NCBI GenBank assembly: GCA_039028615.1
Contig: JBCCHT010000035.1
Coordinates: 72,016-136,015, forward strand
Direction: 5' to 3'
Length of the DNA: 64,000 bases
Source: Myxococcota bacterium
GTDB taxonomy: Bacteria; Myxococcota_A; Polyangia; Nannocystales; Nannocystaceae
Each line of letters opens with the position of its first letter. Position 1 is the first letter of the stretch. The translations under genes were made by a program, and so were the position numbers. Below the pieces are notes generated by a model. The model searched no databases. It worked only from the letters and a program-made list of their open reading frames with translations, and had not been told where the DNA came from. Below, in pieces: positions 1 to 64,000 of this stretch.

Positions 1-420
1 GGCGGCGGGTCTCGGGCCCAGATGGAAGCCCTCGGTACCTATCACGAGAGCCTCGGGCTCGCCTTCCAGATCATGGACGACGTGCTGAACCTCCGCGGCT
101 TCGAGCGCGACCTCAAGGACCGCGGCGAGGACATCACCGCGGGCAAGGTCACCGTGCCCATCGCCATGGCCATGGCCGAGCTGGAGGCCTCACAGCGCGC
201 TCGCGTTCACCGAGCGCTCGAGGCCCACACCAGCGACCCGGACGAGCTGTCGTGGGTCCTGCGCACGCTGGAGGACACGGGTGTGTTCGACCGAGCCGAG
301 GCCGAAGCGCGCCAGCTCGTCGAAGAGGGCTGGGCCGCGGTGGCCCCCCTGCTCAAACCCTCGGTTCACTCCGTGCACCTGCGGGCGTTCGGTTCCTTCG
401 TGCTCGACCGGCACTACTGA
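1..420 (+). CDS. Polyprenyl synthetase (trans-isoprenyl diphosphate synthase), 3' part; begins upstream of the window
   Basis: Frame is open from position 1. GLAFQIMDDVLNL (second Asp-rich motif) and GEDITAGKVTVP match the family. Stop TGA at 418-420. Confidence 0.88.
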   Translation, partial: GGGSRAQMEALGTYHESLGLAFQIMDDVLNLRGFERDLKDRGEDITAGKVTVPIAMAMAELEASQRARVHRALEAHTSDPDELSWVLRTLEDTGVFDRAEAEARQLVEEGWAAVAPLLKPSVHSVHLRAFGSFVLDRHY

Positions 421-1760
421 TGGCGCCGGCCAAGCAAAACAAGGGGTGGGGCCAGGTCAAGACGCTGGCCAAGCTCGCGGTGGGTGTCCCCGCCTTTGCG
501 ACCAGCATCGCGACCGAGGCTCGGCTGACGTCGCTGTTCAAGCTGCCCTTCCCCCGCGACGTCGACGAAATCCTCCATGCTCCCGAGCGATTCTTCAGCC
601 TCCTGCAGGAGGCGGGAGCCCTGCCGGCCCGGGCCGAGCTGCTCGGGATCCAGCAGGGGGAGGGACTGCACAACGAGCCGGACAAGCAGCGAACCTCGGG
701 AATCCTCGAGGTTCGTTGGTCCGATGGTCCGCTCGACGCAAGAGCACCGTCGACACCCGCGCGATCCCAGCGACTGTTCGTGAAATTTCAAAACGGCCGC
801 GGCCTGCCGCTGTGGCTGCAGGCGATGCGAGCCACCGTCGAGTGGGGCATCGCGCGCGAGGTCGACTTCTATCGTCGGCTGGCCCCCACCGCGCCCCTGC
901 GGGTGCCCAAGGCCATGTACGCGAACTACCTGCCGGCCTTCAACCGCGTGTGTCTCGTGCTCGAGCACACCGAGGGCTACAACCTCGCCGACTGGCGTGG
1001 CTGCCCGATCACGGCGGTACGAGCCATGCTGCGCGACGTCAGCCGGCTCAACGCCACCTACTTCGGCCGGGTCGACACGGACTCTCGCTCGTCGTGGATC
1101 CCCGCGCGATCGGGCCTCGACTACGCGTCGTTCGTCGGAGACTTCATGGCGGGTGAAGCCGACTGGTACCGCCAGATCTGGGCCGCGTTGGTCGACTACT
1201 TCGCCGACCACCCGCTCACGCTCGTGCACGGCGATTGCCGCCCGGGCAACATGCTCTTCGTCGACGATGGCGACATTCAGCGCGCCGTGGAATCGGGAGA
1301 CGACGATGATCGGCGCCGCTGGGACGACGACATCGACGACACCGAGGTCGTCTTCCTCGACTGGGAGGCGACCAATGCCGCGCCGCTGTGGTGGGATTTC
1401 ACCTACTGCACCACGGTCGGCATCACCGTCGAAGACCGCCGCGCCCTGCGCCCACGCCTTCTCGACGAGCACAGAAGAAATCTCATCAAAAATGGCGTGC
1501 CCGAATCCATGCTCGGTCCACAGCGTTGCCGCGTGGAAGTCGAGCTGCTCACCCTCGTGTTGGTGTTCGTCGCCAAGCTGGTGCGCACCAAGGGCTTCTG
1601 GGACCGCCAAGGCAATACGGCCGAGGACTTCGCCGCGTGGGACGAGAGAATCCGCGCCGTAATCGAAGACGCCGACATCCCCACGATCACGAACGCACTA
1701 GGGCTTCCCGCCGAGCCGCTGCACGAGCTCAAGCGCGCCGCCGCGGATTGGCAGTTCTAG
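420..1760 (+). CDS. APH/choline-kinase-fold phosphotransferase (EcKinase/DUF1679-like)
   Basis: ATG overlaps the previous stop (TGATG). Motifs LFVK, REVDFY, HGDCRPGNML (Brenner motif) and FLDWE. Confidence 0.8.
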   Translation: MAPAKQNKGWGQVKTLAKLAVGVPAFATSIATEARLTSLFKLPFPRDVDEILHAPERFFSLLQEAGALPARAELLGIQQGEGLHNEPDKQRTSGILEVRWSDGPLDARAPSTPARSQRLFVKFQNGRGLPLWLQAMRATVEWGIAREVDFYRRLAPTAPLRVPKAMYANYLPAFNRVCLVLEHTEGYNLADWRGCPITAVRAMLRDVSRLNATYFGRVDTDSRSSWIPARSGLDYASFVGDFMAGEADWYRQIWAALVDYFADHPLTLVHGDCRPGNMLFVDDGDIQRAVESGDDDDRRRWDDDIDDTEVVFLDWEATNAAPLWWDFTYCTTVGITVEDRRALRPRLLDEHRRNLIKNGVPESMLGPQRCRVEVELLTLVLVFVAKLVRTKGFWDRQGNTAEDFAAWDERIRAVIEDADIPTITNALGLPAEPLHELKRAAADWQF

Positions 1761-1787
1761 GTCGCCCTGCACTCGACGAGGTCAACG

Positions 1788-3110
1788 ATGGGCTCCGCTG
1801 CTGCTGCCATCCCTACCGTCACGCTGCCTCCGGTCACCGCTCGCTTTCCCGGGCCTCGCCTACCCGAGGCACTCTTTCGCTTCGCGCGTACGAACAACGC
1901 CGCCGAGTTCCTGCTCGAGATGCGGCGCAAGTACGGCGATGCTTTTGCGATCCGGGGCCCCGACCGGCTGTACGTCGTGCTGTCTCGCGAGGACCACTTC
2001 GACGAGATCCTGATCCGAGCCAAGGACCGATACACCAAGGACTACTCACTCGCTCCGCTGGAGCTTCTGTGTAATCCGAAGGTGCTCTATCCCAACGCGA
2101 CCGAGCGAGCGCGGCTTCAACGGATCTTCCGACGTCGCCTGACTCGTCGCTCCCTCAGCGGCAACGATGAGCGAATCCAACGGCTGGCCCGCCAGGCATG
2201 CGGCTCGATCCCGTCGCGTTTCCTGCGCGGGGACGGAGTGCAGCTGATGCGGGTCATGTTGGACCTGCATTTTCGTGCCTGGATCTCCGCACTGCTGGGC
2301 ACCGATCCCACTCGGGACCTCGGTGAGCTGCCGGACGAGTTGTTCTGGCTGGCGGAGTACCTGCCCCACGCGTGGTTCACCCGCCCCTTCCCCAGCCCGT
2401 GGCGAAACAAGAGCGACCGGCTGATACGGGCGGTCCGTGGATACCTCCATCACCTCGTCCGCACCCAAGCGCCGGATGCCGACGCGGCCATGGATTGTCA
2501 TGCGCTCCGCAAAGAACTCAGCGACGACGAGATCGTCGACCACGTCGCGATCTTGTTGATGACCTCGGCGGCCGTCCCCGCTCAACTCGCGACCGCGTTG
2601 CACTGCATCGTCCGCGACCCGCAGCGGGTCAACGCTCTGTGCGCAGTCGAATCCCCCGACGAAAAACAGACCCGTGAACACCAGCTCTCGCTACTTCTCA
2701 GCGAGAGCTTTCGCATGTATCCCGCGGCGTCGATCATCCTGCGAGACGCCACGGACGACCATGTCGTGGAAGGGTGCTCGATCCCCAAGGGCTCCGTGGT
2801 GCTGCTGCCCACGTACGTCCTCAACCGCGACCCGGGTCGTTGGTCCGAGCCCGACGTGTTTCGTCCCGAACGCTTCGACACCGACGAGGCGCTCCCCGAC
2901 TGTTTTCCCTTTGGGCGAGGGCCACGGTTTTGCATGGGCGCGAGCTACTCGCAGATCTTCATGCCCGCGGTGCTGGACCAGTTCACCCGCAACTTCTCCA
3001 TCGAGCTGCTGGAGCGAGACGAGCGGTACTCGCTGTCTCTCCCGCTGTCGTTTCGCTCGTCGAAGGTACGGCTGAGCCCGCGCCCCGCCATGGCGCTGTC
3101 GCGCGAGTAA
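1788..3110 (+). CDS. Cytochrome P450 with atypical I-helix
   Basis: ExxR (ESFR), PERF, heme motif FPFGRGPRFCMG. Confidence 0.92.
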   Translation: MGSAAAAIPTVTLPPVTARFPGPRLPEALFRFARTNNAAEFLLEMRRKYGDAFAIRGPDRLYVVLSREDHFDEILIRAKDRYTKDYSLAPLELLCNPKVLYPNATERARLQRIFRRRLTRRSLSGNDERIQRLARQACGSIPSRFLRGDGVQLMRVMLDLHFRAWISALLGTDPTRDLGELPDELFWLAEYLPHAWFTRPFPSPWRNKSDRLIRAVRGYLHHLVRTQAPDADAAMDCHALRKELSDDEIVDHVAILLMTSAAVPAQLATALHCIVRDPQRVNALCAVESPDEKQTREHQLSLLLSESFRMYPAASIILRDATDDHVVEGCSIPKGSVVLLPTYVLNRDPGRWSEPDVFRPERFDTDEALPDCFPFGRGPRFCMGASYSQIFMPAVLDQFTRNFSIELLERDERYSLSLPLSFRSSKVRLSPRPAMALSRE

Positions 3111-3120
3111 ACCAACGCTT

Positions 3121-3153
3121 CGGTCGCGAGTCGAATCGTTCGACTCGCGACCG
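3121..3153. terminator. Perfect 15-bp inverted repeat between convergent genes, likely a bidirectional terminator
   Basis: cggtcgcgagtcgaa-tcg-ttcgactcgcgaccg lies between the P450 stop (3110) and the FMO stop (3172). No U-tract. Confidence 0.7.
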
Positions 3154-3171
3154 TGGATGCTCAGCGCCCTG

Positions 3172-4719
3172 CTACAGCCGCACGCTTCGCTGCAGCCGGC
3201 TCATGACCGCGAAGGCACGGGGCCGTACCCGCTCCGTACCGTGCAGCCGTAACTCGATCGCCTTGCAGAGGCGATCGAACTGCTGCTCATCTGCGAACTG
3301 CGTGTAGCTCTGCCGGGCCAGTCGGGCGGGGAGACCCAAGTCGCGGAACAAGCTCACCAGTGTGTCGATGATGTGGCTGACCTCGAAGCTGTAGGGCATG
3401 CCACCGCTGTCGTTGCGACCGGTGGCGCACCAGGGCGTCGTCGTGCCCTCTTCGCGAGCGAGCGCCTGCTCCATCTGGGCGACCGTCGGCTGACGATGCA
3501 GTCGATGGGCGTGGAAGCGGGCGAGCCACTCGGCCGCGATCGAGAAGCCGAACGCCTGCTGGGGAAAGATGATCTCGGCGCTGAACAGCGAGACGGCCGG
3601 GATCACCGGATCGACCATCTGCCGGTGCAGCGAGGGCCGCAGGCGCGGGTCGTAGCCTTGCTCGCCGCCTTCGCGCACGATTCGAATCTCGGGCAGGTTG
3701 GCGGCACGACGGTACCCTGTTGCCAGGATCACGTAGTCGGCGGGCAGGCGCTCGCCCTCGTCGGTGATCAATGCGTCGGGCTCCAGCCCTTGCACGCCCG
3801 CCTTGGTCCGCGCCACGGCCCGCAGCAGCTCGGCCTGGTCTGCGCGAAGCACCGCCCCGCGGTGCAAGAACACGTCCGAGTCGGGCTCGAAGGGGTTGAC
3901 GATGAAGCCCTCCCGCACGAGCGGCCGACTGAGCCGGTGCATGAGTTCACTGTGGCCCATCGCCTTGCGAAGCTTGCCCAGCGCAAACGCATACGCGACC
4001 AACGCCGACTGACGCGGTCCCATACGTCCATACATGAACTCGTACGAGTAGGCCCATAGCGCCTTGCGGTAGACGCAGGCCATGCGTTGGTGGCCGCGAC
4101 GAGCCAGGCTGCACAAGATGTCCTGCGCCGACTTGCCCGCGCCCACGACCACCGCCCGGCGATCGTTGTCGAGGATGTCCTCGAGCATCGCGCGGTCGAA
4201 CTCACTCGAGTGCACGACGGTGCCGCGAAAGTCGGACTCGCCGGGGAGCTGCGGGCGATTGGGCGTACCGGCGTTGGAAAAACCCAGCGCGCACACCACG
4301 ATGTCGCAGCGCAGCGGCTCCCGCTCGCCGGTCTCGGTGTCGACCACCGTCAGCTCGCACGCGGGAGACTGGCCCGGACGATACGCGATCGACTCGACCC
4401 GGACGCCGAAGCGAATGTGCTCACGGAGCGCGTGGTCGCGGGTGAAGTCGTGAAAGTACTGCAGCACCTCGTCGCGACTCGCCTGCTCGTTGCGGGTCGC
4501 GATGGGCCGATAGTCCGCGTAGCGATAATTGTGAGCGCGTGAGTGCGTGGTCAGGTCTGGATAGTCGACCTTGCTCCACACGCCGCCGACATCGGCGGCC
4601 ATCTCGAGGCACTCGACTCGCCGGAAGCCAGCGCGTTGCATGGCCCGCAGCACGGCTAGGCCGCCTGCCCCCGCGCCGATCACGACCACGTGTTTGTCAA
4701 TCATCGTCTTTGTGCTCAT
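3172..4719 (-). CDS. Flavin-containing monooxygenase (FMO/BVMO class B)
   Basis: GAGAGG FAD motif, DVGGVW, FRGTVVHSSEF fingerprint, GAGKSA NADPH motif, ATGY. Confidence 0.9.
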   Translation of the reverse strand: MSTKTMIDKHVVVIGAGAGGLAVLRAMQRAGFRRVECLEMAADVGGVWSKVDYPDLTTHSRAHNYRYADYRPIATRNEQASRDEVLQYFHDFTRDHALREHIRFGVRVESIAYRPGQSPACELTVVDTETGEREPLRCDIVVCALGFSNAGTPNRPQLPGESDFRGTVVHSSEFDRAMLEDILDNDRRAVVVGAGKSAQDILCSLARRGHQRMACVYRKALWAYSYEFMYGRMGPRQSALVAYAFALGKLRKAMGHSELMHRLSRPLVREGFIVNPFEPDSDVFLHRGAVLRADQAELLRAVARTKAGVQGLEPDALITDEGERLPADYVILATGYRRAANLPEIRIVREGGEQGYDPRLRPSLHRQMVDPVIPAVSLFSAEIIFPQQAFGFSIAAEWLARFHAHRLHRQPTVAQMEQALAREEGTTTPWCATGRNDSGGMPYSFEVSHIIDTLVSLFRDLGLPARLARQSYTQFADEQQFDRLCKAIELRLHGTERVRPRAFAVMSRLQRSVRL

Positions 4720-4731
4720 TCGCTGCGGGAC

Positions 4732-5577
4732 TCAAGCCGCCATCTCAGGCCGGTGAGCATGCACCATGATCGCCGGCCCTGCATCGGCGGCAGGCTTGAC
4801 GACGAAGCCCTTGTCTTCGAGCAAGTCGACGATGAGCTGCCGATCCGGGAAGTGCCATTCCAGGGCGATCTTGCGAATCTTGGACCACACCGAGGTCGGT
4901 AGGCTTGCCAAGACCTCTCGCTCCGCGCCTTCGATGTCCATTTTGAGGAAATCGATGCGCTCTACGCCCGAGCTCTCGAGGACCCGCTCCAGGGTATTGA
5001 ACTTGCATCGTACGCGATCGCTCTTCTCGTAGAACGAGTACATCCTAGGGACGACGACGTGAAAGAGCGACGGGAAGGCCCGGAGGAGCTTGTGCAACAT
5101 GGGAAACGCGACCTCGAGATAGACCATCGCATCGTCATAGGACGTCGATGCCTGGCGCTGCGTCTCCTGGAGTTCTCTGCAGTCGTTCGAAAACGCCGAC
5201 ATATTGCGGTAATAGTTGAGATCTCGCTCCTCGACCTTGTCGGACAGACCGAAGTTGTGGATATGAACCACGCCTTCGAGGTTCTTGACCGCGATGTTCT
5301 TCTTCAGGATGGAGAAGGTCTGGGGCACCGGCTCGAAGGTGAACACCTTGCCATTGGGTCCGCAGCGCTCGGCCGCGTAGCAGCTGAATAGCCCGATGTT
5401 GCCGCCCGCATCGAAGACCGTGTCTCCTTCTTCGATGGCGACTTCGTCCAGGGTATAGGTCTCGTTGACGAAGACTTCCTCGGCGATGAGTTTGCAGGGC
5501 AGCCGATCGCGGCCGACGAAACATTCGCCCATGCCGGGAAGGTTGGCTTTGCGCATATAGTGTCGTTCTCGACTCAT
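4732..5577 (-). CDS. FkbM-family SAM methyltransferase
   Basis: VFDAGGNIGLFS, FEPVP, IDFLKMDIEGAE. The ATG at 5577 overlaps the upstream P450 stop (ATGA); the longer ORF in the track is an out-of-frame shadow of the P450. Confidence 0.9.
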   Translation of the reverse strand: MSRERHYMRKANLPGMGECFVGRDRLPCKLIAEEVFVNETYTLDEVAIEEGDTVFDAGGNIGLFSCYAAERCGPNGKVFTFEPVPQTFSILKKNIAVKNLEGVVHIHNFGLSDKVEERDLNYYRNMSAFSNDCRELQETQRQASTSYDDAMVYLEVAFPMLHKLLRAFPSLFHVVVPRMYSFYEKSDRVRCKFNTLERVLESSGVERIDFLKMDIEGAEREVLASLPTSVWSKIRKIALEWHFPDRQLIVDLLEDKGFVVKPAADAGPAIMVHAHRPEMAA

Positions 5578-6872
5578 GGTGAATTCCTCGGCTTCAGGCG
5601 CGCAATGGGGCCTTGCAGGCGATAGGGCAGGCTCTGGCAGACCCGGCCGTCCAGCTCGGGTTGCTCGAAGCGAAAGTGCCGAAGCACATGATCGAGCAGA
5701 GGCGCCATCACGGCTTCGGCAAAGCTCTTGCCGATGCAAAACCGCGGCCCCCGGCCATACGCGAAGATGTCTGGTCTCGCCGCTTCCGTTGCGAACCTCA
5801 GAGGGTCGAACCGCATCGGGTCGGGCCATATCGCGGGGTCTCGATTGACCAAGATCGTGGGGAGGACCACCACCGACCCCTGGGCAATGTGATACCCCGC
5901 GATCTCGCAGTCGAGGGTGGTATCGCGCAAGATCAGCGACGACACCGGATGTAGACGCAGAGTCTCTTGCAACGCCAATTGAAGGGCTTGGCGCCGCGCC
6001 TCTCCCGTCGATTGCTCGATACGCCGCAGTTCCTCTGGATTGGACAACAGCTCGTGCAAGCACGATTCGAGTAGCACGGGGACGTTGATCGACGAGTACA
6101 GCAGGATCAGCACATTTTCGCGGAGCTGCTCTTCGGTCAGCCGTTGGCGCAGCTCCCGACAATTCAATACCGCGTCCGTGTCGGCGGGCTGGGACTCGAT
6201 GAGATCGCGGACATGGGCTCGCAGCTCGGAGATCGCCGTACGAGCACGCGAACGCCACGGTGTCGGCACGATCCGGGTCGGCCAGACGCGTGGGAGCAGA
6301 CCCGTGAGTTCGAGGCTGCGTTGTCCCATGTGCCTCGGATCCGCCGCGATGTCGGCCCCGAGGTAGAAATTCAGCAGCACTCGATAGTGTAGATCCAAGA
6401 GTAGATCGATGACCGGACGGGGATGGCCGTCGACGAACCGCGCGGGAGTGGTGCTGCACGCCGCCTCGATGGCAGTCCCAAAGCCCCCGCCACGGGCCAC
6501 GATGGGGGCGCGGGACAGCAGTGGCCGAAAGATGCCGCCGAGTCGACGGCGTTCCGCTTCGTCTGGATAGAGCAGTTCCTTGGAACACATCAGCTCGAGC
6601 GGCTCGAGCGTGAAGCTCTTGGTGAAAAACCCCCGAGATCGGACGAGAACCTGCTCGAATTCTTCCGCGTGCCCGATCACGACGTAGGGTCGACCGGGGG
6701 CCGGAATCGAGAACACCGGACCATGACGGCGAGCCATGCTCGCGATCGCGTCGCAGACATTGCCGTGCCTGAACATCTGCATCAACGCCGTGGTCGTCGA
6801 CGGCCCTCGCGGCACCGGGGCAGTGCGAGTTCGGCTTTCGTACGCTCGAGAGGGCTGTGGTTCCACAGGCAT
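5574..6872 (-). CDS. Cytochrome P450 with atypical I-helix; paralog of 1788-3110
   Basis: ETLR, FDPLRF, heme motif FAYGRGPRFCIG. Shares distinctive blocks with the first P450 (L[EA]PLEL.C, LLDLH.R, GSVV.LPT...NRDP). Confidence 0.92.
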   Translation of the reverse strand: MPVEPQPSRAYESRTRTAPVPRGPSTTTALMQMFRHGNVCDAIASMARRHGPVFSIPAPGRPYVVIGHAEEFEQVLVRSRGFFTKSFTLEPLELMCSKELLYPDEAERRRLGGIFRPLLSRAPIVARGGGFGTAIEAACSTTPARFVDGHPRPVIDLLLDLHYRVLLNFYLGADIAADPRHMGQRSLELTGLLPRVWPTRIVPTPWRSRARTAISELRAHVRDLIESQPADTDAVLNCRELRQRLTEEQLRENVLILLYSSINVPVLLESCLHELLSNPEELRRIEQSTGEARRQALQLALQETLRLHPVSSLILRDTTLDCEIAGYHIAQGSVVVLPTILVNRDPAIWPDPMRFDPLRFATEAARPDIFAYGRGPRFCIGKSFAEAVMAPLLDHVLRHFRFEQPELDGRVCQSLPYRLQGPIARLKPRNSP

Positions 6873-7103
6873 GAAAATGGCCGTATTTCACCCGAATTTC
6901 GGGGGTTCGTCACACGTCTTCGCGACCCGGTATGCAGTCACTCCGAGTGCATGCCGGGGGCGAAAAAGCACTCCCTCGAGATCGAGACGGAGTCCCCCGC
7001 CAGTGGGAGTGCCCACCTCCCCTGATTCCTTTCACCCGGCTCTCAAATTTCGATGCGCTTCGAACCCGCGGACGGAACCGAATCAACCGCACGCCAGCGC
7101 TTC

Positions 7104-7698
7104 CTACGCGGAGCCGTTTCGAGAGACTGTATTGGGCTTCTCACATGCGAATCGGCGCATGTTCATGGACTCGAAGTTCGAGTTCCACGCACCCGACTCA
7201 GTCACTTCAGTGGCACCCGCAGCGTGCATCACGTCCACATGCCCGTGGTCGACCCAGCTTCGGTAGCGGGGAAGGCCCGAGGCGGCTGAGGGATCGGTCG
7301 TTGCACACGTCTCGGGCAGGCAGGTGACGCTCGAGCCCCGCACCTGCGCCAGAGTCCGGCCGTGTTCTCGACGATTTCTACATTGATGGAACTTGCCGTC
7401 GAGGTCGCCGAAACGATCGAAGAGGATCGCGACTTCGGGCCCAAGTGGCGTCCGTGGTGACGGCGTTGGCGGAGCCCACGGCGCTACTTCGGCCTCCCCG
7501 CGGTCCAGGGAATTGCTCGATTCTCGCAGACCTCGTCTGCGATAGTGGGCGGTTGGCTTACCGAGGCATCCCGGATCCGGTGCTCGAATCGCCAAAGTGC
7601 GCCTCGCCGGTCTCCGCGGAGCAACCCGATGAAAGGCACAGACTAACGAGAAGGACGGCGCTCACGCCCACATGCGACGGGGATGACGGAGACTCCAT
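7104..7698 (-). pseudogene. Possible decayed lipoprotein gene
   Basis: ATG at 7698 gives a lipoprotein-like leader (VLLVSLCLSSGC) that stops after 46 codons; another frame stays open from 7595 to 7104. No recognisable domain. Confidence 0.2.
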
Positions 7699-7961
7699 TT
7701 GAATGGTTCGACTGCAAACCGTCGCGGGATGTGACGCAGACGTGCCTCTTTTTCTCAACAGCAAAGATCGAGACCACAGCATTACCCTTGGTCGCCGTCC
7801 CCACGGCATCGGCCATCTGTCACAAACGGGCCAACAATTCCCGAGACATTCCCCCGTCCAGTTGCTCCCTCCAACCCCTTTCGAAGCAACTACGCCCGGA
7901 AACAAGACATCGCGATTGGTACCCTAGCGTCGACCAACTCACGACGGGAGAGATCAGGCAG

Positions 7962-10900
7962 GTGACTTGGCTCGGATGGGAGTCTTTGGGAGGGGCGTTG
8001 ACATCGGGCGCGGCGGTGAGTTTCCGAAAGCGAGGGGGCATCGACGTTTTCGCCCGAGGCAATGACTCCGCCGTATGGCACTGGCGTCGCGTGGAACGTG
8101 GCGCTGAATGGGTAAGCCTCGGCGGCGAGGTCCGAGGCAGCCCCGCGGCCGTATCTTGGGGCCGCAATCGCATCGATGTCTTCATTCGCGGAGCTGATGA
8201 TGCCCTGTGGCACAAATGGTGGAAAAACGGTTGGTACGGCTGGAAGAGCCTCGGCGGAACTCTGACCTCATCCCCCACGGTCGCTTCTTGGGGTAGAGGC
8301 CGGCTCGATGTTTTCGCCCGAGGTAGCAACGGTGGAGTCTGGCATCTCGCATACGACGGCAAGTGGTCCAAATGGAAAGACCTGGGGCACGAAATCAAGG
8401 GGGCTCCCTCAGCTGTATCTTGGGGTCGCAGCCGCATCGACATCGTAGTACGGGGCACGGACAACGCCCTGTGGCACAAGACTTGGAGGGACCGGTGGAC
8501 AGCTTGGGTCAGTCGAGGGGGGAGCATGACGGCTGCACCTGCGATCGCCTCTGGTGGCCCTCGGCGCCTCGATGTCTTCACCCGAGGCAGCGACGGCGAA
8601 CTCTGGCACCTGCGGCACGGAATGCGATGGGGGCACTGGGAGAAACTTCGCGGCCACTTCTGCGACCACCCCGGCGTCGTTTCGTGGGGGCCGAAGCACA
8701 TAGAGGTGTTGGTTCGGGGCTGGGATGGGGCCTTATGGCGCAAGGTATGGGCTAGCCGCCGAATCAACCGTCGGTTGCACGGACGACTTCCGTTCGCCGA
8801 ACTCGGTGTCGAGGTCTTGGAGTCCATGCACGAACGTATGAAGGATCTCCAGGGATCCGCGTGCACTCCCACGGGTACGCTGGTAGTCACGGGCGAGACC
8901 ACTTCGCTCGACTTGGGTGACCAGCGGCTCGTGCATCATCCCGACTCTGGAACTCACGATGTAGGTGGAGACATTCTCCAACGATGGGAAAGCCTGGGCG
9001 GGGTCTCTGGTTTTCTCGGACAACCGATCTCGAATGAGGGCACCGCGGCCGACCGTATTGGCCGGTTCAACCACTTCCGCGGAGGCAGCATCTACTGGCA
9101 CCCGCGGGCCGGCGCATTCGAGGTCCACGGCAAGCTCCACGCCAAGTGGGCATCTCTAGGTTCGGAACGGTCCTCGTTGGGCTACCCCACATCCAACGAA
9201 CGCCCCGCCCCCGCCGGAGGTCGAATCGGATGGTTCCAGAGCGGCGCCATCGTATGGCATTCGCAGCACGGCGCCCACGTCCTCGGTCCGGAGATCGTCG
9301 ACCGGTGGCTCTCGCTCGGCGGTGGCCAAGGACGCCTCGGACACGCGACGGGTGATGAACAGACCGACGAAGCGGGTAGCAAGACCGCGTTGTTCGAACG
9401 GGGGGTCATCTACTGGGACGAACGCAGCGGCGCATTGAGCCTCAGTTTGCCCATATTCAGCGGCTGGAAGGAAACCGGCGGGGTCGCCGGAGCACTCGGG
9501 GCACCGGTCGCCGACGAGAAAAATTTCAATGACGGCGGCCGCTTCGTTCGCTTCGCTCATGGCTATCTGTTCTGGCAACCCCGTACCGGCGTGTACTCGC
9601 TACGCGAGCCGATCGTGGGCAAGTGGGAACGTGGAGGAGGCCTCGACGGCTCGCTAGGCCACCCCATCGGAAAAACGACGACGCTGGCTCAGGGGGTGAC
9701 CTACGCCCGCTTCGTCGGCGGTGCGTTACTTTCTCACCCCTCGACCGGCACTTATTCCATGCCCAATGCGATGCTGAGGCGTTGGATCTCAGCGGGCGGC
9801 CCAGCCGGCACCTTGGGCGGTCCGGTTGACGACGCCCGTCCGGTGGCTCAGGGGAGCACCTCCGTGGCAATGCAGTTCACCCGCGCTACCTTGCGGCAAG
9901 GTGAGGGCCCCGAGGAGTTCAGCCTCCACCAGGATCCCGACAGCCGGTGCCCTATCGTAGCAGCCGAGACAACTCTAGATCGAGATCTCGACGGCGCGCT
10001 CGACAGCCCCATCGAGGACATCGACCAAGAGATGTGGATCCCGCTTCTCCACTGGCTCGAGCGTGCCCAGCAGCGAAAACGCTTCACCCGCGACTCGTTC
10101 ACGGTCGAGTTTTGGCACCGCCCGACGTCTTCGTCGACCATAGATCCGACCAGATTTCTTCCCGTCCGGCCGGGTTCGCTGCAAGCTCGCCTCCAAGGGC
10201 TGAACGGCTCCTTCGAACGCGAGATGACCGTCATCTGGCGACAGCCAAACGCACCTGGGCAACCACCGCACTTGAGCGCACGATTGGACTTCAGCGACGA
10301 CCCGGACCTGGCCGGCAAGGTAAAAGGCGCCATCCAGAGCGACGGCAGCATCGAGATGTCCTGGCAGCATCACCTTGCCCGAGCCCGCACTCCCGGCCCG
10401 GGCGTAGACCCACTGGCTCCGAAGCAGAGCTTCGCTGACTCTATCTACTCGCATCCCGACGATCCGATGTGGCAGGACGGGCCCTCGCGTTGGCGGGAGA
10501 TACGTACCGCTGAGCTGCCTCGCACGCTCTACTACCGACGGGTGGGTCGCGAGCCAATCTTCGAGCTCATCCCGACCTCGTTTCGTCTCGGCTTCGACGG
10601 TAGAGCGGGGATTCCCAGTGTACACCCCACATTGCTCGACCGAGGAGGAGACTCGACCAGCGACGAGCGTCATGTATTGGCACGCTTCGGGGGCTTGCCC
10701 TACATGCACGCGGAGGAACACACCGCGGCGCGCAAGTGGATCGAAGAGCACGAGTCGGTCCCCTTCGCTCACCTGATCTACTCCCCGATCATCGGCCGCT
10801 TCCAACAGCCCACGGGACTCCTCGGAGCGAAGGCCATCCAAATCGACGCCGTTCCCCTCAATGAGTACCTGTGGCTCGAGTGGGACTTCGCGATCGAGCT

Positions 10901-11894
10901 TTGGATGACGGTCCTACGCAACCTGTCGGAGCCAGGAGGGAGCATCACCGGGGGAGTACTGGTCGAGCTCGACGTCGGTAGCGATCGGAGTAAGATCACG
11001 CACCAGGTCCCGGTCGAACTCCACCTGGATCGGCTGCAGGCTGACGCCAGCGTGCAAGCGGAGTTGCTTCCCGTCGAGCCAGGCCAAAGCCCCGACCGGC
11101 TGCTACTCGGCAATCCAACCGACAAGGTCCTCCACGTTGGAGAACTTTCGGTCTTCCTGCTCCCCGCCCCGACCGATCGCGAAACCTCCTCGCAAGTCCA
11201 CGGAGCGAGCCAAGGCGCGCGCGGCTTCGTCTCGGAATGGGATGGCCAACTCGACCCCATGAGTTCGGTCGAGCTCGAGCTCAGCGCGCCCCCCGAGGTT
11301 GACCTCGATTGGGATGATGCCCTCGTCGAGATCCGGAACGTCGAGGTCGCCCCCCCCGCCGAGGGCTGGGAACGAGAGATTATCACTCAGCGGGAAACCG
11401 GGCACACCTCGTTCGACATCCAGGTGCGGGCGCTGAATCTTGGCTCCGACCGGGACGTCCCCGAGAGCTTCGAAGAGATCAGGCTACGGCTCCAGCCGTT
11501 GCGTTCGTCCATAGCAGATCCGCCTGATGGGCATCTAACGCATGGCAACGACACATGGGCGAGTCGCATTTACATCGGTATGGAAGAGCTGTGGAGGATC
11601 ACGAGAGACCAGGACCGTACCCGACTGTACCGGCTGACGGCTCAGGCTCGTCACACTGACTTCGATGGACTCGAGCAGCACATGGTCTTGTCCGTTCGGT
11701 TCCCGAGTTTTCGCGCGCTACTCGACGAGCGCCCGGAGTCCCGATACGAACTGCTCGACGCAAACGAAGCTCTCATCTCTACCGGGTTGGATCGTCAACA
11801 CGCGGCAGAACAAGTCGCAGAGCGAAGCAAGGCCGAAGAAACGACCTACCTCCGCGTCCACGACGATGAAGACAGTGACTCGACGAGGCGCTAG
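7962..11894 (+). CDS. Multidomain protein: 6 PLL/fucose-lectin-like propeller blades + 6 LGFP repeats + unknown C-terminal region
   Basis: Six W.SLGG...S.PA..SWG..RIDVF.RG.D..LWH repeats, then six I...W...GG..G.LG.P..DE repeats. GTG at 7962 with GGGAG upstream was chosen over the ORF start at 7683. Confidence 0.85.
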   Translation: MTWLGWESLGGALTSGAAVSFRKRGGIDVFARGNDSAVWHWRRVERGAEWVSLGGEVRGSPAAVSWGRNRIDVFIRGADDALWHKWWKNGWYGWKSLGGTLTSSPTVASWGRGRLDVFARGSNGGVWHLAYDGKWSKWKDLGHEIKGAPSAVSWGRSRIDIVVRGTDNALWHKTWRDRWTAWVSRGGSMTAAPAIASGGPRRLDVFTRGSDGELWHLRHGMRWGHWEKLRGHFCDHPGVVSWGPKHIEVLVRGWDGALWRKVWASRRINRRLHGRLPFAELGVEVLESMHERMKDLQGSACTPTGTLVVTGETTSLDLGDQRLVHHPDSGTHDVGGDILQRWESLGGVSGFLGQPISNEGTAADRIGRFNHFRGGSIYWHPRAGAFEVHGKLHAKWASLGSERSSLGYPTSNERPAPAGGRIGWFQSGAIVWHSQHGAHVLGPEIVDRWLSLGGGQGRLGHATGDEQTDEAGSKTALFERGVIYWDERSGALSLSLPIFSGWKETGGVAGALGAPVADEKNFNDGGRFVRFAHGYLFWQPRTGVYSLREPIVGKWERGGGLDGSLGHPIGKTTTLAQGVTYARFVGGALLSHPSTGTYSMPNAMLRRWISAGGPAGTLGGPVDDARPVAQGSTSVAMQFTRATLRQGEGPEEFSLHQDPDSRCPIVAAETTLDRDLDGALDSPIEDIDQEMWIPLLHWLERAQQRKRFTRDSFTVEFWHRPTSSSTIDPTRFLPVRPGSLQARLQGLNGSFEREMTVIWRQPNAPGQPPHLSARLDFSDDPDLAGKVKGAIQSDGSIEMSWQHHLARARTPGPGVDPLAPKQSFADSIYSHPDDPMWQDGPSRWREIRTAELPRTLYYRRVGREPIFELIPTSFRLGFDGRAGIPSVHPTLLDRGGDSTSDERHVLARFGGLPYMHAEEHTAARKWIEEHESVPFAHLIYSPIIGRFQQPTGLLGAKAIQIDAVPLNEYLWLEWDFAIELWMTVLRNLSEPGGSITGGVLVELDVGSDRSKITHQVPVELHLDRLQADASVQAELLPVEPGQSPDRLLLGNPTDKVLHVGELSVFLLPAPTDRETSSQVHGASQGARGFVSEWDGQLDPMSSVELELSAPPEVDLDWDDALVEIRNVEVAPPAEGWEREIITQRETGHTSFDIQVRALNLGSDRDVPESFEEIRLRLQPLRSSIADPPDGHLTHGNDTWASRIYIGMEELWRITRDQDRTRLYRLTAQARHTDFDGLEQHMVLSVRFPSFRALLDERPESRYELLDANEALISTGLDRQHAAEQVAERSKAEETTYLRVHDDEDSDSTRR

Positions 11895-13090
11895 TTCTTT
11901 AGTTTGCCCGCGGGTGCGAGGGGAGTGGAGGGCGTAAAACTTCGATGTAGTTCGAGTTCCACCGCCAGCCCTTCGGGCAGCGGCAGCTCCACGCTGACGG
12001 AGCCCGGCTTGTATCCCATTTTTTTCGCCCAGACGGTCAGTTCATCCGGTAGTTCGTCGGCCCGCACCTTCCACTCATAGCGCCCATTGGAATTTACCCG
12101 CTCCTTATCCAGGTGCCGCCCCCGCGAGCCGATACGAACCAGGGCATGCGGGATCGGCTCGCCATGCTCGTTCGAAACTCGAATTGGAATGAAATAGAAG
12201 AGGCGCTCCGGCTCCGGGAGTGCACCGGTCGTCGAAGCCGTAGCGGAGGACGCTTCTTCCCCGGTCGAGTCCAAAGTCGAAGCAGGAACCTCCTGGGTCG
12301 CACCTGTGTCGGGGACGGGCTCCGTGCCGGTCGAACCGGTTTCTCCCCCCTGTGGTGTATCGGCCTGAACCGGCACGGATGGATCCACTTCATCTCTTGC
12401 CGGTTTAACTGGGCGCTGGATAGCGAGGTCGACCGAGAGTTCTTCCTCATCGTCAAACTCGATTCGCTTCACGACCGATTTCACCGAGTCCTTCTTTGCC
12501 CACACGGTAATTTCACCGGGCGGCGATATTTCAAGCAGGAGTTCGTAGTCGCCATGCTCCTGCGTAGTCGTCTCTTGAATCTGATCGGCGTTGTGAACGA
12601 CGACGAGTGCGTCCGCGATTCCCATGGAAGGATCCCCGTCCTCCAGCACACGGCCGTAGATTTTCAGGACTCGCCCCCCACAAGAGCCACTGCTCGCCAC
12701 CAGGCCTTCCTGAGACGAGAAGTGAACGATGAGAAAGAGCGCCGCCACGCCGCCGGCAGTCACTTCACCCAGGGCTCGAAACTTGAACCGAAGGCCGATC
12801 TTGAGGCCGCCAACCAGCCCCCATAACAAAGCCGCTGAAGCAAGCGCCAGAACAACCGCAAGCACATGGGCTTGGCCACTGTTGTCTACACACATGGTGA
12901 AGACCAGTACGATTGCAGTTACGAGCAACACGCCCCCTACGCCACATGCGATCCATCGTCCAATCGCGGCTGGACGTTCAGAGTCTTTTCTCGCTGGCTC
13001 CACGGGACTACTCCTGTCGACCAGCGCAACTCGTGGCCGGTTTCGAATCGTACCGACGCGGTTGCTGGCTGACCACCCTAGGTGCACCAC
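11891..13090 (-). CDS. Membrane protein with about 3 TM segments and two carboxypeptidase-regulatory-like (transthyretin-fold) domains
   Basis: Hydrophobic N-terminal helices, then two GRV.D..G..I..A.V...T...G.Y-type repeats joined by a Thr/Pro/Glu linker. Start uncertain. Shares a CTAG stop overlap with the convergent gene. Confidence 0.65.
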   Translation of the reverse strand: MVHLGWSASNRVGTIRNRPRVALVDRSSPVEPARKDSERPAAIGRWIACGVGGVLLVTAIVLVFTMCVDNSGQAHVLAVVLALASAALLWGLVGGLKIGLRFKFRALGEVTAGGVAALFLIVHFSSQEGLVASSGSCGGRVLKIYGRVLEDGDPSMGIADALVVVHNADQIQETTTQEHGDYELLLEISPPGEITVWAKKDSVKSVVKRIEFDDEEELSVDLAIQRPVKPARDEVDPSVPVQADTPQGGETGSTGTEPVPDTGATQEVPASTLDSTGEEASSATASTTGALPEPERLFYFIPIRVSNEHGEPIPHALVRIGSRGRHLDKERVNSNGRYEWKVRADELPDELTVWAKKMGYKPGSVSVELPLPEGLAVELELHRSFTPSTPLAPAGKLKN

Positions 13091-13265
13091 ATGATGGTTG
13101 ACCTGTCCTCGGCACGAACCGGACTCCGCCTACGCACGAGTATTGGCTTGGTTGTCGACGACCATCACCACGAGACCTCTTGGAACGAACGTGCCAAGAG
13201 ACACTCGATGCCCGCCCCTAAGGCGTCACAGCTCTAGGCTCCCGAAGAACAACCTGGTGGCGGCG

Positions 13266-16250
13266 CTACAGCGTCGCCCGGAAGGCCTCGGCGTCGGTGA
13301 GGTCCAGCAACGCGACCGCTCCGGCCTCATGCAGCAATGTCAGCGCCTGCTCGGTCCGCTCGAGCACCTCTTCGGAACCTCCGCCGCTCGCACGCAGTGC
13401 CTTGGCGAGGAGCAGGCTCACCTGCCCCTGTTCGTGGGGAAGCGTGGTCTCGAAGCCCTCCAGGATCTCGAGGGTCTGTCGGGCCAGCTCGACCGCTCGC
13501 GCGGGCTGCTCTGCGCCGAGTTCGTTCTCGGCGAGGGCCTGGAGCGCAGCCGCGGTGACGCCATGGTGGAGGCCGAGCTTCTCCTCGAGCGCCTCGCGGG
13601 AAGTGGTGAGGATGGATCGGGCGTCGTCGTGCCGTGCCAAGGCGATCAGGGCTTGGCCCTGACGAAGGCGAGCCAGGTTCACGCTGAGATGGCGAGCACC
13701 GAGCTTGCCCTCGAGTACTGCGATGGCCGGTTCGACGTGTCGCAGGGTCTGCTCGGGCTGGCGTAGGTGGTGGTAGACGCCCGCGATGTTGACCCGCACC
13801 TGGGCGACCTTGGGGTGGTCCTCGCCCAGCAGCTCTCGACGCAACCGCAGCGCGTTCTCGTAGTGCCGCAGCGCCTCTCGATGCTGGCCCTGCTCGACCA
13901 ACACGGTGCCCATGTTGTTGGAGACGGAGGCGAGGTTGGGGTGATCGGGGCCGAGGGTGCGCTCCATCTGCGCTCGAGCACGACGCAGGTACTCCAGCGC
14001 CTCCGCGTGCCGTTGCTGACGACGCAGGGTCGTGCCGAGGTTGTTGAGCAAGGTGGCGCGCAGCGGGTGGTCGGGGCCCCGGTAGGCCATCACCAGTCGC
14101 AGCGCGCGATCGAACATGGCCTGTGCCCGCGAGTACTCCATCTGCGCCATGAGGACGGAGGCAACGTTGTTGAGCGGGTTCAGCAGCAACGGGTGCTCGG
14201 CTCCGTACTGCTCCTCGAGACGAGTCAGGGCCAGCTCCGCCGCCCGCCGGGCTTCGGCGAAGTCGCCCTGGCGGAGATGTGCGTTCGACAGGTTGCTCAG
14301 AGACTCGGCCACCCGCGGATCGGTGGGCGGGAGGTGCTCTTCGCGAAGGCTCAGCGCTTCACCGTAGTAGCCGCGCGCCTGGTCGTAGTGCCCCTGACTC
14401 AGAGTGATGGCGCCGTGGAGGCTGAGGCACGCGGCCCGCTGCAGCGCGCCCTTGCTTCGCTCGGCCAACCCCTGGCATTGCCGGACCCACGCCAGGCCAT
14501 CGTCGTGCCGCTTCAAACGTACGCCGACCATGAGCCCGAGGGACTGCACGGCGATCGCCGACTGTCGGTCGTAGGCCAGCGCGGCGGCGCCGAAATAGGC
14601 GTCCTCGAGCGCGGGCTCGGCCCGCTGATAGTCGCCCGCCTCGAAGAGTGCACGGCCAAGGGCCACCTGTGATTCGACGACCAGGGGCGGGTAGCCGACC
14701 TCGTCGGCTGCCGACAGCGTCGATTCGGCCAAGGCGATGGCCTCGTCCATCTTGCCCATGCGGGTGCGAGCCTCCACGAGGGCGAGGCGCTCCCGTTGCT
14801 GACGAACGAGCGCGACGACCTCGGGATCGACCGGAGGGGCGAGCTCGGATTGGAGCCACTGCGGGTTGGAGCAGCGGGCGATCGCGGGGAGCTCGGCCGC
14901 GGCATCGAGCGCGTGGTCGAGGACGTCGGTATCGGGCTCGGCCAACACCGTCACCAGGGAGCTGAAGGCGTCGAGGTTGGACTCGAGGCAGGTCATCCTG
15001 CGATCGAGCTCGGCGGGCGACTGTCGTTGCTCCACCACGGTGGCTTCGCAGGCCTGTCGATGTGCAGTCGCCCAGGCGTCGGCATACGCATCGGCCATGG
15101 GCTCCAGCCGAGCCCAGGTCTCCGATGCGTGGGGCGCCTCGCTGCCCAACACCAGCGCATGGAGTTCCTGCTTGCGCTGCGCGTCCCAGACCCCCTCCAG
15201 CTTGTGCGACGCATCCGTGCACTGGGGCCCCGAGGACGAGCCGCCCCACAGGCCCACGCCGACCGCCGTCGCCGCCAGGCCGGCTCCTCCCAGCCACCAC
15301 CAGCGGGACCGTCGACCCTCGCGTTGGTCACCGAGCGCGTCGAGCAGCGCCTCCATCGAGGGCCATCGCGCCCGGTTCTCGGTACACAGGCCGCGAAGCA
15401 ATACGCTGCGGAGCCGAGTGGAAACCTGCCGATCCGCGTTGATCGGTGGCGACCGAACCTCCCCCGCGAGCACCTGCACGGCGAGCGTATCCCAGTCCTC
15501 GCCCGCGAACGGATGCTCGTCGTACAGCGCCTCGTACAGGGCGACGCAGAACGCATACTGATCGCTGAGTGGGTCCGCCGGCTTCGAGGAATACAGCTCA
15601 GGGGCCATGTACGCGGGGGTGCCCGCGAGGTTGCTGTGCTTGGTCTGCGAGCCCGACGCAGTGGATGACGCCGGGCCCTCGGGCGCACCGCCCGAGCTCG
15701 GTGCCTCGACGTCGTCGAAGTCTGCCGCGCGAGCGAGACCGAAGTCGACGACCTGCACCCGCCCCTCACGACCCACCATCACATTGGAGGGCTTGAAGTC
15801 GCGATGGACCACCGAGCGCGCGTGCACAGCCGCCAGCCCCCGCCCGGCCTGGGTGAAGACCTCGAGGATCTCGTCGACCGAGCGCGGGGCTTCGTCCAGC
15901 CACGCATTGAGGGTCAGCCCGTCGACCCACTCCATGGCAATGAACAGGTGCTCACCATCGACGCCGACCTCGAAGACTTGCACGACGTTGGGATGCGAGA
16001 GGCGAGCGAGCGCTTGGGACTCGCGACGGATCCGTCGTTCGCTGACTTCGTCGATGCGCCGCCGCAGCACCTTGAGCGCGACGGGTCGGTCAGCGCGGGT
16101 GTCGTGGGCTAGGTACACCACCCCCGCCGCACCAGAGCCCTGCCGGGACCTCAGCGTATATCGACCGATGCGCCCAGGGGGCTCGTCGAGATCGAGAATC
16201 CGAATGTTGGGGTTCGACCCTTGTTCGGTCTCGTGAAGACTCGATGGCAT
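13266..16250 (-). CDS. Transmembrane Ser/Thr protein kinase with C-terminal TPR repeats
   Basis: VALK, HPNVV, HRDFKPSN, DFGLA, GTPAYMAPE, one TM helix, repeated GPDHP..A..LNNLG TPRs. Start chosen at ATG 16250. Confidence 0.93.
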   Translation of the reverse strand: MPSSLHETEQGSNPNIRILDLDEPPGRIGRYTLRSRQGSGAAGVVYLAHDTRADRPVALKVLRRRIDEVSERRIRRESQALARLSHPNVVQVFEVGVDGEHLFIAMEWVDGLTLNAWLDEAPRSVDEILEVFTQAGRGLAAVHARSVVHRDFKPSNVMVGREGRVQVVDFGLARAADFDDVEAPSSGGAPEGPASSTASGSQTKHSNLAGTPAYMAPELYSSKPADPLSDQYAFCVALYEALYDEHPFAGEDWDTLAVQVLAGEVRSPPINADRQVSTRLRSVLLRGLCTENRARWPSMEALLDALGDQREGRRSRWWWLGGAGLAATAVGVGLWGGSSSGPQCTDASHKLEGVWDAQRKQELHALVLGSEAPHASETWARLEPMADAYADAWATAHRQACEATVVEQRQSPAELDRRMTCLESNLDAFSSLVTVLAEPDTDVLDHALDAAAELPAIARCSNPQWLQSELAPPVDPEVVALVRQQRERLALVEARTRMGKMDEAIALAESTLSAADEVGYPPLVVESQVALGRALFEAGDYQRAEPALEDAYFGAAALAYDRQSAIAVQSLGLMVGVRLKRHDDGLAWVRQCQGLAERSKGALQRAACLSLHGAITLSQGHYDQARGYYGEALSLREEHLPPTDPRVAESLSNLSNAHLRQGDFAEARRAAELALTRLEEQYGAEHPLLLNPLNNVASVLMAQMEYSRAQAMFDRALRLVMAYRGPDHPLRATLLNNLGTTLRRQQRHAEALEYLRRARAQMERTLGPDHPNLASVSNNMGTVLVEQGQHREALRHYENALRLRRELLGEDHPKVAQVRVNIAGVYHHLRQPEQTLRHVEPAIAVLEGKLGARHLSVNLARLRQGQALIALARHDDARSILTTSREALEEKLGLHHGVTAAALQALAENELGAEQPARAVELARQTLEILEGFETTLPHEQGQVSLLLAKALRASGGGSEEVLERTEQALTLLHEAGAVALLDLTDAEAFRATL

Positions 16251-16474
16251 CGAGTCTGGATGGAGTTTGTCCGAAGGCACCAACGCAGCGGTCCGGGAGG
16301 ACGTCCTCGTCAATTCGTAACGAGTCGGTGGTCGCCTCGATGCAATCCAGGGCACCAACCTCGGCCGGTTTGCATCTCGCTCTTCACGCAGGGAACGACC
16401 GGCCCATATTGAAGCGAGGGCGATTTAGTCGGGAAGGAACGGTCCGCCGTTGGAGTTGGTGGTGACCGTCCACG

Positions 16475-17107
16475 ATGTACGATGCCCCCGTGTCCAACCT
16501 GCCCGCACTCGTCCACGCTCAGAGCCTCGTCGTTCAGCAGCAAAAGGAGATGCTCGAGGTCTTCACCGACTTCGAAACGGCAAATCGTTACACCATCCTC
16601 GACCCCAACGGGCGCACGCTCTTACATGCGGCGGAGACCAGCGAAGGCGCGATGGCCTTCCTTTCGCGCAGCTTCCTGAAGGCCAAGCGACCCTTCACGA
16701 TGCGCCTGGTCGATCCCGCGGGTACGGTCGTTTTCACGCTTCATCGGCCCTGGACCTGGTTTTTCTCGGAGATCCACGTCGAAGACGCCCAGGGCCAGAA
16801 GCTGGGGATGATCGACCAGCGTTTCGCGTTCTTCGCCCGCAAGTTCGCCGTCCTCGGTCCCAACGGGGAGGAGCTCGCCGAGCTGAACGGCCCCTTCTTT
16901 CGACCGTGGACCTTCAAGGTGGTCAAAGGTGGCCAAGAGGTCGGGGCGATCAAGAAAAAGTGGAGCGGGCTGATGAAAGAGGCGTTCACCGACGCCGACA
17001 ACTTCGGCCTCGAGCTCGGGCCCGCCATGGATCCTCAGCTCCGGTCGCTGGCCCTGGCCGCTACGTTCCTCATCGATTTCTTGTACTTCGAGGACACGGG
17101 CGACTGA
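16475..17107 (+). CDS. Phospholipid scramblase / LURP-one family protein
   Basis: E.FT.FETANRY, RPFTM, IKKKWSGL.KEAFTDADNF, A.FLIDFLYFE, all typical of Scramblase. Confidence 0.85.
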   Translation: MYDAPVSNLPALVHAQSLVVQQQKEMLEVFTDFETANRYTILDPNGRTLLHAAETSEGAMAFLSRSFLKAKRPFTMRLVDPAGTVVFTLHRPWTWFFSEIHVEDAQGQKLGMIDQRFAFFARKFAVLGPNGEELAELNGPFFRPWTFKVVKGGQEVGAIKKKWSGLMKEAFTDADNFGLELGPAMDPQLRSLALAATFLIDFLYFEDTGD

Positions 17108-17134
17108 GCGCGCCGCGATTTCAGCCCTGACTCG

Positions 17135-17998
17135 GTGCCCGCGAGTCACTATGCTGAACCGGTGACCGCGGGCGAGGGACGGCGAGGAGACGGGAGCGGC
17201 GACGCATCGCCTCGGCCCCGCGCGCCCGGTGTCGCCCCGTTAGCGGGCTCCGGGGTGCTGCTCGTCGCGACGATGCTCGCCAGCCCCCTCCCCCTGCGCT
17301 GGCAACCACGGTGGCTGCAGCAGCAAGGCCTGCCCGCCGCCCATGGGATTGCCGCCATCGCCCAAGGGCTCGTGCTCGGTGGGATCTTGGCTCTGCTCTA
17401 CGTCGAGGCCGTGCGAGCGGGGACTCCGTCGGCGACGACGGAGATGTGGAACGCGGCCCAGCGCAGCGAGACCGACCTGAGCTACGGCATGCTGACGACG
17501 ATGGGCATGGGGGTGGTGGCTCAGTTCGCGCTGCGGCCGAGCACCTGGGTGCTGACGTGGCTGGCCATCGATGGCTTCGTCCGGGGGCTCGATGCCTTGC
17601 TCAACAACCGCCGCACGCCGAGTTCGCCGCTGTGGCTCTTCGACGCGGTCGCGGGCTCGATCGTTCGTTTCGCACGAGCCCGGCTGCTGCTGTGGCGCCT
17701 GGGGCCGCCGCGGCCCCCAGAGCTGTGGCTCCCGAGCGATCAAGAGGTCGACGTGCTCGACCTGTATTGTTCGCGATTGCAGCCCTTCGACGTCGACTCG
17801 ACGCTTCAGGTCGGCAACGACTTCTTCCGCGTGCAGCAGCGAGTGCTGCGTCGGCGGCGAGACCGATCCGTGTGGCACTACCGGGCGCTGCCGCTAGTGG
17901 CCAACGAGTCGCTGCGAGGGCAGATATGGCCGATCGATCCGAGTGAGTGCGTGCGACCCGAGCCTCCGGCGCGAGACCGGACGGACACCGCGAGCTGA
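17135..17998 (+). CDS. Hypothetical membrane protein
   Basis: Several hydrophobic segments and host-like codon usage; no motif recognised. Confidence 0.6.
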   Translation: MPASHYAEPVTAGEGRRGDGSGDASPRPRAPGVAPLAGSGVLLVATMLASPLPLRWQPRWLQQQGLPAAHGIAAIAQGLVLGGILALLYVEAVRAGTPSATTEMWNAAQRSETDLSYGMLTTMGMGVVAQFALRPSTWVLTWLAIDGFVRGLDALLNNRRTPSSPLWLFDAVAGSIVRFARARLLLWRLGPPRPPELWLPSDQEVDVLDLYCSRLQPFDVDSTLQVGNDFFRVQQRVLRRRRDRSVWHYRALPLVANESLRGQIWPIDPSECVRPEPPARDRTDTAS

Positions 17999-18052
17999 GG
18001 CGGCGATGAGCATGGCCAGCGCGAGCGCCCGTCGTCTCCCTCGACTCGCCTG

Positions 18053-20647
18053 TCAGGCGCCGGATGCCTCGAGTTGCTCGAGGATCTCGCGCGCCTTGGT
18101 CAGCTCTGGCCGCTCGGTCCCGTCCCACGCCTCGATCGCCGCTTGCACGCTCGCCTTCGCCTCGGTGGGTCGGCCGAGTCGCAGCAGCGAGTCCGTTCGG
18201 TACCACGCGGCGGTCCCCGCATTCGGACGATCGTCCTGCGCTCGCAGTCCGGCGTGGGCCTCACCCAGGGTGGTCTCTGCTCGCTCGAGCTGGCCTCGCT
18301 CCCACTCGAGCAGGCCGAGGTTGAGCCGAGGATGCGCGGTCAGGGCCTCGATGTCATGCTCCTCGGCCACGCGAATGGCCTCGAGGTACGCCCGCTCCGC
18401 CTGGCCCAGGTCTTTGCGAACCTTGGCGATGTTGGCGAGGTTGGCCAACGAACGCACGATGACCGGAACGGCGCCGAGCGTGGTGGCGGTGGCAATGACC
18501 TGCTCGTAGCCCTTGGCCGCGTCGTCGAGTCGGCCTTGGCGATAGCGGAGGTTGGCGAGGTTGCCCTCGGCCATCATCATCAGGCGAGGGATGCCCAGCT
18601 CCTTGGAGAGCTCGTGCCCACGCTCGTACTGCTCGGCCGCACGATCGAGCTGCCCGGACGACTCGTGGGCGATGCCGACGTTGACGTGAAGCTTGGCCTG
18701 CTGTGAGAGCAGGCCGGCCTTGCTTGCAGTGGCGAGCCCCGCCTCCGCCTCGGTGATGGCCCCCGCGAAGTCCCCTTGCGTGGCGAGCAGGCCCACCAGG
18801 CTCACCGCCGCGTCGACTCGCCCTCGAGCATCGTGAGTGGCTTCGAGACGCTCGGCGGAGCGACGGAGCTCGGCCACCGCCTCCCGATAGTCCCCCACGT
18901 GCGCCAACAAAGCGGCTCGTTGCAACCCGAGATGAGCGACCAGCTGCTCGTCACCGATCTCGGCCGCAATCGCGAGGCCCTCGGCGATTCGCTGGTGAGC
19001 ATCGTCGTAGCTGCCCAGGTACCCGAGGCTCCCCGCCTGCTGGCACAGGTTGTAGCCCAGCGGCCTCAGCTGGCCGAGGCGGCGGCGCACCTGCTCGGCT
19101 TCGCCGTAGAGCGCCAGGGCCTCGTCGCGTCGGGCGAACTCGGCGAGCATCATGGCCCGCCCCTCGAGCGCGGCCGCACGGGCCGTTTCATCACCCGCCC
19201 CGACCGCGATGGCATGGGCCCGCTCGAGCAACTCCAGCGCTTCGCGGTGGCGACCGAGGGCCGCCACCACGTGGGCCAACCGCTGCCATCGCATCACCCG
19301 CTCTTCGTCTCCCTCGAATTGCTCAGAGACCTCGAGCGATTGGCGATACATTTTCTCGGCGTCGGCCAGCTGGTTGACCTCCTTGAGGATGGCCGCCAGC
19401 GCGGCCATCGCGTCGTCATAGGCGGCCCCCACCTCGAGCTCGAAGAAGATCGCCATCGCCTGGCGGGCATGCTCGAGGGCCTCCCGTACGCGACCGGCGA
19501 TGCGCAGCTGCCCCGATGCCTGCAAGTGGGCAATGCCGTGCGACAGGGTGCCCACCGCATTGTCCTCGGCCCAGGCGAGCGCCCGCAGGCACGACTCGAG
19601 CAGCGGAGCTTCGACCCGCTCCCCCAGGTTGTGGACGATGTACGAGCAGGACAAGGGCCCGAGCTCGGCTCCCCACGCACGCGCTTGTCGATGAAGCGAG
19701 CGCCGTGCCGCCTCGCGCTGCTCGGCCTGAGCGGTCGCATCCCCCGGGTCGATGTGGGGTGGCTCGACTCCCGTTCCGTCGAGCGCGGGGGACCATGCCT
19801 CGAGCCACTCCGGCAGCCTGCCCGGGATGATGCGGGCGCGCCCCGAGTCGCCGTAGCACGCCGCCACCTGCTCCACGGCCTCGAGCACCTCGGAGTCGGG
19901 AAGCACCAGCCAGTCGAAACCGGGCGTGTCGGGGCGCGACGCCATCTGGCGCAGAAACAAGTAGTTGGGCTCCGCCTCGAGGTCGGCCCCCGAATAGCCG
20001 AGGATGCACATCCTCGTGTGGGCGACGAGCGCCTGCAGGGCCAGCCCGACCTGCGGGGCCAGGCCACGCTTGCGCTGCGCCAGCGTGTCGATGCAGGTGG
20101 TCGGCTGCGTCGCCGTCCCGTGGAGCTTGAGCAACAACGTGGGGGCGTCGGGGTCCTCGAGCTGCGCGCGGATATCCAAGCCCTCGTAGTCCCCCGCGGT
20201 CACCAGCACCCGCAGGGGCGCCCCAATGGCCTCGCACGCGCGCTCGATGAGCGTGTCGAAGTTGGTGGTGACGATCGCGGGCAGGCGCTTGGCCTTGGCC
20301 AGCGCGGCGAGCCAACCGTGCACGGCGTTGATGCGGGTGCCCTCGAGACACCGCAAGACCTCGAAGTACTCTTCGGCGATCGAGAGGGTGATGACCTCCG
20401 AGGTGTACTCGGGCGGCATCGACCCCGCGTCTTGCTTGGCCTTGACCGTCTCGATGATCGACGCCGCATGGTCGGTGATCACGGCCGCCTGCTCCTCGAG
20501 AGCGTCGAGCACCGCATGATTGAGCTGCCACCACGAAGGCAACCCGGCGGGCGGCACCATGGAGATGCCGGCCCCCGCGAGCACGGTGAGGCGCCGCGAC
20601 TCCAGCAGCGGCAGGAGACCGGAGGCATCGCAGGGCTCGTCGACCAT
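18053..20647 (-). CDS. SIR2-like (SIR2_2) domain protein with long C-terminal TPR array
   Basis: LAGAGISM..PAGLPSW, IVTTNFDTLIERA, LLKLHG, ILGYSGAD, then about 500 aa of helical TPR-like repeats. Confidence 0.88.
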   Translation of the reverse strand: MVDEPCDASGLLPLLESRRLTVLAGAGISMVPPAGLPSWWQLNHAVLDALEEQAAVITDHAASIIETVKAKQDAGSMPPEYTSEVITLSIAEEYFEVLRCLEGTRINAVHGWLAALAKAKRLPAIVTTNFDTLIERACEAIGAPLRVLVTAGDYEGLDIRAQLEDPDAPTLLLKLHGTATQPTTCIDTLAQRKRGLAPQVGLALQALVAHTRMCILGYSGADLEAEPNYLFLRQMASRPDTPGFDWLVLPDSEVLEAVEQVAACYGDSGRARIIPGRLPEWLEAWSPALDGTGVEPPHIDPGDATAQAEQREAARRSLHRQARAWGAELGPLSCSYIVHNLGERVEAPLLESCLRALAWAEDNAVGTLSHGIAHLQASGQLRIAGRVREALEHARQAMAIFFELEVGAAYDDAMAALAAILKEVNQLADAEKMYRQSLEVSEQFEGDEERVMRWQRLAHVVAALGRHREALELLERAHAIAVGAGDETARAAALEGRAMMLAEFARRDEALALYGEAEQVRRRLGQLRPLGYNLCQQAGSLGYLGSYDDAHQRIAEGLAIAAEIGDEQLVAHLGLQRAALLAHVGDYREAVAELRRSAERLEATHDARGRVDAAVSLVGLLATQGDFAGAITEAEAGLATASKAGLLSQQAKLHVNVGIAHESSGQLDRAAEQYERGHELSKELGIPRLMMMAEGNLANLRYRQGRLDDAAKGYEQVIATATTLGAVPVIVRSLANLANIAKVRKDLGQAERAYLEAIRVAEEHDIEALTAHPRLNLGLLEWERGQLERAETTLGEAHAGLRAQDDRPNAGTAAWYRTDSLLRLGRPTEAKASVQAAIEAWDGTERPELTKAREILEQLEASGA

Positions 20648-20908
20648 GGCTCGACGCTACCAGAGACGCGAGCGCGTCGGCGCGCATCGCAAACGTACCT
20701 CCGAACGGCCCACAACGGGTTGAATCGGCATGAAAAAGAAAATTCGAACGAGCTGAAGAATTGATCGGCCGGGGGGTGACTACCTGGTGTCCTGCTGTCA
20801 AAGCGGTGTGCTTGACGGCCCGAGGTCACGTAGGTGGCGTGACGAGCCGCTGTCGCTTTCGGTTCGTGGTTTCGAACGCGGCAGCTTCCAAAACGAGTCG
20901 AGGATCCA

Positions 20909-21460
20909 ATGCTCTCAGTGAAACGAGTCTTTAGCCCAGTTGCCGTTCTCCTGTCCTTGGGCGCGCCGCTTGCCTGCACCGCGGACATCGACTCGCGCGA
21001 TGGATCCGGGTCCGACGACCGTCAGCTCCCCGTCTGCAACGAGCGCTACCAGGCCGAAGGCGACAACGCCAACGGCCCCGATGTCGACTTCGACGACTGG
21101 AGCGTCCGCAAGGACCACGAGGGATACGAGGGCGACTCCTATATGGACGCGGGCGGCCTCGATGCCTGGCTCCGGTGGGACTACATGAACTTCGCCCCCG
21201 GCAAGTACACATTGAGCATCCGCTACGCCAACGGCAGCGGGAACACTCGACCGACGATGATCCGGCTCAACGACGACGACGAGACCGAGTTCGAGATGTC
21301 CTTCCCGCCCACGGGGCGATGGACCCACTGGCAGACGGTGACCAAGGAAATCGACGCGCGGTACGGGATCCGCAACCTCAACATCGAGGTCGTCACCGGT
21401 CGCGGCGGGCCCAACATCGACGCCATCGAGGTGAATGCGGTCGAAGTCAACGGGTGTTGA
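20909..21460 (+). CDS. Lipoprotein with CBM6/CBM35-like carbohydrate-binding module
   Basis: Lipobox PLAC; YQAEG, GYEG..Y.D, Y.LSIRYANG, FPPTG.W..W, GPNIDAI. Confidence 0.82.
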   Translation: MLSVKRVFSPVAVLLSLGAPLACTADIDSRDGSGSDDRQLPVCNERYQAEGDNANGPDVDFDDWSVRKDHEGYEGDSYMDAGGLDAWLRWDYMNFAPGKYTLSIRYANGSGNTRPTMIRLNDDDETEFEMSFPPTGRWTHWQTVTKEIDARYGIRNLNIEVVTGRGGPNIDAIEVNAVEVNGC

Positions 21461-21516
21461 GCCCCCTTCATGGCCACAGAAACTGAACGTGATCGGGTCC
21501 GAGCCCCTGCCCCATC

Positions 21517-24500
21517 ATGCCCGCCGAGCGCGAAAGCCCCCCGACCGTCGGCCGCCCCCGCGCGCCTCGTAGCGTCGCGGGTGGCGTTCCCGTCTCCGAT
21601 ATCTGTGACAACCTGAAGATCGACGCGGGGGCGTACGACGACTGGCAGCGTCGATTGCTCGACGGTTTGTTCGGACGAGACCGCGACGCATCGTCGGACG
21701 CGGATGCGCCGAGCGACCCCTTCGACGCCCCGACCCGCAACGATGGTGGCCCGCCGCCGGTTGCGGGTCTCTTGCGTACGCGCCACACGACTCGTTTTCC
21801 CCGGCCCCCGACGGGCGGTCCGCCCCTGCCCGCCGATCCGGTGGTGGGCACGCTGATCGGCGCCTACGTGATCAACGACAGCCTGGGCGAAGGCGGGATG
21901 GGCCGGGTGTTTCGAGCCTTCGACCGCCGGCTCAATCGCCAGGTCGCGCTCAAGGTGCTCCACCACGACCTCGGAGCCAGCGAGCAGCAGCGGCTGGTCC
22001 GCGAAGCGCAGGCGATGGCCCAGCTCGCGCATCCGAACGTGGTGCAGGTCTACGAGGTCGGCCATCACGAAGACCGCGCGTTCGTCGTGATGGAGATGGT
22101 GGAGGGGCAGACCCTCAGTGCGTGGCAGCGGCAACAGCCTCGGCCGGACTGGCGCGCGTGTGTGCAGGCGTATCTGCAAGCCGGCGCCGGGCTGGCGAGC
22201 GCGCACGAGCAGGGTCTCGTGCACCGTGACTTCAAGCCGAGCAACGCCCTCATCGACGAACGCGGCCGGGTTCGGGTCATGGATTTCGGCCTGGTCGGCA
22301 CCATGTCGGACATGGACGACTCCGCGGAGATGACCGCGAACGACCAGGTCCTGCGCAGCCGCTCCGGGTCGGCCGAGAGCCTCGACTGGGTGAGCGAGCG
22401 ACTGACGCAGACGGGCACGGTGATGGGCACCCCCGCCTATATGGCTCCCGAGCAGATCTTCGGGGAGGACGTGGGGGCGCGGGGCGACCAGTTCAGCTTC
22501 TGCGTGTCGCTATACGAAGCGGTGTGTGGCCATCGTCCGTTCCCGGGCGACGACCTGTATACGCTCGCGGGTGCGATCCGAGACGGGACGATCACCCCGA
22601 TGGCCTCTCAGCTCGGCGTTCCGGGTCGGCTCGAGGCCGCGATCGCCCGCGGGCTCTCCTTCGATGCCAACGAGCGATGGCCTTCGATGGAGGCGCTGCT
22701 GGCCGAGCTACGCCGATTGGTGACTCCGCCCCGGGTGCGGCGCTGGGTCGCCGGGGTCGGCCTGGGGATCGCCGTGGTCGCGGGGTCGGTGGCGCTCGGG
22801 CTGGGCGTGCAGGTCAGCGAACAGGGAGAGCAGCTCACCGAGAAGGAAGCGCAGCTCGCCGAGAAGGTGGTCGAGCTGAGCGAGCAGCTCGCAGCGCAGA
22901 AGGGCCTGCGGGCCAAGGACGCGGCACGAGAAGGGGGCCGAGAGATCGAGGCGATCCGGCTCGGCGTGCAGGCCTTCGAGGGTCTCGACCCGCAGGCTCA
23001 TCTGGCGACTGCGATGTTCGAAGGCCTGACCTACGCGCTGGCGGGCATGGACCGCGGGATCCCGCTTCGGGGCCACACGGCTCGGGTCTATGCGGTCGCG
23101 ACATCGCCCGATGGCGAGCGCATCGCCACCGGGAGTCAGGACCACACGGTTCGACTCTGGAGTGCACACACGGGCGCCCCCATGCAGACCCTCGAGGGCC
23201 ACGCGATGACGGTCCGCTCCGTCGCTTTTTCGTCCGATGGAGGCCGGCTCGCAACGGGGAGTGACGACCGGACGGCGCGTCTGTGGGACGCGACGACGGG
23301 CGACGAGATCGAGTCGCTGCGGCACGGCGCCGCGGTGACGAGCGTGGCACTCGCTCCCGACGGTACTCGGCTGGCCACCACGAGCGGAGACTCGGTGTGG
23401 CTGTGGACCCTCGACGACGATGCGGTGGTCGTGCCCCTGCTCGGACACACGGCGCGCGTGCGAAGCGTGGCGTGGTCACCCGACGGCGAGCGGCTGTACA
23501 CGGGGAGCGACGACCACACCGTGCGCATCTGGGACGTGGCGATGAGGACCACCATCAAGACGCTGCACGGCCACACGGACGACGTCTTGGATGTGGCGGT
23601 CACGGATGACGGGTCGCATATCGCCACCGGGAGTCGTGACGAAACGGCGAGGGTATGGGATGCGCGCACGGGGACGCAGGTCGTCGTGCTCGAGCCCGCC
23701 CAGGTCGTCCACGCGGTCGAGTTCTCGCCCGACGGATCGAGCCTGGCCACGGGGACCTTCGACGACGGAACGGCGCGCCTATGGGACATCGATACCGGCC
23801 GGACTTCGACCGTCGTTCACCACGATGATGCCGTCGTCGACGTGACGTTTTCGCCGAGCGGTGACCGGCTGCTCACGGGAGGCTGGGACGGGACCGCGCG
23901 CTCGTGGGACCTGCAGTCCAGCGCGGCCCTGGTGGCGTTGCCGCACCCGCGCCGAGTCGACGCGGTCGCGTTCTCACCCGATGGCACCCGATTGGCGACC
24001 GGTAGCGGCGACGGCTCGACGCGGCTATGGGACGCAGGTTCGGGGGCCCCGATCATGACGCTCGAGGGCCACCGCATCGACGTCACGACGGTCGCGTGGT
24101 CCCCCGATGGAGGGGCCTTGGCCACGGCCAGCTGGGACGGCAGCGTACGACTATGGGATGCCCGCTCGGGTGCCCACGAAGGCACGCTGCCAGGGCACCG
24201 CGAGCCCGTGCGGATGGTCGGGTGGTCGCAGGACGGCCGGCGTGTACTCACGGCGGGCCGGGACGGCACGGCTCGAGTCTGGAATGCACGCACCACGTTC
24301 GAAGAGCATGCGGTGGAGCACGGTGCGGCGCTGTTCGGGGCGGTATTCAGCCCGAGCGAGCGAGGCATCCTGACCGTGGGTGCGAACGAGCAGGTCTACG
24401 GCTGGAACCTGAAGACGGAGCAGCGTCGAGCGGACCTGGACATCGAAGGCTCGAGCACTGCCCTCGTCTACTCCCCCGATGGCATGCGAATCGCCATCGC

Positions 24501-25785
24501 ATCGCGGGACGGCTCGGTGTCGCTGCGGGATGCCGAGTCTGGGCGACAGCGGGTGAGCCTCGAGGGCCATACTGATGCGGTCACCACGATGGCCTTCTCC
24601 GCCGACGGTACGCGGCTGGCCACGGGTAGCGAGGATGGGACGGCGCGGGTCTGGGACGCCGACACAGGGCAGCGACAGAGCGTATTCCCGCATCAGGGCG
24701 CAGTGACGAGCGTATCGTTGTCCCCCGACGGCCGGCGCCTGGCGACGGCGAGCGGAGACCGACGAGCGCGGATCTGGACGCTCGATCCGTCGCCGTGGCT
24801 GGCATGGGGGTGCGCCGTGCTCGAGCGACGCGATGGGCACGACGAATCGAGCGAGACCGCATGCAGCGGTGCCATCGGGTCTCTCGGAGCGGCGCCGGGC
24901 TCGGCTCGCTCGCACACCGAATTCGGCACACCCGAAATCTCCACCGCCCCCGACCTCGAGACGCAGCCGAGCGTCACCGTGCATGGCGTCGAGCTGGTGC
25001 TCATTCCGGGCGGTACGTTCACGATGGGCTCCCCTGCCGACGAGCGAGACCGGCACGGGAACGAAGGTCCCCCGCACGAGGTGACACTGGACAGCTTCTA
25101 TCTGGCGAAGACCGAGCTGACGAACGGGCAGTACGCCCGCTACCTCGAGGCCAACCCCGATGCCTACCGACCGCTGTCGTGGAACAACGAGCGCATCGGT
25201 CACGAAGACCAGCCCGTCACCGGGCTGAGCTGGCACGACGCAAAAGCATACTGCGACTGGGCGGGGCTGGTGATGCCGACGGAAGCCCAATGGGAGTACG
25301 CCGCACGAGCGGGCACCACCACGGCCTACTGGTTCGGAGACGACCCCGAGGACCTGGCGAGATTCGGCTGGTACGAGGGCAATACCGGCGCCCGAGAGCG
25401 AGGCTTCAGCCAGACCCGCAGCCACGCGGTGGCGACCAAGGGCTCGAACCCGTGGGGCCTGTTCGACGTCCACGGCAACGCCTTCGAGTGGACGCAGGAT
25501 GCATTCACCAGCTATGCCACGGACGTCCGACCGGGCGACGGTCTGAGGAAACCGACCGGCGACGAGCACAGCGTCCTACGGGGCGGCGGCTGGGGCTACA
25601 CCTCGAGTGCCGCGCGAGCCGCCTACCGGGACCGGTCCCCGCCCTCGTATCGCGCGGCGACGCTCAGCCTCCGCCCCGCGCTGCCCGTCCGCGACCTCGG
25701 CCGATCTGCCGACGAGATCCCATCGAGACGTCAGTCTGCGCCCGCGCTGGGGATGGTGGGCAGCGCGCCCGAGAAATCCCACTGA
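21517..25785 (+). CDS. Ser/Thr kinase - TM - tandem WD40 repeats - FGE-sulfatase (SUMF1) domain protein
   Basis: HRDFKPSN, DFG, GTPAYMAPE; more than a dozen GH...V..VAFSPDG..LATGS.D.TARLWD repeats; GGTFTMGS, PTEAQWEYAARAG, NPWGLFDVHGNAFEW, VLRGGGW. Confidence 0.93.
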   Translation: MPAERESPPTVGRPRAPRSVAGGVPVSDICDNLKIDAGAYDDWQRRLLDGLFGRDRDASSDADAPSDPFDAPTRNDGGPPPVAGLLRTRHTTRFPRPPTGGPPLPADPVVGTLIGAYVINDSLGEGGMGRVFRAFDRRLNRQVALKVLHHDLGASEQQRLVREAQAMAQLAHPNVVQVYEVGHHEDRAFVVMEMVEGQTLSAWQRQQPRPDWRACVQAYLQAGAGLASAHEQGLVHRDFKPSNALIDERGRVRVMDFGLVGTMSDMDDSAEMTANDQVLRSRSGSAESLDWVSERLTQTGTVMGTPAYMAPEQIFGEDVGARGDQFSFCVSLYEAVCGHRPFPGDDLYTLAGAIRDGTITPMASQLGVPGRLEAAIARGLSFDANERWPSMEALLAELRRLVTPPRVRRWVAGVGLGIAVVAGSVALGLGVQVSEQGEQLTEKEAQLAEKVVELSEQLAAQKGLRAKDAAREGGREIEAIRLGVQAFEGLDPQAHLATAMFEGLTYALAGMDRGIPLRGHTARVYAVATSPDGERIATGSQDHTVRLWSAHTGAPMQTLEGHAMTVRSVAFSSDGGRLATGSDDRTARLWDATTGDEIESLRHGAAVTSVALAPDGTRLATTSGDSVWLWTLDDDAVVVPLLGHTARVRSVAWSPDGERLYTGSDDHTVRIWDVAMRTTIKTLHGHTDDVLDVAVTDDGSHIATGSRDETARVWDARTGTQVVVLEPAQVVHAVEFSPDGSSLATGTFDDGTARLWDIDTGRTSTVVHHDDAVVDVTFSPSGDRLLTGGWDGTARSWDLQSSAALVALPHPRRVDAVAFSPDGTRLATGSGDGSTRLWDAGSGAPIMTLEGHRIDVTTVAWSPDGGALATASWDGSVRLWDARSGAHEGTLPGHREPVRMVGWSQDGRRVLTAGRDGTARVWNARTTFEEHAVEHGAALFGAVFSPSERGILTVGANEQVYGWNLKTEQRRADLDIEGSSTALVYSPDGMRIAIASRDGSVSLRDAESGRQRVSLEGHTDAVTTMAFSADGTRLATGSEDGTARVWDADTGQRQSVFPHQGAVTSVSLSPDGRRLATASGDRRARIWTLDPSPWLAWGCAVLERRDGHDESSETACSGAIGSLGAAPGSARSHTEFGTPEISTAPDLETQPSVTVHGVELVLIPGGTFTMGSPADERDRHGNEGPPHEVTLDSFYLAKTELTNGQYARYLEANPDAYRPLSWNNERIGHEDQPVTGLSWHDAKAYCDWAGLVMPTEAQWEYAARAGTTTAYWFGDDPEDLARFGWYEGNTGARERGFSQTRSHAVATKGSNPWGLFDVHGNAFEWTQDAFTSYATDVRPGDGLRKPTGDEHSVLRGGGWGYTSSAARAAYRDRSPPSYRAATLSLRPALPVRDLGRSADEIPSRRQSAPALGMVGSAPEKSH

Positions 25786-27638
25786 GTCGCACTCTGCGGC
25801 CAGCCCATGAACATCGGTGCGTCGTTGGGCTCCTGAAAATCTCCCGCCACCGCACTCGCTGGTTGAGCGCCGAAGCCGAAACCGCCCGGCCATACGTCCT
25901 CGTTGAAAAAGTTCGAGGAGGACACGAACGAATTGCTGAACGGCACCCCGCCCCAGGGGTCTCCGAGCACGACCGCGGTGCCGAAGCTGAAGCTGTTGGT
26001 GATGTCGGGCGGGACCCACTCGGGAAAGGCCGCGAACGCCCCCGCCGACCCGTTGATCCCCGGCGCGACCAAGGACCCCTCGACATTTCCGCTGGCGTAG
26101 CAGTGGTCGATGGTCTGCTCGAAGGGATCGAGGATGAAGGGGTTGTGCGCCACCGTGAAGCCGCCCGCGATGCCGCCCTTGACGTTGCCCCGCGCAAAGC
26201 AGTTGCTGACGTCGTAGTAGCCCAGATCGCCCACGTTCCCGATGAATCCCCCCGCGAGGCTCCACCCGTCGGCGGTGAGCTTGGCGTTGACGTTGCCCGT
26301 GGCGTACGACCAGCTCACCGAGCTGAGGCTGAGCTGCCCGAGCAGGCCGCCCGCGATCCGATCGACATTGACCGTGCCGGTCGCGAAGCACCGCTCCACG
26401 GTCGAATTGTTCAGCGTGCCGATCAGGCCCCCGCCTACGAGCAAGGCCTCCTCACCGGTGCTCACATTTCCGTGCGCCTCACACTTGCGCACGAGCGAGT
26501 TCGACACCATCCGCCCCACCAGGCCGCCGATGTCGTTGTTGATCCCCTCCAGGCCCGGCCGTGCCGACACGTCGCCGAACGCGGCGACGCTGGACAGGTT
26601 CGCTTCGGCGACGCTTCCGATGAGGCCCCCCGTGCGATCGCCACCGAAGACTTCGACGTTCGACTCCGCGTGGGACATCGTGCCTCCGTAGGCCCCCGCG
26701 AGCCCGCCGACGATGCGCTTGCCCGTGATCGTGCCCCCTTCGACGCTCACGTGCTCGACCAAGCCATTGCCCGAGCCGATCAGCGCCCCGACCCCCACCG
26801 CGTCGGGCATGTCGACGATGACGTCGGTGAGGTGGAGGTTGCGGATCACCGCGCCTTGGGTCTGGCCGAAGAGCGCCCGTCCGGTGTTCTGGCTGATGGC
26901 CTCGAGGCGGAAGCCGTCGATCGTGTGGCCGAGGCCATCGTAGCTCCCCGTGAACTTGGGCGCCCCGGCCCCGATGAAGAACTCGGACCCGCCGTACTGG
27001 TAGTGAACGTTCAGGTCGATGTCTCGGCACTGCACGAAGTCGCTGCCCCACGAGCCGGGGTTCGCGGCGAGGTCGGCGAGCTGGTGATGGTTCGAGATCT
27101 CGTAGGGGTCGAGCGGCGTGCCAGAGCCGATGGCATCATGGGCAATGGGGCTGTAGGTTGCCTGGCAGGCCACACAGGCGCAGCCACACTCGGTGCCGTC
27201 GTCGCCCTCCCACGTGATGAACTCGATCTGATCTGCGGTCAGGCCGAGCGGGCCCGCCACCGTACCGTCGCACAAGACCTCGCCCTGGCTGTCGCCCTTG
27301 GGTGGATCGCCCAGCACCGCCTGTAGGTCCTCACACGCGTCCGCGGACTCCGGCAGGCGCAGCACACCATCGACCTCGAGGGTCGAGCCGGGCATGACCG
27401 AGGGCCCCCCGAGCTCCAGCGCCTCGTCGCAGTCGTCGTAGTCGACGGTGCCCCCTTCTCCTCCGCCCGAGTCGCCCGGCGTCGCCCCACCGCCATCCCC
27501 CGGATCCGGGTCTGCCGCAGGACCATCGGTTCCGCGAAAGGCGATGGCGTCGCTTCCGGCGTCGTCGCATCCAGCGAGCACGAGAAACACTGCCGCGCCC
27601 GCAGGCGCAGCGCCGAGGAAACACCAACGACGACTCAC
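25731..27638 (-). CDS. Lipoprotein with GLUG-motif beta-helix repeats
   Basis: Lipobox LAGC; GSGTPLDPYEI, FTGSYDGLGHTI, repeated GGL[AIVL]G and C.A.G.V units. Overlaps the convergent kinase by 55 bp. Confidence 0.82.
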   Translation of the reverse strand: MSRRWCFLGAAPAGAAVFLVLAGCDDAGSDAIAFRGTDGPAADPDPGDGGGATPGDSGGGEGGTVDYDDCDEALELGGPSVMPGSTLEVDGVLRLPESADACEDLQAVLGDPPKGDSQGEVLCDGTVAGPLGLTADQIEFITWEGDDGTECGCACVACQATYSPIAHDAIGSGTPLDPYEISNHHQLADLAANPGSWGSDFVQCRDIDLNVHYQYGGSEFFIGAGAPKFTGSYDGLGHTIDGFRLEAISQNTGRALFGQTQGAVIRNLHLTDVIVDMPDAVGVGALIGSGNGLVEHVSVEGGTITGKRIVGGLAGAYGGTMSHAESNVEVFGGDRTGGLIGSVAEANLSSVAAFGDVSARPGLEGINNDIGGLVGRMVSNSLVRKCEAHGNVSTGEEALLVGGGLIGTLNNSTVERCFATGTVNVDRIAGGLLGQLSLSSVSWSYATGNVNAKLTADGWSLAGGFIGNVGDLGYYDVSNCFARGNVKGGIAGGFTVAHNPFILDPFEQTIDHCYASGNVEGSLVAPGINGSAGAFAAFPEWVPPDITNSFSFGTAVVLGDPWGGVPFSNSFVSSSNFFNEDVWPGGFGFGAQPASAVAGDFQEPNDAPMFMGWPQSATQWDFSGALPTIPSAGAD

Positions 27639-28074
27639 CCGCCGATCTTAGGGCACATCGAGACACCCGACTCGAGGCCGCGAAACTGTGCCGCGGACGT
27701 TGTTGCCTTCGGACTCCGGGGCTTCGATTCAGGATCGCGCGGCGACTCCTCTCGTTCGTGCCCACGACGGACACGCCCGATATCGCTCGACGCTCACGGA
27801 GACCGACTCGGGTTCGGAGACCCACTCACACTCGATCGATCGGGGGCCGCAGCCCCGTGACGTCATTGTCCTAGGCCGTACCGGCATCACGACATCGATG
27901 TCATGCCGCCTGCTGCTCGACCCTCGTCAGCCCGGAAAAGTACTCGGTCTGCCCTTGGCGAGCGGTTTGCAAACGGGAGGGGCGTCGCCGATCGAGGCGC
28001 ATACGGTAGGGCCCACTGTTGTTGGAAACCCACGCCCTGCCGCTGCTTGGACTTAGTTAGGACTTCACTTGCAC

Positions 28075-29715
28075 ATGAAACGACAAACCCTCCTCATCGC
28101 TTCGCTGGTCGCGTTGGGATGCCCCTCGGACGACACCGCGGGCACTGCGGATACCACCGACGGTTCGACGACGGACGCCGGCTCGACCACGAACGAAGAC
28201 TCCACCACGGGCAACGTCGAGACGACCGAGGACTCGACCTCCATCGGGTCGGTCGACTCTTCCTCGGGCTCGACCACGGACGACGAGGAGTGTGACGGCG
28301 AGCAGCTCGTCTGCGATGGCGACTGCATCGATCCCCTCACCGACGCGGAGTTCTGTGGCGCCTCGGGAGACTGCGAGGGCGACAATGCGGGCACCGCGTG
28401 CGAGCGCGGGGCCGAGTGCATCGACGGAGATTGCGTCGACGGTGCCCAAGGGTGGGGCACAGAGGAGATCATCGACGCCGGGGGCTCATCGTTCTACCCG
28501 CGCATCGCCATGAACGCGCTGGGGCAGGCGATCGTGGTGTTCGAGGAAGAAGGGCCGCCCGTCTCCAACGGCCTGGCCAATCGCTTCGACCCCGATGCGT
28601 CGAGCTGGAGCGGAGCCGAACCTTTCGAGCTGGACGACATGGGAGACGTGTCGGACCCGGAGGTGGCCATCGATCCGGCCGGCAATGCAGTCGCGGTGTG
28701 GGCGAGAAACGACGGGCCCAACCCGAGCCAGGCCCGCGCTGCCCGCTGGGACGAGGCCATGCAGACGTGGTCAGACGCAGCTCAGCTCGCCGCCCATACC
28801 AGCGAGCTCGACACTGGGGTGCTCATCGATGCCGACGGCAACGCGACCGCCGTCTACCGCCAGCAAGGCGGTGCCACCTCGACGGCCTTCGCTCGTCGTT
28901 TCGAGGCCGGAGGCAAGGGCTGGGACGCCCCCACCGACCTGGGCAGCATCTTCCCCGCCGACCTTCCGCAGCTGGCCGTGGACCCCGATGGCAACGTGAC
29001 CACCGCCTGGACCCGGATCGCGGGCGGGCCGACCCTCGCGACACGACGGTGGGACGCCGCGACCTCGAGCTGGGCCGACGAGGCCCTGATGGACATGGCC
29101 GCTTCGGCCGATGCTCGTACCGCCCGGCTCACCGCGGATGCGCAAGGCAACGTCTTCGCCGTGTGGCAGTCCTTTGGCGACGACCACATCATGGCCAACC
29201 GCTGGGATGCGGACGACGAAAGCTGGGGCACGAGCGAGATCATCAGCGATCCCACGCAGACGATCGCGGCGTTCCCCGAGGTCGCGACCGATGCGGCGGG
29301 CAACGCCATCGCCGTCTGGCACCATCGCGAGTCGAGCAACAAGGACCCGGCGCACGTGTACGCCAGCCGCTGGGATGCCGGCTCCGAGACGTGGAGTGCA
29401 GCCGAACCTGTCGATGGAGAGGAGGTCGCGACCGCGGCTCCCGACGTGGCCATGGATCCCGCTGGTAATGCGCTGGTGGTGTGGATTGCTCGCGACGCCG
29501 CGGGAGCCCTGAACGTGGGGGGAGCGCGCTGGGACTCTGCGACCGGGGCCTGGGACGATCCCGAGACCATCGAGGACACTCCCGGCGACGTGTACGTGAA
29601 CACCGAACTCGACCCCGGGCCGCAGGTGGCCATGGATGACGCAGGTCGAGGCTTGGTGGTCTGGTCGCAAGACGTCGACGGCACGCTGCGGGTCCTGGCT
29701 AACCGCTACGAATAG
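28075..29715 (+). CDS. Lipoprotein with Ser/Thr/Asp linker, Cys-rich module and propeller-like repeats
   Basis: Lipobox ALGC; about eight P.VA.D..GNA.AVW...RWDA...W repeats. Confidence 0.8.
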   Translation: MKRQTLLIASLVALGCPSDDTAGTADTTDGSTTDAGSTTNEDSTTGNVETTEDSTSIGSVDSSSGSTTDDEECDGEQLVCDGDCIDPLTDAEFCGASGDCEGDNAGTACERGAECIDGDCVDGAQGWGTEEIIDAGGSSFYPRIAMNALGQAIVVFEEEGPPVSNGLANRFDPDASSWSGAEPFELDDMGDVSDPEVAIDPAGNAVAVWARNDGPNPSQARAARWDEAMQTWSDAAQLAAHTSELDTGVLIDADGNATAVYRQQGGATSTAFARRFEAGGKGWDAPTDLGSIFPADLPQLAVDPDGNVTTAWTRIAGGPTLATRRWDAATSSWADEALMDMAASADARTARLTADAQGNVFAVWQSFGDDHIMANRWDADDESWGTSEIISDPTQTIAAFPEVATDAAGNAIAVWHHRESSNKDPAHVYASRWDAGSETWSAAEPVDGEEVATAAPDVAMDPAGNALVVWIARDAAGALNVGGARWDSATGAWDDPETIEDTPGDVYVNTELDPGPQVAMDDAGRGLVVWSQDVDGTLRVLANRYE

Positions 29716-29869
29716 AATGGGGCCCCACCGTCACCGCCGCGGTGGGTCCGGGGCGGTGACGAGCAGGCGCATGCGCGAAGGAACCAGAGGGGTCGCCAGC
29801 CCCCGTGCCTTCGTGCATCCCGACGCGATATGCTGAAACCCGGGACCCCGACCGGAGCACTCAATCATC

Positions 29870-30748
29870 ATGGTTCGTCGATCGATCGGCACGGGTATCG
29901 GCTCGTGGCTCCTCCTGGCAGCATGCTCGGGCACGCCCGCGGCCAGCGACGCCCAGCCGCCCGCCGAGCCCGCTGCCCCTGAGCGAAGCTCCGGCGACGA
30001 AGCGGCGGCCATCCTCGTCGCTCGCATCGACTCCGCCTTGGACACGTGGAACGCCTCGTGCCCCAAGGCCAACGCCTACGGTGTGTGTGTCGAGTTCGTA
30101 CCCGCGGAGTCGGCCGCCAGCCGATGCGAGCCGCCCCTCCTCGAAGCGGTCGTCGTCCACCCACGAGATGAACAGCGTGCCGCCGTCGCGCTGACCGAGC
30201 TGACCGAGGCAATGTCGATGGCTGGCTGTGAGTCGGAGCTCAGCTGCAGTCGCGAGGTTCTCGACCTGCAACCCGACGACCCCGAGCAAGCCCGCGCCCT
30301 GGGGCGGGCCCTGGCTGCCGCCCGGTTGGCTCGGGCCGACGCCGATCTCGAGGCCTACTTCTCGCTCGTGCGCCCGCGCGATCCAGCGGAGCACGAGGCG
30401 TACTACGAGACGATGTTTGCCCACGCCGATCGACTCCGCAACGACCTCACGCTGGTGAAGTCCTACGAGCGCGCCGACCAGGCCTCGACCGCACACGCAG
30501 CCCTGCGCCTCACCTGGGCCTTCCTGCACCTGGCCGATCAGCTGATGGACACCCCGTCGAGCGAGAGCGGGGCCGAAGACCCGGCCGCCCGCACCACGCA
30601 GTGCGACTCGAAGCGGGAGCGCGCGCAGGTCCTTCGTGGGTTCGCGTACGAGGCGGCGAAGTACTGCCGAGTGCGCGGCGACTCTTCGGGAGCGGCCGCC
30701 ACGGCGCGCGCATGCGAAGACCTGCTGCAGCGGTTCGTCGTCGATTGA
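29870..30748 (+). CDS. Hypothetical lipoprotein
   Basis: Lipobox LAAC; helical Cys-containing sequence; co-oriented with the downstream operon. Confidence 0.65.
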   Translation: MVRRSIGTGIGSWLLLAACSGTPAASDAQPPAEPAAPERSSGDEAAAILVARIDSALDTWNASCPKANAYGVCVEFVPAESAASRCEPPLLEAVVVHPRDEQRAAVALTELTEAMSMAGCESELSCSREVLDLQPDDPEQARALGRALAAARLARADADLEAYFSLVRPRDPAEHEAYYETMFAHADRLRNDLTLVKSYERADQASTAHAALRLTWAFLHLADQLMDTPSSESGAEDPAARTTQCDSKRERAQVLRGFAYEAAKYCRVRGDSSGAAATARACEDLLQRFVVD

Positions 30749-30773
30749 GTTCACATGTTAGAAGCACGGTCGC

Positions 30774-31484
30774 GTGAGCGAGCCGGCCGCTTCGGATCGA
30801 CCAACGCCGACCTCCCCCTCGGGTCGGGCCTGGCCGCACGTGCGCGCGCTGTTGGTCGCTCTGCACATCGTGGCCGTGCTGCTGCTGGCGATCCCAGACG
30901 CGGGCGGCGTGGCGCTCGAGCGCGCCTCGTGGAAGAACCCGACGGTACAAGCGGAGCTGTCGGCCTGGGCCGAACGCTTGAGCACCCTCGGCTACCACAC
31001 CGACACGGCGACGCTCGAGGGCGACGTGTACGCGGTGGCGAAGTCGTGGACGGGCACGCTGAAGGCCTTGCGCGTGCCCGTCCGGCCGTACTCGGACTAT
31101 CTCGGGGTTCGGCAGACCTGGCGGATGTTCGTCGCCCCCCATCGGCACCCGGCCACGCTGCACGTGGACATCGAAGAGGATGGCCAATGGCGCCCCATCC
31201 ACGTCGCTCGCTCCGATGAGTACGACTGGCGTCGCGGACAGCTCGATCACCCGCGCATGCGCTCGATGCTCTTTCGCTACGGCTGGAAGCGCTACGACCG
31301 GTACTACCGCGGGCTCACCCGCTGGCTGGCGACCCAGGCCGCCGGGGATTTCCCGCAGGCCACCCGCGTGCGCATCCGTATGTACGGCTTTCGCACGCCC
31401 ACGCCCGAAGAAGTTCGTGCCGACGCCATCCCCGAGGGCAAGTTCAAGCAGCAGCGGGTGTTCGCGGCGGAGGACCTGCGATGA
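30774..31484 (+). CDS. SdpA/DUF5819-like protein (partner of HTTM protein)
   Basis: N-terminal TM helix and GVRQTWRMFVAP (Q.W.MF.P motif). Stop overlaps the next ATG. Confidence 0.65.
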   Translation: MSEPAASDRPTPTSPSGRAWPHVRALLVALHIVAVLLLAIPDAGGVALERASWKNPTVQAELSAWAERLSTLGYHTDTATLEGDVYAVAKSWTGTLKALRVPVRPYSDYLGVRQTWRMFVAPHRHPATLHVDIEEDGQWRPIHVARSDEYDWRRGQLDHPRMRSMLFRYGWKRYDRYYRGLTRWLATQAAGDFPQATRVRIRMYGFRTPTPEEVRADAIPEGKFKQQRVFAAEDLR

Positions 31485-32464
31485 GCGATGGCGGCGGGCG
31501 CCTGGCGAGGGCGTGGTCGCGCTGGGTCGCGCGGATCGATCGGCGCGAGCCCGGCACCGCACTGGCGCTGTTTCGCATCCTCACCGGTCTGTCGCTGTTG
31601 CTCGCGGTGGGCTCGGTGCTCGCCTCCGACCTGGTCACAGTGCTGTGGGTCGACGGCGGGCACGGGGGCTATCGCCCGCTGAAGGGCAACTGGCTCGTCC
31701 AGAGCCTCGGCGGGGCCACTCCGGGGGTCATCGGATGGCTGGTCGCCCTCGCGATGGCCGGCGGCGTCCTGCTCACCGTGGGCATCCTGGCGCGCCCCAG
31801 CGCACTCGTGGCGGGGCAGGCCCTGATCGCGCTGTCGACCCTCAACGTGCACGGCCGCAGCAGCTACGACCCGCTGCTCATCAACTCGTTGTGGCTGCTG
31901 GTGCTCGCCGACTCCACCGCCACGCACTCGCTCCGCTGCCGCCTGCGTTCCGACGGCTGGACCAGCGACGCCCTCGTCACCGCCTGGCCTCGCTATCTGG
32001 TCGTGCTGCAGCTGGCCGTGCTCTACACCTTCACCGGCCTGCACAAGATCTCGATCCACTGGACTCCGGCGGGCGGGTTCTCGGCGCTCTACTACATCCT
32101 GCAGCAACCCTCGTGGCAGCGCGGGGACATGACCTGGTTGGCCTCGGTCTACCCGCTGACGCAGCTCGGCACCGCGGTCACCTGGCTGTTCGAGTTGAGC
32201 TGGCCTGTGGTGCCGCTGGCGCTGTGGTGGCGGTCCACGGCCGATCGCGGGGGACGCCTGCGGCGATTGTTCAATCGGCTCCCGATCCGTGCCGTCTATG
32301 TTGCAGTCGGCCTGGTGATGCACCTTTCGATCTTCGCGCTGATGGAGGTCGGCCCCTTCAGCTGGGTCACCCTGGCCTACTACCCCTGCCTGTTTCGCGC
32401 CTCCGAGCTGGCGAACGGATGGGCACGGCTGACCGGGCGTCTTCGGCGGCGAGCGTCCGCCTGA
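31481..32464 (+). CDS. HTTM-domain membrane protein (SdpB / vitamin K-dependent carboxylase-like)
   Basis: LALFRILTG, QLAVLYTFTGLHK...W..G, FEL, GLVMHL.I...M.VGPFS; multiple TM helices. Confidence 0.82.
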   Translation: MSDGGGRLARAWSRWVARIDRREPGTALALFRILTGLSLLLAVGSVLASDLVTVLWVDGGHGGYRPLKGNWLVQSLGGATPGVIGWLVALAMAGGVLLTVGILARPSALVAGQALIALSTLNVHGRSSYDPLLINSLWLLVLADSTATHSLRCRLRSDGWTSDALVTAWPRYLVVLQLAVLYTFTGLHKISIHWTPAGGFSALYYILQQPSWQRGDMTWLASVYPLTQLGTAVTWLFELSWPVVPLALWWRSTADRGGRLRRLFNRLPIRAVYVAVGLVMHLSIFALMEVGPFSWVTLAYYPCLFRASELANGWARLTGRLRRRASA

Positions 32465-32486
32465 GGCCGGCTATACTGAGTCGTCG

Positions 32487-34868
32487 ATGCGCCTGCCCCC
32501 GCTCCTTCGACGGGCCGTCACCGAGCCCCGACTCCGCCGCCGTGTGTTCGTCACTGCGCTGGCGATCGCGGTGAGCCCCCTGCCCTTGGTCGGCACGCTG
32601 GGCTACGAGCACGGCTTACTGTTCACCGCCCCGATGTCGTTGCTCGGCCTGGGGGCGGGTGTCGATGCGGCGCGGCGGGTCCAAGCCTCGAACGATTCCG
32701 AAGAAGAACTGGCCTCGTTCGTGAACCGGGCGGGCCCGCTGATGCTCATGGAAGTGCTGGCGCTGGTGGGCCTCGTACTCGCCGTGCAGCTCGTCGCTCA
32801 GCTGTACAACCCCACCTGCGACCTCCTCGAGGGGTTGGCCTTCTTTGGACTGGGGCCCGTGCTCTCCGGGCTGCTGGGAGGCGTGTGCGGACTCTGGGGT
32901 GCGGTCGTAGCCTCGAAACGCCACCGCCGACGTCAGCTGCTGATCGGGTCGTTGCCGATGGTGGCCAGCCTGATCATCGGCGTGCGCCGGATCTATGCCG
33001 ACCCGGTGGTCTTCGTCCACGATCCCTTCTGGGCGTACTTTGCCGGTCCCCTCTACGACGAGGCCGTGGCCGTCACTCCGCGCTACGTGTGGTTTCGCGT
33101 CTACAACGTGGCCACCGCTCTCGCGGCCGTGCTCGCCCTGCACCTGTGGGCGCTCCCCTCCGGCCGTCTCGGGTCGCTCGGGCGGGTGAAGTCGCGCCCG
33201 TGGTCCGCCGCCGCCTTGGCCACGCTCGTGACCGTGAGCGGATGGTTCGGCCTGCAGCCGGAGCGGCACCACTTCCATGCCACCGTCGACAGCCTCGCCA
33301 CCGAGCTTCCCGGCACGCTCACCACCGAGCACTTCGTGATCCACTACGACCCGCGGGGTCCCGCTGCGCAGCACCTCGAGCTGGTCGCCGCCGAGCACGA
33401 ATTCGCGTGGCATCGCCTGGCCTCTCGGCTCGGCCGCGAACCCGAGGTCCCCGTGCACAGCTTCGTGTTCCCCGATTCCGACCGCAAACGGGTGCTGATG
33501 GGCGCGGGCCGGACCGAGGTCTCCCCTCCGTGGCGTGGGCACCTGTACCTCAACGACAGCCCGTTTCCGCATCGGGTGCTGCACCACGAGCTCGCGCATT
33601 CGTTCTCGGCCCCCCTGGGCGATCCGCTGCTCGGCATCGCCGGGGACATCGGCCTTGGGGGCGTGCGCATCAACTTGGCGCTGGTCGAAGGCTTCGCCGA
33701 AGCGCTCGCCCAGCGCCCGCGCGTGGGACTCGACCTGCACGACCAGGCGGCCGTGCTGCACCGCCTCGAGAAGCGCCCGCCGCTCGAGTCGTTGATGGGT
33801 CTCTCGTTCTGGGGAAAGTCCTCTCGGCATGCCTACGCCGCGGCCGGCTCGTTCTGCCTGTGGCTCGCCGAGACCCGCGGCATCGATCGGCTGGCCACGC
33901 TGTACGGCAACGCGGGGGACTTCGAGCCCGCCTATGGGGTGCCGCTGTCCGAGCTCGAAGCCGAGTGGATCGAGTTCCTCGAGCAGCGACCCATCCGCCC
34001 GCGCGACATCGAGGCCCAGCGTCAGCGCTACAAGAAGCGAGCGATCTTCCAACGGCCCTGTGCGCACCGTTCGGCCAACCTCCGCAAGGAAGCCCGCCAC
34101 GCCACGGCTCGGGGCGATCACGAGGGCAGCGTCGAGCGGCTGGAGACGGTGTGCGCCATCGAGCCGCAGCGCACGCAGCATCGAATCACCCTCGCGATGG
34201 CACAGGCGCGAGCCGGTCATGCCGACGACGCCCTCGCCACCCTCGAGGATGCCGCCCAGACCCCGGACCTGACCCACACCCTGGCCTCGGCCATCGACGA
34301 GCGTCTCGGTGATCTGGCCGCCAGCTCCGGCGACCTCGCCTCGGCCCGCGCCTACTATCAGCAGGCCCAGTCGCGCAGCGTCTCGGAGCGAGTCGCCCGC
34401 ACGCTGCAGGTCAAAGAACGCAGCACTCGGGACCCGCAGCTGGCCGCGTTGGTGCTCGAGTACTTCGGTCCCTTCGAGGCGACCCAGAGCCCTGCCGCTC
34501 GGGCAGCGCTGAAGGTGTACATGGCCACTCGGATCGCCGAGCTCGAATCACAGGCCCCGCTGGGCTCGTACCTGCTCGGGCAGCAGTTGCTCTCGCTGCA
34601 TCGCGGGCCCGAGGCCGCCGAAGCGTTCGGACGTGCGCTGGCTCCCGCTGACGGAGACGAGCCGCTGCACACCGCCGAGCTGCGTCGCGCCGCACGAGAG
34701 GGCCTGCTCAACGCTCACGTGCGCAATCGAGACTACGCCGAGGCCGAGGCCGTGCTCGAGCCGCTGGTGGCCGACCCCGAGATCGGCAACGGCCATCGCT
34801 ACACCTACCAGCTGTGGTCCGAGCGCATCGAGTTCTTCCGCGAGTATCGGCCCCCAACCACGCGCTAG
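32487..34868 (+). CDS. Polytopic membrane protein with gluzincin (peptidase MA-like) domain and TPR-like tail
   Basis: About 7 TM helices, TEHFVIHY, LHHELAH, downstream EGFAE third ligand, helical repeats. Confidence 0.75.
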   Translation: MRLPPLLRRAVTEPRLRRRVFVTALAIAVSPLPLVGTLGYEHGLLFTAPMSLLGLGAGVDAARRVQASNDSEEELASFVNRAGPLMLMEVLALVGLVLAVQLVAQLYNPTCDLLEGLAFFGLGPVLSGLLGGVCGLWGAVVASKRHRRRQLLIGSLPMVASLIIGVRRIYADPVVFVHDPFWAYFAGPLYDEAVAVTPRYVWFRVYNVATALAAVLALHLWALPSGRLGSLGRVKSRPWSAAALATLVTVSGWFGLQPERHHFHATVDSLATELPGTLTTEHFVIHYDPRGPAAQHLELVAAEHEFAWHRLASRLGREPEVPVHSFVFPDSDRKRVLMGAGRTEVSPPWRGHLYLNDSPFPHRVLHHELAHSFSAPLGDPLLGIAGDIGLGGVRINLALVEGFAEALAQRPRVGLDLHDQAAVLHRLEKRPPLESLMGLSFWGKSSRHAYAAAGSFCLWLAETRGIDRLATLYGNAGDFEPAYGVPLSELEAEWIEFLEQRPIRPRDIEAQRQRYKKRAIFQRPCAHRSANLRKEARHATARGDHEGSVERLETVCAIEPQRTQHRITLAMAQARAGHADDALATLEDAAQTPDLTHTLASAIDERLGDLAASSGDLASARAYYQQAQSRSVSERVARTLQVKERSTRDPQLAALVLEYFGPFEATQSPAARAALKVYMATRIAELESQAPLGSYLLGQQLLSLHRGPEAAEAFGRALAPADGDEPLHTAELRRAAREGLLNAHVRNRDYAEAEAVLEPLVADPEIGNGHRYTYQLWSERIEFFREYRPPTTR

Positions 34869-34964
34869 CGCCCTTGTCGGGGTCATGAGTTCACTCGCCG
34901 GGGCCGAATCCGCGCCGCTCACAATTTCTGCAATCGAATTCGCGACGGGTGTGACGAGCCCGGC

Positions 34965-36467
34965 GTGAGAACCAAGACCCCCACGTTGTTGTGCGCCGCC
35001 ATCGCCGTACTCGGCTCGATCACGGCGTGCGACACCCCCCTCGATGGCGAGCTCGACGCGGGCATCGAGGTCGGGCCCCGACTCTACGGCAACACCAGCT
35101 ACTACTGGCCGGGCGAGCCCCCGATGATCCCCGTGTGCTGGGAGAACCCCGCGGCCGCCAGCGCAGAGCGACGCGGCTGGGTACGCGACGCCATCCAGTC
35201 GAACTGGACTCGATACGCCCGCGTCAACTTCGTGCAGTGGGACACCTGCACCTCGGACGAGGCCGGCCTGCACATCAACATCCAAGACGCGCGCTCGTCT
35301 GCGCCCGGCGGCGTGCTCCTGGACGGAGTCGACGACGGCATGACCCTCAACCTGTCCTACGACAGCTGGGGCCCAGACTGGTGCCGACAGAACGAGGCCA
35401 ACCGCGAGCACTGCGTTCGTGCCGTCGCCCTCCACGAGTTCGGACACGTGCTCGGCTTCCATCACGAGGAAGAGCGACCCGACTACGTCGAGCCGCCCGG
35501 GCTCCCCGCCGGTCACGCTTGCGAGGACCAAGACTGGGACAACCCCAACCCCCACCCCCTCGGGGCCTACGACGTCGACTCGGTCATGAGCTACTGCGGG
35601 CAGCCCTTCGACGACCCCGCCTCGTGGAAGACCACCCTCTCGCCCGGCGACATCGCAGCCGTGCAGAGTGCGTATGGTCGACGCATCGCCGGGAGCACCG
35701 TCTCCACACGCGGCGCCTGCATGGCCGCCCACGCCGACGCCCCCAACGGCGCAGACGTCTTCATGTGGGACTGCGACGAAGCCCACGACGACCAGGAGTG
35801 GATCCGCGACGGCGACCACCTCATGCTCGCTCCCAATCGCTGCATGGAGACCGGGGGCGGCGTCGGTTCCGACGGTCGCCTGTGGAGCTGCGACTCCTTC
35901 TCCATGCAGGACTGGGCCTTCGAGAACATCCAGGTCCGCGGTTGGGGCGGCCTGTGCCTCGACCTGCAAAACGGCGACACCACCCCGTGGACCAACATCC
36001 AGATGTGGGACTGCGACGCGCTGGGTGGCGCCAACCAGGAGTGGACGATCACCGACAGCGGCGAGATTCGCTTCGGCGGCCCCGGCTCCGACAGCTGCGT
36101 GACCGCCTACGCCGGCCAAGTCTTCATCCACAGCTGCGACTACCCCTACTACCAGCAGTTCGACTTCCTGCCCGGCGGAGAGATTCGCCCCCGAAACCAA
36201 GCCGGCCTCTGCCTCGACGTACAGGCCTGGACCACCGCCGAGTACCTCGCGGGCAACGGCCTGCCCGGCAACGGCGACAACGTCCAGACCTTCTCGTGCT
36301 GGGCCGACCAGCTCAACCAGAAGTGGAACTTCACCGGTCGCGTGCACCAGTCGAGCTCCAACCTGTGCCTCGACCGCGAGAACAACGGCACGCACAACGG
36401 CACGCGGGTGCAGTCGTTTACGTGTAACGAGACCTCCGCGCAGGTCTGGGACTACTACTTCAAGTAG
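34965..36467 (+). CDS. Lipoprotein: astacin-like (M12A) metalloprotease + ricin-B lectin domains
   Basis: Lipobox ITAC; HEFGHVLGFHHEEERPD; YDVDSVMSYC Met-turn; CLD....G...Q.W.C....NQ.W repeats. Confidence 0.9.
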   Translation: MRTKTPTLLCAAIAVLGSITACDTPLDGELDAGIEVGPRLYGNTSYYWPGEPPMIPVCWENPAAASAERRGWVRDAIQSNWTRYARVNFVQWDTCTSDEAGLHINIQDARSSAPGGVLLDGVDDGMTLNLSYDSWGPDWCRQNEANREHCVRAVALHEFGHVLGFHHEEERPDYVEPPGLPAGHACEDQDWDNPNPHPLGAYDVDSVMSYCGQPFDDPASWKTTLSPGDIAAVQSAYGRRIAGSTVSTRGACMAAHADAPNGADVFMWDCDEAHDDQEWIRDGDHLMLAPNRCMETGGGVGSDGRLWSCDSFSMQDWAFENIQVRGWGGLCLDLQNGDTTPWTNIQMWDCDALGGANQEWTITDSGEIRFGGPGSDSCVTAYAGQVFIHSCDYPYYQQFDFLPGGEIRPRNQAGLCLDVQAWTTAEYLAGNGLPGNGDNVQTFSCWADQLNQKWNFTGRVHQSSSNLCLDRENNGTHNGTRVQSFTCNETSAQVWDYYFK

Positions 36468-36586
36468 CCGCTCGTGGGCGTGAGCCGCCCCGCGGTTACG
36501 CACGAGAAGCAGTGGGTGTCAGAGACGATCGAGGGCCGACTTGCGCCGAGCAGGCCGGCCCTCGACGGCGCGTTCGCAAACGGGGC

Positions 36587-37327
36587 TCAAAGCTCGATGC
36601 TGGCGTCCTTCGGGCGGTCTATGGCCAGTAAGGCCTGTCGTTCTTCCGCGCGCACGAGCGACTGGCGGAAGGACACCTGTCGGAGCGCGGAGTCTCGCAT
36701 CGAGGCGATGATCGTGGCCGCGCCCTTGGCCGTCAGGTACGTGCTGGATAGGTCCACCATCGTCAGGGATTCGAGTTTCGCGCTCGCAATGACGGCGGCC
36801 GCGCCATCCTGCACGAAGTTGCCGCACAGGTTGAGGAGCCGCAGGCCAGCAGCGCAGGGCGCCTCGGCGAGGGCCTCGACGGTGGCCTCCGTGACTCCAC
36901 TCTTCCACAGGTGGAGCCCTTCCAGGCCGCTCAGGTGTGGCGAGGTGACGAGAGCGCGAGTCGCATCGTCGCCGAACTCGGCCAGGCTCATGTCGAGAGT
37001 CCGGACGTGCTGTAGCTGGGGCGCGCGTCCGAGGGCGGCCACTTCCTGCTCCTCGAGAGACTGACACTGCAAGCTGAAGTAGACGTGAGCGTCACGGGGG
37101 AGCTCGGGGGCGACGAGCTCGAGTTCGGCCAAACTCCGGACCTCGAACACCGCGCTGCCCTTTGCCGCCGTATGGGCCAGACGCATCGGCGATGGGCTCC
37201 GAGATGCCTGGAACCCGTCGGTGCATGCCTGCAAGGCCGAGGGATCGAGCTCGGAGCTCCCGTCCCGTTCGGAGCGAAGGGCAGCAATGGCTGCCGCCAG
37301 CCTCTCGATCTCGTCGTCGGAACTCAC
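36587..37327 (-). CDS. Leucine-rich repeat (RI-like) protein
   Basis: LxxLxLxxNx-type repeats (LRLLNLCGNFV, LEGLHLWKSGV, LTMVDLSSTYL). Confidence 0.75.
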   Translation of the reverse strand: MSSDDEIERLAAAIAALRSERDGSSELDPSALQACTDGFQASRSPSPMRLAHTAAKGSAVFEVRSLAELELVAPELPRDAHVYFSLQCQSLEEQEVAALGRAPQLQHVRTLDMSLAEFGDDATRALVTSPHLSGLEGLHLWKSGVTEATVEALAEAPCAAGLRLLNLCGNFVQDGAAAVIASAKLESLTMVDLSSTYLTAKGAATIIASMRDSALRQVSFRQSLVRAEERQALLAIDRPKDASIEL

Positions 37328-37394
37328 GGTGAAGGACTATAGCGTTCTTCGTACAGCCCGCGACGGTTCCGCTCCCATAGCGACGGTTCGTCGT

Positions 37395-38018
37395 TCACGG
37401 CATGCCCCACGCCTTCTCGAACGAGGGGCGCTGTTGGAATCGCGCGAGCCATTTCTCGACGTGGTCATGCCCCTCGGTGCTCACACCAACGAACGCCGCA
37501 TGGCTGACGCCCCCGGCCACGATGAGATCGACGAGCGTGAAGTGGTCTCCCACCAGATGGTCACGCGTGGCGAGGCGTGCATCGAGGATCGCGAGGAGGT
37601 CCTGCAGCTCACGACGCGCCAGCTCGGCCTGGCCTTCGTGGCGGAACGAGGCATCGACCCGTTCGCCGGTCGCCAGGTGTAGCTGCTTGAACGCGCTGGA
37701 GAAGGTCACATACATCCACGTGCTCCACGAAAGCGCCTCGAGTCGTTCGGGCGCGTTCGGGGCCGGCCACAGGCCGCGCTCCACCCCGTAGCGGTCGCCG
37801 AGCCATTGCAGGATCGCCAGCGCCTCGAACATCGGCGTACCGTCTACGACCAGCGTGGGCACCTTGCCGTTGGGATTTCGCGCCAGGAACTCCGCCTTCT
37901 TCTGATCGCCGGCCTGTAGATCGAGCAGCACCAGCTCGTGGGGCACCTGGAGTTCCTCCATCGCGTGAACGACGGGGATGGCGCTGGACATGGGGGCGGC
38001 ATAGAGGGTGATGGTCAT
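37395..38018 (-). CDS. Glutathione S-transferase
   Basis: NPNGKVPTL, FEALAILQWL, LVGDHFTLVDL. GAGGAG RBS upstream of ATG 38018. Confidence 0.92.
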   Translation of the reverse strand: MTITLYAAPMSSAIPVVHAMEELQVPHELVLLDLQAGDQKKAEFLARNPNGKVPTLVVDGTPMFEALAILQWLGDRYGVERGLWPAPNAPERLEALSWSTWMYVTFSSAFKQLHLATGERVDASFRHEGQAELARRELQDLLAILDARLATRDHLVGDHFTLVDLIVAGGVSHAAFVGVSTEGHDHVEKWLARFQQRPSFEKAWGMP

Positions 38019-38052
38019 TTTCGGGTTCTCCTCGGCCGCCACGCTACGACCA

Positions 38053-38077
38053 ATTGCGGACAGAATCGGTCCTCAAT
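38053..38077. promoter_or_regulatory. Palindromic operator between divergent GST and WYL regulator genes
   Basis: attgcggac-N7-gtcctcaat (8/9 inverted match) in the 78-bp intergenic region. Confidence 0.6.
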
Positions 38078-38096
38078 CGATCGTAGACTTCGCACC

Positions 38097-39098
38097 ATGC
38101 TCGACACCTCCGCCCGCTTGCTCCGCCTGCTGTCGCTGCTGCAAGCGCGACGCTTCTGGACGGGCGCCGAGCTGGCGGAACGACTGGAGGTGACGCAGCG
38201 AACCGTGCGTCGCGACGTGGATCGACTGCGCACACTCGGCTACCCGGTGTCATCCAGCGTGGGCGTCGCGGGCGGGTACCAGCTCGACGTGGGGGCGACC
38301 CTCCCTCCCCTGCTCCTCGACGACGACGAGGCGTTGGCCATCGCCATCGGGTTGCGGACGGCTGCGACGAGCACGGTCAGCGGCACGGAGGCGGCGGCCG
38401 TGCGCGCGCTGGTCAAGCTCGAGCGCATCCTCCCGCCTCGGCTCCGACGGCGGTTCCGCACCATGCGAAACGCCGTGGTCCCGCTGCATGCTGGAGCACC
38501 ACAGGTCGACGCCGCGCTGCTCACCACGCTGGCGGGGGCCAGTCGGGACCATGAAACGGTTCGCTTCCGGTATCTCGACCGTCAGGCGAAGAGTACCCGT
38601 CGTCGCGTCGAGCCCCACGGGTTGGTGCACACGGGTTCGCGTTGGTACCTGGTCGCGTACGACCTCGAGCGGGAGGACTGGCGCACGTTCCGGGTCGATC
38701 GCGTCGACGGCAAAGCGGTGGTCGGCGAGCGCTTCAGGCCGCGCCCGCTGCCCGACGGGGATGTTGCCGCGTTCGTGTCACGTTCCATCGGCCCGGGCAC
38801 GTACGCGCATCAGGCCCGCGTGCTCATCCACGCGCCGCTCGAGCACGTCGCGGCGAAGCTGCATCCTTCTGCCGGGGAGTTGACTGCCGTCAGCAAACGG
38901 CGGTGCCTGCTCGAATCGGGGGCAAACTCGCTGCCTGGGCTTGCGTTGTATGTCGCGTCGCTCGGCGAGGACTTCACCGTTCAGAGTCCACCGCAGCTCG
39001 CCGAGGAAGTTACTGCGCTCGCCGAGCGCTTGTCGCGGGCAGCGGCTCGTACACGACCGTCTGCAGGGCCGACCTCAGGTCGAACTAACCGTGGGTAG
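38097..39098 (+). CDS. YafY-family HTH-WYL transcriptional regulator
   Basis: ELAERLEVTQRTVRRDVDRLR.LGYP, GGYQL, RWYLVAYD..REDWRTFRVDR. Confidence 0.93.
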   Translation: MLDTSARLLRLLSLLQARRFWTGAELAERLEVTQRTVRRDVDRLRTLGYPVSSSVGVAGGYQLDVGATLPPLLLDDDEALAIAIGLRTAATSTVSGTEAAAVRALVKLERILPPRLRRRFRTMRNAVVPLHAGAPQVDAALLTTLAGASRDHETVRFRYLDRQAKSTRRRVEPHGLVHTGSRWYLVAYDLEREDWRTFRVDRVDGKAVVGERFRPRPLPDGDVAAFVSRSIGPGTYAHQARVLIHAPLEHVAAKLHPSAGELTAVSKRRCLLESGANSLPGLALYVASLGEDFTVQSPPQLAEEVTALAERLSRAAARTRPSAGPTSGRTNRG

Positions 39099-39101
39099 CG
39101 C

Positions 39102-39890
39102 TCAGGACGAGAAGTCATAGAGTCCTCGAACCCGCTGGGCGTCCTCACCGGTCACGGTCCGTCGCTGCCCCCGGTAACAAGGGAACATCAGCGCGCCCTC
39201 CACCGAGCTATGCTCCAATCCCAAGCAGTGGCCAATCTCGTGGGCAGCCACGGTCACGAGATCGAACTTGCCGTCAGGAACGGGCAAATCAATCGTCCAG
39301 TCTCTGGCGTCGTCGAAGTGAATTCGAGCGGGCTGGGTCACGGTCGTCGCAGGAATGAGCGAATGGGCGAGGTCGCCGTCTCTGCCACCGAAAGGAAATC
39401 CATCTCCATGCGAGCCAGTCTCGAAGCCGATCCAGATATCGGGCTCTTCGTGCAGTTCTCGCTTCTCGAAGGTGAAGGGCGACGCGTCAGCCCACAAGCG
39501 AAATGCCTCCTCGATGGCATCATCCACCATGTCACTGGAAATTGAGTGCGACGGTTCCGTAATCGCGTAGCTGACCGTAGAGTGGAACCAAACCCGTTCG
39601 TCGGCCCTCGCATTTAGCAGATCGTGGTTGCCGCAGCGTGGCGCCGACATCCGCTCAACCGTTACGTCATCGAGCACCCCCGTGGCCGGCAACGCGTTCC
39701 GCTGCTGGTACACGCGCAGCGCTTTCTCGACATCTGGCTCACGAAACCCTTGGGTGCTCGAGTGCCCGCTGCCGCCTCCAGAGCGCTCTAGGTAGCCGTA
39801 CCGCACGAGAAACGTGCAGACATCGGGTTCCAGCAGCCCCGCCGGCTCACGGTCAACAGAACCGGGGGCTCTAGATCTCTGTTTCGACAT
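39102..39890 (-). CDS. Matrixin (M10A, MMP-like) metalloprotease with PG-binding-like prodomain
   Basis: FL.RYGYL, YQ..N.LP.TG.LD..T, cysteine switch PRCGNHD, HGDG.PF, AAHEIGHCLGLEHS, ALMFP. Start uncertain. Confidence 0.9.
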   Translation of the reverse strand: MSKQRSRAPGSVDREPAGLLEPDVCTFLVRYGYLERSGGGSGHSSTQGFREPDVEKALRVYQQRNALPATGVLDDVTVERMSAPRCGNHDLLNARADERVWFHSTVSYAITEPSHSISSDMVDDAIEEAFRLWADASPFTFEKRELHEEPDIWIGFETGSHGDGFPFGGRDGDLAHSLIPATTVTQPARIHFDDARDWTIDLPVPDGKFDLVTVAAHEIGHCLGLEHSSVEGALMFPCYRGQRRTVTGEDAQRVRGLYDFSS

Positions 39891-40031
39891 CGCAGTCGGT
39901 TGGTGACCGAGCCACTCGATTCCGTCACGCAAAATGGAAAGGAAAAGGGCAACGGATCCAGGCCCCCTCGTCACCACCCCTTCCGAGGGTCGAGATACCA
40001 GCGGCCCAGAATGCCGAGGAGTGGTGGTCTG

Positions 40032-42464
40032 ATGATGATCCAACGAACCTTTTTGCCCTTGACCACCGCACTATTGGCGGTGGCACTGGCGTCTCCCGCC
40101 GCTGCACATGCAAACCTGGCCGACGATTCCAATGCCTCGACTGACACAGACGGGGCGAAGCCGCAGGCAGCAAAGTCCGCCGCGCAACGCCGCCATGACC
40201 AATACGTCGAGGCCGTTCAAAAACGCATATCGGACCTCAAGGTCTCGATCGCGGACATTGAAGATGGCCCTGGGCATTTTTCGAAAAAAATCACCGAGAT
40301 CGAGAAAGAGCGGGAGCAAATCGACGAGACCAGAGGAACACAAGCCGAGCGCGCCAAGCAGAAGGCGAAGATCGATGAACAACTGAAGCGACTCGAGTCT
40401 AACAAAGAGCAGGCAGAACAGAAATCAAAGGCGTGGTCGAAAATCAAGAGTGACTTCATGAAACGGCCCGTCCTTGCATTGACGGCCTGTGCTTCATGCG
40501 AGCTGAACGCGGTCGGACACGCGTGGATCCTCGCGGACCGCCAGGAGCTCAACAAGCAACTCGAAGAAGCCGAGCTGCAGTTCCGAAAAGACGTCACCGG
40601 GCCGGATAGGCCCATCAAGGGACCTGGCCAGGTACTCGCATCCACTGCTGCTGCCTTCGGATCATCACTCACGGCTTCAATCACTTCGTTCATCGACCCC
40701 CTCTCGGAAGCCGCCACCAAGGCCATCAAGCGACGTCTCCAGCGTGAGGCAGTCCTCGCCCTCGTCGATCGTCTCACGAACGAGATGTGCGGGGACGACG
40801 ACACCAAGAACCTGATGCCATCCACGTGCTCCTTGACGAGCGAAGAAGCCCTGCACCATGCCGCTTCGGGCACAGCGCAGCTCGACATCGTGCGCGCCGC
40901 CGTACGGGCGGATCTGAAGCGTTTGCCGGCCAGTGACGCCGTTGTCTCCGATGGGCTCATTGCATCGGAGGCCCACGCGTCGACTCGCAAGACCCTGGTG
41001 GAAGGCCTCCAACGGGGGGAATCGCCCATGATCTTGCTCCGCGACGTCGCAGCTCGGCTCCACGAGGAGAAGTCGTTGCACGCCTGCGTCGTCGACCTCG
41101 GCCCGAGGGCCATGGGCTACGCGGACGCGCTGGGTAGCGTCGAAGACGAGACTGCCGTCGCGGCGGCGTTCATCGCAGCATCGGTCACATCGCCCATCTG
41201 CAACCCGGACCGAGCCCGCGGCGTCACCCGCTGGCTCGCTCACTACCCCACGCTCGAAACGATGGCCACCTCTTGGAGGATCGCAAAGGGAGCGGACGCC
41301 AACTACCGCCAGTCGATCGAACGGATCACGAAGCCTACGCCAGTCACTCCGTCGCCCAGCGGAAACAGCGGAAATGACACGGACGGCGGGGGCAACGAGA
41401 ACAAGAAGGGCGACGACAACAAGGGCGACAACGACAAGGGCGACGACGACAAGGGCGACGACAACAAGGGCGACGACGACGAAAAGAAGCGGGCGCAGGA
41501 CCACGCGAGAGCTTCGATCCGCTTCGCTCACGCTCTGGTGGGCGTCAGCATCGCCAGCGCCGAACTTCCACCCGACGCGAAGAATTTGCTGGGCCTGATC
41601 AAGACCGGCTCGAAGCTCAAAGAAGGCGAAGGCCCTTGTGAGGACAAGAAACTCTCCGAAGGCAGAGTCTCCTGTAGTAGCAACGAAACGGACTCCAAGG
41701 GGCTCCGTGCACTGGACCGCAGAATCCGCCTGGTGGAGTCCACCGTCAATGAAGACTGGCTGCGCGTCGTCACCGAAACCTTGGAGGAACTCCCCTCTCA
41801 GAAACCCGATCCATACGCGGGATTCCGTCGGTTCTCGGGCACGCTGACCGCTATCGCTGCGGAACGAGATCAGAAAGAAGTGTTCCAGGCTGTCAGCGCA
41901 GCCGCACTCCCGGCTGCCAGCTGGAGGATCAAACAACGCGCCGACTCATTCACCGCCTCCATTGGCACTCATGTCGGCTTCACCGCAGGCTACGAGCTTC
42001 GCTTCGGCACCTACGGTGCGACCCACAACTTTGGACGAGGGGCAGTCGTGGCCCCCACGCTATTTGCCCCCATCGGTCTCGATCTCGCATGGAAGCGGAA
42101 GAAGAGCACGTGGGGCTTGTTCTTACCCGCGGTGGATCCGGCCGCGTTCCTCCAGTACGACGCAAGCGAGGACGGACGGCTTCCTGGACCACGAGTGACC
42201 ACAGCACTCTCACCGGGTCTGGCCGCCCGAGTTTCTCTCGGAGAAAGCCCGCTCTCGCTGATGGTCTACGGGGTCGTTCGACCTCAACTCCGCACGCGGG
42301 AGGCGACCGTCTCTGGGCCCGGAGCAACGGCGATTCAGTTTGGTGCCGCAATTACTTGGGATATCCCGCTCCACATCTTCCGAAGCAAGACCCGTGGGCG
42401 CCCCTTTAGCAAGGCCAACCGCGAGGCGCGTCGGCGGCAACGCCGAATTAAACGATCGAAATAA
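40032..42464 (+). CDS. Secreted hypothetical protein with coiled coil and probable C-terminal outer-membrane beta-barrel
   Basis: Signal peptide ending AAAHA, Lys/Glu-rich coiled coil, alternating-hydrophobic strands ending FGAAITWDIPL. GAGGAG RBS. Confidence 0.7.
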   Translation: MMIQRTFLPLTTALLAVALASPAAAHANLADDSNASTDTDGAKPQAAKSAAQRRHDQYVEAVQKRISDLKVSIADIEDGPGHFSKKITEIEKEREQIDETRGTQAERAKQKAKIDEQLKRLESNKEQAEQKSKAWSKIKSDFMKRPVLALTACASCELNAVGHAWILADRQELNKQLEEAELQFRKDVTGPDRPIKGPGQVLASTAAAFGSSLTASITSFIDPLSEAATKAIKRRLQREAVLALVDRLTNEMCGDDDTKNLMPSTCSLTSEEALHHAASGTAQLDIVRAAVRADLKRLPASDAVVSDGLIASEAHASTRKTLVEGLQRGESPMILLRDVAARLHEEKSLHACVVDLGPRAMGYADALGSVEDETAVAAAFIAASVTSPICNPDRARGVTRWLAHYPTLETMATSWRIAKGADANYRQSIERITKPTPVTPSPSGNSGNDTDGGGNENKKGDDNKGDNDKGDDDKGDDNKGDDDEKKRAQDHARASIRFAHALVGVSIASAELPPDAKNLLGLIKTGSKLKEGEGPCEDKKLSEGRVSCSSNETDSKGLRALDRRIRLVESTVNEDWLRVVTETLEELPSQKPDPYAGFRRFSGTLTAIAAERDQKEVFQAVSAAALPAASWRIKQRADSFTASIGTHVGFTAGYELRFGTYGATHNFGRGAVVAPTLFAPIGLDLAWKRKKSTWGLFLPAVDPAAFLQYDASEDGRLPGPRVTTALSPGLAARVSLGESPLSLMVYGVVRPQLRTREATVSGPGATAIQFGAAITWDIPLHIFRSKTRGRPFSKANREARRRQRRIKRSK
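41406..41480 (+). repeat. 5 x 15-bp tandem repeat encoding KGD[DN][DN]
   Basis: aagggcgac(g/a)ac(a/g)ac repeated five times, in frame. Confidence 0.9.
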
Positions 42465-42482
42465 GGAACCGAGGAAAAGTAG

Positions 42483-43337
<855 letters not shown>

Positions 43338-43415
43338 GACGCCGGATCTTCGACACGTATCGGAAGTACGCGCGTAGCCGGCGCCCGCAACCGCCGCGGC
43401 GGCTTCTAGGTCCCG

Positions 43416-46400
43416 CTACTCGGCGGGCGAGGCAGCAGCCCCGCCCTCGGGCCGCGGCCCGGCCAGCGCAGGCCACGGCTTCGGCTCCCGCCACTGCTCC
43501 AGCAAGATCGCCAGCTCGATCCGCGGCTCTTCCCCCCGCCGCACCGCAGCGAGATTGTCCCGCGCCAACCCCAACGAAGGCTCACTCGGCCCGAGCTCTC
43601 GCTCCAAGTACGTCAGCGCCCGCGCATACGCAGCCTTCGCCTCGTCATCCTTGCCCACTCGCCGCAGCACGGTGCCGAAGTTCGTGAGCGCACGAACCAT
43701 CGCAGCCCACCCGGGATCATGCTCCTCCCACAGCTCGATCGCCTCGCGAAGCTTCGCCTCGGCCTCCGCCAGCCGCCCCTGCTCGGCGAGCAACAACCCG
43801 AGGTTGTGCCGCGCCATCGAGACGTCTCGCGACATCGCGATCGACCCCGTGCTCCACCCCTCGATCGCCTTCAGGTACTCGGCCTCGGCTTCTTCGTAGC
43901 GCCCCTGCATGTGGAAGATCTGTCCGAGGTAGTGGCGCGACTGGGCGACCTCGGGATGGTCGGCACCGAGCGCCTCGACCCGAACGCCCATGGCCTCGCG
44001 ATGCTTGGCAATCGACTCCTCGAAGCGCTGGAGCCGAGCCAGGGCGTTGCCGAGGCCGGTGAGGCCATGGGCGCGCATGGAGTGGCGCCGCCCCATCGCG
44101 CGCTCGAGGACCGCGGCGGCCTGCGTTTGCTGCTCCACGGCCTCTTCGAATCGCCCCTCGGCTTCGAGCAAATTCCCGAGCGCGTTGTGGGCCCGGCCGA
44201 CCTCCACGGTGTCGGGGCCCAGACCGTTGCGAAACCCCTCGAGGGCGGCGCGGAGGTGAAACTCGCCTTCTTCGTGATCGAGCATTCGGCCCAGGGCGTA
44301 GCGCGTGCGCACGACCTGGGGATGGTCGGGGCCGAGCTGCCGCTCCAAGATGGCCAGCGCGCGACGCTGATGACCGACGCCCTCTTCGTAGGCCCAGGGC
44401 ACTTCGCCGAGCGCTCCGCCGAGGTCACGCAGCACGGCCGCGACGCGCAGGTCGTCGGGTCCGTAGAGCTCTTCGCGAATCTCCAGCACGCGGCGGTGCT
44501 CGGCGGCGGACTCCTCGAAACGCCACTGCCAGGCGTTGAGGTACCCGAGGATTTCATGCACGGCGGCGCGCGCCTCGGGGTCGTCCTTGGACAAGCCCAT
44601 CGCAGCGGGTCGGTACTGGCGAGCGACGTCGAACTTCTGCTGGCCGAGGCCCACCACGAGCATGAGACCCCGAAGCGCTCGCCCCATGAGCGGCCATTGC
44701 TTCCACTCCGCGGCCGATTCCTCGGCACGCTGGAAGGCGACGACCGCATCGTCGTAGTTGCCGAGCGCGTTTTGGACGTGCCCTTCGGCGAGGGATAGTT
44801 CGGTCTCGATCGGGCCGTAGTCGACGTCGGCGACCAGGGCACGAGCGGCCTCGACCTTGCCCAGCGCCAAGGAGGCTCGGCTGACCTCGAGGTGGGTGTA
44901 CGCCTCGACGAGGCGGGCCCGGGCTTGCTCGACGACGGGCGCGACTTCGGGAGGGGGCGGCTCGACGTCCTTCTTGAGGGTGGAGACGTCGGCACAGCGC
45001 GCGATGGGCCGCAGGCGCCCGACGATGTCACCCGCCACCTCGACCACCTGTCCGTCCGCAGAGGCGAGGACCTCGACGACCGCCCCCAGATCGACGCGCG
45101 CGTCGTTGAGGCACGCCATGCGTAGATCCATCACTTCCTCGGATTGCTCGCCGCGGATGGTGGTGGCCTCGCAGGCGTCGGTGTACATGGTGGCCCACGC
45201 GTCGCCGTAGTCGTCGAGGGCGAGCTCGGTGTCCTGCCAGACGCGCGCCGCGAAGGGGAAGCCGGTGCCGAGGATTGAAGTCTTCACCTCGGTGCGCGAC
45301 TGTTCGTCCCAGACGCCGTGGAGTCGCTCGGCGCCTCCGGTGCACGGCTCGGTGCGGGCCTGAAGCCAGCCGGAAAGCGACAGCGACACGGCGGCCACGG
45401 CCGCCGCGGCCCCCATGCCGAGCCAGACACGGTGCCGAGTCGGCTTGGGCGTGAGGGCATCGAGCAGCGCCCGCATGGATGGCCACCGCTCGGCGGGCTC
45501 GGCCGCGAGCCCGCGCACGACGGCATTGCGGACCCACGAAGGCACTTTGGAGCTCGGCGGAGCAGAGCGGCGTCGACCCGACCGCACGGCGTCGACGAGC
45601 TCGGACGAGGAGACCCCAGGGAAGGGACGCTCGCCGTAGAGCCCTTCCCATAGCGACACGGACAGCGAGAACTGATCGGCGGCGGCATCGACGGTGGCGC
45701 TCTCGAATTGCTCGGGGGCCATATAGGCCGGCGTGCCCAGCAGTCGCCCCGTGCGGGTGAGGTGCAGCTCTTGTTCGGGGGTGAGCGAGCCGCGAGGGCC
45801 ACGCTCGACGTCTCGGCCGAGCCCCGCCTGCCGCACGAGGCCGAAGTCGACGACCTTCACCACCACTCGACCGCCTTGCTCCTGGACCATGGCGTTTTGC
45901 GGCTTGAAATCGCGATGGATCAGCCCGGCATCGTGGGCCGCACACAGCCCCTCGGCGGCTTGGCGGTAGGCATCGAGGATCTCCGGCCAGGGACGGTCTT
46001 GCTGCCAGTCTTCGAGGGTGCCGCCCTGGATGAACTCCATGGCGATGTACGTCTGGCCGTGATCTCGACCGACCTCGTACACCTGCACGACATTCGGATG
46101 AGCCAGCTTGGCCAGGCCTTTGGCCTCGCGTTCGAAGCGATGATCGCCCGACCCCGCCAGCTCGCGGTGCAGTCGCTTGATCGCCACGCGACGGTCGAGC
46201 TGCTCGTCGTAGGCGGAGAAGACCTCGCCCATGCCACCCGCCCCGAGCCGCTGCAGGATCTGAAAGCGACCGACCCGAGGCAGCTCACGAGATTGCCCGA
46301 ACAACGACCCGAAGAGGCGGGCACGAATGGCCTGGGCCTCGATGTCGGGGGCGCGCTCGCTGGGGGACACCGTCTTCGATGCCGCCCAGTCGGACGCGCC

Positions 46401-46424
46401 TTGCTCGTCGAGCGTCTGCTTCAC
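43416..46424 (-). CDS. Transmembrane Ser/Thr protein kinase with TPR repeats; paralog of 13266-16250
   Basis: LGAGGMGEV, VAIK, HRDFKPQN, DFGL, GTPAYMAPE, TM helix, LGPDHP TPRs. Confidence 0.93.
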   Translation of the reverse strand: MKQTLDEQGASDWAASKTVSPSERAPDIEAQAIRARLFGSLFGQSRELPRVGRFQILQRLGAGGMGEVFSAYDEQLDRRVAIKRLHRELAGSGDHRFEREAKGLAKLAHPNVVQVYEVGRDHGQTYIAMEFIQGGTLEDWQQDRPWPEILDAYRQAAEGLCAAHDAGLIHRDFKPQNAMVQEQGGRVVVKVVDFGLVRQAGLGRDVERGPRGSLTPEQELHLTRTGRLLGTPAYMAPEQFESATVDAAADQFSLSVSLWEGLYGERPFPGVSSSELVDAVRSGRRRSAPPSSKVPSWVRNAVVRGLAAEPAERWPSMRALLDALTPKPTRHRVWLGMGAAAAVAAVSLSLSGWLQARTEPCTGGAERLHGVWDEQSRTEVKTSILGTGFPFAARVWQDTELALDDYGDAWATMYTDACEATTIRGEQSEEVMDLRMACLNDARVDLGAVVEVLASADGQVVEVAGDIVGRLRPIARCADVSTLKKDVEPPPPEVAPVVEQARARLVEAYTHLEVSRASLALGKVEAARALVADVDYGPIETELSLAEGHVQNALGNYDDAVVAFQRAEESAAEWKQWPLMGRALRGLMLVVGLGQQKFDVARQYRPAAMGLSKDDPEARAAVHEILGYLNAWQWRFEESAAEHRRVLEIREELYGPDDLRVAAVLRDLGGALGEVPWAYEEGVGHQRRALAILERQLGPDHPQVVRTRYALGRMLDHEEGEFHLRAALEGFRNGLGPDTVEVGRAHNALGNLLEAEGRFEEAVEQQTQAAAVLERAMGRRHSMRAHGLTGLGNALARLQRFEESIAKHREAMGVRVEALGADHPEVAQSRHYLGQIFHMQGRYEEAEAEYLKAIEGWSTGSIAMSRDVSMARHNLGLLLAEQGRLAEAEAKLREAIELWEEHDPGWAAMVRALTNFGTVLRRVGKDDEAKAAYARALTYLERELGPSEPSLGLARDNLAAVRRGEEPRIELAILLEQWREPKPWPALAGPRPEGGAAASPAE

Positions 46425-46587
46425 TCCGTGGTTCCCGGCTTGCCTTCCCGGGAGATTTACACATTATCCGCCCGCGAGCAGCCAGCTCGGTCGCCTGCGG
46501 CCCCGTCGCGGTGAGCGCACGCACCCGCCTTTTTTGGCCGCCCGCATCGACGAGAACAGATTGATCCGTAGAGTACTCTGAGACTCC

Positions 46588-47211
46588 GTGACCGCCGACG
46601 AGGAACTCTACCGCGCCTGGTGCAACGGCGACCGCGAGGCGGGGGCGCAGCTGTTCGAACGGTACTTCACGACCGTCCTGCGTTTCTTCCGAAACAAGGT
46701 TCCCGACGGCACGGAAGACCTGGTGCAGCAGACCTTCCTCGCGTGCCTGGAGAGCCGGGGGCGCTTCGCCGCTCGCGGACACTTCCGCGCCTTCCTGCTC
46801 GGCATCGCGAAGAACCTTCTGTACCGCCGCTATCGCGCCAAGGCGTCCGATCGGGAGACGGACCTGGGCAGTCTGTCCGTGATGCAGCTGGCTCCAGGCA
46901 TGAGCACCGCGCTGCATGAACGCAACGAGCACCGCCTGCTGCTCGACGGCCTGCGGGCGCTCCCGCTCGACGAGCAAGTGGTGCTCGAGCTGTACTTCTG
47001 GGAGCGCATGACGGCCGGTGAGATCGCCACTGCGCTCGACGAACCGGAGGGCACCATCCGCACGCGGATCCGTCGGGCCAAGCAGCGGCTGAGCAAGGCC
47101 GTGCCTCGCCTCGCTCGCGCCACGCCCAACCTCAGCCGAGAGCCGGCCGACCTCGAGCGCTGGGCCGAGTCCGTGCGCGAGGCGTGGGCCGACGATGCGC
47201 TCGGGGCCTGA
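46588..47211 (+). CDS. ECF sigma-70 factor, divergent from the kinase
   Basis: EDLVQQTFL, FRAFLLGIAKN, LP...Q.VLEL.FW...T..EIA..L..P.GTIRTRI.RA. Confidence 0.9.
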   Translation: MTADEELYRAWCNGDREAGAQLFERYFTTVLRFFRNKVPDGTEDLVQQTFLACLESRGRFAARGHFRAFLLGIAKNLLYRRYRAKASDRETDLGSLSVMQLAPGMSTALHERNEHRLLLDGLRALPLDEQVVLELYFWERMTAGEIATALDEPEGTIRTRIRRAKQRLSKAVPRLARATPNLSREPADLERWAESVREAWADDALGA

Positions 47212-47223
47212 GCGGCCGCTCGC

Positions 47224-50200
47224 CTAGCGCCCGCAGTCGGGCTCGTCGACGGGGCGGAAGACCATGACCCCGACCGGGAAGGCGCCGCCGCTGAACCGCA
47301 GCACGGCGACGACCTCGGACGCGTTGTTGATCGTGGCGCGCGGACCCTGCTCGAGGGTCCCCATGCTGTTGCCGAAGTCGTCGATCGACTGAGGTGTCTG
47401 CGACAAGCCCGGCAAGACGTCCAGCGGCCGCCCGGTTCGCGCCATCTCCCACGCGCGCGCGGGCATGCCGTCGTCTTCGGGCGGCGTGTCGACGAAGATC
47501 AGCGATTGCGCTCCGCCGTCGCCGTGAACGAGCGCCGCAAACTGACCGGAGCCGCTCACCGCCACCGATGCGAGGCGCTGGATGGCGCCCGTGGGTGGCT
47601 CGGCGCTCTGCCAATCCAGCGCATCGAAGGCCATGCCCTCCCACAGCACGGGACGCGGCAATCCATCGGCGGCGCCCTCGATGAGCAGCGCTTCCCCGTC
47701 ACCCACGATGGACGGCCCGGAGAGCCGACCGCGGAGGTAGACCTCCCCCTGGGCATCGATGGTCATGTTGCGTTGGTTGTCGTCGGTGAGCCCGACGAAC
47801 GTGGTGTCCGGGAGCCCTTCGACCCCGCCGCCCGTGGTCGCGATGCGTCGTAGATCGCCCACCGTGCCCGTGAACACGGCACTCCCCGTCTCGGAGAAGC
47901 CGTTGCCGAGCCGACCGAGGAAAGCGAGGGGCGTCTCGCCCACCGGGCTCGGCCATTCCGACGGATAGCCGATGGCAACCGGTTCGAAGGCGGAGACGGG
48001 CGAGAAGAACACGTCACCGTCGCCCGCATCCTCGCCCTCGCGAACGACGAGCTGTCGCGGAAAGTCGGTGGTGCCGATGTACAGCATCGCGTTGGTGGAC
48101 GCTTCGATCCCCGGGCCGCCATCGATCGAGGGAAACACGATCTGCCCCGCGGAGTTCGACTCGCCCCGTCCCACGTAGCCGTGAATCTGCACCCCGGGCG
48201 GGTTGGTGACGCAGTTGACGGTATTGCCATCGGCGGGACACCCCTCGATGGCGTACGGCACCCGGATCGGAGCCCGCACGGCGGGGTCGTGGCGGAAGGC
48301 CCACAGCCCCCGTTCGTCGAGCGAAGGATTCTCGGGCCAGGCCGCGGTCAGCTGGGCCAACGCCCCATGCCCGGTGGTGGCCAGCGGCCCCCCGCTGGAG
48401 CTGCCCCAGTCGCCGCCAAAGCCCGTAAACGCCAAGTCAGCCACGATGGGACCGCTGAGGCGGGTGATGCCGCTGAAGTCCCCGCGCGTCGCTGCGACCT
48501 CCATGACCAGCTCGCCCGAGACCTCGGGGCTCTCGAGCAACAAGGAGCTGCTGGGCTCCCCGCGGTCGAGATGCGACACGGTGTACCCCACCCGGCCGCA
48601 CTCGGTGAGCGCATAGCTCCCGAGGGCCGCGCTGCCGTCGTCGACGATCGACTCGACTCCGGGCACGGCGGCGCCCTCCCGCACGAATCGATGGTGAACC
48701 CCATCGCGCTCGACGAACCCGGCATCGTCGCTGGCAGTGTCGTTGCCCGCAACGCCGCGGTACGACACTTGGCCGAAGCGGTCGATGCCCGGCTGAAAAA
48801 GATCGGAGATCGTCTCGCCATCGAAGCCCGGCGCTTCATCGCCGCTCGCCGCCACCAGTCGATACTCGACCTTGGCCTCCGGGTGCCACTCGAAGCGCTC
48901 CTCGACGACCGAGGTCGACAGGCACAGGCCGCAGGTGAACGACTCCGCGGGGCACCGGTCGCACGCATCGCCGTAGCCGTCGCCATCGAAGTCGAGCTGC
49001 AGGGCATTGTAGTGCGAGGGGCAGTTGTCGATGATGTCCATCAGGCCATCGCCATCCTGGTCTCCGGCGATCGGGGCTCCGCCGCACGCATTGGGCCCGC
49101 CCGGCGGAGCCGGCTCGCATGCGCAGGTACTCGGGTTGCACGCGTCTGCGCCGTCGCATCGGCCTCCTTCGTCGCACTCGGCCCCCGCCGCCACGTCGCA
49201 GGTGCACTGGCAGGTGTCGGCGTCGCAGCTCGTCGGCCCCTCGCAGGTCGTGGTGGCATCGCAGGTCGCCCCATCGGCCCCGGCCACACAGACGTGGTCT
49301 TCGTCGTCGGAGCACTGGGGGCGGTTCAACGCGACGGTGCCCGGTTTGACCTTCTCCGGTGCCCCGTGGACGATCTGCGGGCGGGTGTCTCCGCGCAGGG
49401 CCATGACGTCCAGCGCCTGCGCCTCGGCAAACGCTTCATCGACCAGCGCCTCCCAAAACCCGGTCCCGTTTTCGGCGGCCTCCTCCGCGATGCGCTGCCG
49501 CTGCCCGGCCACGGTGATGAGTTCCTGCATCGCCGTGCACAACGAGCTGGTGAACTCCGAGCCCTCGTCGTTGGGGTTGGGGTCGTCCGCCGGATCGAGG
49601 TCGCCGTAGGCGGTGGTCGTATCGTCGGTGGCACTCACGGCCACGTCGGCCACGCATGTCAGCGAGTCCAACATCCCGCCCGAGTGACTCCCGTTGAACA
49701 CGAGGATGATCTCCACATCGGGGTCGAACGCGGACAGCCAGTCCGCCAGGGTACGCTCTTCGACCCAACCGATCGCGGTGCTGCCGAGCCCGGTGGGGGC
49801 CCCATGCCCGCCCACGTACACAAAGATCGTCTCGCCCGGCATGGTCACCGAGGCCTGCAGCTCGAACCAGGTCGCGATGGAGAGGTAGTCGTTGGTGCCG
49901 TCGATCCCCGGATCGCCGAGGACTCCAAAGTACGTCGCCTGGAAGCCGCCGACCTCCAGCGCGGACTTCATGGCCTGCGCATCGTCCCGGCCCGTCGCGC
50001 GCATCGGCTCTCCCGTACGCCACCCGTCGATGACCAAGGCCCGGCCCCGCGTGCCGCCGCAGGTCACGTCCTCGGCAACGGGATCGGCCGACGACACGAG
50101 CGTGGCACTGCGCGGAGTCAGCTCGCCCGAGTGGTAGACCCAGTGCTCCTCGTTCCAGTACTGCTCTTCCGTCGCCCAGGGGTGCTCGCCGTCCACCTGC

Positions 50201-50568
50201 GGCCAGGCCACCTCGTCGTGCACGGTCAGTGCTCCGGTCGCGCGCTCGACCAACGCGACGCGGTTGGGGTGAGCGAAGAGCCCACCGGGGCGATCGTCGA
50301 GCCAGAACATCCAAGCATCACCGCCGACCGGCTCGGGCTCGCTCGGCTCACCCGCGGCCAGGTCGTAGCTGCCGAGTTCGTTGGCCGAGGTGAGACGCTC
50401 GGGGTACGCGAACACGATCACGTCCGCCGCATCGTCGACCAGCGTGTCGATCACCCGCTGCGCCGCACGCTCTCGGTCGAAGGGCGCAGCGTCGTCGCCG
50501 CAGGCCGCCACCGACAGCGACAGTGAAAGAGCGACAAAAAGCGGGCGCGAGGACGGGCAACGATGCAT
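47224..50568 (-). CDS. Lipoprotein: caspase/legumain-fold domain (Cys->Ser) + Cys-rich/TSP3 repeats + C-terminal propeller-like repeats
   Basis: Lipobox [43 protein letters not shown]...N..Q.D.DGDG.GDACD; N..GQ..F repeats. Start at ATG 50568. Confidence 0.78.
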
Positions 50569-50850
50569 GGTGGTCGGCTCCGAGCGGGGGCATGGCCCCG
50601 GTTGCGGGCTTAGGTGCTCGGCCCACCGAACCGATTGCGAACTTCCGACAGGGCGCGTTCCGAGGCCTCCAATCGCCGATCTACGCGTCTGTGGGTCTCG
50701 CGTCGGCCCGGCGCGCCGCGGCCTCGGTACCGCCACGCGGGCTCTCGGTTCCCGGGCGCGTCGACCTTTTCCTCACCAGGCTGAGGTCCCGAGAAAACTG
50801 CCCTCGCATGTAGCCTTTTCGGTTTCGGGTGCCACTAGCAAAGGGCAACC

Positions 50851-52593
50851 ATGTCCGACTCTGCCGTCGCCGCCCCCAAGACTCTGCGGCCCGCGTCTGC
50901 CAAAGTCGCGGCCGCACTCCCCGACCTGCTCAACGACCAGCCCAGCGTCGCGCTCGATCACGCGGGTGTACGGCGAGCGCTGTGCATCGCGTTCTCCACG
51001 GGCGACGCGGAACAGAGCCTCGAGCGCGTCATGGACCACGCGCTGCTGTGCGAGTCCACGTGGGGGGGTTCTTCGTTCCGCGAGGGCCTGTACATGGACG
51101 TCCTGCTGTCGCGCTGCATGGCCATTCGCATCGATGGCCTGCGCCCCCGCACCAATCAGGCCTACCTGCTGCGACTGCTCGCCAACCCGCCCAAGGACCC
51201 GCGCACGGTCGATTTCCGCCGGGCCATCTTCGACGAGCTCATCTCCGACGCCGAGCTCCGCGAGTCCTTCGAGAACATCTACGTGCGCGTGCACGAGATC
51301 CGCACGGAGCTCCAGGCGCTGGACAACATCGGCTACTACGACTCGCGGGTGCGGCGGCTGCATGTGCTCTCGATGTTCCGCGAGCTGTTCGCCGACCTCC
51401 AGACACCCTTCGCCGAGGCGCACAGCGGGCTACGCCGCATCAGCGCCTACGCCCGCCACGTCTGCGAGTCGTCCGGGTTCCGCCACCTGTGCGACCTGCT
51501 GCAGTACGAGGGCCACCTGTCCACGGTCCAGTTCAAGATGCGCCTGGGCTCCGACGGCACCCTGCGTCGCTTCGAGGTCGTCGACGTGGCCGAAAATCGC
51601 ACCAACCGCTTCTATCAACGCCCCATCCGGCGGCTATGGTCGAAGATGGGCATGTGGTGGCGCGGCTACCAAACGGGCGCATCCGGCCTGCTCGACGCCT
51701 GGCTCGACGAGGTCTTCAACGGCATCGTCGCCCACCTCCCCTCGCTGCTGCGGCTATTCGGCGACCAAGAGTTCTACCTCGCCGGTCTGTCGTTCTACGA
51801 CGAGTGCCGACGCCGGGGCCTGCCCACCTGCTTTCCCACCCTCATGCCGGCCGGCACCGGGCCGAGCCAGCTGCACGTCGAGGGCCTGTTCAATCCCCTG
51901 CTCTTCGGCAACGACGCGTCTCCCGTGCCGTGTCGCCTCGAGGGCGAGAGCATCGCGGGCAAGACCATCCTCACCGGGCCCAACTCGGGCGGCAAGACCC
52001 GGGTGCTCCAAGCCATCGGCATCGCGCAGGTCCTCGCGGAGTCCGGCCTGCACGCCCCCGTAGCCTCCGCCACCATCGCGCGTGCGCACGGGCTATTCGT
52101 CTCCCTCATCGAAGAGGGCCAGGTCGATCAGTCCGAGGGTCGTCTCGGCATGGAGCTCCTGCGCATTCGTCAGCTCTTCGAACACGCTCAGGTGGGCTCC
52201 CTCGTGTTGCTCGACGAGCTATGCTCCGGCACCAACCCCAGCGAGGGCGAGGAAATCTTCCTGCTGGTGCTGTCCCTGCTCGAAGAGCTCGGCGCCCGGG
52301 CGGTCATCGCCACTCACTTCCTCGACTTTGCGCGCGGCCTCGAGAGCGAGACGGGCACCGAGCGGCTCCCCGTTCATCTCGCGTTCATGCAGGTCGACGT
52401 CGGCGAGAACGAGCGCCCCACCTATCAGTTCCGCCGGGGCGTCGCGGAGACTTCCATGGCCCACCAGACGGCGCAGCGCCTCGGGGTCACCGACACCGTC
52501 CTGCGAGCGCTGGTGCACAAACGGCTCGCATCACGCTCCGTGCCCGCGACCTACCACGCCCCCGCGAACCTGGACCACGCGGCCGCGCAGTGA
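50851..52593 (+). CDS. MutS-related ATPase (only domain V recognisable)
   Basis: LFNPLL, ILTGPNSGGKT, GRL..EL.R, LVLLDELCSGTNPSEG, IATHF. Confidence 0.87.
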   Translation: MSDSAVAAPKTLRPASAKVAAALPDLLNDQPSVALDHAGVRRALCIAFSTGDAEQSLERVMDHALLCESTWGGSSFREGLYMDVLLSRCMAIRIDGLRPRTNQAYLLRLLANPPKDPRTVDFRRAIFDELISDAELRESFENIYVRVHEIRTELQALDNIGYYDSRVRRLHVLSMFRELFADLQTPFAEAHSGLRRISAYARHVCESSGFRHLCDLLQYEGHLSTVQFKMRLGSDGTLRRFEVVDVAENRTNRFYQRPIRRLWSKMGMWWRGYQTGASGLLDAWLDEVFNGIVAHLPSLLRLFGDQEFYLAGLSFYDECRRRGLPTCFPTLMPAGTGPSQLHVEGLFNPLLFGNDASPVPCRLEGESIAGKTILTGPNSGGKTRVLQAIGIAQVLAESGLHAPVASATIARAHGLFVSLIEEGQVDQSEGRLGMELLRIRQLFEHAQVGSLVLLDELCSGTNPSEGEEIFLLVLSLLEELGARAVIATHFLDFARGLESETGTERLPVHLAFMQVDVGENERPTYQFRRGVAETSMAHQTAQRLGVTDTVLRALVHKRLASRSVPATYHAPANLDHAAAQ

Positions 52594-52657
52594 CGGGCCA
52601 GCGACCCATGGTTTCAAACGGCGACCGCTCCGGGGACGGAGCGGCGCCAGCGAGGCC

Positions 52658-52711
52658 ACCGGGGCGAGGCCCTCGACGACGTAAAACCGCATCGAGGGTC
52701 TCTGCCCCGGT
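52658..52711. terminator. Long imperfect hairpin between convergent genes
   Basis: accggggcgaggccctcga ... tcgagggtctctgccccggt (one bulge, one G-U pair). A second small hairpin lies at about 52620-52648. Confidence 0.55.
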
Positions 52712-52717
52712 CGCAGT

Positions 52718-53506
52718 TCACGAAGGGACCGGGCCGCCCCCAATGGGCGCACACAGGGTCGGTTTGCCAGTACACACGCCGCCGCCGAGACAGCGGTCCA
52801 TCGCCGTGCATGGGTCACCGTCGTCGCACGGAGTTCCTCGCGGGGCGTAACCCGTGGTCGCGCAGCCGCCCCCGAAGCACTCACCGATGGTGCACTGGAA
52901 GCCGGTGTCACAGGTCGCTCCGATGAACACGGGCGCGTAGCTGCACGACGCCGAGCCGCCGAAGGGGTCGACCACGCACACGCCCGGGCCCTGCTGGCAC
53001 ACGGGCGGATCGTCGCAGCCCCCGGGGCAGGCGACCGTGCCTTCGCAGGCACCCAGCGCGTTGCACTCGTCGTCGACGGTCGCCGAGTCGCCGTCGTCGC
53101 AGGCCTGACCGGTGAAGCTCCACAGGCTCGTGCAGTAGCCTTCGATGCACTCCGAGAAGGTGCACTCGTTGCCGTCGTCGCACCCCGAGCCGTTGAACAC
53201 GGGCGGGTACCAGCACGTGGGGCCCGAGAAGGGATCGTTTTGGCACACACCCGGGCCGGTCCGACACGGCGGCGGGTTGTTACAGCCTCCCGGGCACCCG
53301 AGGCTAGGCGGAAGGTTCGGAGGCTCGGCATCGGAGGCCAAGGCGGACGCTCCCGGCGGGAGTTCCAGCGGGTCACCGTCGTCCGCCGACTCGTCGCTCG
53401 CCGCTTCGAGTTCGTCGTCTGCACGATCGTCGGAGGGCTCGACGACACAGCTGATGCCGACCCCGACGAGCGTGGCCAGCAAGGACATCGTGAAGGTTGT
53501 TCGCAT
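52718..53506 (-). CDS. Cys-rich lipoprotein with internal duplication
   Basis: Lipobox GISC; two CPGGC..PP.C..GPGVC..DPF.G..C.Y.PVF.G..CD.G..CT..EC..G.C units plus CDDG repeats. Confidence 0.78.
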   Translation of the reverse strand: MRTTFTMSLLATLVGVGISCVVEPSDDRADDELEAASDESADDGDPLELPPGASALASDAEPPNLPPSLGCPGGCNNPPPCRTGPGVCQNDPFSGPTCWYPPVFNGSGCDDGNECTFSECIEGYCTSLWSFTGQACDDGDSATVDDECNALGACEGTVACPGGCDDPPVCQQGPGVCVVDPFGGSASCSYAPVFIGATCDTGFQCTIGECFGGGCATTGYAPRGTPCDDGDPCTAMDRCLGGGVCTGKPTLCAPIGGGPVPS

Positions 53507-53643
53507 GACTCGGGTCGTGCCCGGGGAAACGTCCGGGCACGCCTTTCGTAAGCGGAACACTTACAAGCACTCAAAACACTGTCAACAGCGTTCAGAGCGG
53601 GATTCAGCGCGATATCGACCCCTGGCACGACTCGACGCCCAGG

Positions 53644-55524
53644 CTAGACCCGGGCGTCGAACGCTGCCGGCTTCGCTAGCGAGCGGGGCTTTCGTCGGCG
53701 CCGCAGACCCAGCAGGCCGAGCAACGCCAGACCCCAGACCGCCCCCGGGCGCGGGGTCGCGGAGCAGCCACAGCCACCCCCGTCATCGGCCCCGTCGAGA
53801 CCGGCCGACGCCGAGCCTCCGCTGCCCCCGGTGGCCTGGCCATCCGTGTCGGAGTCACCCGCGGCATCGCCACCGCCACCGCCACCGGTTCCCGTATCGT
53901 CGGCGCCACCGGTCGCTCCTTCGCCGGAGCACACCACCACGCTGGGATAATCGTACTGGCAGTTGTGCTCGAAGAGCATGGTGTCGATGAGCTCGGTGTT
54001 GTCGACCAGCGAGATCGGTCCCCCGCGCTCGGCGATCTCCTGCACCTCCTCCTCCCAGGGCAGCTCATCGGGGAAGGTCGGCCAGGTGCCGGAGCTGGGT
54101 GCGTAGACTTCTCGCCCGTCGGGCAAGGTCCACACCGCCCCGCCTTCGCACAGCACGTTGCGACTCGCCAGTTGGTTGGTGAGGTCGACGTCGGGCAGGT
54201 CCGCGTTCTGATAGAAGAACGGGTCCTCGGTCATCTCGCCGGGCGAGATGGTCGTGTACATGCGCGTGAGCGTGGGATAGCCGTCGAGCAGGTCGACCGC
54301 GTGCTGCCCGGGGTCGATGATGCGCTCCTGGAGCGCGTCGCCGAAGGCCGTGCCGTCCCACGCCACCATGTCGATCATCCCGGCGTAGCAGGACAAGCAG
54401 CCGTAGAAGTCGCCCTCGTCGATGCCCGCGGGCACGGGCAGGTACTGGGCGAGCAGGCCACGGATGAGCGTGTGGTCGTAGTCGCAGATGGTGCCGCCTC
54501 GACCATCCTCGAAGCACGTCACCAGTCCCTGAAACTCGAGCAGATCGATGATGGTGGTGGGGTCGGCCGCAGCAAAGGGCGCGGAGTCCCACTCGTTGCT
54601 GAACAGCCCGTTCTGAGCGACCACGTCGCTGGGGCCGGCGTACTCGGTGACAAAGGCCCGACCGTTGGCCTCGTCGGCATCCACCGCCAGCGTGATGACC
54701 TCTTTATAGTTGTTGGCGAGGTTGTTCCAGTCGAGCCGCAGCGGGTTGACGAGCACGTGCTGGTAGTTCTGCGGCACGACCCGGTTGTCGGCGAGGAAGA
54801 ACGTCCGCACGTCCATGTCCTCTTGCGCCGCGATGCGGGTGAGCCGGAGGGGAATGCAGGCCTCGTCGTTGTCGAAGATGAGCGAGATGGGGTGAATCTC
54901 GGCCACTTCCGCGCCATTGGTCAGGCGGAACGCGGCAAAGAGGTACCCCTCGGCCAGGTATTCCTCGAGGATGGGCTGCGCTTCGGGGTCTTGCTCGTAG
55001 GAGTTGGCCGCGAGCCAGTCCATCACCTCTTGTGCGGTGCCGCCCTGCAGCACCACCACGTCGAAGGCCCCGACCGTATCCTCGAAGACCACCTTTGGGC
55101 CGCCACCGCCCCCATCCGGGGGCCCGCCGGCATCGAGGACGATCGGACCACCGCCTTCTCCGGCCCCATCGTCGTCGCCGCAGCCCTCGAAGGTCGACGT
55201 GAACCCGTAGGAGGGCACGGTGCCGTTGAGCACATTGATGAACAGCTGATCGGAGCTGACCTCGAAGGCGGGGATCTGGGTGACGGGCACCACCCATGCG
55301 AACTCGCTGGCCTCGGTATCGGGGTCGTACTGGATCTGGATATGCGCCTCGATGGTGGTCTCCCCCATCGCGAACAGAATGTTCTCTCCCGTCTGATCGA
55401 CCGGCATCGCCTGCGGACCCGCGTCGCAGAAGGTCCCTCCGCAGGCCTCGGCCTCGCTCGGAAGGGCCATGGCCACCGCGAACATGCCCACGCCCAGCAC
55501 TCCACTCCAAACCGTGTATTTCAT
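53644..55524 (-). CDS. DUF2330-family protein with MYXO-CTERM sorting signal
   Basis: Signal peptide then ACGGTFC, FAWVVPV, IPLRLT; C-terminal GGGCGC.....hydrophobic..RRRR. Confidence 0.88.
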   Translation of the reverse strand: MKYTVWSGVLGVGMFAVAMALPSEAEACGGTFCDAGPQAMPVDQTGENILFAMGETTIEAHIQIQYDPDTEASEFAWVVPVTQIPAFEVSSDQLFINVLNGTVPSYGFTSTFEGCGDDDGAGEGGGPIVLDAGGPPDGGGGGPKVVFEDTVGAFDVVVLQGGTAQEVMDWLAANSYEQDPEAQPILEEYLAEGYLFAAFRLTNGAEVAEIHPISLIFDNDEACIPLRLTRIAAQEDMDVRTFFLADNRVVPQNYQHVLVNPLRLDWNNLANNYKEVITLAVDADEANGRAFVTEYAGPSDVVAQNGLFSNEWDSAPFAAADPTTIIDLLEFQGLVTCFEDGRGGTICDYDHTLIRGLLAQYLPVPAGIDEGDFYGCLSCYAGMIDMVAWDGTAFGDALQERIIDPGQHAVDLLDGYPTLTRMYTTISPGEMTEDPFFYQNADLPDVDLTNQLASRNVLCEGGAVWTLPDGREVYAPSSGTWPTFPDELPWEEEVQEIAERGGPISLVDNTELIDTMLFEHNCQYDYPSVVVCSGEGATGGADDTGTGGGGGGDAAGDSDTDGQATGGSGGSASAGLDGADDGGGCGCSATPRPGAVWGLALLGLLGLRRRRKPRSLAKPAAFDARV

Positions 55525-55825
55525 GACTCGATCCAATCTCAGTTGCAGTTCATTCCAACCGACGGACCCAAGTTATCACGACAGGTGAAGGAAACCGTGT
55601 CCGCTACCATGAACCAATATGCGTCACCGGACTCCCCCGAGTTCGCGTGTGTGTCGTGGTGCCGTCACCCCAATGACGGGGCAACGGCCCCCATGCACGG
55701 GACGCTCCGAGGCACGACGCTGCGCGTAAGGAGTCGTGCTCCGTTGGAGCACCTGCCGTCCGTGATGCGACAACGGGACACTCGGTCACGAGCGAGATCG
55801 ATGGCGGTTGCTAGGCTGCATGGGC

Positions 55826-57253
55826 ATGGCCTCATCCTCGGCCCGTCGACCGCTCCTTCCGATGCTGCTCGGCATCTCGGGGTGCATCGCGATCCCCGAG
55901 GTCCCCGACGCGAGCGGTAGCACCGGGCCCGTGACACTCGGCTCGACCGCGGCGAACTCGACCGTCGCGCACTCCACGGGGCTAGACGAGTCGGGCTCCA
56001 GCGACGACACGGCCACCCCGCCCGACCTCCCTCCCGAGGACATCGGTGACTGCGCTCGGCTGGCGGCTTTGGTGGCCGCACTGCCCGAGGCCGCGGCCGA
56101 CGAGCGGGAGCCCATGATCGACGACTACATCCGCACCGTCAGCGACGGCGAGCACGGGTTCCCCGGCATCGAAGGCACGCAGCTTTGTGTCGTCGCCCGC
56201 GGATTCGAGGGCGAGGCGTTGTCGGTCACCGGAGAGTTCAGCGACTGGGATCCCCGCGCCCATCCGCTCGCGGAAGTGCCTGATCTCGGCTTCTACTACG
56301 CCATCGTCGAGCTGCCCGCCCCTCCCGTCGGGCGCTACAAGCTCGCCCGCAACGAAGCGACCTTCCTGCCCGACCCGCTCGCGCGTCGCATCGGGTGGGA
56401 CGAGCTCGGCGAGTACGGTCTCGTCGATCCCGTGCCCGGCCGCAGCCACATCGAACGCTGGCCCGCCTTCGAGTCGGGGGCCGGGACCCTCGAGCCCCGA
56501 GCGGTGCGGGTCTACGTGCCCGCGGGAGGCTTCGCCCCCGAAGACGTCGACGTGCCCGTGCTGTACATGCACGACGGTCAGAACCTGTTCTCGACCGAGG
56601 CCTCGTGGGGAGGCTGGCGCGTCGACGAGACCCTCGACCACGCGATCGAAGACGGCCTCGTTCCCCCCATGCTCATCGTGGGCATCGACAACACCCCCGC
56701 GCGCTTCGACGAGTACACCCACGTCCCCAATCTGTTCGACGGCGAGATCCGGGGCGGCCGAGCCGACGACTACGCCGACTTCCTCGTCGACGGGATCAAG
56801 CCCTTCATCGAGTCGCGCTATCCCGCCGCCACCGAGGCCGCTCGCGTCGGCACCATGGGAGCATCGCTGGGCGGCCTGGTCAGCCTGCACCTCGGGCATC
56901 GTCACCCCGACGTCTTCGGCCACGTCGCCTCGATGTCGGGCACGCTCGGCTGGGGGCAGTTCGGCGAGGACAACCCGACCATGGCCGATCGATATCGGGC
57001 GACGCCTCCGGCCGGGCTGCGGGTCTACCTCGACAGCGGCGGCGACTCGCCAGGGGGCTGCCCCGGCAGCACCGACAACTACTGCGTGACGCAGTCCATG
57101 GCGGACACGCTGCGGGACCTGGGTTGGGTCGACGAGGACGACCTGGTCTACCGTTGGGACCCCGGGGCGCCGCATACCAACGCCCAGTGGGCCGACCGGT
57201 TCCTGCCCGCGTTGCTCGACTGGTTCAAGCCCGCTCAAACAACGGACCGGTAG
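55826..57253 (+). CDS. Lipoprotein alpha/beta-hydrolase (putative esterase) with N-terminal Ig/CBM48-like domain
   Basis: Lipobox ISGC; VTGEFSDW, PVLYMHDGQNLF, GASLGG nucleophile elbow, GAPH....WA.R. Start could be 55820. Confidence 0.85.
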   Translation: MASSSARRPLLPMLLGISGCIAIPEVPDASGSTGPVTLGSTAANSTVAHSTGLDESGSSDDTATPPDLPPEDIGDCARLAALVAALPEAAADEREPMIDDYIRTVSDGEHGFPGIEGTQLCVVARGFEGEALSVTGEFSDWDPRAHPLAEVPDLGFYYAIVELPAPPVGRYKLARNEATFLPDPLARRIGWDELGEYGLVDPVPGRSHIERWPAFESGAGTLEPRAVRVYVPAGGFAPEDVDVPVLYMHDGQNLFSTEASWGGWRVDETLDHAIEDGLVPPMLIVGIDNTPARFDEYTHVPNLFDGEIRGGRADDYADFLVDGIKPFIESRYPAATEAARVGTMGASLGGLVSLHLGHRHPDVFGHVASMSGTLGWGQFGEDNPTMADRYRATPPAGLRVYLDSGGDSPGGCPGSTDNYCVTQSMADTLRDLGWVDEDDLVYRWDPGAPHTNAQWADRFLPALLDWFKPAQTTDR

Positions 57254-57595
57254 TGTGGGCGCGGGCCCCCGAGAACGGGGCTCCGCCTCGCGCATCGTTC
57301 ATCGCTCGTCATCCGTACAGCGCAGGGTCCAACGGAGCGAGACAACGTCGTTAGCGAGGCCTCCCGTTTGGTGTTCCGAACGAGGCCGGTCATCCGTCAC
57401 GAGAGCGTGCGGACACATTCGCGCCCCGATCGACCAAGGGTGTCAGAACCGGCCGGCGACCGCCGTACAAGTGCCCACGTGGTGACGGTCGGGTTGACCA
57501 CCCCCTCGCGCTCACCGAAAATGGCCCGTCGTTTTTGGCGGCGGGTCCAAGGCCCGCTGGCCATTTTTTTGGGACCCCCAGCCCCCGGCACGCCC

Positions 57596-60076
57596 ATGTT
57601 GAATCTCGAATCGGCCGTCCAAATGGACGGCCTCACGCTGTATCAGGACTACTCGGACCCCAACCTCTACTACTACATGCCGGACAACCCCGAGTTGGCC
57701 CGGCAAGGTGGTGAGCCGCTGTTTCAGCTGCTGCTGTATCGAGAGGACATCGCGGACGACCCCGGTTTCGCCAAGAACGAGGACCGAGGCGGTGGTTTCC
57801 TGACGATGACCGTCGATCTCAAGGTCTCCCAGACCAAGCTCGAGCGGATCGAGCAGTCCTTGCCGAGCAGCGGAGGCCCGGTGAAGTTGGTCCCCGTGCC
57901 CTACGAGGCAGGCCGCGTACGCATCACCGCGCTGGGCACCTCGGCGGGCAAGGCCGGCCAGGTCAGCGGCGGAGCGGCCGACGACAAGAAGCCCCCCGGG
58001 CTGGTCGAGGAAGTGCTCGGTTCGGCCACCCCCAGCCTCTACGGGGACAACCGAGCCGTGTTCTCCATGGAGCTCAGTCACCGCGGCGCCGTGCTCATGG
58101 CCGCCTCGCTGATGAACGACGGCGCAACGAGCATCGCGGTGGTCTACGAGCTCGACTACATGGGGCTCAAGCCGGCCCGCGACGTGAAGATCGTCATCGA
58201 AGGCGAGCAGGTCTACGAGCACCTACGCTCCCAGGCCACGGTGAACACGCTGTGGTTCCGCAGCAACATCGACCAGGAGATGGAGTCTCTGGTCAAGAGC
58301 AACAACATCCGCATCGAGGATGTCGACTACCTCCAGACGCTGGAGCCGGCCGAGCGAACGAAGCGCGAGGCGGACCTCAACAAGCTGGCCAAGGAGCTGG
58401 CCATGTGGACCTTCTTCAAGCCCGGGCTCAAGCCGGGTGAGGTCATCGCCAAGGATCGCGGCGTGCTCAAGGTCTACGACCCCAGCACCGATGCCGCCCG
58501 CGTGACCGCCGGGTTCTCCACTCCGCTGCAGACTGCCGCAACCGGTAAGGGCAACACGGGCGATACCGACGGGCCGCGACCGCAGGGCAAGTCGGCGTTG
58601 AAGACGGTCACCCGCGTCAGCGGCAAGACCCCCGCGCCCGCCCCCACGAGCACCGCAGGCACCCCCGCCACCAACCGCCCCCTGACCGCGGTGGAGAAGT
58701 GGAACCAGGCGGGTCGGCCCCAGGCCGGCTACCTGCTGCGCAGCCTGAGCCAGAGGGAGCGCACGCGCATCTCCTACTCCATGCGCACGGTCTCCGCCCA
58801 CAAGCGCACCATCGCCCCGCAGGGCTCCATCGCGATGATCTCGGGCGACGCCAACCTGCCCGGTCGCATCCAGCGGGTCGATCTCGACACCGAGTTCTTC
58901 CAGGCAGTGGAGGGCTCGGTGACCACCAGCGCCAAGCTGGACGAAGCCGGGGTCACCTCGATGAGCGTGGGTATCCGCTACGGCTACAACGAGGACGGCA
59001 GCTTCCCCAAGGACACCAAGGAATTCGTCCTCGACAAGACCGACGAGAAGAAGGCCTTCCAGTTCTGGATGGACGATCGCCGCACGACCAAGCTCCAGTA
59101 CAAGGTGCAGGTCAACTACCGCGCCGACTATGCCATCGGGGCGTCCGAGACGGCACTGAGCACCGACTGGATCGACACCGAGCTGCGCAACCTCGACATC
59201 GACCCACGCGCGGTGCAGGGCCTTTTGCCGGTTCGGCTCACCGCGGGCTCGGTGAACTGGGACTCGGTCACCAACATCCAGGCCAAGGTCAGCTACCGCG
59301 ATGCCGACTCGGGCATCGACGCCAGCCGCACCGTGGTCATCAAGCGCGACACCGCTTCGGTGCTGGTGCCGATTCGCCCCGCCTCGCTCGACGAAGACGC
59401 CTACACCGTCACCTCCGAGTACTTCCACTCCTCGGGGAACTCGGAGACGGTCGAGCAGAGCATGGACGGCAGCGTCACCGCGGTGCTCAACCAGCCCCCG
59501 TCCACCGCCGTGCCCGTCCGCGTGCGCCTGAGCGACCCGCTCAAGCGCCTGCGCGACGCATCGGTCGAGATGTCCTACAGCCCCCCGGGTGGAGGCCCCG
59601 ACCAGGTCAAGCTGCTGAGCCTCGGCGGTGACAAGCCCACCTCCGCCGACTGGTCGTTCTTCCGCCCCAGCCTGAACGACGACCCCCGCTACCGCTACCG
59701 GGTCACGCTGTTCGGCGCGAACACGGTGGAGGAAGGGCAGTGGCAAGAGTCCACCGATCGCCAGCTGGTGGTGGGCGACGTGTTCCCGGGCATGCTCGAG
59801 GTGCAGGTCGAGATGATCGGCGACCTCGCGGCCGCCGGCTTCGCCATCGCCAAGCTGACGCTCGAGTACAAGGGCGCCGCCGAAGGAGCGGACAACCGAG
59901 AGGAAAAGACCCTACGGGGCACGATGCAGCCCTTTACCTGGAAGGTGCCCTCGGCCACCCGTGAGCCTGGGCCCTTCCGCTATCGGGTGGAGTACTTCCG
60001 CCAAGACCGAACCAAGGTGGTCGACGAAGCCGAAGTCACCGCCGAGAGCCTGCTGCTGTGGGTGCCCAGTGCGTGA
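57596..60076 (+). CDS. Uncharacterised large protein (about 826 aa) with beta-rich C-terminal repeats
   Basis: Long ORF with strong host codon bias. N-terminal LYQD..DP..YYYMP..P.LA....P.F.LL.Y; several C-terminal YRY.V.Y..W beta-sandwich-like units. No signal peptide seen. Confidence 0.85.
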   Translation: MLNLESAVQMDGLTLYQDYSDPNLYYYMPDNPELARQGGEPLFQLLLYREDIADDPGFAKNEDRGGGFLTMTVDLKVSQTKLERIEQSLPSSGGPVKLVPVPYEAGRVRITALGTSAGKAGQVSGGAADDKKPPGLVEEVLGSATPSLYGDNRAVFSMELSHRGAVLMAASLMNDGATSIAVVYELDYMGLKPARDVKIVIEGEQVYEHLRSQATVNTLWFRSNIDQEMESLVKSNNIRIEDVDYLQTLEPAERTKREADLNKLAKELAMWTFFKPGLKPGEVIAKDRGVLKVYDPSTDAARVTAGFSTPLQTAATGKGNTGDTDGPRPQGKSALKTVTRVSGKTPAPAPTSTAGTPATNRPLTAVEKWNQAGRPQAGYLLRSLSQRERTRISYSMRTVSAHKRTIAPQGSIAMISGDANLPGRIQRVDLDTEFFQAVEGSVTTSAKLDEAGVTSMSVGIRYGYNEDGSFPKDTKEFVLDKTDEKKAFQFWMDDRRTTKLQYKVQVNYRADYAIGASETALSTDWIDTELRNLDIDPRAVQGLLPVRLTAGSVNWDSVTNIQAKVSYRDADSGIDASRTVVIKRDTASVLVPIRPASLDEDAYTVTSEYFHSSGNSETVEQSMDGSVTAVLNQPPSTAVPVRVRLSDPLKRLRDASVEMSYSPPGGGPDQVKLLSLGGDKPTSADWSFFRPSLNDDPRYRYRVTLFGANTVEEGQWQESTDRQLVVGDVFPGMLEVQVEMIGDLAAAGFAIAKLTLEYKGAAEGADNREEKTLRGTMQPFTWKVPSATREPGPFRYRVEYFRQDRTKVVDEAEVTAESLLLWVPSA

Positions 60077-60127
60077 TCGCGCTGTTCCTTCGTCTCGTTC
60101 CCTCGACCTCGAATCAGGATTACGACC

Positions 60128-63100
60128 GTGACCTCTCCTCTCGATCGCGTCAACGCAGCTCTCAGCCACTTCTTCGGCAGCTACCTCAGTGATGCCCAGC
60201 GCAAGATCCTTGCCGACCTCTCGCAAGGCGCCTCCTCCGGGGCGCTCGAGATCTTCGCGGGCACCTACAAGGCCTGGGCCGGCGGGGCGGTGTCCTGCAT
60301 CGGCAGCCACAGCGTGACCCCGAAATGGGGCATCCAGGCCGCCAACAAGGCCATTGCCTACAAACGGGGCAAGCCCAAGGCCACCAGCCTCGACCCGGGC
60401 TCGGGCGCCCATGCCCGGCCCCTCGTGTGGCTGCGCGAGGTCGCCGATGCCAAGGTCGATACCCAGGCCGAGATCGAGCGCATCATCCAGAACATCAACT
60501 ACTACACGTCCACCGTCGGCGGCGGGGCAGCCCGCGACGCCAAGGCCTGGGCGTCCGCGGTGCTCAAGGCTCGCGCGGCGGGAGAGATTCCCGACCACCT
60601 CGAGAAGCTCCACGCCGTCCCCAAGAGCTTCGCCAAGCTCACCGACGACCTGACGGAGCTGCGCCAGGTCTTCCACCACTTCTTCTCCTACAAGCAGGAC
60701 GGCAGCTACTACGCGCGTTGGGCCAAGACGCCCCACGACACGCCCGACAACCTCTCGAGCGATGCCAAGACGCTGACCATCACCGAGCTCCAGCTGCGGG
60801 CCGGCGAGGTCTACCTCTACGCGATCGTCCCCGAGGCCTTCCTCGCTGGCGGCGGCACCTCGAAGAACCGCTTTCGCGAGGTCGTGTGGAGCTTCAGCTT
60901 CAACGAGTCCAAGGTCAGCCGCGTCAGCGTCAAGCACACCGTCGCGTGTGCGGTCTCGGGCGCGGATTTCTACGACTTCATCGCGTTCCATGCCGACGAC
61001 GGGCTCCGCACCCTGCACACCAAGACCGGGCGCACGCTGGTCCCGGACTCGGCCGCGAAATCGATGACCCCGGGCATCGTGGACCTGCTCGCCTCCGCGC
61101 CCAGCGACCCCGCGAAGCGCAAGGCGTTCATCAAGGCCTCGGCCCACTCGGAGGGCAACGAGACCCACGTGCCCGTATTCCTCGAGCTGAACAAGGAAGG
61201 GCCGCTGCCCGAGGGCGTGGAGCTGTTTGGGCGCCCGGGTGAGCTGCTGCAGCTCGCGTCGGTGCCGATCGACGAGCTGGCTTCCCTGGCTGCCCTGCCG
61301 CACGTGGAGTGGGTCAGCGAGCCCACGCCGCTGGAGATGCGCAGCACCAACGCCGCCGCGCAGATCAACCTGAGCAAGGCCCCGCTCCTGTATCGCCATC
61401 GACCCATGATGAAGGGGCCGCTGGTCGAGAAGGTGCAGCAAGCCCTCAAGACGGCCGGGCACTACTCCGGCGGCATCGACGGCGAGTTCGGCGACAAGAC
61501 CAAGGCGGCCGTCGTCAAATTCCAGAAGGCCAAGTCGATCAAGGACGATGGGATCGTCGGACCCACCACCGCGAGCAAGATGGGCCTGACCTGGGATGCC
61601 GTCAACAAGCCCGGAGGCGCCGGAGTGGTCATCGGTGTCATCGACAGTGGCATTCACGGCACCCACCCCGCGTTCCGCGTGGGCGGAACCGCAGCGGGTG
61701 CGCCCCGCATCGTGAGCACCTGGGAGCCCAACGGCACCGGAACCGCCCCCGGACCACGCCTGGCCGGGCTGAACGGAGGGTACTTCGCCGGCACCTACGG
61801 CGAGACCGAGGGCGACAAGAAGCTCAACTCCAATCAGTGGCTCAACCGCGGGGCCGAGCTCGTGGGCGCAGCCACCAGCGGCATGCGGGACGGCAGCAGC
61901 GGGCACGGCACCCACGTCGCGGGCATCGCCGCCGGAACGGCCGTCGGGGGAGCCAACCCCTGCCCGGCCGGCATGGCGCCGCAGGCCAGCGTCGTGTCCA
62001 TCAAGGGCTACCACGACGGCAGCACCAGCAACCCCATCGAGACGGGCATCAACGACTGGCAGGTGATCCGTGCCATCGAGTACGTGCGGGAAATCGCCTC
62101 GCACCAGCCGAAGGTCAAGGACCCCAAGGGCGTCGATCAACCCGCGCCCGTGGTCATCAACATGAGCTTTGGCCACCACCAGCACGCGCACGACAGCACC
62201 GACAACCTGGCCAAGTGGCTCGATGGCTTCAGCATGCGCAACAGCGACAAGAGTCGCGTCAAGGGGGTCCTGCTGTGCGCTGCCGCGGGCAACGAGCGCG
62301 GCAAGGACTATCACCAGACGGTCAACGTGCCGAAGCAGAGCGGGGCCACCAAAGGCTCGTTCATCCTCAACGCCCGCATGGCACCGCGCATCGGTAGCGT
62401 GGCCAACATCGTGACGACCACGGGGCAAATCCGCGGCCCGCGGATCGAGGACGTCAACATCTGGATCGACAACCACAGCGACAGCAACACCGCCAGCGAC
62501 CTCGAGATCCAGGTCCAGTCCCAAGGCAGCGTGGTACAGACGGCCAACATCGCCCAGCGCGCCAACAACGACTTCGTGTGGAGCACGTTCCTCGGCGCGG
62601 GTGTTCATATCGGCATCTCTCACGGACCGAAGCGCGGCCGAAACAACCGCTTCAACCTCCGCGTGGTCATTCAGTCCGCGAAGGGGGTGGTCGCCCAGGC
62701 AGGGGGTTATCCGCTGCCCAATGTCGGCGGCACCTATGCCACCGTCAACGTCGACCGCAACGGTCAGATCATCGGCGGCGGCGGAGCTCCCATCGCGCTG
62801 TACCCGGTGGGGGCGTGGGTCTCCAACTCAGGCGGCACCGCCACCTTCCAGGACAACCGCAGCTGGCAGATCGTCATCCGCAACACCAACACCTCGCGGG
62901 CGCGCGTGGGCCATGCCTGGATGGGCAAGGAGAACTCGCGGTTCATGAACAATACGTTCACGACCCGCACGGGGGTCGATACCCATCTCATCTGTTCCCC
63001 CGCCCACTCGCCCGCCGTCATCTCCGTCGCAGCGACCACCAGCGACCTCAAGTTCAACACGGTGGGTGGTGCTCAGGATGACTCTCCGTGGGAGTGGGGT

Positions 63101-63556
63101 CCTCCGCCCGTGAACTCGCACGACGTCACCGGAGCGATCACGTCGTTCTCCAGCCCGGGACCGCTCAACACCACCCGCGCGGATCCTGGGGTCGATATCG
63201 CCGCGCCAGGATCGAACCTCATCGCAGCGCGAGGCACCTGGAACAGCTCCACCTCGTCGCTCATCGCCAAGAACGACAAGGACATCAACACCAACGCTCG
63301 CTATATGGCGGGCACGTCGATGGCGTCCCCGGTGGTGGCGGGGCTGCTGGCCAACATCTTGGCGGTCGAGCCCACGCTGACCGTCGAGGAGGTGCGGGAC
63401 CGCTTCAAACGCAGCAGCATCCCCACCAAGCTCAGCGACGGCACGGCCATGAGCGCAGCCGTCCGCAACAACCCGGTCGGCACTCTCGAGACGGGTGCAC
63501 CGCGCACGACCAACGACTGGGGCGAGGGCCTGCTCGACGCCCGGCGGATGAAGTAA
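60128..63556 (+). CDS. S8 subtilase with unknown N-terminal domain, prodomain and inserted peptidoglycan-binding domain
   Basis: GVIDSG, HGTHVAGIAAG, AAAGNE, DIAAPG, GTSMASPVVAG; PGBD V..VQ.AL...G......DG.FG..T..AV..FQ......DGIVGPTT. Confidence 0.92.
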   Translation: MTSPLDRVNAALSHFFGSYLSDAQRKILADLSQGASSGALEIFAGTYKAWAGGAVSCIGSHSVTPKWGIQAANKAIAYKRGKPKATSLDPGSGAHARPLVWLREVADAKVDTQAEIERIIQNINYYTSTVGGGAARDAKAWASAVLKARAAGEIPDHLEKLHAVPKSFAKLTDDLTELRQVFHHFFSYKQDGSYYARWAKTPHDTPDNLSSDAKTLTITELQLRAGEVYLYAIVPEAFLAGGGTSKNRFREVVWSFSFNESKVSRVSVKHTVACAVSGADFYDFIAFHADDGLRTLHTKTGRTLVPDSAAKSMTPGIVDLLASAPSDPAKRKAFIKASAHSEGNETHVPVFLELNKEGPLPEGVELFGRPGELLQLASVPIDELASLAALPHVEWVSEPTPLEMRSTNAAAQINLSKAPLLYRHRPMMKGPLVEKVQQALKTAGHYSGGIDGEFGDKTKAAVVKFQKAKSIKDDGIVGPTTASKMGLTWDAVNKPGGAGVVIGVIDSGIHGTHPAFRVGGTAAGAPRIVSTWEPNGTGTAPGPRLAGLNGGYFAGTYGETEGDKKLNSNQWLNRGAELVGAATSGMRDGSSGHGTHVAGIAAGTAVGGANPCPAGMAPQASVVSIKGYHDGSTSNPIETGINDWQVIRAIEYVREIASHQPKVKDPKGVDQPAPVVINMSFGHHQHAHDSTDNLAKWLDGFSMRNSDKSRVKGVLLCAAAGNERGKDYHQTVNVPKQSGATKGSFILNARMAPRIGSVANIVTTTGQIRGPRIEDVNIWIDNHSDSNTASDLEIQVQSQGSVVQTANIAQRANNDFVWSTFLGAGVHIGISHGPKRGRNNRFNLRVVIQSAKGVVAQAGGYPLPNVGGTYATVNVDRNGQIIGGGGAPIALYPVGAWVSNSGGTATFQDNRSWQIVIRNTNTSRARVGHAWMGKENSRFMNNTFTTRTGVDTHLICSPAHSPAVISVAATTSDLKFNTVGGAQDDSPWEWGPPPVNSHDVTGAITSFSSPGPLNTTRADPGVDIAAPGSNLIAARGTWNSSTSSLIAKNDKDINTNARYMAGTSMASPVVAGLLANILAVEPTLTVEEVRDRFKRSSIPTKLSDGTAMSAAVRNNPVGTLETGAPRTTNDWGEGLLDARRMK

Positions 63557-63876
63557 TGAGCGACTCGCCGCACCAGGGCCCCACGGGGCCCGATCACGTG
63601 GAGGTCGAGCACAGCGGGCTGCCCGAGGCCATCGCGGGCAAGTTCGGGCCCGACATCACCCGGGCGCTCTCCAACGACCTCACGGGCCCCTACGAGGTCA
63701 ACGTGCAGTTCGGGGAAGGCCGACCGAGCGACGAAGACCTCGACGCAATCGGCCTGTTCGCCATGCCGGGGGGCGACATGGCCTCGGGCCAGATCTCGCG
63801 TGCCGACCTCGTTCGCCTCGCGTCGCATCCTTCGGTCCTCGAAGTCTCGGGCTGGAGCACCTCGACACCTCGCTAG
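63556..63876 (+). CDS. Small protein (106 aa) resembling a free subtilase prodomain / I9-like inhibitor
   Basis: ATG overlaps the protease stop (TAATG). SGQISRADLVRLASHPSVLEVS resembles LASVPIDELASLAALPHVEWVS in the protease prodomain. Confidence 0.7.
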   Translation: MSDSPHQGPTGPDHVEVEHSGLPEAIAGKFGPDITRALSNDLTGPYEVNVQFGEGRPSDEDLDAIGLFAMPGGDMASGQISRADLVRLASHPSVLEVSGWSTSTPR

Positions 63877-64000
63877 CCGGTCATCGCCTTCGCTTCGACG
63901 GACGCGGGGGGCGCGCGCCGGCGCCGCGGGGGGGGTTGGGGCGGGTTGCCCCCCCCAAACGCAGCGGGACGCGCGCCCGGCGCCGGCCCGCGGCGCCCCC

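Follow-up and report, generated by a model that had tools for sequence, protein, structure and literature searches.

The auxiliary vgrG-effector-immunity islands of the T6SS place additional copies of one structural subunit outside the main cluster, each beside its own cargo and in some cases an immunity gene; the enzymes of binary toxins share an N-terminal domain that binds the translocon. The three-gene locus described here resembles both, with a satellite copy of a subunit gene next to its own cargo and one docking domain carrying different enzymes. The S8-PTS polymorphic toxin systems (PMC9424270) are similar in that their units, too, consist of three genes, an S8 peptidase gene and a small gene for protection among them, and in combining a common N-terminal domain with variable C-termini. 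A working analogy exists with the CDCL two-component MAC-like pore toxins (PMC11169675), in paralogous subunits, activation by a protease, a gene for protection, and a candidate helix-to-hairpin segment that precedes beta-sandwich domains. The Streptomyces umbrella toxin particles (PMC11062931) are likewise built from several proteins, with parts that can be exchanged and several loci in one genome. Overall, the operon was read, tentatively and at slightly under even probability, as an exchangeable cargo cassette serving a new kind of enzyme-delivery particle that is hetero-oligomeric and may form pores.

The locus lies in the window, i.e. the whole 64,000-nucleotide stretch of contig JBCCHT010000035.1 (Myxococcota bacterium) that was analysed, and its features are given in Table 1.

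Table 1. Features of the g1-g2-g3 locus in window coordinates, with residue numbers of the respective protein.
Feature	Residues	Position	Strand	Description
g1		57596-60076	+	826 aa ORF; predicted to be the subunit class that carries cargo, in an unnamed family with many paralogs
g1 core	1-283	57596-58444	+	beta-sandwich with inserted alpha/beta head; AlphaFold model
g1 hairpin	206-232	58211-58291	+	candidate membrane- or barrel-forming hairpin; modelled helix-loop-helix, strand-like hydrophobicity
g1 docking segment	310-348	58523-58639	+	predicted ND-docking segment, inside a linker disordered in the monomer model
g1 core return strand	391-406	58766-58813	+	completes the core sandwich; AlphaFold model
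g1 Ig/FN3-like domains	432-826	58889-60073	+	four tandem beta-sandwich domains; AlphaFold model and fold searches
g2		60128-63556	+	1142 aa ORF, GTG start; ND - prodomain - PG_binding_1 - S8 subtilase
g2 ND	1-~292	60128-61003	+	new ~290-aa docking-domain family, predicted to dock on g1
g2 prodomain	~306-405	61043-61342	+	likely cis subtilase prodomain, assigned from its position; conserved among ND-S8 homologues
g2 PG_binding_1	430-485	61415-61582	+	Pfam E 2e-15; clade-specific domain inserted after the prodomain and before the catalytic domain
g2 S8 catalytic region		61616-63553	+	inserted beta-rich part; D506/H593/S1064 and N722
g3		63556-63876	+	106 aa ORF; single copy of a ~85-aa module

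The ORFs confirmed the three co-oriented genes of the sequence-only reading, with a gap of 51 bp between g1 and g2 and a TAATG stop/start overlap at the g2/g3 junction. A TTG frame at 57368 would extend g1 upstream; the alignment with homologues begins at the ATG at 57596. The absence of export signals, also claimed earlier, held in a simple hydropathy and motif scan, where g1, g2 and g3 possessed no hydrophobic N-terminus, lipobox or Tat motif. A promoter and terminator scan of the locus gave a result near chance. The contig and the window both stop 124 bp 3' of g3, and additional downstream genes are therefore possible. The three genes are real, and their linkage is beyond chance: the pairing of g1 with an ND-S8 gene was found again at 13 other loci, five of which had a gene-3 homologue next.

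Concerning g1, no meaningful match was found in Pfam, NCBIfam, PHROGs, PADLOC, the solved-structure sequences or the phage collection. Fold searches with the full-length protein returned Ig-like matches only, and Foldseek on the core alone gave no match at E<=0.001. The top structural match of the core (VIA, Z 6.2, rmsd 5.0 over 100 residues) was generic Ig-like, and the missing fold match does not show that the fold is new. Across the family, the hydrophobicity of the hairpin alternates in a strand-like manner although the model shows helix-loop-helix (periodicity at residues 210-218 and 221-229: beta 1.7-2.1 vs alpha 0.3-0.8), and of 131 lengths of the hairpin region, 118 were even (42 of the 55 without the modal length of 38). 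This amphipathic hairpin resembles those of pore-formers; the g1 core had no significant similarity to known pore-formers, which counts against the best reading.

The g1 family comprised 1042 representatives at E<=0.001 and more than 1000 clusters at 50% identity, distributed in this phylum, Actinomycetota and Alphaproteobacteria. An Atlas search with g1 returned unnamed clusters, and a genome contig scan with g1 alone one weak locus. This genome possessed 18 g1-family genes, ten of them in one cluster (C4) with near 1:1 orthologues in the congener G047. In the core tree, built with FastTree, which gave long-branch warnings, nine of the ten C4 genes were sister to a single gene of the G047 cluster, and the tenth shared a common starred group with its G047 counterpart. 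The family structure and the one-per-class organisation of the paralogs are established. The g1 class was represented in this genome by four satellite copies, and every one of them had an ND gene no more than 3 kb away. The sequence-only reading had proposed a self-contained three-gene system; the locus is instead a satellite of a cluster of about ten paralogs elsewhere in the genome, with an optional gene 3. The G047 g1 was sister of the window g1 in the core tree, yet had another linker type, and the G047 ND grouped with an ND type other than that of the window. Family loci repeatedly carried envelope-directed enzymes, including M74, a Tae4 amidase with a PG-binding domain, M64, M10/M12-like proteases and phospholipase D.

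The ND had no family match in Pfam, NCBIfam or PADLOC, no match among solved-structure sequences and no usable Atlas match; PHROGs gave a single match (E 0.07). Its gene is coupled to g1-class genes, and the enzymes behind it are interchangeable. An ND gene started within 600 bp (<=600 bp) downstream of 23 of the 27 informative g1-class genes vs 0 of 99 other family genes, in counts whose rows are kin, include near-duplicates and are not independent. At one of these 23 loci (L077), a gene-3 homologue sits between g1 and the ND gene. The C-termini behind the 23 g1-adjacent NDs were S8 (14), none (4), M74 endopeptidase (1) and an unknown domain with a weak OmpA match (1), three others being cut by contig ends. 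Stand-alone NDs occurred at four loci of one genus. Against the best reading count a sister g1-like clade, where an ND gene was next in 0 of 4 informative rows, and ND genes that have no g1 beside them (G000 C8, G047 C15). A word-based protein search with ND found none among shorter proteins and four close orthologues among longer ones; as it missed ND-S8 proteins already found, the cargo catalogue is incomplete. The adjacency of g1-class genes to genes for S8 and other enzymes, together with the predicted ND-g1 binding, agreed with the earlier assignment of g1 as assembly or carrier component and g2 as linked cargo. The co-occurrence of gene 1 homologues with S8 or other effector-like genes, on which that assignment had been made to depend, was found for the g1 class.

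A complex prediction of g1 (residues 1-635, Ig3-Ig4 excluded) with ND (residues 1-298), based on alignments self-made for this analysis, scored 0.63 compared to 0.00 for the best of three controls; 116 of 157 solved pairs attained the score mark, as did 2 of 215 mismatched pairs. Runs shared at least 42% of contacts, with a partner pLDDT >=80. Two features count against the best reading: the pLDDT of the g1 side was 58-63, and the predicted ND interface was not more conserved than the remaining ND (0.39 vs 0.42). According to this model, ND probably binds g1 residues 310-348. A profile of the docking segment trained on seven other loci matched 18 of 159 family frames (seven being training rows), all of the g1 class, with E 2.5e-12 for the window g1 and E 1.7 for the first match outside the 18. 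A near-identical g1 pair without an ND gene nearby (L079/L080) had Pro-Thr repeats in place of the segment. At another locus (L082:12494), the motif was absent though an ND gene is next, which counts against the best reading; the upstream twin has the motif.

The Peptidase_S8 match of g2 starts at residue 497 (E 3e-34, 119 bits vs a cut-off of 21.8), and the catalytic triad and oxyanion residue, located by motif positions, were intact, placing g2 among the S8 subtilases. Its prodomain region had no Pfam I9 match. The sequence-only reading had taken the PG-binding domain as a pointer to the cell-wall target of the system; this clade-specific insert was limited to four close orthologues and present in 0 of 10 other scanned ND-S8 proteins, and such a pointer is not supported. 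Against the best reading also counts that no other cargo is nearly as common as S8 and that S8 often stands in the main cluster, a pattern more in keeping with a housekeeping protease than with a polymorphic toxin.

The g3-family module, frequently tandem in homologues, occurred only beside ND genes. Gene 3 was present at 6 of 14 complete ND-S8 loci and missing from 8 of 14, and no immunity gene was seen beside M74 or other cargos, both of which count against the best reading. For g3 itself, no match was found to PF05922, in PADLOC or to an I9 structure among the solved-structure sequences. A single homologue matched PF05922 below the cut-off (E 0.0034, 18.5 bits vs 21.2), 1 of 10 aligned modules matched it, and the family had a weak likeness to the prodomain of g2 itself (hhalign, 7.8%, E 0.004). 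g3 is likely an I9-like protease inhibitor. The prodomain-like inhibitor proposed earlier stood in part: the restriction to ND neighbourhoods fits, while the I9 likeness stays under the Pfam cut-off.

In the proposed mechanism, the ND of g2 would grip the flexible linker of g1 and so load the protease onto the particle, and g1 would co-assemble with about ten sister subunits whose genes lie in another part of the genome. The paralogs probably form one ordered ring or particle, whose amphipathic hairpins might, with rather less than even probability, build a beta-barrel. There is an even chance that the particle exits the cell without Sec, through lysis or vesicles, and acts on the envelopes of other cells. 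The usual subtilase autoprocessing after the prodomain would free the mature PG-binding protease from the ND tether, and g3 would keep the protease inactive inside the producer. The four g1 copies of the genome would yield four particle variants, each with a different cargo. A fuller picture, somewhat unlikely as a whole, is a new class of bacterial nanomachine: a complement-like ring of about ten paralogs in fixed order with a hairpin beta-barrel, where g1 loads interchangeable enzymes through a lock and key of linker peptide and ND, satellites reprogram the payload and the subtilase releases itself at the target.

The same particle and docking could also employ the S8 enzyme as the activating or maturation protease of the machine, tethered to its substrate by ND and clipping the disordered linkers of the subunits to trigger assembly or pore formation, with g3 as a safety catch. 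S8 stands behind 14 of the 20 g1-adjacent NDs with a visible C-terminus, across several ND types and often in the main cluster, and ND is predicted to bind the disordered g1 linker, which joins the head to its return strand. Proteolytic activation is required by CDCL pores (PMC11169675), and S8 enzymes are proposed as processing peptidases of several secretion systems (PMC9424270). Such a role is nevertheless unlikely, given that ND can also carry the M74 endopeptidase or domains of other kinds, or no further domain at all, that the PG-binding domain on the mature enzyme suggests a cell-wall site, and that three of the four g1 satellites of this genome had no S8. A cellulosome-like scaffold or fibre without a pore, in which Ig-rich paralogs polymerise and present hydrolases that degrade prey debris or remodel the wall or matrix of the producer itself, would leave the conserved alternating hairpin with its even-length tip insertions unexplained, as well as the single-copy classes, where one major subunit would be expected. 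It is distinctly unlikely, even though about half of g1 consists of tandem Ig-like domains, its fold matches are generic sandwiches, adhesins and S-layer proteins, and the adjoining enzymes are diverse hydrolases.

Bacterial gasdermins form protease-triggered intracellular pores for suicide or defence, and signal-less proteins acting on the producer's own membrane could work in the same way. The lack of signal peptides on g1-g3 in the simple scan is consistent with this, as are conflict-type neighbours at two family loci (TIR-STAND at one; EAD1, trypsin and ATPase at the other). However, peptidoglycan-acting cargos and neighbours (PG_binding_1, M74, Tae4) would be of no use in the cytoplasm, a divergent family clade (G376) has signal-peptide-like N-termini as judged by eye, and g1 and g3 had no PADLOC match, making such a pore very unlikely. 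That g1, g2 and g3 are unrelated neighbours is extremely improbable and largely refuted by the conserved gene order, considering the 23/27 vs 0/99 coupling, the recurring triad and the complex prediction.

Under the preferred reading as a cargo cassette of an enzyme-delivery particle, a block of 'hypothetical proteins' would become a testable machine with a cargo-loading rule, in which a ~290-residue domain binds a ~40-residue linker segment. Should the particle be exported, it would be a new route by which folded enzymes are delivered with no part of Sec, T6SS or phage tails, and ND would be a marker for finding new cargo enzymes. The carrier family and ND had no family model and no solved relative in the databases searched, and no description of either was found in the literature, supplementary tables and subscription journals being outside the scope.

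Among the known systems, a spike-cargo island of the T6SS/eCIS type is not supported, g1 having no VgrG, PAAR or tube match in Pfam, NCBIfam, PHROGs or the phage collection; no sheath or other phage-tail family was matched in Pfam, NCBIfam or PHROGs, and no such fold was among the top structure matches. For CDC/CDCL/MACPF, profile comparison showed no similarity of g1 to the thiol-activated cytolysin core (hhalign against 11 PF01289 loci: probability 0.3-0.5%, E 0.12-0.23, with reversed controls at 0.1-0.2%; no Pfam match), and its likeness to the second CDC hairpin was not significant. CDC/CDCL/MACPF were not listed among the structure matches of the core model, which has one helix-loop-helix candidate with strand-like periodicity. 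In contrast to the CDCL, there are about ten subunit classes and not two, the candidate hairpin is single, and four Ig-like domains and a docked enzyme are present. The ~85-aa module of the g3 family weakly resembles the I9 prodomains and free inhibitors of PF05922 but falls under the Pfam cut-off and is often tandem-duplicated. In the S8-PTS (PMC9424270), the S8 has a gene of its own, signal peptides are present on both the S8 and the toxin, and the shared domain (BetaH) belongs to the toxin. Here the shared domain is part of the S8 protein, no signal peptide was seen on g1-g3 in the simple scan, and the constant partner is an 826-aa protein of a multi-paralog family; g1 and g3, the neighbours of g2, gave no toxin-domain match in Pfam or NCBIfam. 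No repeat or lectin family was found in g1-g3 with Pfam. The umbrella toxin particles (PMC11062931) are built on a repeat-containing toxin with lectin-tipped spokes, whereas the variable part here is the enzyme carried on a docking domain.

The genes coupled to the g1 class, one class of the unnamed protein family of g1, were searched in 30 metagenome loci chosen by g1 motifs only and in genome loci. The tree contained 34 g1-class rows, 7 of them lacking downstream room. Among the 27 informative rows, 23 had a gene encoding the g2 N-terminal domain (ND) that started within 600 bp downstream, against 0 of 95 other-class rows (including two long-branch 715-aa rows within the g1 clade entered as 'other') and 0 of 4 sister-clade rows. 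The training set of the ND profile included most NDs; 22 of its 24 hits were recovered with the window ND alone. The four misses were the near-identical L079 and L080, with no ND seen, L082:9998, with the ND two genes on, and contig C30, with the ND gene 2.6 kb off on the opposite strand beyond a PLAT-metalloprotease gene. At L077, a g3 homologue lay between g1 and the ND gene. As a single query, the window ND matched 5 of 73 genomes of the taxonomic family, all within the seven possessing the g1 family; a sixth ND-bearing genome, G072, was found by inspecting its locus.

The 23 NDs were followed by an S8 protease (14), nothing (4), the contig end (3), an M74 endopeptidase (1) or an unknown domain weakly matching OmpA (1; E 0.012). 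Two orphan ND genes had no g1 neighbour, and their C-terminal parts had no Pfam match. At the gene level, ND is a modular domain coupled to the g1 class, with a putative docking role. In the window's genome (G000), the glycine-rich domain of the C6 satellite fusion has a weak, possibly split OmpA-like part. One compact ND of the C14 and C30 satellites is fused to an M74 murein endopeptidase; the other stands alone, adjoining a PLAT-repeat metalloprotease gene that is transcribed divergently from g1.

Coordinates of the cassette and of related features in G000 and at other compared loci (L)
Feature	Location	Remarks
Esterase gene (PF00756)	window 55808-57253	lipoprotein-like; upstream of the cassette, apparently unrelated
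g1	57596-60076, +	826 aa
Core	g1 residues 1-283	AlphaFold; completed by return strand 391-406
Disordered linker	g1 residues about 287-385	AlphaFold
Predicted ND interface	g1 residues 310-348	within linker
Four Ig-like domains	g1, after return strand	AlphaFold
g2	60128-63556, +	1142 aa
ND	g2 residues 1-~292	N-terminal domain
Likely prodomain	g2 residues ~306-405	
PG_binding_1	g2 residues 430-485	
S8 domain	g2, C-terminal to PG_binding_1	triad intact
g3	63556-63876, +	106 aa
Main cluster	G000:C4:97673-133291 (L060, L061)	ten paralogs, 934-aa non-matching gene, FAD-binding oxidoreductase gene
C6 satellite	G000:C6:40185-46266 (L059)	hemopexin-repeat protein, g1 paralog, then ND-glycine-rich domain fusion
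C14 satellite	G000:C14:129259-133543 (L058)	compact ND
C30 satellite	G000:C30:36139-41831 (L057)	compact ND
Orphan ND gene	G000:C8:272378-275460 (L106)	overlaps 636-aa unknown gene
Orphan ND gene	L054:9630-11792	
Tae4-type amidase with PG-binding domain	L036:17217-17960	in cluster, without ND (Pfam)
Tae4-type amidase with PG-binding domain	L035:18012-18731	in cluster, without ND; assigned by sequence likeness
Pro-Thr-linker g1-class variants	L079, L080, L082:12506-15940 (row L082:12494)	about 1150 aa; roughly 350-residue Pro-Thr repeat replaces docking segment

Complex prediction of g1 (residues 1-635) with ND (1-298) scored 0.63 (runs 0.67, 0.63, 0.58), the best of three controls reaching 0.00; that score mark was attained by 116 of 157 solved pairs and 2 of 215 mismatched ones, a calibration only roughly valid with author-built alignments. 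At least 42% of contacts were common to the runs, with pLDDT of at least 80 for the partner and 58-63 for g1. The model supports binding, with ND predicted to grip the g1 linker. A docking-segment profile built from seven other loci matched a total of 18 of the 159 family frames, every one of them g1-class and the window among them (E 2.5e-12; next score E 1.7). Other ND-paired g1 genes had different linker motifs. Linker types clustered in the ND tree, one group with 29% support only, and kinship alone could cause this clustering. One discordance is informative: in the congener G047, g1 is the window's sister by core, but its linker and its ND are both of other types. Against docking, conservation at the ND interface was not higher than elsewhere in ND (0.39 vs 0.42).

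Re-reading of the window bore out the operon of the sequence-only reading (three ORFs, 51-bp gap, TAATG overlap), and a simple scan likewise found no signal peptide, lipobox or Tat motif in g1-g3; the window ends at the contig end. The cell-wall target deduced from the PG-binding domain holds at most as a possible anchor of the window variant, and not system-wide: besides g2 itself, the domain occurred in three close orthologues (68-75% in ND) and was lacking in all 10 of the other ND-S8 proteins that were scanned (13 are known). It may mark where this variant anchors. Envelope-directed enzymes recurred at family loci (M74, Tae4 with PG-binding domain, M64, phospholipase D).

The g1 family is large: g1 matched 1042 representatives (E<=0.001), with no match in Pfam, NCBIfam, PHROGs or PADLOC; 7 of 27 looked-up proteins were named, all seven 'hypothetical'. 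The g1 family had a patchy distribution (present in 7 of the 73 taxonomic-family genomes and in 7 of 401 from the phylum), extending to Actinomycetota and three alphaproteobacterial plasmids. Clusters of 7-9 hypothetical family genes on Pararhizobium and Paracoccus plasmids (L092, L093) had no detected ND; phospholipase D, tyrosinase, trypsin and EAD1 genes flanked the Paracoccus cluster. G000 possessed 18 members, ten of them on contig C4 at 97-133 kb. Classes separated in a FastTree phylogeny of 150 core domains, where nine of the ten C4 genes were each sister to one G047-cluster gene and the tenth fell into one starred group together with its counterpart. Four copies of the g1 class were present in G000 (window, C6, C14, C30), none inside the C4 cluster, and one further class had two; elsewhere, the g1-class gene lay inside the cluster at many loci. 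One gene per class, kept between genomes, would be the expected trace of an ordered hetero-oligomer. The 934-aa gene of the C4 cluster is conserved in other clusters, and the G047 cluster has a similar-looking ORF at the place of the FAD-binding oxidoreductase gene. A truncated family member (190-240 aa) lies upstream of the g1-class gene at L062, L064, L075 and L078-L082, directly so in most. In G376, a divergent clade (L053) has at least five tandem paralogs of ~600-780 aa with very variable hairpin length; because their N-termini are signal-peptide-like (judged by eye), the family may be able to work outside the cytoplasm.

The g1 AlphaFold model had a mean pLDDT of 85, and fold searches returned generic sandwiches only. 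Residues 203-234 were modelled as helix-loop-helix, while residues 210-218 and 221-229 showed strand-like periodicity (beta 1.7-2.1 vs alpha 0.3-0.8; 139 aligned sequences), resembling true strands (1.1-2.8) and not three control helices. Of 131 aligned frames, 118 had an even length of this region, as did 42 of the 55 without the modal length (kin rows, not independent). Latent amphipathic hairpins are a feature of pore-formers, and such a pattern would be expected of one. Compared directly with 11 CDC-like loci, g1 showed no significant similarity, and pore formation by the family is therefore a lead only.

Homologues of g3 (89-187 aa) followed ND-S8 genes at five other loci and preceded a truncated ND gene at a sixth. 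A profile built without the window matched only g3 itself in G000 (E 5e-9) and, across 108 loci, those six only. Of the 14 complete ND-S8 loci, 6 had a g3-type gene; none lay beside the ND-alone, M74 or other cargos. The likeness to I9 was weak; a trans-acting inhibitor, close to the prodomain-like inhibitor first proposed, is probably its role.

With the ND of g2 gripping the g1 linker as modelled, g1 would join a ring of sister subunits, the particle would leave the cell without Sec, subtilase autoprocessing would detach the mature protease, with its PG-binding domain, from ND, and g3 would restrain the protease inside the producer. Autoprocessing in subtilases is described as prodomain cleavage (PMC9424270). 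Ring entry, Sec-free exit, self-release and g3 restraint, taken jointly, have somewhat less than an even chance of being right. The main rival keeps the docking and makes the S8 domain the machine's own activator, which seems unlikely. An enzyme scaffold without a pore is quite improbable, and an intracellular suicide pore the least probable of these.

No published description of the system was found in the open-access literature searched, supplements aside. The layout of T6SS auxiliary spike-cargo islands served as a comparison: the cassette is laid out alike and is not a member on the features tested. On the features tested, it is also not a member of S8-PTS (PMC9424270) or of the CDCL/MAC pores (PMC11169675), and probably not of the umbrella particles (PMC11062931), although the cassette may work like either of the latter two.
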